64,000 nt of DNA. Source: Antechinus flavipes. Its lineage: Eukaryota. Below are positions 1-64,000 of the stretch, one piece after another. Both the position numbers and the translations under genes were made by a program. The stretch covers positions 610,266,001-610,330,000 of the forward strand of contig NC_067400.1 in NCBI RefSeq assembly GCF_016432865.1, in the 5' to 3' direction. Numbering within the stretch: position 1 is the first letter of the stretch; the number at the start of each line of letters is the position of its first letter. The notes under the pieces were generated by a model. That model had not been told where the DNA came from. It ran no database searches and worked only from the letters and a program-made list of their open reading frames with translations.

Positions 1-39
1 CAGGTTTGATTATGTCACCTCTCCTCCCTCAATTCAATT

Positions 40-520
40 AACTCCAGTTGTTTATCACCTCCAGGAACAAATACAAAATGCTCTGTTTGGCACTGAATAT
101 ATATCTAAAACTTCTATAACCTAGCCCTTGTTCTTTTTTTCCAGTCTTACACTCTACTCTCCTAAGCTTACTCTTGCATCCAAGGACACTAGCTTCCTGG
201 ATGTTCAGTCAAGAACTGCTTAGGATATAGGTGTTTTTTAAGATTGTCCCCAAAACCTGAAATGCTCTCACTTCACCTCTGCCTTTTGGCTTCCTTTAAG
301 TGCCAACTAAAATTCATCTTTTACAGGAAGTCTTTCCTGATCCCTCTTAATTTCAGTTACTCCTATTTATCTGTTATAATTTGTTTTGTATATACATATT
401 TTTGTCTCCTCCATTAGCTTGTAAACTCCTTGAGGACAGGATCTATCCTTTGTCTTCTTTGTATTTCCAGTTTTTAGTACAGTGCCTGGCACATAGCAGG
501 TGCTTAATAAACATCTATAG
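40..520 (+). mobile_element. L2 LINE 3' fragment
   Basis: Ends in the L2 3' signature CAGTGCCTGGCACATAGCAGGTGCTTAATAAA. Confidence 0.7.
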
Positions 521-1974
521 GTTGATTAATGTGCCAAGTTGGGAGCCATGTGCTAAGTACAAGTCCTGGGTTAGTTTGCAAACTGTTTGCTGTTTGCAAA
601 GCAGTAAAGAAATATTGGTATTGAGTCTGTGGCCTCATGATGAGTAAAGATGAAGTTTATATATCAGAAAAGACCTGTCTCTGCAACTCTAACTTAGAAT
701 CCTTTATTACTGTTTGGTCTTTTAAGAGGTCTCTATAAAGATCAAGTATCCAACTCAAATAGAAATGGTTGAATATTTACTTAGAAAACCATAAATTAAT
801 ATTAGCCATGTTGTACTGTTTTTTTATTTAATTTGTTAACCATTTCCTAAGTATATTTTAATCTGGTTCTGGCCTCACTTATCATAGTGGTGAGAGTTCT
901 GGCCCTAGATCCAGGACTTCTGACACTAGCTTCCTCTTCTGCTGCCTCAGTTTTTTCATCTGTAAACAGTAGGGAGCTGTGGTCCCTTCCAGCAGTAGAT
1001 ATAGGAGAGAAGTGTGATTTACTGATGGTTGGCAAGTATTCTAGTTATTTTTTAGCTTTTTGGTACCCATTTCATTCACCCCTATCTGGGTCTGCTCTTT
1101 CATGAGCTATGGGAGGTATGCTTGTGGGAAGTAAGGCCATGCTGACCAGGGAACCTTCTGGCCAAGACCCAGCCAGGAGGAGCATCAGCCAAACATCTAA
1201 GCTGGGGGATGGAAGAACAGTGGTGACAGGCAATGTTCCTGAAAAAAGCATTCTTGCTGGTGCCCACAGGAGGCAAGGCATTATTAGCCTAATGGGAAAT
1301 ATCAGGGCAGGAGAGAGAGGGGCCAGGCCGTGTCAGAGAGAGCCGGAAAGCCTCGGACTCCAAGATCCAGAAACAGGTTTAAGGTCTTCCGTGGCCCAGA
1401 GATGCCTTCGCTTCTCCTTACCTTGGAGGGTAGACTCACAGCCCCAAAAGCTTGTTCCAAACACGCTCCCTTGCTGCCTAGATTCTAATGCTGGGCGGGG
1501 CCCTTGGGTGGCTGGGAGGATCCCATATCCTGCCAGGAAGGAAGAAGAATGGAATGTTGGCCTTTGGATGATGGCCTCCACCAAGCCAGTTCCAAAGCAC
1601 TTTTCTTAATCTATAACTGAAAGACGTAATAAGTGGACTGGAGGATGTGGGATGAGCTCCTTAACCGGATGGGAGCTCCCAGGACTTCAGGACCCTCAGG
1701 CTGTAGCGTTAATAAGGAATTAGTGACTGAGAGCACCCAGATCAAGGATGAGAAATGTGCTCACAATGTAGGTGGTTATATAGGAAGGGAAGGATCCTAG
1801 CATAACTTTGGGGGTCACTTCTGGTGTTGGAGTGTAGGAAGGATGTTGATAAACTGAGGGCTCCTGAAGAGGGCGGCCAGGATGCTGATGGGCTTTGAGT
1901 CTGTTACATAATGATGATGGGACTGGACAGAATGGGCTCAGAGAGAAGTGCGGGTTGAGATGGAGATGGGAGAG

Positions 1975-2225
1975 GACAGATACCTTCCAGTATCTGAAGT
2001 GCCGGCACATGGATGAAGGATTAATGAGGCTTTTTTTGGTTTGGCCCCAGGCAGCAGAGCCAGAACCTGTGGCTGGGGGGAGCTGGGACTCAGATTTGGG
2101 CTCCATTAATACCCAGGACCAGCTTTTTGATAAGGAGAGCTGTCCCGGAGTGGAGGGTGCAGCCTCCGAAGTGGGAGGATCACTCATCTGTGGAGGCTTC
2201 AGCAGACTGGATGACTTCCTTGTAT
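1975..2225 (+). mobile_element. CR1/L3 LINE 3' fragment
   Basis: TTCCAGTATCTGAAG...GAGCTGTCCCGGAGTGGAGGGTGCAGCCT...GGAGGCTTCAGCAGACTGGATGAC resembles the L3 3' end; explains the ORF at 1895-2227. Confidence 0.65.
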
Positions 2226-2921
2226 GACATTGGCACAAATCACCCAAGTGAGGAAGGTGATAGTTTATGAGTTTGATGGCCTACTAGTAGGCGGTGGGAT
2301 ATAAAGGAGGATATCTGGATTCTGATCCCAGTGCTCACGCTAGCTGTATGACTTTGAATTATAAGCATAATTATAATCACAATTATAATCTCATCTGATC
2401 CTCCCACAGGCAGACATTATTATTATTGCTGCTGTATAGATAAGCAAACTATGGCTGAAGTAAAGTGACTTGCCCAGAGTCACACAGCTGGTAAGCCAAT
2501 AAGACAGGATGGGACACCAAAGGTTTTCGTTCCATGAACCCCTTTCAATAACAACCCCCCCAAAGTGTGGTGACCTCCTGGGGTAATGTCATGGTATTCT
2601 TTCCGATTCATTCATTTAGTGCTTACCATTTTTTGCCTCCATAACTCCAAACTGGTGCAGAAAACCAATCACATTTTGAAGCTTGTGCTCGTTTGTGGTC
2701 ACCTAAATAGGCGATTATTTCCAGCTGAAGGTGGTGGGACAGCGTCCTCGGACCCCAGGCAGGGGGGAGTCTCTGTTCTCTGCACTGTCACTGCCCCCTC
2801 TAGTGGAGTCTTTGGGGGTGGCTCTGAAAGGCCTCCGGGAGCCTGGCTGACACCTGGCCCCACCGGCAACGGCTCTCCTACGCATTCAAGCACTCAGTAC
2901 ACTTCCATCCACCAAGTATGA

Positions 2922-2927
2922 TTTATT
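2922..2927 (-). terminator. Candidate CPTP poly(A) signal AATAAA
   Basis: First AATAAA I noticed on the minus strand downstream of the CPTP stop; implies a 3' UTR of about 2.2 kb. Confidence 0.4.
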
Positions 2928-5114
2928 TTAAATGCAAAAATAATCACATCTATTATGATTCTTCCCCACAAGGAATGAAGCCACAGGTCCTGCTGCATAC
3001 ACGTCACCCAAAGGGGCAGAACTGCCGAAAGTCCGTCTTCCAGGGAATGTGGAGCCGGCGGCAGTGGGAAATTTAGGGGGCGACACTGAGGTAACCCTTC
3101 CTGTCCCTCCCCCCAGTTACAGTGCAGGTCAGAAGACCAATGTCGGTATACCGTCCATACCAGCAAACCCGGTGCCACGTGGGCGACGGGGCCAGGAGAG
3201 GCCCCTCGCTCCCATCATGAAAGGAGGCCGAGCGCTTCCATTTCTGAGGAGGGAGGGATTGGGGCACAGGGAGACAGCAGCCCCTGCTTCCAACCTTCCG
3301 GCCCTCCTCTCCGCCCAGGGCTGCTGCCACGCTCCGAGAGGCAGGACAGGGGACAGAGGCCCCTCACCCCGGGTTTTCTTCCCAGATGGTGGCAGAACCT
3401 TGTGGATCAGGAGGGTGATACTGGAAAGGAGAGTGGCTGGGGAACCCAGCTGGGCATAGGTGAGAAGAGGGCCCTAGAGCCAGGCCAGGTGAGGAAGGAT
3501 GGCTACCCAGCCCATCGGACAGAGGAGCGGCGCTCCTTGGGGGGCTCACTACATACACTGACGGTAACAGAAGCCAAAGCCAGATGAAGTCCTGTCTGAA
3601 AACCAGGGTGGGAAACGTGGCCCTTGGAACTTGGGGGGTTTGCTTAGAGTAGCACATGGCCCTGCAAGCAGCATTTTAAAGTCTCTCTCAGAAGGGGGGG
3701 TTCCCCATTTCTCACATCTTACAGAAGAAACTGACTTGGGGAGGGAGCACGTTACATGGGCTTGGAGGTAACCGTTATGGGTTTTCCGGGGAGACCTTCA
3801 CTTGGGGGGTGTGATTCCCAGGAGGGAGGTAGTCCCAGGGAGCACCACTTAGGAGGGAGCACCACTTAGGAATAGGTATGTTGCTGCTCTGAAGGAGGAG
3901 CCCTCTAAAGAAAGTGCTCAATCAGCACCTCAGGCTGAGTCTCTGCCTGGGGAGCAAACTGGACGTTAACACAGGTTCCCAGCAGCTACCAGGATTTCAA
4001 TACTTAATTTCAATAATTGCAATAATATTTCAAAAGATTTCAATAATAATTTCAAAAACTTCAATAATACCCTGCAGGAGAGCTGGACAGGAATCCTGTC
4101 CATGGATGAGAGGCAGAATCCTCTTTATCGGGAGAGGGCCAAGGTCTCAGACAGAGTAGGTGGGAACAGGCCCTGATATCAAGGGCACCCCTCACCCAAC
4201 CTCTTCAGCTGATTTGAGCCGGCCTGTCATAATTCAGCACTGACCCAGGGCCCGGGTGCCACAAAATCCCGGCAGGGCTTCAGATGCCAGCACTGCCTTT
4301 GGTGAGACCCCAGAGGGACACACCGGTGCTTTGGGGGAAATCCTCTGCAGGTTGGGCTTGCCTTGCTAGAGACCCGTGAGCAGGAGCTGCTAAACTCTGC
4401 TAGTTGAATTAGATGGACACGTATAAAGTTTTCCTTAAGAGAGGCTGGAAAGGAAATAAAGGATTTTGCCCCTGACATAGCTGCAACTCACCCTGTGCTT
4501 TCCATTCCACTAAAGAACATCTCAGAGACGAGACAAAGGAGTCAGAAATTATGACGATGCTCCCTGGACTAGAAGAAGGCTTCTCCTCTTCCGCCCACCT
4601 CCCTATTTAGATATGAAAATGTATCTTTTTGCAGGGGATGAAGAAGTGGGAATCAGAATAGGCGAACGTTAATTCTATGGACTTCTTGTGTGCACCTGGA
4701 CACTGTAGTGTGATTCAAAATTAAAGAAAATATTTTTTAAATTATCCCAAGTTTCTTCCCTTCTGCTTTTGATTAGGAGAGTGAGGGCAGAGTTCAGGAC
4801 TTCCCCAGAGGCTACATGATTTTACTCTCATTATTTCTGATGCTTCAGGCGGTAGGTGGATCGGGAGGAGCTGAAACCAGCCCCCTCAGACACAAACCGG
4901 GCCTTCTGGTTGCCAGTGACCTCCAGGGATCACCAACGGTTCCTCCAAAGGCCGATTCTCAGCTCCGTGACGGCCAAGGCCAAGCTCGGCGGAAACGGGC
5001 AAGAGGAAACGAGGATTCCGAGCGGGGCTGAAGCAGCGGGGAGGGCACGCGCTGGGAGGGTTTTCTCCACTGGCTGCTGAGAGCGGGAGGGTCGCCTGGG
5101 CCCGCCTCCCCCCG

Positions 5115-5637
5115 CTAGGGAAGGTCCAGCAGGGTGTGCTCCTCGAAGAGTTTCTGGGTGATCTGGTAGACCTGGCAGATGAAGGGCATGGCTTCGTTCA
5201 GCATCTCCACGGCCTCCTCGGGGGGACCCACGTTCATGGTCTCCAGGAAGGCGTTCCGGGAGGGCAGCGTGCAGAAGGCCACCGTGACGGCCTTGCGGAT
5301 GAGCCAGGGGTGGTAGTTGGCCAGGGTGGTGTTGTAGGAGTCCGTGCAGAGCACCGAGGTCTTGCAGTCCTCCTGGCTAGTCCTGAGCCCCTCCAGGAAC
5401 ATCTGCAGCCAGTGCAGGGCCCGGTGCAGGCGGAGGATGGTGCGGCAGCCGGACTCGGGGTGCTCGGAGCGCTTCTGGAGGTCCACCAGCTTATTCTCCA
5501 TCTCGTACTGCACCATGGCCTGAAGGCTGGCGTAGTGGTCCTTCTGGTCGCTGCTGCGGAACCTCTCCATGATCTGGATTTTGGCGATCACGTCCTTGGA
5601 GATGAAGGAGAAGATGGTGCCGAGGTTGTTCAGGAAC
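5115..5637 (-). CDS. CPTP: Ceramide-1-phosphate transfer protein, last coding exon
   Basis: Acceptor CAG|G then FLNNLGTIFSFISKDV...SGCRTILRLHRALHWL...YHPWLIRKAVTVAF...LLDLP*. Matches the GLTP-fold CPTP as I recall it; 523 nt. With the first coding exon gives 645 nt = 214 aa. Confidence 0.97.
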
Positions 5638-6623
5638 CTGCATTTTCAAGACCAAACACAGCGTCGCTGGGCCGGAGGAACCTTGTCTCGGCAACTCTCT
5701 GAGAGGGGCCAGCTCCCCACTGGGAAAAGGGGGCCTGGTTCTCCCACTGGGGAAAGGGGCCCATTCCAGCCTGCCAAGAGCCGAGGGCAAAGGTTCTATC
5801 CCAAGGGGATCGCTGGGCCAGATTGCCACAGAAACACAATCAGCTGAAGCAACCAGGGAGGGAGTGGGCAGTGGCAAAGCAGGTATTCTGGTGCTCAGGG
5901 CAAGGGTCACCCACAGTAACAATAGAAAATACTTGAGGGACACAGGTCATCTAAATTCTAAAGCAAAACGCCACTTCCAAAATCAAAACAGCCCAACCTT
6001 GTGCAGCTGCTTCCCTCTCCCGGGAAGGGGGCGCAGTGACTGCTCGGACCGCCGGTATGGTGCCAGGAAAGCAGGGCCCCTCGGGCCAGCCCCTCAGCCA
6101 TACCCTGGGGCACCTAACACGCTAGGAGGGCTCCCCTATGTGTGCCTACATGCCGAGCCTCCGGGCCAGCGGAGAATCCAGTCCCTGGTGTTGTAAAATA
6201 CTTGGAAGGAATGTGGAGCCGCTGCCCCGCCAAGCCTGCCCACGTTGGTGGCCCTCACCTCGAAGCCTCTTCCCATAGAGGCCGTGTGACACTCGGGCCT
6301 CCCCCCCTCCCCCCCAAGGACATGTGTGGCCTCCTCCCCACACAAGAGAATAACGACAGCTCAGTCTGTAGAGCACTGCCTGCCAGGCACTGCACTAAAC
6401 GCTTTATAGTTAGCTCATCTGGGCTACCCAGTAGGCACATTCTATTACTATGCCCATTTTGCAGATGAGGAAACAGAGGCAAACATGTGAGTTTCTCAGG
6501 GTCACGCAGACAGTAAGGGTCTGAGTCTGGATCTGAACTCAGGTCACCCCCACTCCCGCCTGGAATGTCACCCAGGAGCCCCAGCAGCACGAGCTCCCCC
6601 CGGCCCGCAGACCCACCACTCAC

Positions 6624-6745
6624 CTGACCAGTCCTTTCCAGCCAGTAATATAGGGGTCCATGAGAACCTCTTCTTTTTCGTTCAGGCATTGCTTGAAGCT
6701 GACCAGCACGACCTTCAGGTTAAAGTCAGCCTGCTCATCAGCCAT
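6624..6745 (-). CDS. CPTP: CPTP first coding exon
   Basis: MADEQADFNLKVVLVSFKQCLNEKEEVLMDPYITGWKGLV plus AG|GTGAGT donor; 122 nt, phase 2. Acceptor TTTCAG lies 13 nt upstream of the ATG (exon starts at 6758). Confidence 0.96.
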
Positions 6746-7344
6746 GGCCCCCCGCAACCTGAAACACAGGGAGGGTCTCTGGGTGATCACGCGTCCGGCC
6801 TAGGAGGACTGGCTGGGACGGAAGACCCGAGGCAATAAATCCTGTTTCTCCGCAGCTGCTCTGACTCAGCCCGGCTGCTTCAGGAGCCCTATCTAATGCC
6901 CTATCAGCTGGCTCCCAAGAAGCCTCACCAAGGCCAGCCCGCTCGCCCACTCTGCCAGTGGCTGGACCAGGCTGATGGGAGGGGCCCACCTGGAAAATGG
7001 GCCCTGCCCTGGAATTTCCCGGGAACCTGCATTCCTTGCCTACCCTCGCATCTTTCCATGCTAGAACTGAGTCCAATTTCCTGGGCGGAACAGGGAATGG
7101 ACCAGAAATTATTCAGACAATAGAGATTGTCTCTGATGCACAGGAAGGTAGGAAGGAGGGGAGGGAGGTAACCACTCATGCCGAAGCTTTCCACAGAGCT
7201 AAGGGCTGTTTGTGATGCTCCAGTTTGTTAGCCGTGAGTGGTTCCCTTATCCCCAGACTATGAGCTCTCTAACGGAAGCTCACGTCTCACACTTTTGGGT
7301 CTCCTGATTACCCAGTGTGGCCCAGAACACAAAGCTGCCATTCA

Positions 7345-7480
7345 GTGTGACTTTTTTAGAGGCAATTGGGGTTAAGTGACTTGCCCAGGGTCACACAGCC
7401 AGGACGTGTTAAGTGTCTGAGGCCAAATTCGAACTCAGGTCCTCCTGACTTCAGGCCTGGGGCTCTAGCTAGCTCCCCCT
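7345..7480 (-). mobile_element. WSINE1-like marsupial tRNA-derived SINE
   Basis: Poly-T tail plus GAGGCAATTGGGGTTAAGTGACTTGCCCAGGGTCACACAGC...GAACTCAGGTCCTCCTGACT. Confidence 0.75.
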
Positions 7481-9001
7481 CAGTATGACTTCTGACGGCT
7501 GCCCTGCGTGATTAAGGTCAACAAAGGAGGACGAGAACAGATTTAGGAATGGGGACCAAAAGTAGATGATTCCAGAGACGGGGAGATGGAGGGCGGCCAA
7601 TGAAAGGTCTTGATGCTGGGAGTTAGGCGACCTCATTGACTCTTAGCTGCTGACTGTTTTCCCTCCGGTTCTCAGTTCTCCTATCTGTAAAATGAGACCC
7701 TGGGATGAGGATCCGTAGGCGACCTATTGTCCGCTACAGTCCACTTCTCTCCCAGCTCAGACGGCTTAGTGCTCAACGGCACACGGAGGCACCGTGCAAG
7801 TAGCTTTGTGCTTCCTCCCGACGGAGAACGAAACCGGCCCGAGAAGGAAAATGCTGGTGGGGTTTCCTGATCCTTGGCCCCGTCTCCACCAGACAGAGAA
7901 AAGGAAACCGAAAGGTTTTGCGCAGGCTGAGCGGCTGCGGTTACACACAGCTGAGACGGAGGGGCCTGGCTCAGTCCCTGAGAGGTAGGGCCCACACCCC
8001 CTCCGGACGTGGCCCTGACTCTGTTATGATTATGCTTCTGCTGTAAATATTTGTCAGTCTCAAGGTCGGGGATGAGGAGCAGGAAGGAGGAAGGGAGCGG
8101 GGAGGGGAAGAGCGGACACACAGCCTGGAAGGCGGCTCCCGAGGGCGTCTGCCTGGCTCACAGAAAGGCTCTGAAGGCACCAGCAGCGGCCCCCAGCTCA
8201 CTCTCCCCTTCCTTTAATCCATCACTTCCCACGAGCCACAATAAACCTCGAGGGGCAGCCTCTGACTCAGCACAGGGCGGCCTGCAGGGGCTCCTGTGCC
8301 CCTTCCAGGGAAGGAAGCAGACCCAACCACAGTGACACAGCAGGGCTCACTCACCAGAGAGAGATGGGCAAGGTCACGGGGAGGGGATCCCAGGCTCTTA
8401 TTCCTGGTGCTTCTGTCGCTGCCTCTGGGTCCTAGAGTCACATCCTTGAAAAGCAGACACAAGAGGGGCAGAACATCAGCTCTGCATCTGGGCTGAGATG
8501 GCCAGGCGGCCTGGGAAGGCTGCGGACCCTCTCATGCTGTCCGATGCATAAAATGCCTACCTCACAGAAGAATCCCTAAGTGTATGCAAATGGATGCACA
8601 GGAAATATGCATATATGCAACATGTAAAAATACATGCAGTATAAACACATAGTCATAACTATAAATACGTAAGTGCAATTAGCAATCATGATGTTAAAGT
8701 CTGAACCCTTTATTTCAACGGCAACCCCCTGACAGACGGGGAAACTGAGGCTCGGAGGTCACCCGGCGCGTCTGGACAGTGAGTGGCGCCCCTGGACCGT
8801 GACTCGGGGTCCCTTCCCCGGCAGCGCGGGGGAGTCTGGAGGTGGGGGACCTCATGACCCCGGCTCTTGATTTAGACAGCCCCCCCAAGCAAAGCTAACG
8901 CCCGCCTGCAGCACCCCGATTCCCCGGCATCTCAGAGCCGGCTCCCGCCCCCTCCCACCCGGCCCGGCCCACCTCCTCACTCTCACCTGCACCTTACTCA
9001 C

Positions 9002-9262
9002 CTGAAGCTTCCTTAGACTGCAGGTTCCCGACCCGTCCTCAATCCCTTCCAATCACCGCCAAGTCCCGCCCCCGAGTCCCCGCCCCCGCCTGATTGGCTG
9101 CGACGGTATCCAAAGGAAAGCGGGCAGAGAGCGCCGGCCCAGGAGGGCGGGTCCTTGGCTCAGGGAGGCCGGCTCATAGGCTGGAGTTGCGCCTGCGCAA
9201 TGGCTTCGAGTCATTGCCGCTGTTCCCGCCTCTCGCGCAAGCGCAGGGCCTTGGTGCTCGCT
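9002..9262. promoter_or_regulatory. CpG bidirectional promoter for CPTP (-) and INTS11 (+) with divergent non-coding first exons
   Basis: Minus-strand donor CAG|GTGAGT at 9001 and plus-strand donor GCT|GTGAGT at 9263. CCAAT boxes at 9049 and 9093, GC boxes at 9065-9090, NRF1-like TGCGCCTGCGCA at 9188-9199 and CGCGCAAGCGCA at 9234-9245. The head-to-head arrangement matches human. Confidence 0.8.
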
Positions 9263-10624
9263 GTGAGTACGGAAGCTTGTGCGGGTTGGCTCGTGGAGGG
9301 CTGAGGTGGGGAGAGGGAAAAATTGGGGGCCCTCGCCGCGGGAATGGGGAGAGGAGGGCCGGCGGATTTCCCCTCGGAGCCTGGAAGTCTCACTCCGCCT
9401 TGGCTCCGTCTTCAGCGGCGCCGTGCCCGGGGTGGGGGCGGGGGGCGCCGAAGGGTTAGTTTCCCTCGGGCGGGCGCCGTGAACTCCATCCTTACCTGCC
9501 CGTTGTCTGCGGGCGAGTGACGTCACCACGGGCGAGCAATGCTCTGCAAGCTCGGGCGGCCTCCTGGACCAGTGGCTTGGGCTTGGCCTAGGGATCTCCC
9601 AGCAGAGCCTGCCGTGGCTTTGGATCGCAGTGCCGGAGAGCTCGGGGGACTCCATTCTGGCATCATAGAGTTTAGGGCTAGAAGGGCCCTTAAAAGCTTC
9701 TCACACATCTTTCTCTTCCTGCCCCACTTTACAAATGAGGAGACTGAGTCCCCGAGATGTTGTGAAATTTGCTTACGGCCAGCCAGTCAGGGACTAGACC
9801 CGTCTCCCGGCTCAGAGAGTGACTTGCGCAGAGTCCCACAGGTAGTAGGTAGCAGAGCCAAGATTTGAACCCAGATCCCTTGATGCTACGTTGCTTTCTG
9901 TATGATTTGTCGAAGCTCTTTTGAGAAGCGGCTTCTGCTGCAGCTACTCCGGGGCCACGTTGCCCAGGAGGAGGCTGTATTTCAAGGGATGGCTATTATA
10001 TCTTTCTTAAGTTATTTTTGAGGCAGGAAAACACCCCCTGACTATAACTAGTCGTAGTTATTTCTTGTAGCTTCCTGTGCAACAGCCACGTAAAGAGGAA
10101 GTGTGATGATGTACTGGGTAAAGCAGTGGATTAGGCCCTCAAAGCCTTCACACTCAAGACTTGTGCTTTACTACCCCATTATCTTTGTGGCTCTGGTGAT
10201 TTCTAAGGTTCCTTCCCCGTGTAAGCCCTCTGAGGGAGCTGGGCTGTACAATTTTGGTGCCCCCTATTTTAAAAAGGAAGAAAGAAATCAAGTGATTTAG
10301 GATCTAGAATCGTCTCCAAGGTTAAGATAGTGATAGTGGTATGCTTTACCCTCCAGAGACTTCAGAGTAAGGCAGACCCCCCAGTAATTCAGCTAATAAC
10401 TAGAACTGAGGAAACCTTGCTCGGTTTGGGGAGGGGGCTTATCCCCATCTCAGCCCCTACTTCATAGTCATTGTAGAAAGTTACATCTTTCTGTGTCGGT
10501 CTCTTTCCTTTTAGAAGTTATGACATCCAGACCTGTGTAACCTCAGAGACCCGTGCTTTGGAGACGTTGCTCTGTGGTGACCTGGATCTAGTCTGATGAA
10601 GCGCTGAGAAATTGACCACTCAAG

Positions 10625-10652
10625 ATGCCAGAGATTAAAGTCACTCCCTTGG
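10625..10652 (+). CDS. INTS11: Integrator complex subunit 11, coding exon 1
   Basis: ATGCCAGAGATTAAAGTCACTCCCTTGG|GTAAGT = MPEIKVTPL(G), 28 nt (human MPEIRVTPLG). Confidence 0.92.
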
Positions 10653-13099
10653 GTAAGTTAAAGAAGTTAATAATTTGATTTAAAAGAAGAAAAGTTTTCC
10701 AGGTCAAATCAACAAAACTTTATAGTAATGAACTTGGAAGCTCGAATATTCTCTGCAAGAGAATACATCAGACACAAGTTAGCTCTTTGTTCTTTGCTCA
10801 GTTCATTTTGAACACTTTTACGTGTCCATTAGTGGTGGGGAGCTGCGTGTGTGACTAGAGACTCATTGATGCTTTCCTTTGCTGGGCAGTGTTATAAACA
10901 AGACTTTTTTCTGATTTATGTTTTCCTTTGGCTTTTGGCAAAAGGAATTCTTCCCTCAGGAGGGACACAGTTGGCATTGTGGGAAATTAGCCCCAAAATA
11001 TGTAGGACAGTGAGAGAGAATTCATTTTGAGGGCAAAACATTTTAGGGCAGATTATTCAGAGGAGAGAGCTGGAAGAATCAGAGAAGACTTCCTGGAGGA
11101 GGTAATGGGATGTGAATTGGGGATTAAAGGGGGAGACTATGTCAGGTCAGAAGAATAGGGGGCCATGCGTGTTGGACTGGAGCCAAGCTTGTGAAGGGCA
11201 GTGAATGCTTCCCTTATCTCGGAGTGGGAGTCGAGGACACCTCCTGGGAGGAGGGAGAGCAGGGCTTAGACATTCAGTAACAGAACATCCTTGGGAGACA
11301 CGGCTCTCCATGGGGAGGTAAAGTGGTTCGGGGCCCCTAGCACGCCACTAGGGGGTGCTCACCACTGAGTTTGCAGGAAGGGACCAGGACGTCCAGTGTA
11401 ACGATGTGACTTCTCTGAGACAGTTCTGTTCCCGGATTGATTCTTTGAGTTTTTGATACATCTTTAAAAATGACTCTTAAAGGGATTTGACTTCTTAGGC
11501 CCTCCAGACGTGATGGGTACAATCTTCAGCCTTTGAATAGGAAGGTGCTGGGCCTATGATCGGGACTTTTTCTCAGCTCCCATTGGTCAGTATTGATGCC
11601 GTCTCCCTCCTTCCCTGAGGCTCTGCTGAGCTCCAGCTGTGTGCAGAGGCCTGGGCTGGGTGCTGGGGGAGATAGGGAGTTTGGGTGATACCCTTGTGGA
11701 GCTCCTAGTCTGGTGGGAAAATGCCCCCAAACCTGTGGCTTTGTGTGGTCCTCTTCTGTAGTGTTGGCGACAGTGGCGGAAAAGGGGGCAAACTGAGCCT
11801 CAGTGTTAGACTGTCTGTCATCATTCATTGGTGGCTAAGGGTTTATACATGAGACCTTGTCCCTTGACCAGTGAGGATGCGATCCTGGAAGAAAGGAGCC
11901 TGCCGGGCCCCGGCTGCTCCCCGTCGGGGAGACCAGAAAGTGGATGTTGGGTGGTAGCTGGCAGAGGAAGGAGAAGCATCAGAGGAAACTAATCCCCTGA
12001 ACCCTCGGAGCCTTGGATGTGCGCTGGCCAGGGCAGCGACAGCAGTTTGTGCACCAGAGTCAGTGCAGAAGGGGAGCTTAGAAAGCCCCTTGAGTGAATC
12101 AGCGGGGGTGGGGGTGGGGGGTTGGTCTTCAGGGGCTTGAAAGCAGAAGTGCAAACCATGATGTAGGATAAAAGATGAGCGTCCACAGGCCAGTTGTTCA
12201 TACAGAAGCCTCACACTAAAATGCCTTTTTTATTTTTTCCTTTTTCGAAAAATATTTTGAAGTTATTTCAGTGTTTACGTTACGTACCTTAGGCATGTGA
12301 TGGTGTAGCGGAGCTGACCTCAAATACTTAGTGGCTGGGTAACTCATGGCAAGCCCTTTAACCTCAGTCTGCCTCAGTTTCCTCAACTGTAAAATGGGGG
12401 TGATAGCAGCACCTAATGGCCAGTGTTGTTGTGAGGACCAAATGAGCTCTTTGTAAATCGCTGAGAACAGTGCCTGGCACATAGGAGGCACCCCAGAAAT
12501 GCTCATTCCATGACTCTTGTTTCGTCCTTCCCAAATGAGACTTCTTCTATGACAAAGAAAACCAACCTGCACTAACCTGGGCCCATAGCTAATAGAATTT
12601 ACAAAACCCCACGCCCATTTCCCCTATGTGTCACACAGAAGGAGAGATGGAGTTCATCATCTCTTCTCTGGACCCAAGACTGATCATTATAATTGTAGCA
12701 TTTGGGCTTGTTTTATTGTTCTTTTTGTTTGCAAGGTTCCTAGACATTGTGGCTGTTTTCCTGGTTCGTCTTACTTTGCATCTGTTTATACAAGTCTTTT
12801 CCTGCTTTTCTGATTTTCATGAATTTGTCATGTGTATCACATATCACAGTTCAATCAGCCTCTATTTGATGGTCACCTATTGGTTCCAGTTTTTTGCTAC
12901 CACAAAAAGTAGCATTATGAATATTTTGGCAAATATGACATATTCCTTTCCTTGACTTCTTTGACTTCTTAGGCCCCTCCAGACATTACCAATACAATCT
13001 TCAACCTTTGAATAGGAAGAAGCTGTGTCTATAATCAGGACTTTTTCTCACCTTCCATTGATCAGTAGTTAATGCTGTCTCCTCCGATTTGTCCTCCAG

Positions 13100-14135
13100 T
13101 GGGGTTTCATGAATGCTTTTTTTAAAGTGTAATGTGTGTGAACACCAATAGCACTATGGAAATGGCAGAAGATTGTACAAAGTACTTCCTAAAATAGTGA
13201 GAAGCAAAAGAAGTAAAAAAAAAAAAGTTTACAAAATATATTACAAAAGCCGAACCAAGCTAGATTAGCCCAGGAGCTTAATTTAAGGATGAAAGTGGAA
13301 GGAAAATAAGATAGACCCATAATTAAAAAGCTCTGTGAAGATCAACATAACAAACTTTTTTTAAATCGATGACCATGGAGCCATTGCATTTGAACTCAAA
13401 ATCAGTCTCTGGCACTAATTACATCAGGAAGTTGAAGGGCACCAGAAAAACAAAGAGGGACTAAACAGCATCCAAGGATGAAGTCTCTGCAGGAAATGAC
13501 ATGATTCTGAGAGGTATCTAAAAGGAGAGAGGATACCAAGTACCAGGAAAAAATAGGGAAGACAATTAAAAACGATCAATAATGAAAGATTTACAAACCT
13601 GCTTTCCCTTTCCTATAAAAATCTGAGAATATTCCATCCATACATTGAAGAAATCCATTTTTTATATTAGCTTTTTATTTTCAGAATACATGCAAAGATA
13701 ATTTTCAAGATTCATCCTTGCAAAATCTTGCGTCCCAAATTTTTCTCCCTTCTCCCACCTCCTCTCCTAGACAGCAGTAATCCAATGTAGGTTAAACATG
13801 TGCACTAATCATAGAAGACATCCTTAATGAAGACTTAAGAAGGGACTAGGCAGGTTTTTCTAACTGGTATTCTGTATTAGATCACATTTCTAGAGTTATA
13901 CAATTGCCTGAAAGGTACAGAGAATACAAAATCTCAGGAGACTTATTTTGTTTGTAGGTGATCTTGAAAAAACACAATCTGATAGAAACAATCTACTGCT
14001 TTAAATGCTGTCCTGTAATGAGCATAGATCCTGTATATATGTCAGAATTGTGCAAGATTTGTTGAAGGAAGTAACAACAAAAATAATGTTGTTCTGGAAC
14101 CCTCTGACGACCATTTCAGATGGAAGGCTCTCACC
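13100..14135 (+). mobile_element. RTE-clade LINE ORF2 fragment, interrupted by an L1 3' UTR piece at about 13660-13805
   Basis: Degenerate RT-domain text resembling LLFVDYKKAFDSIEQNA in RTE elements. Confidence 0.55.
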
Positions 14136-14218
14136 TAGGGTCTTGCTACTCTTCTAGGGAACATTCAGTGCAGAAGCCTAATGGAAGGGAGTCTTTCTCT
14201 GTGAGTCCCAGGTACTGG

Positions 14219-14577
14219 AAACCCACGAACCTTCGGCTGGTCATCTTGACAAGCTGGGCCTGTTCTTGCTCTGGTCACCCTGTAGCTGAATGACTTCTCT
14301 GTATTCTGGATGCTTAAGAACAGCACCAGTGCAGGCAAATTTCTTCTTGAATGCCTTCACTAGATTTTTTTATTTAATCATCAGCCATCCCTTGGGTGGT
14401 AGTGAGGGTCTTCCTGCCTTTGCTGCTGAATTCTTAGATGGATATAATCCTCAGTTCCAGCAGGAAGCAGCTCCTCATCTTTACTTGCATCAGCAAAAGA
14501 GTCAGAAGAATGGAAGTTCTGGATAGCAGACATGATACGATTCCTTTTTCTTAGAGGAAATGGCTTGCGGAAGGTAG
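14219..14577 (-). pseudogene. EIF1 (SUI1) processed pseudogene
   Basis: Intronless MSAIQNFHSSDSFADASKDEELLPAGTEDYIHLRIQQ/GRKTLTTTQGMADD/LVKAFKKKFACTGAVLKHPEYREVIQLQGDQSKN...DDQPKVRGF with frameshifts and a deletion. EIF1-like 5' UTR (AAAAGGAATCGTATC) precedes the ATG at 14533. Confidence 0.93.
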
Positions 14578-15237
14578 TGGTGGAAGAAGGTGGGCCCCCA
14601 TCCCCCCTCATGGTTGAGCTTCGGGAAATGAGGAGTCTCCCCGGGGAGAGGCTCAGTGACTGGAGGGAGGAAGTCTTTCCCCCCATCTCCTGTCCTCATC
14701 CCAGGGGTCTCCAGTATCCTTATTCATAATCCCTTTAGTACCTATCTTGCAGGATTTCAGTCTTTTCAGGCTCCTCTCTAGAACACCTAAGCTATATTTG
14801 GAGACAGTCACACCCTTGGCAAGCTTTACTCCGAAATTTCCTTGTCTGATCGTAATTTTGATATCATCATTTTTCTTTATGCCTTATGACCCTTACCCTT
14901 ATTCCCAGACCCCCATTCCCTCTGCCTCCGCTATCATTCTGGCACCAACTACATTCTTCTCCCTTCCTTGCTCAGTGTCTGGGTATGCTGGCCTTTGACT
15001 TGTCATTTATTCCTTGCCAAAGACCAAACCTGAATTACTCCTACTACTCACCTCCTCTCATACAGTGTTGTTCTTATCTACATATCGCATATGAAAAACA
15101 GCATTAAATGAAGTCATCAGACTGCTGACTTAGCCACTAGAAAGTTATATAACTTTCTTTACATGTTTTATTTTTTCCCAAGTAAAAAATATTTTTAAAT
15201 ATGTTCTCTTCATCTACTCCCTCTGGTAAACATTTTT

Positions 15238-16063
15238 TTTTTTAATAATTTTTTATTGATAGAACGCATGCCAGGGTAATTTTTACAGCATTATCCCTTG
15301 CATTCATTTCTGTTCCGATTTTACCCCCCCCTCCCTCCACCCCTTCCCCGAGATGGCAAGAGTCCTTTACATGTTGAATGGGTTGCAGTATATCCTAGAT
15401 ACAATATATGTGTGCAGAACCAAATAGTTTTCTTGTTGCACAGGGAGAATTGAATTCAGAAGGTATAAATAACCCGGGAGGAAAAACATAAATGCAAGCA
15501 GTTTACATTCATTTCCAGTGTTCTTTCTCTGGGTGTAGCTGCTTCTGTCCATCTTTGATCAATTAAGGCTCTCTTTATCGAAGAGGTCCACTTCCATCGG
15601 AATACATCCTCAAACAGTATCATTGTTGAGGTATATAATGATCTCCTGGTTCTGCTCATTTCACTCAGCAAGTCTCGCCAGTCCTCTCTGTATTCATCCT
15701 GCTGATCGTTCCTTACAGAACAATAATATTCCATAATGTTCATATACCACAATTTACTCAACCATTCTCCAATTGATGGACATCCTTTCATTTTCCAGCT
15801 TCTAGCCACTACAAACAGGGCCGCCACAAACATTTTGGCACATAGAGGTCCCTTTCCCTTCTTTAGTATCTCTTTGGGGTATAAGCCCAGTAGAAACACT
15901 GCTGGATCAAAGGGTATGCACAGCTTGATAACTTTTTGAGCATAGTTCCAAATTGCTCTCCAGAATGGCTGGATGTGTTCACAATTCCACCAACAATGTA
16001 TCAGTTTCCCTGTTTTCCCACATCCCCTCCAACATTCCCCATTATCTTTCCCTGTCATTCTAG
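15238..16063 (-). mobile_element. Young 5'-truncated L1 with target-site duplication
   Basis: ORF2 C-terminus (CWRGCGK...IHCWWNC...CPSIGEW, ORF 15456-16058), 3' UTR and poly(A). TSD TCTGGTAAACATTTTT at 15222 and 16064; TT/AAAA-type endonuclease site. Confidence 0.93.
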
Positions 16064-17953
16064 TCTGGTAAACATTTTTTAAAAATTCTCCTCAAATAAA
16101 TCCCCCCATATAGCTGCGTAGTCTGGCACAATAAATTTCCACATTAGCCATGTCTGAAAATATATGTCTCTGCATTTCACTTTGCATTTTTTTGTCAGAA
16201 AGTGAATAGTATATTTCATCTTCATTCTTTTGTATTAGTAGTACTTATTATTGTTGGCCAAAATTCTAAATCTTTCAGTGTTTTTTATAAGTTATCATTG
16301 AATAGATTTCCTCGTAATTCTTCTCACTTAGCTTTGTATCAGTTGATAAAGCTTCCTATGGAATTGTTGTACTCATTTTTTATGGAATGAGAAAATCCCA
16401 TTACATTCATAAACCACAATTTGTTTAACCATCTCCCTTTTAAGGAGAACCTCCTTAATTTTGAGACGACTCTAAAAAGATCTTCTCTAAGTGTATTCCG
16501 TGCATATCACTCCTTTTCCTCTTTATCTTTTTTAGTGATATTGCTGGATGAAAGAAGATGCACATTTTCATGACTTTCCAGAATAGCTGGCCTAATTGAC
16601 AACTCCACCAACAATGCACTAATGTAACTATTGCCCTATAACTTCGGCCATTTTCCTTCCCTCATCTTGGCCAGTCTGAGGGGGATGAGGTAGAATTGTT
16701 ATTATTTTCATTTCTCTAATAATTAGTGAATGACAAATATTTTTCACATGATTATAAACAATTTGAATTGTGTCCTTTGCAACCTGCCTTTTTAATATCC
16801 TTTTGACTATTTTGGGGGAATTGTTTCTTTTTTACAGGGTGTCCCAAAATGTTTTAAACTATGCTAAGTCCTTTGAGACATGCTGTATGTTTTGGAAATG
16901 AGATCTTTAACAAGAACCAGATGTTACAAAGGATTTCCCTCTTTAATTACTTTTTCCCTTCTGATTTTCTACTATATTAGATTTGTTTGTGCAAAAATTT
17001 TAAAATTTTATTTGGTTAAACCTGTCCTTTTTATCTTGTGTGATATTCTCTATTCTTGGTTTAGTCATGAACTCTTTCTACATCCATAAATCTGAAGAGC
17101 CATTTCTTGCTCCTCTGACTTGTCACTTTAAATATCTAAACAATTTATCCATTTGGAGTTTTTCTTGGTGTATGGTTTGACGTGTTGGTCTAGCCCTAAT
17201 TTCTGCCAGAAATGCTTGCCTATTTTCGGCAATTTTTGTCAAGTAGTGGGTCCTTGCCGTAGTTCCTGGCCGGGTCTTTGGGTCTCTCAGACACTGAGCT
17301 GCTGACTTGGTTTGCTTGTGGGTGGTGTGTGCCCTGATTGCCCACACTCTTTGTGTTGCCCTGGCTCTGTGACCCAGGTCTTCTGGGACCGGCCATCCTC
17401 CCCCAGGAGCTCCTGCAGGAGGCTTTCCCACTGAGTCCTCCTGGCTGCTAAAGCCCGCCCCCTTTGCACCCCTTCATCTGCACCTGGTTGTGTGCACCTT
17501 GGTTTGAATCTCCACTCTTTGTCAGAGCCTCAGCACTTAGCCTGATGCCCGGCACATGACTGATTCCATCAAGGTTTCATAGCCTGTGGTCCTGGGAACT
17601 TGTTTGGGGAAAATGCCGCTTTTTTATCTTCACTCAATCCGGGTGAAAGTTAGTATTTTATTCAGTTCTTTAAAAACCTTATTCTGCAGAGGAGTCCACA
17701 GACTCCCCTTGACGGGCCGAGGGCATCTGTGACCTGGCAAAGCTGAGCCCCCCAGATGTTCTTGTTGGTGGGTGATGTCTTGGCTGCATTGAGCCTCCTC
17801 AGAAAAATTGGTCGTCACCCAGCATTCAGCCTCGCCCTCCCCACAGGAAGTAAACAAGCAAACAGAGAATTCGGGCTTTACTGTTGGGATTCTAACTTGG
17901 AGACACAGTTGGCCAGAAAACCCGCAGAACTGGCCCGTCATGCCGTAGATCTT

Positions 17954-18632
17954 TTTTTTTTTTTTAAATAACTTTTTATTGATAGAACCCATGCCAAGGT
18001 AATTTTTTATAGCATTATCCCTTGCACTCACTTCTGTTCCGATTTTTCCCCTCTCTCCCTCCACCCCCCTCCCCAAGATGGCAAACAGTCCTATACATGT
18101 TAAACATGTCTCAGTATATCCTAGATACAATCTATGTGTGCAGAACTCTTGTTGCACAGGGAGAATTAGATTCAGAAGGTAAAAAATAACCCGGGAAGAA
18201 AAACAAAAATGCAAGCAGTTTACATTCATTTCCCAGTGTTCTTTCTTTGGGTGTAGCTGCTTCTCTGTCCATCATTGATCAGTTGAAACTGAGTTAGATC
18301 TTCTCTTTGTCAAAGAAATCCACTTCCATCAGAATACATCCTCAAACAGTATCATTGTTGAGGTATATAATGATCTCCTGGTTCTGCTCATTTCATTTAG
18401 CATCAGTTTATATAAGTCTCTCCAGGCCTCTCTGTATTCATCCCCCTCGTCATTTCTTACAGAACAATAATATTCCAAAACATTCATATACCACAATTTA
18501 CTCAACCATTCTCCAATTGAGGGGCATCCATTCATTTTCCAGTTTCTAGCCACTACAAACAGGGCTGCCACAAACATTTTGGCACATACAGGTCCCTTAT
18601 ACCTCTTTGGGGTATAAGCCCAGTAGTAGCAT
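17954..18632 (-). mobile_element. Young 5'-truncated L1 with target-site duplication
   Basis: Same subfamily as the 15.2-16.1 kb copy. 16 bp TSD TCATGCCGTAGATCTT at 17938-17953 and 18633-18648. Confidence 0.93.
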
Positions 18633-18899
18633 TCATGCCGTAGATCTTGAACAAGACAAGGCTTTGGTTTGGTTTTCTAAATATTTTAAATTCAGAACCT
18701 TGCACATATCCAATAAAATGGGCATTGCAGACCAGAAAAAGAGGTTTGGGCCTGGGAGTCCCTTATCTGCACTTTGCTTTCCTTTTCAATATCTACAGCT
18801 CGGCATGTGACCATGGAAGCTTGTCCTGCTTGTTGGTGCTTCCTTCCTCTGTCCTTTTCCTTACTTTTAAAAAATGCTTGAGGAACTCTCTTTTCCCCA

Positions 18900-19270
18900 C
18901 CTCAAAACTTGGGAAAAAAAGGTCCTCACCAACCCTTGCCCCAAAACAAAATCTTTGTACAAATGTGCATCCCCTGCGGTCTCTGTCCCCGCTTCCTTCT
19001 GCATTGGGCCATCGAGTCTTCTCTGGAGGTGCCTCATGTTCCCCAGCAAGCGTGGGCGGTGGTTCCACTGAACACTGGAACAGACTCTTGGGACGGACTG
19101 CGTTGGAACAGGAGGAGAGTGGGCCGGTTGGCCTTTGGGAAATTGCAGGCTGCTTTTAATGGCCACCACCAACTTTCCGAAGCAAAGGCCTTTCTTTTTA
19201 ATGTGAACAGTTGTCAGGAGAGGCTGTGTTTGTTAAATGTGCTAGCCACGTGATGATGGAGATGTGAGAT
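18900..19270 (+). mobile_element. RTE LINE ORF2 3' fragment
   Basis: RRRVGRLAFGKLQAAFN...EAKAFLFN resembles the RTE C-terminal region. Confidence 0.6.
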
Positions 19271-19399
19271 CGGCTCTGGCCTGGAGAAGCTTAAAGTGTC
19301 CGGGGGTGGTCAGTCCTCCCAGCTCCGGGCATGTGCAAAATGAATGTGCAGGGGTCTGGAGGGAGGCCCCGGCAGCCGGGGGGTCCGCGGTGGCACTTT

Positions 19400-20720
19400 A
19401 GCTGAACCTTAATGGGAGCTAGTGGTTCCAAGGGACCAAGGTCAGGAAGGACAGGAGGTCAGATACAGGGACAAAGTGTGCAAAGGCACAGAGGGGGGAG
19501 ACTGGATGTCATTTACGGGAAACCTCGGATCGGTCAGTGGCTGGACATAGCATGCAGTCGTCTTGGAAGGATGGGGAGAACTTGGTTGTGGAGGGCTCTG
19601 CATGCCTTGTGTAGGAGTATGTGCGTTATATGCTAGAGGGAATGGGGAGCCACTGCAGGTTCTGGAGTAGGGGGGTAATGGTATAATGGTATGAATGCCT
19701 CTTGGTCAGAGGTGTTTTGTTTCTGACCGAGGGATAAATCCTGAAAGCAGGAGACAAGTTAGGAGGTTCTTGCAGTGGTCCAGGAGAGAAGTGTTCCGGG
19801 CCTGGACTTAGGGCGACTGTGAGGTGAGTTGGGGGAGGAGCTGCGATGAAGTCTTGGGGAGCAGCATCAACAAGACATGGCACCTTGGTGGGGGAGGATT
19901 GCACAGGTGTTATATTTGAGATGCCAGGATGTGGAGAAGTCCTGGAGGGAGAGGCAGGCCTAGAGCTTGTGAGGAGGCAGTGTGGTACAGGGGGAAGAGC
20001 TCTGACTCCAGAGGCAAGGAAGCTTGCTCCTCTATATTTGGGGGCCAGTCATTTCGCTTCCCTGGGCAGCCCCAGGTAAGCCCCATCTGTAAAAGGAGGG
20101 GTTGGGCTCAGCAACTTTTGGGGTTCCTTTCAAGTCTGTTCCTAAAAGCTATGAGGAGGGGAAGACCTGGGTCTGTAGAGATAATGGTTGGACTCAGGGA
20201 GATGACTGAGCTAGACCATGTGCAGAAGGCCTAGGCAGAGGCTTGGCGTTCACCCTTGCCCATGGACCTGGATACAGATGATGAACCCGGAGGGGAGCTG
20301 AACAGACCCAGTCAGGAGGGAGGAGAAAGGATCCGGGGAAGAGGGGAGAGCCTTTGGTACGAGGAGGAGGAGGAGGAGGAGGAAGAAGAGGAGGTCGTTG
20401 AACTGGCAGTGAAGAGGTCGTTGGTGACCTTGGAAGGACTGGTTTATTTGGGTGCTGGGACTGAAGCTAGATGGCAAGAGCTAAGAAGGAAGGCAAGGTG
20501 GGAAGTGGAGGTGGTCAGTGATCCCACCGGGCCTTTTCTAGGAGTGTGGCTCTGACAGGTGAAGTGGTACAGGGCTGAAGCTCAGAGAGGAAGTAGGAGC
20601 AAACTGAATGATGGGGGAGGTGACCATGTTTGAGGTCAGCAGGGAGGAAACTCAGGGTGGAAAGGAGAAGTTGAAAATGAAGGCGAGAGGGGTCACATGA
20701 TCAACAAGATGGCAGACATA
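19400..20720 (-). mobile_element. L2 LINE fragments with an internal (GAG)n tract
   Basis: GGGGAGCCACTGCAGGTT and related L2 antisense signatures; (GAG)7 at about 20361. Confidence 0.55.
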
Positions 20721-20899
20721 AGACATTTTCTCTGACCCCCATGATCTTTCAGCGTTCCCTGAAACAAAAATTATGTGCCAAAGATAAAGCATCCTCAATT
20801 GTTTCCACGGTCTGGGACACCCAGACCATGAATCAAATAAAAGGAGAGCTGCCTACTCTTGCCCTCCTCCCCCATCCCCCACCTCTCAAAAAAGAGCAA

Positions 20900-23800
20900 C
20901 AACTGGTGTTCCCCTGCCCCTGAGTCAGGGAGGGGCACTAGGAGATCCAAGGACAGCAGCCAGGCTGACATCAGAACTTGCTCCTGTATCCCAGCCTTCC
21001 CTCGTTCCAGTGCCACAAAGACCCTAGCTCCAAGCTGGGGAAGTTTGCTCAGGCCTTGACAGTCAACTTGGCCAGAGATCTTTAGGAACTAAAGCCTGTT
21101 GGGAGTGCAGCCCAGAAGCACTAGTGCTCAAAATCTCTGAACTGCCGGTGTTGGACCGTAGATCTGGGAACAAAAAGAGTGGGACAGGATTGCCATGCAC
21201 GTGGAGGGCTGTGCAGGACTCCGCCAGGCCTAAGGGGAAAAACACAGCTTCCAACTGGGGCTATTTCTGACCACTCAAAAGTTAGTGGGCCAGAGACCTA
21301 GACTGGCAAACTGTGAATTGCCCAGTCTGGAAGGATGTTGCTATGCTTTGAAATCCATCCCCCAGAGAAACCCAAACCAGAAGGGAAGGAATAAAAAGTG
21401 AGTGATCAGAAAAGTAAGTGGTGAGGGGGGAAGACTCAACATACTAGAGATCTCAGGAAGAAGAAACTTCAAAGGCCTTGAATAAAAACAGATAAATCAG
21501 CAGGACCAACAGCAGCAACAGAAGGAAATAGAGCTTCAGGTCTAGTATACAATTTTAGGGATCTCTGAATAAATACTGCAAAATGCAGTACTTGACCAGA
21601 CAGTGGACCCATGTTTTGAGAACATGGAACTACAGCTCACAACTCCTGAATTGTTTAAAAGAGAAATGAGGATTATGAGAGGAGAATGTATTTATCTCAG
21701 AGCAGAAATAATGAGCAGAATAGGAAAAATTTGACTCTGTAATGGCAAGCCTTACCAAAGAATAAAGGACAGAACAGTAGATTGGTAATGCAAATATTCA
21801 AAAATGAAGGAGAGAAGAAGAGAAGCAAAACCCCAAAACATTAAAGAAAATGTGCTTAAGGTGCAAACAAAAATTTAAAAAAAATACCTTTTTATTTTCA
21901 ATATACATGCAAAGCTAGTTTTCAGGATTCACCCTTGCAAAACTTTGTGTTCCAAATTTTTCTTCCTCCCTTCCCCAATCCCCTTCCCTAAACAAGTAAT
22001 CCAGTATATGTTAAACATATACAATTCTTCTATACATATTTACACATTTATCTTGCTACACAAGAAAAATCAGATCAAAAAGGAAAAGAAATGAGGAACC
22101 CCCCCAAAGCAAGCAAACAACAATAAAAAAGATGAAAAAACTTTGTTATGATCTACATTCAGTCCCTTCATCTTCTCTCTGGGTGTAGATGGCTCTCTCC
22201 ATCACAAGTCTATTGGAATTGGCCTGAATCACTTCATTGTTGCAAAGAACCAAGTCCCTCACAGTTGATTGTCATATAAGTTTGTTGTTGCTGTGTAACA
22301 GTGTTCTCTTGGTTCTACTCACTTCATGTAGCATCAGTTCATGCAAGTTTCTCCAGGCCTTTCTGAAATTAGCCTGCTTGTCATTTCTTATAGAACAGTT
22401 ATATTCTATTACATTCATATACCATAATTTATTCAGTTGTTCCCCAGCTGATAGACATCCACTCAGTTTCCAGTTCCTTGTCTCTACAAAAAGGGCTGCT
22501 TCAAACAAAATGTACAGATCTTGAAGACAGGATGCATAGATACATAAATGAAGACAGGATGCATAGAGAACCTAAGGATAATAGATCTCCTGAATATGAT
22601 AGGACCAAAATATCTTTACACCACAACGAAGGACATAAGAGAAATAAAAGAAAACCTTTAAAAATATAAACTATCCAAACTATCAGAAGATCAGATAGAG
22701 ATTTTTAATAATCCAATCTCAGAAAAGGAATTAAAACCTCCACACTCTTGTACCTGATAGATTCTCAGGAGAATTTTATCAAACTGAATTGAAAAAGAAA
22801 GAACCCTATCAGAATCTTTTTGAGACAAATATAGTCCTAATGCCTAAACCAGGGAAAGATAAAACACAGAAAGAAAATGATAGGCCAATATCCTTAAAAA
22901 AACATTGAGTCAGAGATTTTAAGCAAAATCCTATCAAATAGACTACAGCAATTATTCAAGATAACATTTATTATAATTCTTTTACAAGGATGCAATGATA
23001 GTTCAACATCTGGAAAACGATCAACTTAATTTCATTAAAAACCAAAATATCTCAAACCACATGGTCATTTTAATAGATTCAGGAAATGCTTTTGATAAAC
23101 TACAATACTTTTATGTTTAAAAACCCCATAAATTGAGGGACTTTTAAAAAATATCATAAAAGGTATCTTATCTAAAACCAAAAACAAGCTTCATATGCAA
23201 TGAGGATAGACTAGAACCTTTTACAATAAATATGAGGGTGAAGTAAAGGTGCGCAGTCTCCCTCCTGTTGTTTGAGGGTTCTGAAAATGCTAGCAATAGT
23301 AATAAGATAAAGGAAAAATAAAAAAGCCAAAAAAAAAAAAAAAAAAAAAAGAAACAAATAGGTAAAACTATGCCTGCTGATTGCTAATGATAGAATGGTT
23401 TACTTGGAAAACCCCAGGGAATCAGTAACAATACTGAGACAGTAATATCAACAAAGTTGCAGGCTACAGAATAAATCTTTAAAGATCAGTATTTCTATAT
23501 AATAACACAACAAAAAGCAAGAATAGAGATAGGAAACCCCATTCCATATTACTACTGGATGCATAAAATATCTGGGAATCAACTTCTCAAAGCACACAAA
23601 ACACAGATTCAGTTACAAAATGTTTCTTAAAGAAATAAAGCCTAAGTAACTGGTGGAATATTCAATACTCATTGGCTAGGCTGTGTCAGTATAATTTAAA
23701 TGATAATAATACCAAAATTAATTTAAACTTTTAATATTATACCAGTTAAATTAGCAAGGAAATACTTTATGTAGCTTGATAAAATAATACAATTCATTTA

Positions 23801-24230
23801 AAAAAACAAAAGATCTAGAATATCTAGACAACTGATGAAAAGAGGGAAGGCTAAAAGAGGAATAGTACCTTCAGATCTCAAACTGTATTAAAAAGTAACA
23901 GGTATCAAAATCATCTGGTATTGGTTAAAGAACACAGAGATGGATCAATAAAACACAATAAAACACGCTAGACAAAAGAAGATTGAGAAAAATAGAACTC
24001 AGCTACTCAGTGTTTGATAAAGTGAAAAACATAAGTTTCCACTGGGGAAGAACTCCCTATTTGATAAAAACTGTTGGAAAGTAATCTGGGAGAAATTAGG
24101 CTTAGACCAATGCCTTACATTGTATATCTACAATTCTAAATGGAAACATACCTCTACATTAAAGATCACACTGTAAAAATATTTTTATTATATATAGTAT
24201 ATGTGATATGTATTATATATATAAACATTT
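20900..24230 (+). mobile_element. Old degraded L1 (sense), interrupted by antisense L1 3' fragments
   Basis: A-rich ORF1/ORF2-like debris (AATAATCCAATCTCAGAAAAGGAATT, ATGATAGGCCAATATCC). Younger antisense 3' UTR piece at about 21890-22500. Confidence 0.65.
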
Positions 24231-24269
24231 CATATAACTCACAACTAAGGGTAAGAGATAAATTCTTTT

Positions 24270-25330
24270 TTTTTAAATAGTATTTTATTTTTCCAAATAC
24301 ATACAAAGATAGTTTTCAACATTCACCTTCACAAAATATCTTGTGTTCCAAATTTTTCTGCCTTTTCTCCCCCTCCCCAAGACAGCAAGCAATTTGATAT
24401 AGGTTAAACATATGCAGTTCTTCTAAATGTATTTCCATATTCATTGTGCTATGCGCACACACACACACACACACAAATCAGATCAAATGTGGAAAAAACA
24501 TGAGAAAGGGGAAAAAAAACCAAGCAAACAACAAAAGGTAAAAATATTATGCTTTGATTTATATTCAGTCTTCATAGTTCTCTCTCTGGATGTGAATGAC
24601 ACTTTCCATCAAAAGTCTATTGGAATTAACTTGAATCATCTCATTGTTGAAAAGAGCCAAGTCCATCACAGTTGATCAAAACCTTTCCTTCCAAATTTTT
24701 CTCCCTTCTCCCCCTTCCTAGACAACCGATATATAGGTAGTTAAACATGTGTAGTTCTTCTAAACATATTTCCACATTTATCATGTTGCACAAGAAAAAT
24801 TAGATCAAAGGGGAAAAAAGTGAAAAAAAAAAACCAGGAAAAAAAACAAGAAAAGGTGAAAATACTATGTTGTGAGTGTGGGAACTCTTAGTCCCCACAG
24901 TCCTCTCTCTGGATGCATCACTCTCTTTCCATCACAAGTCTATTTGAATTGGCCCAAATCACCTTATTGGGTTTTTTTTTAATTATAGCTTTTTATTTAC
25001 AAGATATATGCATGGGTAATTTTTCAGCATTGACCCTTTGCAAAACCTTCTGTTCCAACTTTTCCTCTCCTTCCCTCCTCCTTCCCCCCACCCCTTCCCC
25101 CAGATGGCAGATTGATCAATACATGTTAAATATGTTAAAGTATAAATTAAATACAATATAAGTGTACATGTCCATACTGTTATTTTGCTGTACAAAAAGA
25201 ATTGGACTTTGAAATATTGTTCAATTAGCCTGTGAAGGAAATAAAAAATGCAGGTGGGCAAAAATAGAGGGCGAATCACCTTATTGTTAAGAGCCAAGTC
25301 CATCAGAGTTGATCATCATATAATCTTGTT
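24270..25330 (-). mobile_element. Nested cluster of antisense L1 3' ends
   Basis: At least three stacked 3' UTR pieces. The youngest (24970-25273) is flanked by the 13 bp TSD AATCACCTTATTG (24957 and 25274). Confidence 0.8.
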
Positions 25331-25561
25331 TCAACTCACTTACTACCAGTTCTTGTAATCCTTAGAGATATATTCTTAACCAAACAGGAGATACAGGCAG
25401 TTACAAAAGATAAAATAGATAACTTTGATCACTCGAACCTGAAAAGCTTCTGCAACAAACCACATTGGTTCATGTAAGATAAAGGGAAAGTGGTAGAATG
25501 AGGGGAAAAACAAGTTTGTTTCAAATTTCTCTATAAGGGTTTGGTGTCCGAGATATAAGCA

Positions 25562-25562
<1 letters not shown>

Positions 25563-25606
<44 letters not shown>

Positions 25607-25621
25607 TGTGTGTGTGTGTGT
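25563..25621. repeat. (AC)21 directly followed by (TG)8, a self-complementary microsatellite
   Basis: Read directly. Confidence 0.95.
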
Positions 25622-26544
25622 AGATAAAGAGATAGATTAAAAGATTAATAGTCATTCTCCAGTAGATTAATGGTAAGAGGATTTGAGCAAATAATTGTAA
25701 AGTATTCACAACCACATGAAGAAAGTGTTTTAAATCACTGATAATAAGAGAAATGCAAATAAAACAACCATGGTTTTACTGCACTCCTCGGAAATTGGTA
25801 AAAAAAAAAAAAAAAAATTACAGTAGTTACTAATACATTGTTGGTTGAACTATGCAGTGATAACAACCATTTTGGAAAACATTTTGGAACTCTGCAAATA
25901 AAGTGACTAAAATGTCCATTTACTCCCATTAAGAATAAAGTCCCCATATATTCCAAAACATGTTTGAGACAGTTAAGATTTGTAAACAAAGTAGATGCTC
26001 ATCAATTGGGTAATGACTAAATAAATTGTAGTATATGAATGTAATGGAATATGACTGTAATGTTAAGAAGGGATGTGTGTGAGGATGAATACAGAGAAGT
26101 GTGGAAAGGTCTATGAACTGATTCAGAGCCAAGTTACACAGTAATAAAAACAATATAAATGGGAAGAACAATGACGCCAAAAAATCAAAAACGAAAGTAC
26201 AAAATTATAAGGTTCAAGTAGGACTTGAACCAGGAACAATGAGAAGTCACCACTGACACTGCTCTTTCATGGAGGTGGGAGATCACACTTTGCACGTGTT
26301 TTTGGACTTTTTCTATTTGTTGATCTGTTGTGCTTTTTTTTCCCCTCTACAAAAATATTTGTCATATGGGATGGCTCTCAGGGAACAGAGGGAAGGTTAC
26401 ATGAGACAATGGTGATATAAGAAATAAAATTTAAAAAAAGATTTTTAAAAAGAAAGAAAATTGGGGAGAGAGATGGGATATTTAAAGGGGCAGCCTGCTA
26501 GAGGAGAGTTGGGAGATTGACAGAGAGTTGGGAGTTGACAGAGA

Positions 26545-27883
26545 TCTCCTCTGTCAGTCACTGCTGTTAAAGGGCTTTTGGCAGCCTAGAGGTACAAAGC
26601 TTTCCACTCACTGCCCTTTGGGCAGCTTGTGACCGATCCTCCCAGTGGCTTTGGCAGTGACAAGGGACACTTCACTTTCTGAGATGGAGCAAAGGAAGAG
26701 ACCGTGTGGCACCGGAGGTGGATTAACTTGGGAAGGAACAGACTTGGGACAGCTGGACTCAGACCTCTGCCGAGGGAGAGGGAGGAGGTAGGAGTAGCTC
26801 GAGAAGAAGATTGGGAACAGAGAGAATAGGTTTGGGAAAAGTGAAAGGAAATTTGTGATCAGGAGGGGAGGAGGGCTCTGGAAGAGGATATCTGGTGATG
26901 GGGTGGTAGGACCCAGTATCTAAAGGGAGGAGAAGCAGAGCCCGAATGGGCCGTGAGCCTGAGCGGGGCCATGACAGTGACAGCCTGGGAAAGCGGGGAG
27001 GAGGGGAGGAGTTTGTGGTCAGAAACGGGGTCAGTTTGTAGATTGTGCAGGTAGGAAGCTTGTGGGTGTTGAAGGGGATCCGGTCTGCGGCCATCCTGGG
27101 TGGGCTGAGGTAGAGTGAAGGTAGGAGTCCTAGCAGAGAGCAGATGCTGCCCGGCCACAGGGCTTGCTATGAAAGAATGGAAGGGGTGGGCGCCCCAACG
27201 CTGGGCGTGAGTGTAGCGCATGACTAGGAGAGCTGGCAGGCCAGCGGGGAGAGAGGGAGCAAGGGGATGCCAGCTTATAACCCACACGATCCACGAGCAC
27301 CCACTTGCCAGGAGGCCTGGCAGAAAACTCGTTGGGGAGGATTTGCGGGAGGACCGGGACAGATGAGTCCCATGGCAGGGGACACGTGGATGGGCTCTCA
27401 GAGCCGGACATGTTTGAATTCTGGCACGTCTCAGTTAGGGGCCCTTAGTGACCAGTGCCCGGCTTCCCCACAACCTGAGGAGACCACCCCACTCCCTACG
27501 GGGATGCTGGGGGGACCCAGTGAAGCAAAGTCTGGCCTGATGTAATGTGGGGTGGGCAGGCTTCCCCTCGGGGTCCTAGGCTCCGGGCTTGAGTTCTTCT
27601 GTGGCTTTGGGAAGTGTTATTCTGGGGTGCCCAGCAAACGCAGCTTTTACCTTTGGAAGCCCTGAGAAGCATTGGGCTGCTTTTTGGATGGAGCAGTAAC
27701 CTGTTGGGCACAAGCCTTCTCTCCACCAAATCAGGGCCCCTCTGTGCTCGGGCAGAACCGAGGAGAGCTTTGATGAGCTTTCTCCTCTGCCAGTCACTGC
27801 TGTTAAAGGGCTTTTGGCAGCCTAGAGGTACAAAGCTTTCCACTCACTGCCCTTTGGGCAGCTTGTGACCGATCCTCCCAGTG
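26545..27883. repeat. 103 bp direct repeat pair (26545-26647, 27781-27883) around about 1.1 kb of possibly ERV-derived sequence
   Basis: Copies match at 102/103 nt by eye. Confidence 0.85.
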
Positions 27884-27899
27884 TGCTCGTGAATGTGCA

Positions 27900-27900
<1 letters not shown>

Positions 27901-27936
<36 letters not shown>

Positions 27937-28049
27937 GCACGCACAGCTAGAATCTTTGGGGAAAAAAAGGGCAATTGAATTAAAAAAAATTAATATTTTT
28001 ATACATTTTCTTTCCCCTCAGACTTACCTAGGGAGCCCTCTTTAAGCAA

Positions 28050-28107
<58 letters not shown>

Positions 28108-28116
28108 ACACACACA
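27901..28116. repeat. (AC)n and (TG)n microsatellites upstream of INTS11 exon 2
   Basis: (AC) at 27901-27931, (TG) at 28054-28106, then (CA)5. Confidence 0.95.
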
Positions 28117-28401
28117 TAGAGAAACTAGTTCAGCAAAACTGTAAAGCCATTGCATTTTAAAAGTGAGCAAGTGCTCTGTACTCGGAGAAACCGGAGCAAA
28201 GGCTGATTTGGGAGGGTAGAATGAGCATCTCTTCCCAGAAGAGGTGAATTTTGTAAGCGTAGAGAGACCTGGAATGGGACACACCGAGCGGGAGGAGAGA
28301 GGGGGAGGGAGGCTGAGGAAGGGGGCATTCATGGATGGTTTGGGGGAAGACAGTGCTTAGCAACCACATAGATTTGGATCGTGGCTTTTCTTTGGTTGCA
28401 G

Positions 28402-28499
28402 GGGCTGGTCAGGACGTGGGCCGCAGCTGCATCCTTGTCTCCATCGCAGGCAAGAACGTCATGTTGGACTGTGGGATGCACATGGGCTACAATGATGAT
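28402..28499 (+). CDS. INTS11: INTS11 coding exon 2
   Basis: (G)[32 protein letters not shown]; 98 nt, AG/GT. Confidence 0.97.
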
Positions 28500-29405
28500 G
28501 TAAGTTCCCCAGAAGCCCTGGAGCATGGGCCTCGGCACGGGGACCGGGGGTTATTGGGAAGGGGGGATGCTTGAAACGGGTGCAGAGAAATCCCCAAATC
28601 TGAGGAGTAAGTAAAGCTGCCTCCCCCATCCTCTTCTTTTGTGTGAGCCGTCTCTGTGGCCTTGGGTAACCAGAGTGAACCTTGCTCTGCCTTTTAATAG
28701 CTGTTAGGACCGAGGCCCCTGGCCTCAGAGCCACCCGGCTTCCCCGTCCAAGTCAGGCCCCGGGGCTGTGTGGGGAGCTTCCTTGCAGTCCCACCATTGT
28801 TTTTCCTCCCAGGAAGCCTGGCCTGGCACAGGGGAAGGCTGGGCTCTCGTGGCAGGCCAGGCCAGGCCAGGCCAGGCAGCTGGATGGGAGGCACTCTGAG
28901 CACATTTGCTTGGGAGCTGCTTAGAAGGTCTAAATACTAGAGAGTGGACCCTTGGTCAGGGAATTTGGGGTCTGGCTCTGCATGGGCTCCCAACATGGGC
29001 TCCTTCCTAGCCATGGGCTTAATGCCCTCACCAATTTTAGTTGGGATGGGGCTCTTCCTGCCCAGCGCCCTGCACTTGGAACTTTTCCCATCAGTAGAAG
29101 CCGCCCCTCTGCATTAAACAAGGAATGTTCTGGGGGTTTGAACCTGGCTTTTTTTTTTAAATAACCGCAAACCTTCAGGCATAATGACTGGTTTGCAAGG
29201 TCAGCCCAGAGCCCAAAGTTGGCAGCATTTCCACCCTTCACTTCTGAGCACTTCACGGCTTTGAAAAATAAATGAGGCAAACTTAAGAGCGCTCCGTGGG
29301 CCGGCTCCGCTGTCTGACGCCGCGGCTCGAGCCTGGTCTGGCTCTCCCTCCTGGGCACTGTGGCCCTCCTGAATAACGGCCTCTCTTGGTCTCGCTTTTC
29401 CTTAG

Positions 29406-29479
29406 AGACGCTTTCCAGACTTTTCTTACATTACCCAGAATGGAAGGTTGACTGACTTCCTGGACTGCGTCATTATCAG
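29406..29479 (+). CDS. INTS11: INTS11 coding exon 3
   Basis: RRFPDFSYITQNGRLTDFLDCVII(S); 74 nt. Confidence 0.97.
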
Positions 29480-30483
29480 GTAGGAGCCTCAGTGGATCTT
29501 GCGAAGGGAGAGAATATACTGGGGTGGGAGAACCAGGCCCTGGGGGGCTCGTCCTGTCTGGGCTCTGACCATGCGCACTGGACAGTTGGGCCCTGCTCCC
29601 TGTCACCTGGGCTAGGTGGCTAACGTGGGCACGCCGACCTGGGGGGCGAGCACACGTCTGCTTTATAGCTGGGGAAAGGGGTCTGGGGCTCCGGCCGTAG
29701 TTTTGGGCCCGTGTCTCACACTGGTCTATGTCAGAGGTCGGGCTTCCCTCATCCTGAGACTCTTTCTGCCTCTACTGTGTAAATCTTCAAGGCAGTGGGG
29801 TGGATTCCAGATCTGTGCTCCCGGGCAAGGCAGGTGACTTGTCCCTGCCTCAGTTTCCTCCTCTGTAAAAGAAGAGGTCAGGGGAGTGGCTCCGAGGTCC
29901 CTTCCTTCTCCAGATTGGAGTCTTCACTTGACACAAAAATGTGAGTTGTCATTAGCCAGGAGAGGAACCACTTGATGGCCAGACCACTCCTCAAACTCCT
30001 CCCACAGCGCTGTTGTCTGTGAGGGGCCGTTCTCACGGTCGCGGGGTGTCGTGCTCTTGGGGTGATGGAAGGTGCCTGGCCGCTGGGCCCCCCAGCCGGC
30101 ACCTAGGCACCCCCACTCCGGCCATCATCCTCTCTTTTAGAGTTCTTTCTTGATAAATCATGTTCTAACGCAGCAGATAAACAAGTCCTCAAACCACCCG
30201 CAGTGTGTACTTCCCAAAGACTTAAACCAAACAGCACGAGAGCGTTTACAGGCCACGCAGTGAATGCCCCTTGTGCTTTACCGCTTGTCAGGGGCAGAGT
30301 TCCAGACATTTTAAGGAGGTAGTCCCGGGTCATCCCTTGTCTCCAGCCCAGGGTGACCCCGGGCTCTGGTGTTCATTTGCATAATTAGAGTAGGTGGGTT
30401 TCTGACCTCCTCTCGGCAGCTCTTTGTACAGATCCCACTCTCCTGGGTTCTCACTCTCTGTGCTCTTCATTCTTGACCCCCAG

Positions 30484-30712
30484 CCACTTCCACTTGGATC
30501 ACTGCGGGGCCTTGCCGTACTTCAGTGAGATGGTGGGCTATGACGGCCCCATCTACATGACCCACCCCACCAAGGCCATCTGCCCCATTCTGCTGGAGGA
30601 CTACCGGAAGATCACCGTGGACAAGAAGGGGGAGACCAACTTCTTCACTTCCCAGATGATCAAGGACTGCATGAAGAAAGTTGTGGCTGTCCACCTGCAC
30701 CAGACTGTGCAG
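30484..30712 (+). CDS. INTS11: INTS11 coding exon 4 (metallo-beta-lactamase HxHxDH motif)
   Basis: [29 protein letters not shown]...VHLHQTVQ; 229 nt. Confidence 0.98.
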
Positions 30713-32019
30713 GTCAGGGGGAAGGCCGGGAAGAGCAGGGGCCGGGCTGGCTGGGCCGGGCTGACTGGGACGGGCTCCAGAACGCAGGCCACTGCAGCTG
30801 CCTTGGCTTAGGTACTCCAGAGCTAGAATAATGAGCAGCTCTCTGAGAGCAGCTGAGGGAGAGCCGGCTGCAGCCATGAGCTACAAGAGCACCCGCAAAA
30901 GCCAGCCCTTACTGCCCCGTCTTGCCTCAGGTCACAGAATGAGGCTTCTGTGCTTCTGTGGCAGCTGAATCATGTTTTAATGTTCTTTGAGGTCTTAGTT
31001 CCCCAGAATGGAGGTAGCATAGGAGGACTGACCTCAGTGGTCAAGTGTCCACCCCACCCTTCCTCCTCTCAGACCAAACCAAATGTGACCCCGCTGCCAA
31101 GGGCCGTGCACTTTAGAGTGTCCCACTCAGGGCAGCCCTTTGCTTTTCATTGGCAGGAGGCTAACATCTCCCATTGCTAGGAAGTTTTTACCATTTCAAT
31201 CCTCAATCTGATCTTACCATCTACTGCCAGTTGTTTTTGGTTCTGGCCCCTAGGGCATAGTGCTCCAAGGCAGCCCCCATAGCCTCCAGAGGCTTTTTTC
31301 CTGTTGTAAAATGTGTCTTTGGGCTTCACAAATAACTCCCTTTAATTTTTCTCTTTTTCCTCTTTTTAAATTGCTTTTTTTTCTGATTATACACGTGCCA
31401 AATTCTTATTTTTTTAAAATACACATTTCTTTATGAATCATGCTGAGAACTTTTCTCTTGTAAACGATGTCCGTACCAGCGTTAAAGAGCCTTTTCCTGC
31501 CAAATGCTGTACAAAGCAACCATCCTTATTCCCGAAGAGCTTTGAGATAATATTGCACACGGAGGACATAGCATTATGGAACCTCAAACCTTGGGCACAG
31601 ATGCCCAGGAGGAGGAGGGGACTGCACCACCAGGACTAGGGAAGGAATGGGGAGAAGGTTGAGGGAAATATCCTGGCAACACCTGTGGGTGCTGGAGATT
31701 GGCTCAGGGGCTCAGTGGTCTTGGTTCGAGGGTGTCGAGGTTACCATGAGTCATGGGGGTGGAGGCGGGGAATAGAGCAGGAACCATTTTTCCTTTTCCC
31801 TTTAAAACCTTGGCTGCAGTTCTGAGGAGAGTGCTGGCTAGAGGATGGAGGCATTTCTGTGGCAGGTTGCTTTCTGGCAGGCCCGAATCGCCAGCTGTGG
31901 CAGGGAGCAGAGCTTGGGTTTGGGCCCGCCTGGCGTCTCTGCCAGCTACCTGTGCTGCCCGCCCCTGCCTCCCTTCTGTCACAGCCCACAGGATGAAAGC
32001 CGGCCTCTTCCCTCCGTAG

Positions 32020-32118
32020 GTGGACGACGAGTTGGAAATCAAGGCCTACTATGCGGGGCACGTGCTGGGTGCTGCCATGTTCCAGATCAAAGTTGGCTCT
32101 GAATCTGCCGTTTACACA
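32020..32118 (+). CDS. INTS11: INTS11 coding exon 5
   Basis: [33 protein letters not shown]; 99 nt. Confidence 0.97.
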
Positions 32119-32239
32119 GTAAGGCGCCCGGCCTCCCGGGGCACGGGGGAGGCGCTTTGGGGAAGTGGGAAGAGGGTGGGCAGAGATGCTCTTTAAATGC
32201 AAGGCTGATGGCTGCTTTCCTCTGGCTCTCTTTGACTAG

Positions 32240-32274
32240 GGCGATTACAACATGACTCCGGACCGGCACTTGGG
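32240..32274 (+). CDS. INTS11: INTS11 coding exon 6
   Basis: GDYNMTPDRHL(G); 35 nt, TAG/GTGAGT. Confidence 0.96.
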
Positions 32275-33114
32275 GTGAGTGGGACGGTGAGCTTCTGCTC
32301 GAGTGGGGGTTTGTCTTTGTGCTTTTCCCACGGGGGATTCACAGCCAGGATGCCAATTAACCTGCGAGGGCGTGGGTGGCTGCTTGACGTTCCTTCATCC
32401 ACGTCTGCTTAGAACAGCCTGTATCGGGGGCGCATCTGAGAGCTTCTCTTACTTGGAAGTCTGTGCCAGTCTGATCAATACCTCCCTTCCCCCCATGCCC
32501 GTGGCCACTGAGTGAGAGTGGCCGCCCTCAGCTGCCTCAGGAGTGCCGGGCGAACTTTGCTGTGGAGATGAGCAGACGGGATGGGGGCGCATCCCCTCTA
32601 CCCTCCCTCTGTCTTTGGGGCCATTTAATTTTGACTTCTCCCAGGAGGCTTCATTTGCTTAGCCTGTCTCCTTGGAGAACAAATGGGTTAAAAGGTTGAG
32701 AGGGACTTGGAGGGTCTTAAAAGCTCCAGGGACCTTCATGGCCATCGAATCCCACCTCATTCTTTGGAGGAGGAAGCTGAGGGGGATAGTGAAGTCCGGG
32801 CTACAAACAGGAAGTTCTGAAGTGGGATTTGACCCCCCAAGTCTTCCTGACTCTAGGTCCAGGGCTCTCTCACTATATCTCATAAGGTGTTCAGGAAGGC
32901 CAGAAATGTGACTTTGTGGCATCACCGCCCTTGTTGAAAGGGGATCAGCGTTGCCCAGAGAGTCCGGCAGATGGGCCTTCCTTGCCCGGGAGCTTGGGAG
33001 GGAGGCCAGAGCCTGCTGGTGACTGCTGAGAAGGGCCGGGGCAGACCTCGGGGCAGACCAGGGCAGCTGACCCCGGCACTGAGCTTCATGGCGGGTGTCC
33101 TGCTTGCCTCGCAG

Positions 33115-33253
33115 GGCTGCCTGGATCGATAAGTGCCGGCCTAACCTGCTCATCACCGAGTCCACTTACGCCACAACCATCCGAGACTCCAAGCGCTGCC
33201 GGGAGAGGGACTTCCTGAAGAAAGTCCACGAGACGGTGGAGAGGGGAGGAAAG
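33115..33253 (+). CDS. INTS11: INTS11 coding exon 7
   Basis: [46 protein letters not shown]; 139 nt. Confidence 0.97.
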
Positions 33254-34156
33254 GTGAGCAAGCAGGACGAGGACCGGAGCCCTGGGAGGCTGGCAGCGTG
33301 AGCATTTATTAAGTGCTTGCTGCGTACAGGTGCTTTGCACTTGGTGCACACCTGGCACATGAGGAAGACTCCCTGCCCTCAGGGACCTTCTGTCTTAATT
33401 GGGACAAGAGAGCACAAGAAAGGGAGCGGAGGGCAGAAAGAGTGCACAGACTTGTGGGGAGGATCTTGTGGATCGTGTGGGAAAGATCTTCTGGATTATG
33501 TGGGGAGGATCTTCTGGATTGCCTGGTGAGGATTGAGAACTGTGGGTTCTCTGGTTCACTGAAGCATGTGGAGCAGCGTGTGGATGGGGCTTGGAGGCTC
33601 CTTGGGTATCCAGCCCGAGATGGGGGTTCCCGGTACAGCTCAGGCTCCGTTCTTGTTGATCCGTGCACGGATGGTGTCAGAGGCCAGGGCAGCGAGCCAG
33701 GGCCCCTAGGGCCAAGCTCTGGCTGATGCTCCTGTCGGCAGCAGCCGAGGATTGGAGCTGGAGGGCCCCTGTAGGTCCAGGGCAGTCCCCGCAGTGTAGA
33801 GAGAGGGAAACTGAGGCCCGGACTGCAGCCGAGCCTGCGTTCCCCTGCCGCACACTCTTCAGCTGTGGCTGAGTTAGGAAAGACAGCGGGGAGGAGCTCA
33901 GAGGGGTCTCAGCATTCTGGGGAAAAGTTATGGCTCCTTAGCACTGGGCACAGGTGAGACCGGGTCCAGGATGCGGCAGCCCCAGAGCCTGGGGCTCCCA
34001 ACGCCGGGGAGGGTGGCCCCAGCTGCTGTTTCTCTGCTTCCTGAGGCACTCTGAGCAGGAGAGGGGTGGGGAGGAGAGGAGGGACCCCCAGGGCCTGGGA
34101 AAGGCAAGGGCTGAGGCTCCTCCGCTAATGCTTCTGGGCCCTGGCTTTTGCTGCAG

Positions 34157-34221
34157 GTTCTCATCCCAGTGTTCGCCCTGGGCCGGGCTCAAGAGCTCTG
34201 CATCCTGCTGGAGACGTTCTG
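34157..34221 (+). CDS. INTS11: INTS11 coding exon 8
   Basis: [21 protein letters not shown](W); 65 nt. Confidence 0.97.
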
Positions 34222-34558
34222 GTGAGTCTGGGGGCTCCTGTCCTTGGGCGTGGGGAAGAGAGATCCCGGAGGGCGGGTGCCCTGGCAGGGACCTTGGGGC
34301 GGGCCCAGGAAAGTGCCCAAGGACCAGCCCGTGGGCATAGGAGCATCTGCCTCTGGTTCCCTTGGCTGCTGCTGAGCGTGGATGGGACAGTGGGGAGCAG
34401 AAGAGCCCCCTTCTGAGCCTGCTGGTTGGGGCGGAGTTAGGGTTCCCCCCTTGTTGTTGGTCCCTCCCCCGCACACATGATCCCCAGGGCCTGCAGGAGG
34501 CTGATGGAGAGGGAGAGTGGGGGGCAGGCCCTGACCGCTTCCCCGTCCCCTCCCAAAG

Positions 34559-34748
34559 GGAAAGAATGAACCTGAAGGCCCCGATCTACTTCTCCACGGG
34601 CTTGACGGAGAAGGCCAATCACTACTACAAGCTCTTCATCACCTGGACCAATCAGAAGATCCGGAAGACGTTTGTGCAGAGAAACATGTTTGAGTTCAAG
34701 CACATCAAGGCTTTCGACCGAGCTTTTGCCGACAACCCCGGGCCGATG
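34559..34748 (+). CDS. INTS11: INTS11 coding exon 9
   Basis: [26 protein letters not shown]...DNPGPM; 190 nt, AAG acceptor. Confidence 0.97.
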
Positions 34749-35039
34749 GTAGGGGAGGGCGGGCCTTGGCTGGACCTTGTCTGGGCGGGGGCAGGGGAGG
34801 GGGGTGGTAGAGCCTGGACCTCCAGTGCTCCCCGAGGAGGGGCCGGCCAGAAGGAAGATGGGAATATCCGGGCCTGCGCCCCTTTCTGGACGTTGGGGTT
34901 TGGGGCCTTGTCCGGCAGGGGGCCTTTGGGATGATGAGGGCACCGGGTCCTGGTCCGCCTTCTGTGCCCGCTCCACAGCAGCGGCTAATGGCGGGTCCTT
35001 GGCATTGCCACCACCGCCTCCTCTCCTTCCTCCACTCAG

Positions 35040-35123
35040 GTTGTCTTTGCCACCCCGGGCATGCTGCATGCTGGGCAGTCCCTGCAGATCTTCAGGAAAT
35101 GGGCCGGGAACGAGAAGAACATG
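35040..35123 (+). CDS. INTS11: INTS11 coding exon 10
   Basis: [28 protein letters not shown]; 84 nt. Confidence 0.97.
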
Positions 35124-35489
35124 GTAGGGGGGTGGCCCTGGCCAGGAGCCCCAAGCGGGAACCATCTTCCCTTGCTGGCCCCTGTTATTTTAGGAGCATG
35201 AAAGGGTGGGGCAGGGACAGCTGTCTGCCCCCAGTGGGGAGGAGGAGGAGCCTTTAGTGTGGGGTGGGGGCTGAAGATGGCACCTTCCTCCTCGGGGGAT
35301 CAGGCCTTAGTGCCCCGTCCTGGCGCCGCCTGGTTTACTGCCCCCCAGTCAGCTTTCTTCCAGGGAGGAGGGGGAGGGGACCATCCCCAGCCACTTCCCA
35401 TGGGGTCTCCCTGGCTCCTTGCATGGGGGGGGGTGCCCTGCACCTGCCCTTCGTGGGGCTGTGGGCCCACATCCTCTTTCTGCTTGCAG

Positions 35490-35579
35490 GTCATCATGCC
35501 GGGCTACTGTGTGCAGGGGACTGTGGGCCACAAGATCCTGAGCGGGCAGCGGAAGCTGGAGATGGAGGGGAGGCAGATC
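35490..35579 (+). CDS. INTS11: INTS11 coding exon 11
   Basis: [30 protein letters not shown]; 90 nt. Confidence 0.97.
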
Positions 35580-36551
35580 GTAAGTCCCCGGCATGGGGGG
35601 CGTGGGGAGGGGGCTCTCCCACAGGTCATCCTTGGCTCCCAGCCCCCACACTGGTCAGGTGCCCTCAGCAGACAAGGTGTTCCTCCCCCCCCCCCCCCCC
35701 CCCGGGCCCCTCCTCCCCAATCCCAGGCCTGAAATCCTCCCACTGGGTGGGAAGTGACTTGACCTTGGTTAACTTGTGTCATTCACTTGTCAAAAGAAGG
35801 GGCAGGGTCTAGACTCCTGAGCCCGGCCCATCCCCATCTTGCAGAAGGAATGGAAGTTCAGAGTCAGATTATCTGTCCAGGGTCTCCCAGGAAGGGGCAG
35901 GTCTGAGCCCAAGTCTTTGGTCTGTGCTGGTGAAAAGCCGGCCTTCCTACAAGGTCAGAGGCCGAGAGCCCGAGGGCCTGGCAGGATGGCTGGGGGGCAG
36001 CAGTTGCCTGCAGACCCCCCCACAGGGCCCGGGGCCGCCTTCTCCCCAGGGGGGACCCGTGGAACTCTCCTGGAAGCAGGAGCAGGGCTGGATCCCACCC
36101 CACGGCCCTGCCCGTCCCTCGCCGGCCCTCTGTGCAAAGGGACAACCCCATTTCCAGAGGGCTCCCCTCAGCGCCCCACGGAAGGTGCCGGTGCCCTGGG
36201 CCCGTGGCCCCAGCAGCCTGGGTCCCTTCTGGAGCCCGAGCAGCCGTGGGGTTGGGCAGGGAGGCTGGGGCAGCCTCACAGACAGCCTGGTTTGGCCCTC
36301 AGCGCTTCTGTGGTGGCTGCTTGTGTTCCCCATTTCACAGATGAGGAAACTGAGGCAAAGGGGAGGGACTTGTCACATAACTGCTACCAGAGGCAGGATC
36401 TGAACCCAGCCAGGTCCTGCCGACATCCCCAGTGCTCTTACACTGCGCTGCTTCCCGGGGGGGGAGGGGGGAGGGGGGGCGGGAGTGGCAGCCGGGACTG
36501 GCGGTGACTAATGTCTCTGCCCTCGCCGTGTGCCCCCCCCACCCCCCCCAG

Positions 36552-36714
36552 CTCGAGGTGAAGATGCAGGTGGAGTACATGTCCTTCAGCGCCCACGCCG
36601 ACGCCAAGGGCATCATGCAGCTGGTGCGCCAGGCGGAGCCGGACAACGTGCTGCTGGTCCACGGGGAGGCCAAGAAGATGGAGTTCCTGAAGCAGAAGAT
36701 CGAGCAGGAATTCC
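36552..36714 (+). CDS. INTS11: INTS11 coding exon 12
   Basis: [54 protein letters not shown]; 163 nt, weak donor C|GTGTGT. Confidence 0.96.
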
Positions 36715-36990
36715 GTGTGTGGGCCAGGCCGGGGCGGGGGGGGGGGGGGGGATGGGGGAGCCCCTGCCAGGGGGGATGGGGGGGAGCACTCAGCCCTGGG
36801 GCAGACTCGGGGCTGCAGGGTCTCTGCGCAGTTTGGTTATTGACGGTTGGGTTTGAGGGGAGCGTCGGCCCCGGGGCCCGAGAGCGGGCAGAGCTCTGAG
36901 TGCGTGAGCCGGGGGAGGCCGGGGAGTCTGGGCCCCCTGCGGGGGAACCACCCCGGCCCAGGCTTAACGGTCACGTGGTGCCTTTGTCAG

Positions 36991-37098
36991 ATGTGAACTG
37001 CTACATGCCGGCCAACGGAGAGACGGTCACCCTGCTCACCCACCCCAACATCCCCGTGGGCATCTCGCTGGGCCTGCTGAAGCGGGAGATGGCGCTGG
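36991..37098 (+). CDS. INTS11: INTS11 coding exon 13
   Basis: (H)[35 protein letters not shown]; 108 nt. Confidence 0.96.
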
Positions 37099-37201
37099 GT
37101 ACTGTCCCGGGAGGGGCCGGGGGGCAGGAGCCGGGCTGCTGGAGGGGGGGAGGGGAAGCGAGGTTCTGGTGGGTGAGGGTCTCCTTCTCCTCCCCCCACA
37201 G

Positions 37202-37263
37202 GCCTCCTCCCCGACGCCAAGAGGCCCAAGCTGATGCACGGCACGCTGATCATGAAGGACAAT
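37202..37263 (+). CDS. INTS11: INTS11 coding exon 14
   Basis: (G)[20 protein letters not shown]; 62 nt. Confidence 0.96.
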
Positions 37264-37405
37264 GTGAGCGGCCTCTCTGAGCCGGCCAGCGGGGACTCGG
37301 GGAGCTTCCGGGGCGGGGGCCTACTGGTCACCTGGGGAGGGGCTGGGCAGGGCCCTGGGAGGCCCCCCCACCCCGAGATCCTAACACTCTGTCCCCTCCC
37401 CCCAG

Positions 37406-37548
37406 AATTTCCGGCTGGTGTCCTCGGAGCAGGCCCTTAAGGAGCTGGGCCTGGCGGAGCACCAGCTGCGCTTCACCTGCCGCGTGCACATCCACGACAC
37501 GCGCAAGGAGCAGGAGACGGTTCTGCGCGTGTACAGCCACCTGAAGAA
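37406..37548 (+). CDS. INTS11: INTS11 coding exon 15
   Basis: [47 protein letters not shown]; 143 nt. Confidence 0.96.
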
Positions 37549-37655
37549 GTAAGGGGGGCCCCCACTCCTCCCGGGGGGCCTGGGCCGTCCCTCCCTCCCC
37601 CCCCGGGGCCCAGTATCTGTGGCCCCACAGCCGGCCCCTCTCCTCTCCCCCTCAG

Positions 37656-37785
37656 CGTTCTGAAGACGCACTCGGTCCAGCACCTGCCCGACGGCTCGGT
37701 CATGGTGGAGTCCATCCTCATCCAGGCCACGGCCCACTCGGAGGACCCGGGCACCAAAGTCCTGCTGGTCTCCTGGACCTACCAG
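37656..37785 (+). CDS. INTS11: INTS11 coding exon 16
   Basis: (N)[43 protein letters not shown]; 130 nt. Confidence 0.96.
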
Positions 37786-37874
37786 GTGAGAGCCCGTTGG
37801 GCAGCCGGGGCCTGGGGATAGGGGGGGCGGCCCCAGGGAAAGCCCTGACCCTCCTCCTCCATCTTGGCCCGCAG

Positions 37875-37940
37875 GATGAAGAACTGGGCAGCTACCTCAC
37901 GTCGCTGCTGAAGAAGGGGCTCCCGCAGGCCCCCAGCTGA
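37875..37940 (+). CDS. INTS11: INTS11 coding exon 17 (stop)
   Basis: DEELGSYLTSLLKKGLPQAPS*; 66 nt. The 17 exons sum to 1803 nt = 600 aa. Confidence 0.97.
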   Translation, partial: DEELGSYLTSLLKKGLPQAPS

Positions 37941-38169
37941 GGCCCTCCCTCCTGCACGGGGGTCTTGGTCTGGCTGCCCCAGGGAGGGTCCCGCGCCTGC
38001 CGCAGTCCCCGGGCCTCTGCCTGGAGCAGGGGATGAGGCTCCGGCCCACGGCCTTCTGGGCGGGGCAGGCTCTGGGGGGGCGCAGACTGTTTTGTAGCCC
38101 GGGGCCAGCTCCCCTCCCTCCCAAGTGCCTGGAACGGGGCTGGGCCGCCGCCCGCCTCCAAGGACAAGA

Positions 38170-38175
38170 ATTAAA
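38170..38175 (+). terminator. Candidate INTS11 poly(A) signal ATTAAA
   Basis: First canonical hexamer after the INTS11 stop, about 230 nt downstream. Confidence 0.65.
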
Positions 38176-38204
38176 CAAAAAGTCTCCCAAGAGCTTCCTT
38201 GCCT

Positions 38205-38210
38205 TTTATT
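38205..38210 (-). terminator. Candidate minus-strand poly(A) signal AATAAA (PUSL1 / GPCR-remnant transcript)
   Basis: Only canonical hexamer I saw on the minus strand between the PUSL1 stop (39264) and the INTS11 3' end. Confidence 0.65.
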
Positions 38211-38279
38211 CACCTGGAGCAGCAGCCCCCTTGGCACAGGCCTCGGGCCCTGGCACATGGAGGGGTGGATGGGCAGGGC

Positions 38280-38889
38280 CCCCTCCCCCCAAGCAGGCTG
38301 GCGAGGGGCTGAGGCCAGGGTCGGGGCCCCCGAGGTGGCGCAGCAGGTGGCAGAGGGAGGGCAGCAAGCAGACGGTGCACATGAGCACGCTGAAGCTGAG
38401 GGTCCTGAGGGCCCCACGCCCACGCCGGGTCCTGCGGCCGGAGGCCACGCGCCAGGCCAGCAGCGGGCAGCCGCTCAGGATGGCGACAGAAGGCGCAGGA
38501 AGCCCCCCACCAGCGCGTAGGAGCCCGCGTCTGCCACAAAGTTCTCGAAGCAGGAGGTGCGGTTGTCGGGGCCGATGTGACATGGGGCCGCCCAGGGCCA
38601 GGGGACCGGCCGCAGCTCCAGCCAGAGCCCCGCGCTGCCCACGGCCCAGTGGGTCCTGCTGAGCTGGAGGCGCGCCCAGGGCCGGGCCAGGGAGCTGGCA
38701 GAGAAGCGAGCCGGTGCCGAGGTAGAGGAAGGCCCAGTGCAGGCCAGCCCCGAGCGCCTCGGCCGCCACGTTCCCAGCCAGGTCCAGGGCAAAGACCACA
38801 CTGTAGGCCACGGCCAGCTGCTGGTGGCCCCCAGACCCAGGGCCGAGGGGCTTTCCGTGTCATTCGGGGCCGGCAGTGGCAGGGCCACT
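38280..38889 (-). pseudogene. Degenerate class A GPCR (P2Y5/LPAR6-like) remnant
   Basis: Colinear pieces in two frames: N-glycosylation sequon NDT; TM1-like QLAVAYSVVFALDLAGNVAA (38820-38761); ICL2/TM4-like LARPWARLQLSRTHWAVGSAGLWL; ECL2 DNRTSCFENF (38567-38538; human LPAR6 as I recall has ACFENF); TM5-like YALVGGFL/PSVAILSGC; basic ICL3 and TM6-like ALRTLSFSVLMCTVCLLP. At least 3 frameshifts; TM2, DRY and an intact TM7 not found. Confidence 0.75.
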
Positions 38890-39263
38890 CTGGGGTCAGA
38901 GGGAGGAGCGAGTGCTCGGCGCCCGTCAGGCCCCTGATCCCGCCTCCGCTGCCAGCACGCTCCTCCCCACCGAGGGACCCCTCGGGTCTGAGTGGCCCAC
39001 GAGGAGCGGGGAGACCTGCGACGGCCCCCGCCCCCAGACCCCTACTCACAGGAGCCGGGCCGAGCACCCGCCGCCGGCCTCAGAGCCTCAGGAAACTTCA
39101 GCCTCAGAAAAGCGCCCGCGACGCCTCCCTCCGCCCCTCACCCTTGGGGCCGCCAGGACGTGGCTCCCACAGGCCCCCACAGGAGCACTTCAGCCGCCCG
39201 CCACCGGGCCCAGCGCTTGCCCTGTGTTTGCCCCAACCGAGTCCCGGGGCCTCCCTGGTCCCA

Positions 39264-39352
39264 TCAGAGCCCGGGCGCCTCGGGCACGGCTCCTGGCCCG
39301 CAGCCTCCTGGGTCAGACGGGCGATTGTACTGGTCCTTGCCAGGGCCCCAGT
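39264..39352 (-). CDS. PUSL1: PUSL1 exon 8 (stop)
   Basis: Pyrimidine tract plus CAG acceptor; (D)WGPGKDQYNRPSDPGGCGPGAVPEAPGL*; 89 nt. Phase fits exon 7, but this tail is poorly conserved. Confidence 0.8.
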
Positions 39353-39479
39353 CTGTGAAGAGAAGGCGGAGCCAGATGTGAGGCAGAAAAGGGGCTCCCG
39401 CTGCCCCGGGCACCTGGAGCCCCTGCTGACGCCCGCCCCCCGCCCAGGGTCTGCGGTCCAGGAGGCCCCGGGTGCTCAC

Positions 39480-39642
39480 CGAGGCCATCGTAGTGCACCG
39501 ACTTCAGGAACAGGCCCCGGGCGGGGGCCACCAGCAAGGGAGGGCCGCTCTGGGGGTCCCCGCTCTCCAGCTTCTCCTTCACCTGGGCCGGGGTCAGGGC
39601 CCCCAGCCCCACGGCCACCAGGCAGGCCGTCATCCTCCGCAC
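39480..39642 (-). CDS. PUSL1: PUSL1 exon 7
   Basis: VRRMTACLVAVGLGALTPAQVKEKLESGDP...APARGLFLKSVHYDGL; 163 nt; TruA C-terminal motif. Confidence 0.95.
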
Positions 39643-39863
39643 CTGTGGCGGGCACGGGGCATCAACGCCAGGACCCCTCCTCCCCCCGCAGCCTCCCGGC
39701 CCCGGGGCCGCACCCCAATAAGCGCGCCCAGGCTTGGCGGGAGGCCATGTGGCCCCTGCACAGCCGCCCCCTCAGCACCAGGGGGGTCACCGAGAGCCTT
39801 GGGGCCCTTTCTGGGGTCCCCGGCACAAAAAGGGGAGGAGACCCCTGCCCCCCCTCCCCGTAC

Positions 39864-39918
39864 CTGCTTGTAGAGGAAGGATTTGCTCTCAAACTCTATG
39901 TCCCAGAACTGCAGCTTC
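39864..39918 (-). CDS. PUSL1: PUSL1 exon 6
   Basis: (R)KLQFWDIEFESKSFLYKQ; 55 nt. Confidence 0.95.
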
Positions 39919-40649
39919 CTGCAAATGCAAACAGGCCGAGATGGGGTCCCGGCCCCCCAGTCCGCTCGCTGTCACCTAAAGGCAGCTTTGGCCCTCGGAC
40001 CAAGGGCAACGGGCACTGCCCAGGTCAGGCGGAGACCGGACCAAGCCCCTCCCCCCAATCCTGCCTGTGCTTCCGGGTCAATGTCTCCCCCCCTCTCCCT
40101 GTACCCCCCCCCCCCCCCCCCGGCCACTCCTGGATAAAGCAGAGCCAGGACACGGGGACTTTCCTGGGGAATGGGCGGCCCTGGAAGGGAGGGGGCCGGG
40201 GGACGAGGGGGACCCAGGACGCCGGCTGCCCACGCACACTGGCACCGGGCCCTCGCCTTGTGCAAAGGCTTCCTGGGCATCGTCGGCAAAAGGGGGCGGG
40301 GAGCTGGCAGAGATTACGGGCACCCGGATTTAGGTTGGGGAAGGGCCTTGAAGGCCAGAGCACGCGGGGAGGCAGCTGGGTAGCCCAGGCCTGGAGGCAG
40401 GAAGCCGTGACCTCAAACCTCACCTCAGGCACTTAGGCCGTGGGACTGGGCAATCTCCACCTCAGTTTCCTCATCTGCAAAATGGGCACCATGTGCTGGG
40501 ATTACCAGCTGTGAGTGACTTGGCTATTCTCAGCAGTGCAGTCCCCCCCCGCGCCCCTCCCCCCCTCCCGACTGCTCGGAAGGAGTGAAAAATCCCATGG
40601 TACCCAGGGAAGGGGCTGGCCCTGTCCGAGGACAGACCGAGGAGTCCTC

Positions 40650-41530
40650 TGTCTATTTCCCCCCTCTCTCTGTCTCTTTCTCCCCCTCTCTGTCTCTCTC
40701 TCCCCCCTCTCTCTGTCTCTTTCTCCCCCCTCTGTCTCTCCCCCCTCTCTCTGTCTATCTCTCCCCCCTCTCTCTCCCCCCTCTCNNNNNNNNNNNNNNN
40801 NNNNNNNNNNNNNNNNNNNNNNNNNNNNNNNNNNNNNNNNNNNNNNNNNNNNNNNNNNNNNNNNNNNNNNNNNNNNNNNNNNNNNNNNNNNNNNNNNNNN
40901 NNNNNNNNNNNNNNNNNNNNNNNNNNNNNNNNNNNNNNNNNNNNNNNNNNNNNNNCTCTGTCTCTTTCTCCCCCCTCTGTCTCTCTCTCCCCCCCCTCTC
41001 TCTATCTCCCCCCTCTCTCTGTCTCTATCTCCCCCCTCTCTCTATCTCCCCCCTCTCTCTGTCTATCTCCCCCCTCTGTCTTTCTCTCCCCCCTCTCTCT
41101 GTCTCTCTCTCCCCCCCCTCTCTGTCTCTTTCTCCCCCCTCTCTCTGTCTCTCCCCCCTCTCTCTATCTCCCCCCTCTCTCTGTCTTTTTCTCCCCCCTC
41201 TGTCTCTCTCTCCCCCCTCTCTCTATCTCCCCCCTCTCTCTGTCTCTTTCTCCCCCCTCTGTCTCTCTCTCCCCCCTCTCTCTCTCTCCCCCCTCTCTCT
41301 GTCTCTCTCTCCCCCCTCTCTCTGTCTATCTCCCCCCTCTCTCTGTCTTTTTCTCCCCCCTCTGTCTCTCTCTCCCCCCTCTCTCTATCTCCCCCCTCTC
41401 TCTGTCTCTTTCTCCCCCCTCTCTCTATCTCCCCCCTCTCTCTGTCTTTTTCTCCCCCCTCTGTCTCTCTCTCCCCCCTCTCTCTGTCTATCTCCCCCCT
41501 CTCTCTATCTCTTTCTCCCGCCTCTGTTTC
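40650..41530. repeat. Pyrimidine-rich minisatellite (CCCCCTCTCTCTGTCTCTTTCT-like units) containing an assembly gap
   Basis: Read directly; N gap at 40786-40955; lies in PUSL1 intron 5. Confidence 0.95.
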
Positions 41531-43856
41531 TCTGTCTCAGAGACGTTTCTGGAGGTTTTACTTTGATTAAGGTGGAGACCTTGGTTTTCCTGGCCCGGCT
41601 TCCCACGTGGGTTCTTATTTGTGGGCGGGGAGAAGGGAGAGAAGCTAGGACTCAAAAATTTAAAAACAGAAAATTCTGCTCTGAATGTAACTAGGGGAAG
41701 AGATTAAATAAGAATGTTTTACAACGGGGATTGTAATAATCCCTCCCAGGGCGGCCGCGAGGCTCAGATGAGACAGTCCTGGGATGAGCGCAGGGCCGGG
41801 CGCGCAGAGGTGCCCGACAGCAGTTGCTGCCATATCCAGAGGGGGAAACAGCTCGGCAACAAGAGCGGGCGGGAGCTGCCAGTGGTGACTCCACACCTGC
41901 TCCCCACAATCTGCCCCCGTTTGCAGAGGAAGGTGACCCCCCCGTCCCCCACACGGCTAAGGCTGGAGCCAGGCCCTGCCCACTGGCAGGTTCTGGGCTC
42001 GGGCACAGCGGGGGCCTGGCCTGCAGAAGCTGGGAGAGCAAGGCCCTGGGGAGGGGCACCCGGACCCGAGACCCCGCGGGGACCCGAGAGCAGGAAGCCA
42101 TTTTACCGATGCCCAGAGAGGGGGCGGGCACTCGTTCTGGGCCAGAACCCGCCCCCCCCAGAACAGGACGGCACCATCAGGAAAACCCCAAAGTGTGAGC
42201 AGGGAGCTGGCACACTGCCCGGTATTCCAGAGGTGCTTAATACAAGCTTGATCAGCAGGGGCTTGGGGGAGGCTCAGCTTCTAACTGAAGAGTCCCCAAG
42301 AGCCAGGTTGGGCAGGGGCAGGCAGTGCCAGCACTGGCCTGACCACCTGCCCCGGCTGTCCTCCCCCTTCTCCTCCCTCCCAGCACCCGCTGGTGCCGCG
42401 TCGGAGCCGGAGGAAGATGGATGAGGGCCCAGGGCCCGGCACCCCCCAGCGGGCACCTGCCCTCGGGCCGCAGTACAGAGCATCTCTTTTCTGGCTCCCC
42501 CCGCCCTCCCGCCCCCGCCACATCTGGCACAGACCCGGCTCCCCTCTTCCTCCTCAGAGAAAGGCTCTTTCTGCAGCTGCCGGTCTGCACCTGCCCCAGG
42601 GCAGGGGCAGCAGATGGCCAGAGGAGACCCCAGAACGCGGGCGGATCTCAGCTCTTTAACCCCTAACTCCCCCGGTTTACAGGAAAGGAAACTGAGGCTC
42701 AGGGAGAGGAGAGGGCTTGGCAAAGGCCCTCAGAGCTGGTGCCCTCTCCCGGGCAGGGGCCGAGGCTCGGGATGGCCAGAAGGGGCTCAGGGGGCCACCT
42801 GGCGCCTCGCAGACCCGGGGGGGAGTGGGTCCTCCCCCCTGAGGCTCCTCTGAGAAGCCATCTCCATGGCCTCGGGGCGCCCCATCTGCTTTCTGATGTC
42901 CCCTCCCTCCCTGGGGGTGGGACCCCGACGCCCGGGCAGAGAGAAAGGCGGGCATTATTTGCCCACAGGCTCTGGCACCAGCCCCAGCGTGGGGGGGGGA
43001 GACAGGTGATGGGGCTGCATCCCCAATGAGTGGCTCCCATTTGCAATTCAGCCGGAGGATGGGGCCTCAGAGAGGCTTTCATGGTTGCTAGGCAACCTGG
43101 GAGCCCCAGCCCCCCACCCCCCCAAATCCCTTCTGTGAATAGACAAGCAGCCGATTGAGAAAGGGGCGGGGGGGAGAAGAGAGGGGGGCAGGCCAGAGGA
43201 ACAACCCAACGGTCTCTGCGGCCTGGGCTCTCCTGCCGGCCCGCCGGGGTCAGCGAGGGTTCCACCCCCCGCGCAGGAGCCAGGAGCCGGACTCTGGACC
43301 CTCGGACCTATTCTCAGGGTCACCACATCCATCCCTCTGCCCCCGGATGAGCCCCCGCCCCCGGCCATCAGCTCGGGAGCTAAATTTAGCTTGGCTTCCA
43401 CCCCCAAGTCATAGAGCATGAAATGGAATTTGCTGGAGCTGGGTACCCGGGGTGGGAGGTGGGGGGGAGGCACTGCTGGGAACCAGGGCTTCAACTCCCC
43501 CCCCCCCCCCTCGCCCCTTCACAACAGGAGGCCCAGATCGGGCACCGAGGCCTGGGATCAGTGTCCCGACCAGGGACGGGGCCCTGCCCCCCTTTCCCCG
43601 CAGAGGGGTCTCAGATCAGGCCCCTCTGCCCCCTGCTGCTCCCAGTCACAAGCTTGTCCACCAACGGCTCTGGCCCTGGGGGGAGCACGAAGGAGTGAGA
43701 GGAGTGGGGTCGCTGGCAGTACCTTCCCCCACAGCGAGCACCGGAGAGCAGGACAGGGCTTCAGAGAAAGCTGGCGCCCACCGTGGCCTCCCCGAGGCTC
43801 CTGCTCAGGATGCTGCTGCCTCGGGCCGCCCCCACCCCCAGCTCTGCTGCCCCCCT

Positions 43857-43973
43857 GGGCAGCCCGGTCCCCGAGCCACCCCTGGCCGGCCCGGTCCCCG
43901 AGCCACCCCCGGCCGGCCCGGTCCCAGAGCCACCCCCGGCCGGCCCGGTCCCAGAGCCGCCCTTGGCCAGCCC
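43857..43973. repeat. 27 bp GC-rich VNTR, about 4.3 copies
   Basis: Unit GGCCGGCCCGGTCCC(C/A)GAGCCACCCCC. Confidence 0.92.
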
Positions 43974-44315
43974 CAGGACATAAGGCCTCAGAAGGCCCAG
44001 AGCCAGGCCCAGCTCTGTCCCTCTGCCTGGAACAAAGAGCTGAGGGTCGGGGGCCTGGAGAAGGCGCCAAGCGTTCCTTCCCATCCGGCCTGGAGGGGCA
44101 GGGGCAGCTCTCACACTCCCAGGCCTCCCAGGGCAGGGACCCCATCGGGTCCGGAAGGCGGCGACCTCTCCAGGGAGGTCCGAGAGCCCTCCCCAGCCCA
44201 GGGAACCCGATGTCTGGGAGACGACCCGATGGCTGGATTAAGACCCAGCCCAGTCCCTGTTCCTGGATCCGGCCTCCCAGGGTCAGAGGGTGACCTGGCC
44301 CAGACCCCTCCTCAC

Positions 44316-44489
44316 CTCTTCTCCTGGGGATGGGTAAAAGGGCTGGCGGCCGCAGGAGCCACCGAGGCCCGGAGCAGGGTCCTGACAGGGTTCTTCCAGT
44401 CATTGTCACTCACTGACCTAAAGGCCCGGAAGTCGTGGGTGCCTTGGAGATGGCGGGCGGCCTCCTGCATGGCCGCCACATCCAGGTGA
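44316..44489 (-). CDS. PUSL1: PUSL1 exon 5
   Basis: (D)HLDVAAMQEAARHLQGTHDFRAFRSVSDNDWKNPVRTLLRASVAPAAASPFTHPQEK; 174 nt. Confidence 0.95.
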
Positions 44490-44639
44490 CTGCGGGCAGA
44501 GGAGGGTGAGGGGTCATGAGGGCATCCTCCCTAGTCCCGGCCCCACCCCGCCCCACCCCCAGTCCAGGGACTGGCCTTCTCAGGAGAACGTCCTCCCCCA
44601 GCCCCTTCCCCTGGGTGCGCTAAGGGTGGGGGCACTTAC

Positions 44640-44786
44640 TCAGTCCTCACTGCCCAGCACAGGTTCCGGTCAAACACGGAGAGGGCGTCCAAGGAGGGGC
44701 TGGTTACCACCCGGTACAGGTAGGTCCTTGATGAGGCTTCAAAGCGAGCATGGAAGTCATCGGGGGCCCGAAAGGCTCGGATCACT
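44640..44786 (-). CDS. PUSL1: PUSL1 exon 4
   Basis: (R)VIRAFRAPDDFHARFEASSRTYLYRVV...VFDRNLCWAVRT; 147 nt. Confidence 0.95.
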
Positions 44787-47123
44787 CTGGGAGGGAAGGA
44801 CCGGCATCAGACTTCAGGAAGAACTCCCACAGTCCAAGGCTAGTAAAAAGAAATGGCGCGAGCATACGGGGGTCCCGTGCCCATCCCCACCTCCCCAAGT
44901 TAGGACGGAGGCAGGGGAGGAACAAAAGGCTTGGACTCGCGAGATCACCCGGGTGACGGATTCAGGGACTGGAGAGTAGGGACACCTGGGTCCCACAGAT
45001 TATGAGCTGTGCTCCTTTATTCTTCAGAACCAAATATAAAAGACCCCAAGTTTGGGGTATTCTACACCAATCAATGGATCGCCAAGAATCGATGAAGTGA
45101 CTGCTATGTGTCAGGCACAGTGCTGGACAATGGGGAAACAAAGGTAAAGAACGAAGGATCCCCGCCCTCAAGGACATACAGGACAAAAACCCAGAATCAA
45201 TGCAAGGAAATTCAGAATGGGCCCTAGGAGTTGAGGGTCAGGAACCAAACCAGGGATGCTAAGGGACAGCGAGAGCTAGAGAGCAAGTGCCTTAGAGGGG
45301 CCTGGGAAGGGAGACGGGGAGCCCTGTGGGAGGATGGAAAGGGAGACTGGTGTGGTGGCCAGAAAACCAGTCTCGGTCGGAAAATCCTGGGTTTAAGTCT
45401 CACTTCTGGCACTTCCTACCTATTTGACTCTGGTCAAGTCAACTAATCTCTTAGACCAATTCTAGACCAACCAAATGGTGTCAAAGTCCAATAGAAATAA
45501 GGCATGTAATCAGTACAAGAGGAGCCTGTTGGTCCATGAACTGATTTAGTTTATTAAAAATGTGTTATTACCTTTGTTTTAATGGATTTTTGTTTGTTAA
45601 ATGCTTCCAAATTAAACATGTTTTGGGCTGCCCTTGTGGGCCCCAGCTAGTCTCTGGGTTGGACATTTTCTGTTGTTCTAGGACTCTAGGTCACCGAGAA
45701 GGTGCTGACCTGCACTGGTGGATGGAGCGTCCTCCCCTGGAAGTTCCCTCCCTGGATGGTATCACAGACTGAGTCACTCAGGAAAAGGGAGGCTGGAACC
45801 AGGTTCGATTTTAATTTATTTTACAAAATACTTCCCAATGACACTTCAACAAGATCTGGGTTCTCCTTGTGAGCCTTTGGGCTGGACGCTGTCTGTTCTA
45901 GATCACAGAGAAGGGGCTGATTTTTGCTGGCGGAGGAAGTATCCTCCCCTGGACGTTCCCTACATGAAGGTGTCACAGATGGAGTCACCGTCTAGAGCCA
46001 GGCCTTTAACAGGAGTTTCTGCCCGATTTTGGAGAGGAGGGGGAGCCCCTCATAATTTACCGAGTAAGGGAGTGACGCAGTTCGCTCGGTTCATGCTTTA
46101 GGGAGATCCCCCTGGCAACTGCGTCGAGGGAAGATTCTTGATTGATCAGAGGCTGATGGGAGTGAGGAGAAACTGAGGGCAGGGAACCTCCCAGTCACTC
46201 CTGCGGTGGTCCAGGGGAGGCAGGGGCAGAGGAGGTCTGAGAGATGTCACAGAGGTAAAACACCTGACAACAGACTGGAGGGGGGAGGACTGAGGAAGAA
46301 CGGGAGTCAGCAATGACCCCGATTCGGAAGCTGGAGGGATGGCAGCGCCCTCAGTCACAGGGAAGTTTGGGAGGGTAACGGGCTTCAGGATAAGGACACG
46401 TTCAGTGCTGGAGGTGAGATGCCTACAGGACTGCCAGCTGAAGAGGACGGGAGCTCAGAACAAAGGCTGACGGAGGCTGGCTTTGTAGCTCTGGGACGCG
46501 GCACAGAGGTGAAAGCTGATGAGGTCAAAGTAAAGAGAGAAGGGAAGAGGCCCATCCATGACCCTAGGGATCAGCTGGGGCCCAGGATCTCCTGCCTCTG
46601 GTCCCCGATGCCACAGACTTGGCAAGGGCAAGTCCTGGGCTAGGAAGAGACTACTTCCTGCCCGCCCCAAAGCCTTAGAGAGGTTCTAGACAGACTGCAA
46701 CTGTGACCCAACCAGAGGCCATCCAGTCCATCCGCCTCTCGGCACATCCTTGCCTCCCCAGGTGGGCCACCTCAATCTCCTGCTCTGGCAAGTCTGGGAA
46801 GGGGCTGTCCGCTTAGCCTGGTGCTGAACCTTGCTTATGCGAGAAGTCCTTTCTAACTCAGAGCCACAAGAGACTCAGGTACACAGGGATATCCCTACTC
46901 CTCGGGGCTGCTGTCCAAGATGGCCAGCTCCCCAGGGCTTGGCTAAACCGGAGGAGTTGATCATGGAGACAACTCTCGGCTCCCTCCACAACTGGGAACA
47001 GGCCTGTGATTGAAGAACATATGTCAACCAATTGAGGAAGGTCTGCCTTCGTCTGTGGGGAGGGGTGATGGAGGGAGACGGGCTGGGTCTGAAGGGTCTG
47101 GGACGGGGGGTGGGATACTGTAC

Positions 47124-47311
47124 CTGATGTCAGGGTGCTCCAGGTGGCTATTGAGGGCAAACGTGAGGATATCGGGTGAGAAAGGGGGTCGGCCACTCAG
47201 GCGCTGAATGTCCAGATGGGCAGAGTTCCCCAGAGCGTGGACGCCAGTGTCCGTTCGGCTGGAGATGGTGAACTTGACGGGCGTGAGGGACTTCAGCCGC
47301 TCGGCAGCTTT
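47124..47311 (-). CDS. PUSL1: PUSL1 exon 3 (catalytic Asp)
   Basis: KAAERLKSLTPVKFTISSRTDTGVHALGNSAHLDIQR...HPDI; TruA RTDxGVHA motif; 188 nt. Confidence 0.97.
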
Positions 47312-48165
47312 CTGAGGGGGATTGGATGCGGATGAGACGGACGCCTCACAGACCCCCTTCCCTTTGCCCTCAGCTGGAGGCACTCGCTGAAAAGAAATGG
47401 CCCGAGCACACACGGGTCCCGTGCCCATACCCACCTCCCCAAGCCAGGATAGAGGCAGGAGAGGAACAAAAGGACTTGGACTCGCGAGATCACCCTGGTG
47501 ACGGATTCAGCGCCCCGAGGAGGCGGCACAGACAGAGCCTTCGGATATGGAATCCCCAGAAGTTCTGGGTTGTAATCCTGGCTCTGCCTTAAACAAGCCA
47601 GTTCTGTGACTTCGGATGAGACCCTTCCCCAATCTGGTGAAATGAATAGGCCCATGATCACTAAGGTCCCTTCCAGCTCTGTTCTGAGTTCCATGATCCA
47701 ATGGATTTGCAGGCTAGAAAATCCCCCTGAGGGGGGATCCATCTTCCTGAGGATTCACAGTGCCCGCCCTAAATTTAGATGCCGTGGTACAATCTGTGGG
47801 CCCATTTCCCTTCCCCCATCCTCCACCATTCAGTGACCTGCTTCCAGATAGCATGAGGTCATTCTGTCCATTCCCCTGCGTCCAGGTGGAACAACTGCAT
47901 CCCTACCCCCCACATAAACAGACTTTAACCAAGGGCAGGGGTGGGAAGCTGACAGTAAGGATGGCATTTCCACTTCCATTCTGGCCAAACCCCACTACTG
48001 GCTGCTTCCTCTCCAGCCTCCTTCCCCTTTGTACAGAATGCTGCCGGTACCTGGAACGCCCCACCTGAGAGAGCCCCCGCGGCTGCACTCACACACTGCC
48101 CCCAAGGAGATCCCTCTCTGGGTCCCTTCCCCTCAGGTGCTAGCACCTGGATCCCAGACACTCAC

Positions 48166-48223
48166 CTCGAGGAGATTCTGGACTCCGACCCCTTGTTTTG
48201 GCCGTTTTATAGCCATGACCCCA
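48166..48223 (-). CDS. PUSL1: PUSL1 exon 2
   Basis: (S)GVMAIKRPKQGVGVQNLLE; 58 nt, CAG/GTGAGT. Confidence 0.93.
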
Positions 48224-49819
48224 CTGTAGGGAGAGGGGAGAAGGAGAATGAGAAGGAGGAAATGAGAGGGGGAGAATCCCACAGGCCTTCCATCCAGTTT
48301 AACCGCCTCAGGTTAGAGGTAAGGAAACGGGCCCCCGTAGTCCCATCAGGTTCCAGGAAGAGGGGCTGCTCTCCCTATCCCTGTGCCCCCAAGACCTGTC
48401 ACACAGAGGGCCTGCTGATGGGGCTGTTACAATCAAGCCCGAGGCCCCTTCTCCTTATGACGGATGATTCCTCCCCAAATCATCCTTTTCCTCTTGAATT
48501 TATTTTGCCGTGGGAGCCTCCAAGATCCTGCTGGCGTTCATCTCTGGCCTCCCGGCCTTGGGATTTTTCTCTGGAACCCTCAGCCCAAACACCGGGGAAA
48601 GAAAGCTGCAGCGTGTCAGGTACCTTTCTGAAGCGGCTCCTTTTCCACTGCCGTGGCAGGCTGGGCCCATGGTGGGGACTCTCCTCTAGCCCTGCTCCCG
48701 ATGTCTGAATGTGTGAATAGAACAGACTTTATCCCTCATGGCTGCATTCCCTATCTATTCTGGCAAGTGATTGCTCCTGTGACCTGGATGAATATTTTCT
48801 TTTCTCTGGGCCTCAGTTTCCCCATCTGGAAAATGAGATTGGATGAGTGACCTTTAAGGATCTCTCAAGCTTGGGAGCTACGAATTCTCTATATAGTAAT
48901 CCTCAAAGTTAAGTCTTAAAAAAAAAAAAAAAAGAATGAATACACTTTCTTTCCCCGATAGAACTTTGGTTTACATGGGTTTGGGCCCCCATATTTACTA
49001 TATCAGAAATTAAACCATTTTGGGATTATTAAAAAAGTAGCTTTTAGCTCTAGGAGGTTCTGAAAGGATTTCAAGAACCAGGGGTTTCCCACACACATTT
49101 CATCGCACCCCGTGTGTGGCCTCCACATTAAACTCCCCTTTCCACCCCAGCGATGGTCCTCAGCCTGCACGTCACTGAAGGAAGCTCCCTCTTCTCCCCG
49201 ATTCTCCGCTTCCAATCACCTCCAGTTCACCACCACCCATCCCTTGGGCCCCATCTCAGAGGATAAGGGGGCCCTTCCCTTCGCCCTCTCCTCATGCTGA
49301 ATCCTAATGCTGCTTGGCTCTTCCCGTAGCCTGTTCCGTTCTCTTGACCTAATTTCCAGCTTCTTTTTAGCCCCATCGCCATAAACATAACCAGATCGTG
49401 GCCAAGTCTAAAAAAAAATTTGCTTCGACATCCCCTCAAGCGAGTGTCCTAAATCTCCCCTTTCAGAGGAAAACAAAACTCCTGGCCCATTTTCACCCCC
49501 ATTTTCTCACTTCCTACTCACTTTTCAACCCCTGGAAATCCAGCTGCCGTTCCCCCTCCTGCTGAAACTGCTTTCCTGAGGACTATTTTATTGGCTTTTC
49601 TTAGGTCTGGCTGACCTGCAGTGTTCCAACGCTGGTCACCACCCCTTTCTCCTTGGTTTTGGTGACCCTGACCACTGGTCAGGATCCTCTACCTCAACCT
49701 CCCTGTGGAAGCTCTGAGCCTCCTGAGTCTCCCTGGGATCATCCTTCACGTCTAGGACTCTGGGCATGCAGCCGTTTACCTCTGGGATCTGCTCTGGCCC
49801 CCTCTTTTCTCTGACTCAT

Positions 49820-50390
49820 CAGCTCTCATAGGTTTAATCGTCATCTCCATGTGGATGTGTGTGTGAGACTTTTTGTGACCCACTTGGGGTTTTGTTGGCA
49901 GAGATACTGAAGGGGTTTGCCGTTCCCTTCTCCGACTCATTTTACAGATGAGGAAACTGAGGCAGATGGGATGAAGGGACTTCTCCAGGGTCATGCAGCT
50001 AGGAAGTGTCTGAGGATGGGTTTGAACTCAGGTCTTCCTGACTCTATCCGCTGTGCTACCAAAGGCCGTTGGAACAGCCACATGGAAATGTTGGGCAGGT
50101 TGGCAATTGGAGATGCAGGATCAGTCTTTAGGAGAGAAGCTAGGGCTGGATATAGAGGAGTAGCTCGGTGTGCTGTGGATCCAAGTTTGGGCTGGAAGTC
50201 AGGAGGACCCGAGTTCAAATCCAACCTCAGACACGTCCTAGCTGGGTGACACTGGGTAAGTCATTTCACTCTGCTTGCCTCCGTTTTCTTCTCTGTAAAA
50301 TGAGCTGGGGAGAGGAAATGGTAAAACCACTCCAATATCTCTGCCAAGAAAATCCCAAATGGGATCACGAAGAGTTGGACATACACTAAA
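49820..50390. mobile_element. MAR1/MIR-like marsupial SINEs (two, opposite orientation)
   Basis: CORE motif CATTTTACAGATGAGGAAACTGAGGC and MAR1-type 3' end CTCCAATATCTCTGCCAAGAAAATCCCAAATGGG. Confidence 0.75.
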
Positions 50391-51060
50391 AACAAGGAAA
50401 CAACAACAAAATGTCTAAACCAGAACTCATTGCCCGCCAACCTCACACTAGCCCTAACTTCCCCATCTGTGTTCAGAGCACTATTTCCCTTTCTAAGCCA
50501 ATCCAATCTGATCCACGCATCAGGCAGATCCTACGTGCCGGATGCTGTGCCAACCTCCAAGGACATTTAATAAGAAGGGAGTCACCACGAACTGAGGGGT
50601 TCTGGGACCCCAGAGTCACTCTGGACTCTGCACTCCCCTCATCCAATTTGTGGCTAGATCTCGTTGCCTCTAGTGCTCACTGTCTTTCCCACACTTCCTC
50701 TTTACCCCAGGGCTCAGGACTTCTTAACTGTCCCACTGCAAGTTGCCTCAATTCTTTCCCCTTTCAACCCACCGCTGTCCAATCGGTCTGGGCCTCTCCT
50801 TGTCCTGCTCAAGAAACTCCTGTGGCTCCCTCCTGCCTCTAAGATAAAAGGCTGCCTTCTCTGTTGGGCTCTCAAAGCCTTTCAGAGTCTGGTTCCGATT
50901 GATCTTTCCAGCCAGTCTGAACAATCCAGCCAAACTGCTCTCTGGCTGTTCCTCGTACACGACAATACATCTTCCCTCTGATGTGTACTAACTTTCCCTG
51001 CATGTTTGGAATGCTCTCCCTCTTCATCTTTCTCTTGAAATCCCTAGTTCCCTTCCAAAC
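50390..51060 (+). mobile_element. L2 LINE fragment
   Basis: ATGTCTAAACCAGAACTCATT...CTCAAGAAACTCCTGTGGCTCCC L2 signatures. Confidence 0.65.
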
Positions 51061-51083
51061 TCAGCCTGAGACCGATTACCTTC

Positions 51084-51275
51084 CAGGCATCCTCAAACTT
51101 TTTAAATAAGGGGCCAGTTCCCTGTCCCTCAGACTGTTGGAGGGCCAGACTCTAGTAAAAACAAAAACTTTGTTTTGTGGGCCTTTAAATAAAAAAACTT
51201 CATAGCCCTGGGGAAGGGGGATAAACGTCCTCAGCTGCTGCATCTGGCCCGTGGGCCGTAGTTTGAGGACCCCTG
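51084..51275. mobile_element. Non-autonomous hAT DNA transposon (OC1/OposCharlie1-like MITE), 192 bp
   Basis: 16 bp TIRs CAGGCATCCTCAAACT and AGTTTGAGGACCCCTG (14/16 match). Subterminal TTTTTAAATAAGGGGCCAG and GGCCCGTGGGCCGTAG resemble OC1 ends. No 8 bp TSD recognisable. Confidence 0.8.
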
Positions 51276-51495
51276 TATCTATATTATACTTCTATGCTAT
51301 ACCTTTTATATGATACTAAATTCTATACTATACCTGTTATACTATACTAAATTCTATAAGATACCATATTAGGTTCTATATTATACCTGTTATGCTACAC
51401 TAAATTCTAGGCTATACTTTTTATATGATACTAAATTCTATACTATACTAGTATATATACTAGGTTCTACTATGTTAGGTTCTATACTATCCTAA
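51276..51495. repeat. TA-rich tandem repeat (CTATACTATAC/TAAATTCTATA-like)
   Basis: Read directly; abuts the hAT TIR. Confidence 0.85.
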
Positions 51496-51554
51496 GTTCT
51501 TCCTTATTGTTTCGCTGCCAAATTACTTTGTGTCCATTTAATATTTATCTGAAT

Positions 51555-51780
51555 ACATCTGTCAGGAGGCAGCTGGGTGGCTCAGTGGATGGAGTACCAG
51601 GCCTGGAGTCAGGAAGAGCCGAGTTCAAATCCAGCCTCAGATACCTATTACTTGTGTGACCCTGAGCAAGTCCCGTTTGTCTTAATCTACTGGAGAAGGA
51701 AATGACAAACCTCTCCAGTATCTTTACAGAGAAAATCCCCTGGACAGTATTGGGGCGCTATGTCCACAAGGTCAGAGAGG
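51555..51780 (+). mobile_element. Marsupial tRNA-derived SINE
   Basis: GGCAGCTGGGTGGCTCAGTGG A box and GAGTTCAAATCC B box, with MAR1-like tail. Confidence 0.75.
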
Positions 51781-53656
51781 TAGAATCAGTCAGTAAGTAT
51801 TTAGTAAATACCTGCTGTATACTGGAGGAGGAAACTGTAAACCTCTCTACCCTGGCCAAGAAAACGCCACTTACAATAATGGAGTGCCATATGTTTACAA
51901 CAAAACACATGTGACTTTTCTCCAATAGAAATTTTTAAAATGTATTTTTTACTTTTGGAGGCAAAAGGGGTTAAATGACTTGCCTGGGGTCAGAGGGCTA
52001 GTAAGTAGAACAGAAGCTTCCTGAGGGGTTCTGTACCCCCAGTCCATGATTTGACTGTGAGTTCCATTCCGTGAATGCTCTCCACCTTCAGAGAGAGAAC
52101 CGATGATCTCTGAGAGCAGAGGGAAGCAGATTTTTACACCTTATTTTTCTGGTGTATTTTCTTCGATGTGGCTACTCTGAAAAATGTTTTGCATAACACA
52201 GAAATGCTTTGCATGACTCCGATATCATATTGTCTGCCTTCTCAGGAGTGGAGGAAGGGCAGGAGGAAAGCAAAAATCTGGAACTCAACGCTTTGAAAAA
52301 TGGATGTTAATTTCTTTTTAATTGTGAAATAGTTAATGAAATAAATAATTTTTTCAGAAAACTGTGAGCTCTTTGAGGGCAGGGGCTATTTTGCTTTTTT
52401 TTTTTTTTTGGGCACATAGTAGGTATTTATTGCCTGACTGATGCCTGCTGAGTTGAGTTCTTGAAATCCCAGCTTAAGTACTAACTCCTCCCAGAAGGCT
52501 CTGGTGATTCCCCTCCGATATCCATTCACTGAGTTTTCATTTCCTTCCTGAAGTTACTTTGGGGTGCTCCTTGCATGGTTTTACAGGAGAAGAGGCCTGG
52601 CCTGGGAGTTATCAGAGGACAAGAATTCAAATCCTCCTCTGGATGCTTATTAAAAACCCAGGCCTCATCCCCCTGGGTCTCAGTTTCTTATCTACAAAGC
52701 AAGGGGTTAGATCAGATGACCCCAGAAGGCTCCACCCAGCTGTGGTGATTTCTTTATTTCCCTCGTTCTCATCTCCCCCTCCCCAAAATACAAGCTCCTT
52801 GTGGGCACGAATAGTATTTATTTTTATTTTTTTAAATCTCTGACTCCCCTCGGTCTTACCAGGCCCTATTTATGTTTAAATTGAACTGAATCCTCCGTGG
52901 AGCTGGGTCAGGGCCCCCAGGGGTCCCTCTAAGCCGCCTCCTCTCCCCCCTGCCCGTCGCAGCACTGGGGCACGAGTTCCCCACCGGGCAGAATTGTTTA
53001 GAAATCCGGTTTCCTGAAACATCTCCGAGTCTGGGTGCCTTCTTTAAATGGCATCCTAAACTTAGCTCGGGTACCCAGCTCCCAGCCTCGCCCGCCCTCC
53101 CCACCCCGGCCGAACCTGGTTAGTCTGGGGCCACATCCTTCCGCCGCTCCCGGAGAGGAAGCTGGGGGTGGGGTGAGGGCTGGGGACTCTAGGTCCCCAT
53201 TCTCCGCGCCCACAGCTCCCTGGCCGGACACAGTGCGCGGCACAGGGTAGGCGCTTAATAATTGCTGCCTTGACTCGGGGTTGACCGAGTTGTGAAACCC
53301 CAAGTTATGCAACAGAGCTCCACGAAGGGAAGGTGCTTAGAGATCTCTGCAACATTACTAGGTGCTGCAGCAGGAAGCGGGTCCCCGGAGGGGAAGGGGC
53401 TCGTCCGAGGTCTCTCCGGGGCGTTGGCAGAGGGGGGGCGGGTGGCCAGAGCACCCCACTCCCCCACGCCGGAGCTGCCTTCCAGATTCTTCCCTCGGGA
53501 TCACTCCCATCCTTCCTGCTGCGGCCCCCGGCGTCCCACGTGGGCGCCAGGGCAATCTAGGGACACGGGTGGGGGAGGGGCCCCCACGGAAAGGAGGCGG
53601 GAGCCGATCCCCAGCCCCACTGGGGTTCCGGGCAACCAGTCTCCGCCCCTACCTAC

Positions 53657-53715
53657 CTAAAGACTGTGCCCACGTACTGGAAGAACACGAGGTAGCGCGC
53701 GCGGGGCGAGTCCAT
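53657..53715 (-). CDS. PUSL1: tRNA pseudouridine synthase-like 1, exon 1
   Basis: GCCATGG start; MDSPRARYLVFFQYVGTVF plus AG|GTAGGT; 59 nt. The 8 exons sum to 933 nt = 310 aa. Confidence 0.95.
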
Positions 53716-53900
53716 GGCCGCGTGGGAGGGGGCGGGTCGGCCCGCCGCGCGTGCCCGCCCCCGGCCCAGCGGACCCCGCCCTCCCGCGGCGCGCGCGCCG
53801 GCCGGGCTCGGACTCCAAGGCCACCGCGCGCGATTGGACAGGAGAAGGGGGCCGGAGGGAGGGGTGAAGTGGAAGCGCGAGTGGGGCGGGGCCTCCACTT
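53716..53900 (-). promoter_or_regulatory. PUSL1 CpG-island promoter
   Basis: CpG-dense; CCAAT (ATTGG at 53833-53837) and GC box GGGGCGGGG at 53883-53891. Confidence 0.7.
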
Positions 53901-54271
53901 AGGGAGCGGGGAGCAAGTGATGACCGCGTTCGGGACGCACAGAGGGCGGGTCGCGAGGGGCCAGTCTCCCCTAGGAGCGCGCCCTCTTTGCCCTGGACCC
54001 AAAGACTGTGTCAAGACCAAAGGACGGCGTTGCTGGCCTGGGGCTGCCCAGAAGGTCTCCTCCGGCCTCCGCTCCCCAGATCGCTGGAGACGCGTCCCGG
54101 TGCTTTGGGGTCCGCGCCTTCTCTGAGCCCACCGTGCCCTGGAGTCTGGCGTTGGAGGCTTGTTTTTGAGGGGTCCTGTGTGACCCCTTCCCCCAGTTTT
54201 ATTGCTGTATCTGTCATAATGTCTCTGCTTCTCTATATTCCTGTCTCTCGTCTCCGTCACTGTCTCTCTCT

Positions 54272-54274
54272 CTC

Positions 54275-54326
<52 letters not shown>
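54272..54326. repeat. (TC)n/(CA)n microsatellite
   Basis: Read directly. Confidence 0.9.
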
Positions 54327-54328
<2 letters not shown>

Positions 54329-54869
54329 CCCGTTAACAGGGCACCTCTGTGCGGAGAGACCCAAAAAGCGAACGATCCGGAAGTCCGCTCGCTGGCCTGG
54401 CTTCGGTCCGCTGGCACGAGAACGCTGACTGGATCGTTTCCCCACCGCCCCTCCCCCCTCCATTCACTGCTCCTGCCCAACTCGACTCCGCGCTCCGGAA
54501 CACACCCAGAACTCGCGGACACCGGGAATCCCAGAGAGCCCGAGCAGGAGAGGGACTCCGAGGCGGGCGAGGCTCGGACCTGAGCGCGCATCCGTCGGAC
54601 AGGACCTTCCCCCCTCCCCCCCAGCGGTCGGTTGGCCAACCAACCTTTGCTGGAAGCCCTCCAGCGATGGAGAATGACTTTCCTGGCAGTCCGGGCAGCC
54701 CATTCACTCTGCGAGAGCTGGAATTGTAGATTTTTTCCTCTCTCTGAACCTCAATTTCTCTGTGAACCTTTCACCCATTACTTTTGGGTTCTGCCTTCTG
54801 GGACCTTTGATAATTTCCTAAATAATAGCCCTTCAAGTATTTGAAGACAGCCAGCAAGTGTGGTCCTCC

Positions 54870-55092
54870 CCCACCCCTCTCTCCTTTCATCTCTCCCTCC
54901 TCTCTTCTTTTCCTGCTCCCCTCTCCTTCCCTCCTCTTTTCTTCTCTCATCTCTTCTTCTCTTCTTTTCCCCTCTACTCCCCTCCATCAGTCTTCTTTCT
55001 CCTCCCCTCTTCTCTCCTCTCTCCCCTTTTTCCTCTCCTCCCCTTCTCTCCTTTTTCTCTCTCTGCTCTCCCCTCCTCTCCTCCCTTCTTCA
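54870..55092. repeat. CT-rich low-complexity tract
   Basis: Read directly; explains the Ser/Pro/Leu and Glu/Arg ORFs here. Confidence 0.9.
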
Positions 55093-57539
55093 TCAAAGGT
55101 ACAAAACCAAGTATTTTTCTCGAGCCAAAGGAAGATCCTTCTCCAAGGGAAGGTCCCAGAAGGGGCCTGTGTGATTTCATAGGATAGGGGAGGAACTCTG
55201 AAAGGCTTTGCTGTTCATACAGCCTCGGAGAACTAACTGCCTGGGGTCAGAGGGACATCCCTTGAGGTGATGACCTCTTAATCTCGGTCTCTGAAGCTAG
55301 CTGATATCTTTGAAGTGCATAGAGTGCTGAGCTTAAGAGTCAGGAAGTTTCTATTCTTTCACAGATCCTTAGGGGCTGTATGACCCTAGGCAGATCACAT
55401 TTCCCTGCCTCAGCTATCCCATCTATAAAATGGGGATAATTATAGCATATACCATCCAGGATTGTTGTGAAGATCAAAGTAGACAATATCTGTAATAAAC
55501 TATGTAGATACTATTATTATCATCATCCCTTTATGAGGGGAGCAAAACCCTCCTCCCCGCCCCCAGAGCTCCTCAGGTGGTGAGTAAAGAATGTTTGCTG
55601 ACTGGGCAATAAAGGTTTACATTTTTCTAGTGGTTTTATGCTTGCGAAGCCCTGGACATTCAGTAGAGCCTTACTACACCCCCATTTTTCTGTTGGAAAA
55701 ACTGAGACTTGGAGGAACAAAGTGGTTTGTTCGGAGTTGTACAACTAGGACAACTGTCAGAGTTGGCAGCTGAGCCAGGGTCTGAACCCGATTCCAAGTC
55801 CAGTGTTCTGTGCACTGCACCATGCTGCCTTTATAACCAGCCTCAGCCTGAATCCCCCTCTTCCTCCCTCCCCAATCCTATTTAATTCCACATTCATCGG
55901 ACAAGCTGTGTGGAGGCATTGTACTCAGAAGCCAGCCACTCTCTTCCATGTCTATTTATTCCCGGGGTTCAGCACAGTGCTTGGCACACAGTAAGAGTCT
56001 AATAAATGCTTTTCCATTCATTCATTCATAGCTGGGATACCAGCATGGAGCCCTGCCCATATTAAATGTTATAGGCATTCATTGGATTGAGGAGAATGAG
56101 AAGATCGCTCATTTAGAGCTGGAAGCTTCCCTAGAGATCATAGAGCCAATTCTCTCCTTTATGGACGAGGAGGCTGACGGGAGGGTAAGTGGTTTGCCTG
56201 TGGGCCCACCGGTGGGGTCTGAAATGAGATCCCAGCACTCCTCTGAACTCCAGGGTCCCAGGCCCTGGCCCCCGGGGCTCCCTGCCCGCCAGTGGCTCCC
56301 TGCCTCCGGGAGCTTACTGCTTTCTAGGGCAACCTACTAAGACGGGAGTCCTCTGAACAGCTAGGTGGCGCCATAGCGCATAGCGGGCTGGGCTTGGAAT
56401 CAGGAAGATACCTTCATGAGTTCAAATCCCACCTCACACTTTGTAGCTGTGATCTTGAACAGGTCATTTAACCCGACTTGCCCTCCCCTCCCCTCTCCCC
56501 CCCAACTCTCTCATACACACGAAGCATAGAGGGGCTTAGAGAGGCAGAGCTTGAGAAATTTGAGGAGGAGCTTTCTGTTGAAAGAAGTCCTAGAAGAGCA
56601 CTGGGGTTCTAGAGCTAGTGCTCCTGGGAGAAGATGGGCCATGAACTCGGCTGGGAAGGAAGAGAGGGATATTGAGGCAGAGATGGGGAAGGAGTTCATT
56701 CCAGACACAGGCTCGCTTGAATTCTGGGAGAGGAACAGGGAGAGGAAGAACAAGGAGCTGGTTGGAGTGTCCAGTGAGAAAAGGAGGGATGGGAAATGAG
56801 GGCGGAAGTAGGCTCCAAGCAAATCCAGAGTGGCCTTCAGTGCCGAGGCAGAGAGCTTGTGTTTATCCTTAGGAAAGAATCGTTAGCAGAGGAATTATCA
56901 GATTAAAGACCAGGAGCTGGGAAGATGCTCTGAAGCCATCAAGTCAAAGTCCCATAGATCCTAGGTTCCTACACCCAGTGCCCGGAATCTGATAGGCGTT
57001 GATACATGCTCATTGACTGACTAGATGACCTTCCATTCTGGTTCTAGGGATCCCTCCCACTGGCACAGGGGATGACTGTGGAGGCTGGAGCCCAATTAGT
57101 CACGGACTTGCTAACCTCGCAGGAACCGCAGCCCCACCCGGAGGTCACCCAGTCTGTCTGGGTTCCAGGTGTTGGAGATTTCGGGGCCACCTCCGCAACT
57201 GAAGGACGCCGGGGGAGCGCCGAGGGGCCTCACCGTGCCGAGGACATCCCCTCGAGGAGCCCCTTTCGTTAAAAGGGCAGAGGCCGCGGGGTGCATCGAA
57301 GTGGGGAGATAGAGAGCCCGGAGTGCTGGGAGCCCTGGCTCTAGTACTTACTGACTGGGTGACCTTAGGCTAGCCACGTCACCCCTGAGGACCTCAGTGT
57401 CCTCCTCCACAAAAGGCGGGTCTCCCCAGAGGACCCTCACAGGGTCCCTCCCAGCTCTAAATGGAAGCCCCTGGGATCTCGGGGGTGCCGCCTCCGAGAG
57501 GGGGAGGAGTCAGAGGCGCCGGACAAAGGCCGGGCAGAT

Positions 57540-57860
57540 GTAAATGACACGCCGGTGCCCGGGGAGGGGCTTACGGGGAAGGGGGCGCGGCGGCGGCGGC
57601 GGCGGCGGCGGCGGCAGGACTTTGGCGACGCTCCCTGCGCGGTGACAGGCCCGGCGGGGCGGGCCGGGGCGGGCCGGGGCGGGCCGGAGCGGGCGCTGCA
57701 GCGGCCTCATTCCCCAGCCCGGGCGGGCGGGCTGGCTGGAGAGCGAGCGGAGCCGACGGGAGCGGGCGGAGCGGAGCGCAGCCCGGCCGGGGCGAGCTGG
57801 GGTGGCCATGGCACTGGCGCTTCCACTCTGAGAGCCCGGGCCGCGGGCGGAGCCGCAGAA
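57540..57860 (+). promoter_or_regulatory. ACAP3 CpG-island promoter / 5' UTR with (GGC)9
   Basis: Very high CpG density, several GGGGCGGG boxes, (GGC)9 at 57589-57615, directly upstream of the ACAP3 ATG. Confidence 0.75.
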
Positions 57861-57907
57861 ATGACGGTGGAGTTCGAGGAGTGCATCAAGGACTCGCCCC
57901 GATTCAG
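57861..57907 (+). CDS. ACAP3: ArfGAP with coiled-coil, ankyrin repeat and PH domains 3, coding exon 1
   Basis: MTVEFEECIKDSPRF(R) plus AG|GTGAGA donor; 47 nt; synteny with PUSL1. Exon 2 was not found in the window. Confidence 0.93.
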
Positions 57908-58629
57908 GTGAGAAACCTCGGACCCGGGACCGGCCGTGGTCCGGGAGCCCTCGGGACCCCGGGACTCCGCGCGTCCCGAGGGACGGAGCAAGGCAGGGAC
58001 CGGGAGCCATGGCCCGGCCCGAGGGGGACGGGGGGGCAAAGGCGGGGATCGAGACACACCCAGGCGGAGAGGCAGGGGAGACACCCGCCCGGAGACGGAC
58101 ACAGGTCCGGAGACAGAGGGAGACAGGACCCCGGACCCAGAGACCGAGAGCGGCACCCCCCCAGAGAGAGACAGAGGCGCAAAGACACAGANNNNNNNNN
58201 NNNNNNNNNNNNNNNNNNNNNNNNNNNNNNNNNNNNNNNNNNNNNNNNNNNNNNNNNNNNNNNNNNNNNNNNNNNNNNNNNNNNNNNNNNNNNNNNNNNN
58301 NNNNNNNNNNNNNNNNNNNNNNNNNNNNNNNNNNNNNNNNNNNNNNNNNNNNNNNNNNNNNNNNNNNNNNNNNNNNNNNNNNNNNNNNNNNNNNNNNNNN
58401 NNNNNNNNNNNNNNNNNNNNNNNNNNNNNNNNNNNNNNNNNNNNNNNNNNNNNNNNNNNNNNNNNNNNNNNNNNNNNNNNNNNNNNNNNNNNNNNNNNNN
58501 NNNNNNNNNNNNNNNNNNNNNNNNNNNNNNNNNNNNNNNNNNNNNNNNNNNNNNNNNNGAAATAGAGACAGGGACATAAAGAGAGACAAGAGACCCCACA
58601 CCCAGAGATGGAGGCAGACGGAGGCAGGC

Positions 58630-58662
<33 letters not shown>

Positions 58663-61600
58663 GGCGAACACTGCCTGGGGCTCCCACGATTAGCCTCCCT
58701 CCCCTTCCTGTCCAGGTTCCACGTGGGGTGTGTCAGTGACAGACTCTGGAGCCTTTGGCCCCCTTCTTCCTGACCGCCCCCCCCCCCCCTTTCCCCCAGG
58801 CAGGGGCTGTAGCTCTTTCCTGGTCCGGCTGGGTTTGGGTTTCCTCTGAGCTTATGGAGGGACAAGGGGCTGAGTTGCAGGGCATGCCTTGGGGGACACC
58901 CCAGGCCCTGAGGCAGACCCGGGTTAGGAGAGAACCCCCTCCCTGGCTAGAAGAGAAGAGGGAGGGTCTTTATGTGAGCAGGAGGCTGTGTAGTGTGACA
59001 GCAGGGCCCCTCCCCCACCTCCTGCAGCCAGGGTCTCTGCCTCTGTGGAAGGTCGGAGGGCCGGGAGGCTGCCAGAGAAGGGGAGCCTGTGGCAGCTTCA
59101 GGCCCCCCAGTACACCGCTCCCTTCCCTCCAACCCCAGTCCCCCAGCCCTTCTCTAGGGAACAAAGGGACCTTTCCAGATAACAATTGTCCCAGAGAGAA
59201 AGGGACAGAAGGTTTGAGGTTCCCTTTTCACCAGGCTTGGCTGCCTTCCCGAGCGTGGCTCAGCCAGTTGTCCATCTGTCCGTCCGTCCGTCCCTGTCTG
59301 TCCACCTTGCGGACTTTGTGTGCCTGAGCTGCCTGGCAGGATGGGCAGGGTCCCTGCGGCCCCTCTGCTGGGAAGTGTCTGCCCCCTGGGGAGCCGCTGA
59401 AGAGGGGCCCCCAGCCCCAGGGGCAGCAAAGCTGGCCCGAGACCCCCAGCAAACCAGAACCTCCCCGGGCAGCAAGGCTGGGGTGGACCATGCACACGCG
59501 TGTGCACGCATTGCACCTGTGCACAGACCCTGCACATGTGCACAAGGCATGTACACTCACATGCATGCACACACACACGGGGGTGAGCGGCTCCGGGCTC
59601 GTGCTGGATTCGCTGAAGGACTCGGGCCTGTGACTCCCTACTCTAGAACTGTTCCGGGAGACAAAGACAACAGCCCCTTCCTTAGCCGAGGCCCTCCCTT
59701 CCTCCCTCCCTCCCTCCTGCTCTCCCTTCTTCTCTGACTGTCCCGAGGAGGCTGGGAAGAAATTAGAAGCAGGAATGGGCCGTCTCCCAGCCTGGACGGT
59801 GGGGGAGGCAAAGGTTAGGGCCAAGGGTCGTGTGGTAGGGGGCTGTGGATCAGAATGGTCCATCTTTAAAGGTTTAGGAGGAGAGGCCCGTGGGTGAAGA
59901 TGGGTGAGTGGAGAAAGTGAGCATCGTGCCGAGGGATGATGGGATGAGGGGGCTCTCGTTGCTCAGGGAGATGGGTCCTACTCTGGTGGGAGTGAGGGCA
60001 TCTTTGGGCTGCCCTTCCTTCCTTTCCTGCTTGAAGCAGTGGGTCCTGTCCTCCTGTCTGGAGGAGGGAAGAGGGAGTCCCCTGGGAATGGGCCCAGAGC
60101 TGCCCAAACCTTCCTGACCCCTCGTACCCCATCCTGGCCGTGGATCTGGGTAGCCAAGGCGGGGTCTCCCAGCCGGTCCTGGCTGGAAGCTGGAGGAAGA
60201 AGGGCCGGGCCCAGGCCCAAGAGGTGGTTCTGGTTTCCAGACTGCCTGTTCTTGCTCCTCGGAGGGTGGCCAAGCCAAGGCTCCTCAGAGCTCAGCCGGG
60301 GAGGGTTAGCAGTGGACTTTCTCCCTCTGGCCCTCTCTCTTCCTGTCTGTCTGTCCAGCCCCATCCTGGGACTCGGTGCCCCGAGTGCCTGGGGATTTGG
60401 GGCTTCCCATCCTCTGCGGCTGTCATGTCATGGGATGGGAAGTTGGAAGCTCTCCCTCCCCCTCCACACCTTTGCTCCAGTCTCCTCCCTGCTCAGGCAC
60501 GCCTGCCTGACCCGGCACTACCTGTTTGAGAGCAGCCCTAGGGGAGGGCCCTTGGGTACCTCTCCCCCAGCAAGCCCCGGCCGGGGATGGAGAGGACGTA
60601 GACTCCGGGCTGGCCTGTGCTCCTAAGCTCCCAAATCCCGGGGCACGCTCCCCCCAGGTTGGAGGCTGGACTCCGGCCTGACTTTGCTGTGTGCCCTGCC
60701 CTCTCTCTCTCTGGTTCCCTTTTCCTCAGTCCGGATGGGGACAAGTGCCTCAATTCTCCGCAGGGAAGGAGTTAGTCAGAGGCTCAGGGAGTCCCCTCTG
60801 GATGCATCATTCACTGTCTTGCCCTGGTGGTGGGGGAGGGAGGGGTCCTTGCCACACCCACCAAGGAATGAGTAAGGGCTGCCCCGTGGGGTGGGGGTGG
60901 GGGAAGCTGTAGTCTGAGCCCCCGGAAGCGGGGTCCCTCTGGGGCTTGTTCCGCTGGTACCGGGGAGACCCCATGCTCCCGCCCCTGCTGGGAAGGTGTC
61001 TGGGGCCTGAGGATGTGGCACTTTGGGGGAACGAGCCACGGTAACACTAGCTAATGGGGGGGGCAGAGGGATCGGGGGAGAAATCTGTGGGCAGAGAGGA
61101 GCCAGAGTTTGGGGGGAGAGGGGAGGGGTGAGTAGAGAGGATGTGGTCAGCGGGCGTCTGCTCTCCCCATGCCTTTGGGCCGGGGGGAGCCCGCTCTGCT
61201 TCTGCCCTGCCCCCTCCCGGCGTGGGATCCCGGGCGGTGGGGAGGAGCTGGGAGCCGGCGCCAGATGTTCTTCATCTCTGCTGGTTGGGAACTGGAGGAG
61301 AGCGGCCGGGGCTGCCACAAGAGGATGGAGGCTGGAGCTCAGGAGGATGGAGGCTGGAGCTCAGCAGGCGTCTCCTATAAACCAGGCCGGGGATGGACCA
61401 GGAGGCTTTGGGCACTGGCAGGGATGGAGGCCCTGACCAAGCCCAGGGGCCCAAGGGGCTGCTGGGAGAGCAGGCTTGGGGATGCAGCTCCTCTGTATAG
61501 GAGAGCCATAAGGGAAGCTATCCAGACTCCTCCTGGACACCTCCTGCCTGCTCGAGCCACTGCCCTGGGAGTCCGAAGGGCTGAGTCAGAGGACCTGGAT

Positions 61601-63214
61601 TCAAACCCTGTCACTGCTCTATCCAGCCGGTCACTGCCTCTCTGAGCTTCAGCTTTCTCAGCTGTAAAATGGTAGCGTTGAACTCGGTGCATTGGTGGTC
61701 TGAGGTTTGGTGTAGTGGATGGGGCTTAGGGACCCCCTCAGGAAGACCTGGCTTCAAATGATGGTCCTGGACAAGGCATTTCAACTGTTGCCTCCTGGGA
61801 GATTGGGAAGGACTCGGGGCTCCTAAGACTGTAGCTCCAGGTCCTAATCGCACGTCCTGGGGCTGGATGAGTCCTTTCTGGCTCCAGATCTACACCCTGA
61901 GAACCAAGAACCAGCCGGCAGGATGGAGGCTCCCGGGTCCCCATGGTCACTCTGGTTTGGAGGGGAATCTGATTAAAACTGGAAGGGATTTCCTTAAAAG
62001 TTTGACTGCTAAGTAGGTGTGCCTTTCCAGTGGGCTCTGAGCACCTACTAAGTGTCAAGTCAGAGGATTAAAACACCAGTCCCAGTCAAGAAGACCTGAG
62101 TTCAAATCCAACATTTAACCCTGTTTGCCTCAATTTCCTTATCCATAAAATGGACTGGAGACAAATTGCTTCTGGATCTCAGCCAAGAAAACCCTTAGTT
62201 GGGTTGAAGGGCAACAACCACAATGAACCAAGCACTGGGTGTTTAAAATATAAAGACCAAACTGGCCCGGTTCTTGCCCTCAGGGAGCTTATTTTCTGCT
62301 GGAGATACCAGCATTAAGCCAAGCCTCAGACCATCCAAGCCACCCCCCCTTCCTCCAAACCAGCTCAGTGCTCCCATTTTACAGATGAGAAAACTGAAGC
62401 TCAGAGAGTAGGCTGATAAGTAAATACTTAGAAATAAATAAAGGTACTTTCCAGAGGGAGCTGGCAGTGACTGGGGGAAGGAATAAATGGGGAGGGCTTG
62501 GGGAGGGGGGCAGATGGGACTCTGGGTGGGATCCTAGGCTAGAGCATTCCAGATGTGGGGAGCCATTAGGGCCGAGTCCGAGAAGAGGAAGAATTGGAAT
62601 TGCACGGGCTGGGAAGGGTCCCAGGGACAGCCCGCACATGCGCCCTCCCATGCACCCCCCCACACGCCCCCCCAACTTGCATCTGAGAGTGCAGGAAGAG
62701 GAGTTAACCAAGCTAAGCTGGGGAAGATAGGTGGGAGCCAGATTGGGGAAGGTTTTAAATGCCAGCCTGGGATTTCCCAGCTGATCCTAGAGGCAATCAC
62801 GGAGGCCCTGACCTCAGACAAATTACTTGACCCCCCCAGCTGCCTCCAATGCACAAGGAGGCGCATTAGCGGAGGCCGCATTAGCGGCGCCCCAAAGTCC
62901 TCTGAGCCCCAGCATTCTGCCTAGGGTGGAAATTCTGCTGGGGGAGGAAGGCAGCAGCGGGGGAAGATGCTGTGCCGGCTGGCGAGGAGGATCCCCGGGA
63001 GCTGGTCCTGGTGCTGCTGTAGGTGTGTTTTGAAAAAAAAATCCTTGATCCTAGACTCAGGGACCCAGATTCGAGTCCAGCCGTAGATACTTGTTCCCTG
63101 TGGGACCCCAGGCTTGTCACTTAACCTCTATTTACCTTAATTCCCTTCCTGTACCAGAGAGGACCCACCTTAACTTCTGAGGTCCTGTTAGCTCTTCATC
63201 GGGGCTCCTGGGAC

Positions 63215-64000
63215 CTTACATTTTGTGTGTGTGTGACGTGCACGTGTAAGCCATGTTTTATGTTACACATGTATAAACCAGTTAGGAGACATGACAAGAT
63301 GCATTTATATATTATGCATACAAAAAGATCTGTAATATACATACACCATGTATGTATGGTGAATCAGTATGTAATATTCTATAATCCACTTACATATGTG
63401 CTCAGTCACTGTATTATATACTACATGGCACATATATGTTGTGTAAATGCACACAATCAGCATATAATATACACCACATGTATGTGTACATGTACAAATC
63501 AACATAGAATATATGCCACATGTTTGTGTATATGTACAAATCAGCATATAACATACACCACATGTATGTTTATATGCACATAATCAGCATATAATATACT
63601 TGAATATGTGCTCAGTCAGTATATTATATACTACCTGGCACATGTAGATGTAAATACACACAATCAATATATAGTCTACTATACACCATATGTATGTGTA
63701 TCTAATACATTATATACCATATAGCACACATATATGTATATGTACCCAAAAGCATATAATATATAACATCTATGTATATGTAATATACTGTACACCACAT
63801 GTATGTGCACACATTATATTAGATAACATATAGCACATGCATATATATGTACAAATCCAATGTGTTATATACTATGTTAATGCATGTGTATAGGACACAA
63901 TCAGTATGTGATGTGTCATATATAACATATGGCATGCTGCATGCATATGCGCACAATCGGTATATAATATCCTACATAACACATATATGTGTAAATATAC
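63215..64000. repeat. AT-rich purine-pyrimidine-alternating low-complexity/satellite region
   Basis: Recurring ATATAC/CACATG/AATCAGCATATAATAT units to the window end. Confidence 0.9.

Follow-up and report, generated by a model that had tools for sequence, protein, structure and literature searches.

Gene content of the locus

The window, i.e., the whole stretch of 64 kb that was analysed, contains the genes INTS11 on the plus strand and PUSL1 on the minus strand and, between them at 38290-38882 on the minus strand, what is left of a class A GPCR gene with a single exon, recognised by homology and synteny and referred to below as the fossil. INTS11 is represented by 15 exons, each ungapped, that are colinear with fish INTS11 from 28386 to 37925. 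The C-terminus of PUSL1 (...LRLLFTDWGPGKD...APGL and stop) is common to the PUSL1 gene calls of the dunnart (Sminthopsis crassicaudata) and Dromiciops. Since the ORF 39313-39642 (-) reads past the splice donor, the ORF track places the end of PUSL1 about 50 bp too far upstream. The features that delimit the interval are as follows:

37938-37940, plus strand: INTS11 stop codon, in the last coding exon
38170-38175, plus strand: ATTAAA poly(A) signal of INTS11, conserved in dunnart
38205-38210, minus strand: AATAAA poly(A) hexamer, the sole canonical one on this strand between the PUSL1 stop codon and INTS11, conserved in dunnart
39264-39266, minus strand: PUSL1 stop codon, with the terminal coding exon in ORF 39264-39488, about 380 bp upstream of the fossil

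As the only AATAAA after the PUSL1 stop codon lies beyond the fossil, the latter is likely to be part of the PUSL1 3' UTR. The ATTAAA and AATAAA signals face each other 30 bp apart, and the INTS11 and minus-strand transcripts should therefore overlap tail-to-tail. This poly(A) block (38170-38210) is conserved with dunnart although the receptor upstream of it is dead. Rfam and tandem-repeat scans detected no family and no repeat in the fossil.

Elsewhere in the window, a coding exon of CPTP (GLTP domain) was found at 5115-5639 on the minus strand, 58% identical to the Alosa protein; the first INTS11 exon that could be detected (~28.4 kb) is about 22 kb away. Runs of N occur at 40786-40955, inside the PUSL1 gene region, and at 58192-58558. 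A weak mir-761-like match at 37143-37199 (+), in the INTS11 3' region, scored 24.9 bits (E 0.08), where the gathering score is 82, and is most likely due to chance.

Identification of the receptor fossil

The 201-aa ORF at 38206-38811, compared with 5.8 billion proteins, gave a single match (E 8.9e-19), a 348-aa 7tm_1 protein of the greater bilby that carries the database name 'lysophosphatidic acid receptor 6-like'. BLASTP of this protein against the window returned colinear matches that alternate between two reading frames. The nearest relative of the fossil, an intact dunnart receptor of 319 aa (P0007), matches the window with a tblastn E value of 2.5e-49. About 573 nt of the fossil can still be aligned to the dunnart CDS, with 89% nucleotide and 82% amino-acid identity over the retained columns. 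When the marsupial orthologues were used as tblastn queries, nothing in the 64-kb window outside the fossil matched below E 0.001, and the window has no second copy. The dunnart locus (21 kb) is colinear with the window along its full length, introns included, at 72-87% identity, by which the DNA of the window belongs to a marsupial rather near to Sminthopsis.

The dunnart receptor P0007 matches PF00001 with 108.8 bits (cut-off 30.5), and its turtle, fish and bird relatives with about 200 bits. The three raw ORFs of the window gave no Pfam 7tm_1 match, and a phmmer search of the PDB with two of them returned no GPCR. The Pfam scan suggested by the first-pass annotation, an earlier description of this DNA, is thus blank on raw ORFs, although the fossil is real. 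Being 82% identical to a 7tm_1 protein, the fossil descends from a 7tm_1 gene and is no longer one: of the seven TM segments only TM1, half of TM3, TM4, TM5 and TM6 are left, while TM2 and TM7 are deleted.

Anatomy and lesions

The lesions were listed from the nucleotide alignment to the dunnart CDS and from a codon alignment to which dunnart, Dromiciops and a Logan contig each contributed an intact marsupial CDS. In the list below, all features are on the minus strand, and positions of the form a/b are the window bases flanking a deletion.

38880-38882, minus strand: start-codon site, CTG here and ATG in dunnart, Dromiciops and the Logan contig
38841-38879, minus strand: N-terminal ectodomain remnant with an N-D-T sequon (38864-38856); NDTG is invariant in eight marsupial proteins
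38841/40, minus strand: 1-bp deletion, a frameshift that ends the ectodomain remnant
38769-38840, minus strand: TM1 remnant QQLAVAYSVVFALDLAGN, up to N1.50, matching dunnart HQQLAVAYGVVFALGLAEN
38769/68, minus strand: 23-bp deletion, which together with the 130-bp deletion removes the end of TM1, TM2 and ECL1
38740-38768, minus strand: ICL1 remnant, 29 nt, out of frame, bounded by the 23-bp and 130-bp deletions
38740/39, minus strand: 130-bp deletion
38692-38739, minus strand: first half of TM3, HWAFLYLGTGSLLC, from the alignment to dunnart
38698/97 and 38693/92, minus strand: 11-bp and 6-bp deletions, which remove the DRY-equivalent site (dunnart LSLDSY) and shift the frame
38582-38691, minus strand: ICL2 and TM4, ARPWARLQLSRTHWAVGSAGLW and then LAGAAAGPLALGGP in the other frame, from BLASTP to bilby in two frames
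38620/19, minus strand: 7-bp deletion, frameshift inside TM4-ECL2
38582/81, minus strand: 2-bp deletion, frameshift inside TM4-ECL2
38497-38581, minus strand: ECL2 with the conserved Cys, GPDNRTSCFENFVADA, and the start of TM5 (YALVGGFL), from alignment and BLASTP
38526/25, minus strand: 15-bp deletion, in frame
38497/96, minus strand: 1-bp deletion, a frameshift that ends the TM5-start segment
38309-38496, minus strand: TM5, basic ICL3, TM6 and the start of ECL3 (PSVAILSGCPLLAWRVASGRRT...ALRTLSFSVLMCTVCLLP-SLCHLLRHLGGP), from alignment and BLASTP
38360/59, minus strand: 3-bp deletion, in frame, which removes the Tyr of CFLPY
38291-38308, minus strand: junction of a deletion of about 300 bp, by which TM7, helix 8, the C-tail, the stop codon and about 120 bp of 3' flank are gone

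In total, the start codon is lost and 11 deletions of 1 to about 300 bp have occurred, at least seven of which shift the frame. Past the largest of them, the blastn alignment picks up again at position 11084 of the dunnart locus (L001), which corresponds to window position 38290. No in-frame ATG is present upstream of 38882 on the minus strand. As dunnart, Dromiciops and the Logan contig have none of these deletions, all the deletions are derived in the lineage of the window. The ancestral frame of the fossil is still free of stop codons (178-codon alignment), as is expected at the GC content of the surrounding stretch (about 72%). With the ATG, TM2, the DRY site and TM7 gone, no receptor can be made.

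The receptor-like pieces that the first-pass annotation had described here are present on the minus strand, far beyond chance (E 8.9e-19 and E 2.5e-49), and the parts that it named (NDT sequon, TM1, a TM3 scrap, ICL2-TM4, ECL2 with CFENF, TM5, ICL3 and TM6) all match dunnart in that order. It was right that the frame is broken; the three frameshifts it counted become at least seven frame-shifting deletions, including those at 38620/19 and 38582/81, which it missed and between which the true frame reads LAGAAAGPLALGGP. Its first shift, placed at a G5 run, is a 1-bp deletion at 38841/38840, about 10 bp 5' of that run, and the text that it read after TM1 (NVAAEALGAGL) is the out-of-frame ICL1 remnant between the 23-bp and 130-bp deletions. 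TM2 and the DRY motif are deleted as it stated, and TM7, of which it took most to be missing, is wholly gone. The loss of the start codon (CTG) was absent from it.

Intact orthologues and synteny

The bilby-protein query found orthologues in wombat, brushtail possum, koala, Dromiciops, dunnart and Gracilinanus. The marsupial proteins are 56-73% identical to one another and bear six automatic names: LPAR6-like, PAR4-like, GPR183-like, GPR68-like, PAR2-like and P2Y2-like; that of dunnart P0007 is 'proteinase-activated receptor 2-like'. Across vertebrates there are at least nine contradictory labels, the further ones being LPAR4, CysLTR2-like and GPR17-like. No placental or monotreme protein was among the matches of the bilby-protein search or of a search of 1.8 billion representatives with a marsupial profile.

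To establish gene order, PUSL1 was taken as the PseudoU_synth_1 gene, the receptor as the 7tm_1 gene and INTS11 as the IntS11_C gene (600 aa). The order PUSL1, receptor, and INTS11 facing both is present in dunnart, bilby, wombat, Gracilinanus, Dromiciops and a passerine bird. In the five marsupials, PUSL1 and the single-exon receptor share a strand, with the receptor 190-850 bp downstream, and the receptor and INTS11 are arranged tail-to-tail. In Alosa (shad, a teleost), where INTS11 is again the tail-to-tail neighbour of the receptor, CPTP comes next. The same slot in marsupials, a bird and shad indicates that the gene has been there since at least the bony-vertebrate ancestor. The fused fish predictions P0014, P0022 and P0023 were rejected as proxies of PUSL1-receptor synteny, as they are tandem 7tm_1 fusions from other clades. 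In the PUSL1-INTS11 interval, whose inspection the first-pass annotation proposed, other marsupials and a bird have an intact receptor. The lineage-specific receptor loss that the annotation inferred agrees with this, with the intact orthologue beside INTS11 in a teleost and with the lack of any placental orthologue among the matches of the protein searches.

The fossil shares with the intact marsupial orthologues the locus, the orientation, the NDT sequon, ECL2 CFENF, TM6 C-x-C-F/L-L-P and HLLRHLGGP. What sets it apart from them is the loss of the ATG, TM2, the DRY-site region, TM7, the C-tail and the stop codon, together with its frame-shifting deletions, at least seven in number. Among birds, the orthologues share only 50-88% identity, most of them being database entries named 'LPAR6 protein, partial', and the query passerine (Falcunculus) has DLW where DRY is expected; the receptor thus evolves fast in birds too.

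Phylogenetic position of the receptor family

A profile of eight marsupial proteins, searched against 1.8 billion representatives, gave a graded series of matches, with bird, catsharks, newts, turtles, clupeid fish and cod at 130-170 bits, followed by generic delta-branch receptors. Against the PDB, no solved receptor stood out: GPR68 scored 103 bits, followed by GPR183, APLNR, GPR4 and zebrafish LPAR6a (90), with GPR17, P2Y2, CysLT2, PARs and human LPAR6 (82 bits) lower in the list.

The phylogenetic analysis with IQ-TREE, in which the fossil was translated with X at each break, placed it as sister to dunnart (100/100) inside the marsupial clade. The orthogroup of the locus is made up of marsupials + birds (98/95) + teleosts (100/96). 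Its sister clade (98/90) consists of turtle, catshark, newt, bichir and sturgeon sequences and is situated at another locus. No PUSL1 or INTS11 signal was detected within 10 kb of the tortoise 'LPAR6-like' gene of this paralogue clade, where tblastx yielded noise, and the catshark locus has no called neighbours within 10 kb. The paralogue clade seems to be without a named mammalian member.

LPAR5 and LPAR6 form a clade (99/97) that excludes the receptor family (98/90), and membership of the LPAR6 orthogroup was accordingly rejected; 'LPAR6-like' is a database nickname and no proof of membership. Judged by its sequence, the receptor is a member of a vertebrate clade without a name that annotation pipelines label 'LPAR6-like'. 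The corresponding label in the first-pass annotation is the one used by the NCBI and B10K pipelines, and the tree does not bear it out as an affiliation; 'lipid-sensing' has no basis, as the receptor is not known to sense lipids. CFENF and CxxP, cited there as marks of the P2Y5/LPAR6 group, are general features of this class A branch. The family has in common with LPAR6 (P2Y5) and LPAR5 the class A delta branch, ECL2 C-F-E-x-F and TM6 CFxP, and its non-marsupial orthologues also share their TM7 DPxxY. GPR68, GPR183, APLNR and GPR4, however, score as high as LPAR6 or higher with the family profile, and LPAR6 is located inside RB1, not beside PUSL1.

The careful tree (IQ-TREE) gave no resolved placement of the family relative to PTAFR, GPR17, GPR4 and PARs. 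PTAFR is among the nearest named clades in a 135-sequence FastTree, a grouping that IQ-TREE does not resolve and for which there is no shared-synteny evidence. The 2019 catalogue 'Cartography of rhodopsin-like GPCRs across vertebrate genomes' proposes the orphan clades GPR199, GPR201 and GPR202, purinergic-branch receptors of fishes, sauropsids and marsupials with no human member, placed near PTAFR, GPR4/68 or LPAR4/6 (PMC6504862). Their taxon pattern fits the receptor family, the comparison being one of descriptions only (Ensembl identifiers, PMC6504862). No sequence tie of the family to zebrafish lpar6b (PMC8564058) was established. In the literature on a PUSL1/INTS11-linked GPCR, pseudogene or eutherian loss, no paper on the receptor gene was found, nor were functional data found for any family member.

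Lost activation motifs in the marsupial receptors

All eight intact marsupial copies are without D2.50, R3.50, N7.49 and Y7.53, while the bird and fish orthologues retain the canonical NLAxxD (D2.50), DRY and N/DPxxY. Marsupial TM2 reads LSMTxA, DRY is replaced by DSY, DRC or DCH, and TM7 reads SPxxC or SPxxG. The marsupial stem branch is very long, about 1.2 substitutions per site (IQ-TREE).

The open frame is kept in eight species spanning the marsupial radiation. Among the three intact CDSs, every gap is in frame (a multiple of 3 nt), with a pairwise omega of 0.38-0.57. Codon-level comparison thus indicates that the intact marsupial copies are under purifying selection despite the four missing activation residues. 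A frame and an omega of this kind without the activation motifs suggest that the receptor is still functional, probably not via classical G-protein activation.

Selection and timing of the loss

The dN/dS ratios were calculated by the Nei-Gojobori method from 178 shared codons with 63 substitutions. On the window branch dN is 0.08 and dS 0.10 (omega 0.73-0.80); on the dunnart branch dN is 0.02-0.03 and dS 0.08-0.10 (omega 0.27-0.28). The window branch, at an omega of about 0.75, shows relaxed selection in comparison with the sister branch, where omega is about 0.27. In the protein tree (IQ-TREE), the end branch of the fossil is about seven times longer than that of dunnart (0.22 vs 0.031). Nucleotide identity to dunnart across the fossil is 80.5% with gaps counted, a value that falls among those of the flanking introns. 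Assuming an omega of 0.28 while the gene was alive and of 1 after its death, the gene would have been dead for about two thirds of the time since the dunnart split, an estimate based on few substitutions.

Alternative explanations

The lesions would be assembly errors, and the gene intact in the animal, if the region had been misassembled. It has 72% GC, there are N gaps elsewhere in the window, and all the lesions in the alignment are deletions, which collapse-type errors can mimic; single small deletions in such a stretch could indeed be errors. This explanation nevertheless has to face eleven separate lesions, among them losses of 130 bp and about 300 bp, as well as the substitution of ATG by CTG. 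The sevenfold longer amino-acid branch and the dN/dS of about 0.75 are, moreover, substitution signals that collapse does not create. The adjoining INTS11 exons, which are similarly GC-rich, are clean, and their integrity argues against assembly error in the fossil; fish INTS11 was the reference in this control, since the dunnart introns also align to the window (tblastx). We regard an intact gene as very improbable. A second alternative is that the receptor-like pieces have no gene ancestry and are a pattern that arose by chance in a GC-rich 3' UTR, as the long ORFs in all frames here and the raw ORFs without a Pfam or PDB match might suggest. Such a pattern is refuted by the bilby and dunnart matches, the latter at E 2.5e-49 with nothing else in 64 kb below E 0.001, by the 21-kb locus alignment, by synteny that is exact in seven other species and by the tree, in which the fossil nests inside the marsupial clade with 100/100. 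Its probability is negligible.

The remnant might instead be functional, as part of the PUSL1 3' UTR, through the overlap with the INTS11 transcript end or as a new short peptide. Conservation with dunnart is good at the AATAAA/ATTAAA pair and in the 100 bp or so around it, and the fossil is probably within the PUSL1 transcript. The identity of the fossil is, however, no higher than that of introns, its sequence is still being lost by deletion, it has no Rfam family or repeat structure, and no ATG-initiated ORF exists in the receptor frame, so that a function of the remnant is highly unlikely. A processed (retro-copied) pseudogene was also rejected: the fossil lies at the parental locus itself and has no flanking repeats. 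It is a genuine pseudogene, unitary within the scope of the single 64-kb window. The term 'unitary pseudogene', already used in the first-pass annotation, thus stands as a dead gene at its ancestral position with derived lesions and relaxed selection, and its first word holds within the window. We are confident that the fossil is the dead orthologue of an ancient vertebrate class A receptor gene without a name of its own.

Evolutionary interpretation

The ancestral gene was a single coding exon just downstream of PUSL1, tail-to-tail with INTS11. In the dasyurid-like marsupial lineage of the window, the receptor presumably became dispensable after the split from the dunnart lineage and, judging by dN/dS, would have drifted for about two thirds of the time since then. 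The ATG was lost, and the eleven deletions that accumulated took TM2, the DRY site and TM7. The remaining 590 bp or so are probably transcribed passively in the PUSL1 3' UTR. The loss of the activation motifs in marsupials may help to explain the loss of the gene in the dasyurid lineage and, more widely, in placentals.

A broader reading, which we offer tentatively as one possibility, joins these results. It envisages an uncharacterised vertebrate family about 430 million years old and missing from placentals, with two paralogues, one of which was fixed between PUSL1 and INTS11. On the marsupial stem the family would have given an atypical receptor that does not rely on classical G-protein activation (a scavenger, an arrestin-biased receptor or a co-receptor, for instance), and the dasyurid pseudogene would be the natural knockout of this receptor.

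The fossil itself is one more lineage-specific gene loss, real but fairly ordinary. Since the 7tm_1 HMM scan of the raw ORFs was blank, such fossils will be missed unless close intact orthologues serve as queries. The fossil points to an unstudied receptor whose position is conserved from teleosts to birds and marsupials and for which these searches found no placental protein. The marsupial form has lost the four residues most tied to G-protein activation, yet is selectively maintained, and the dasyurid pseudogene would provide a natural knockout and a dated point for the dispensability of its residual function.
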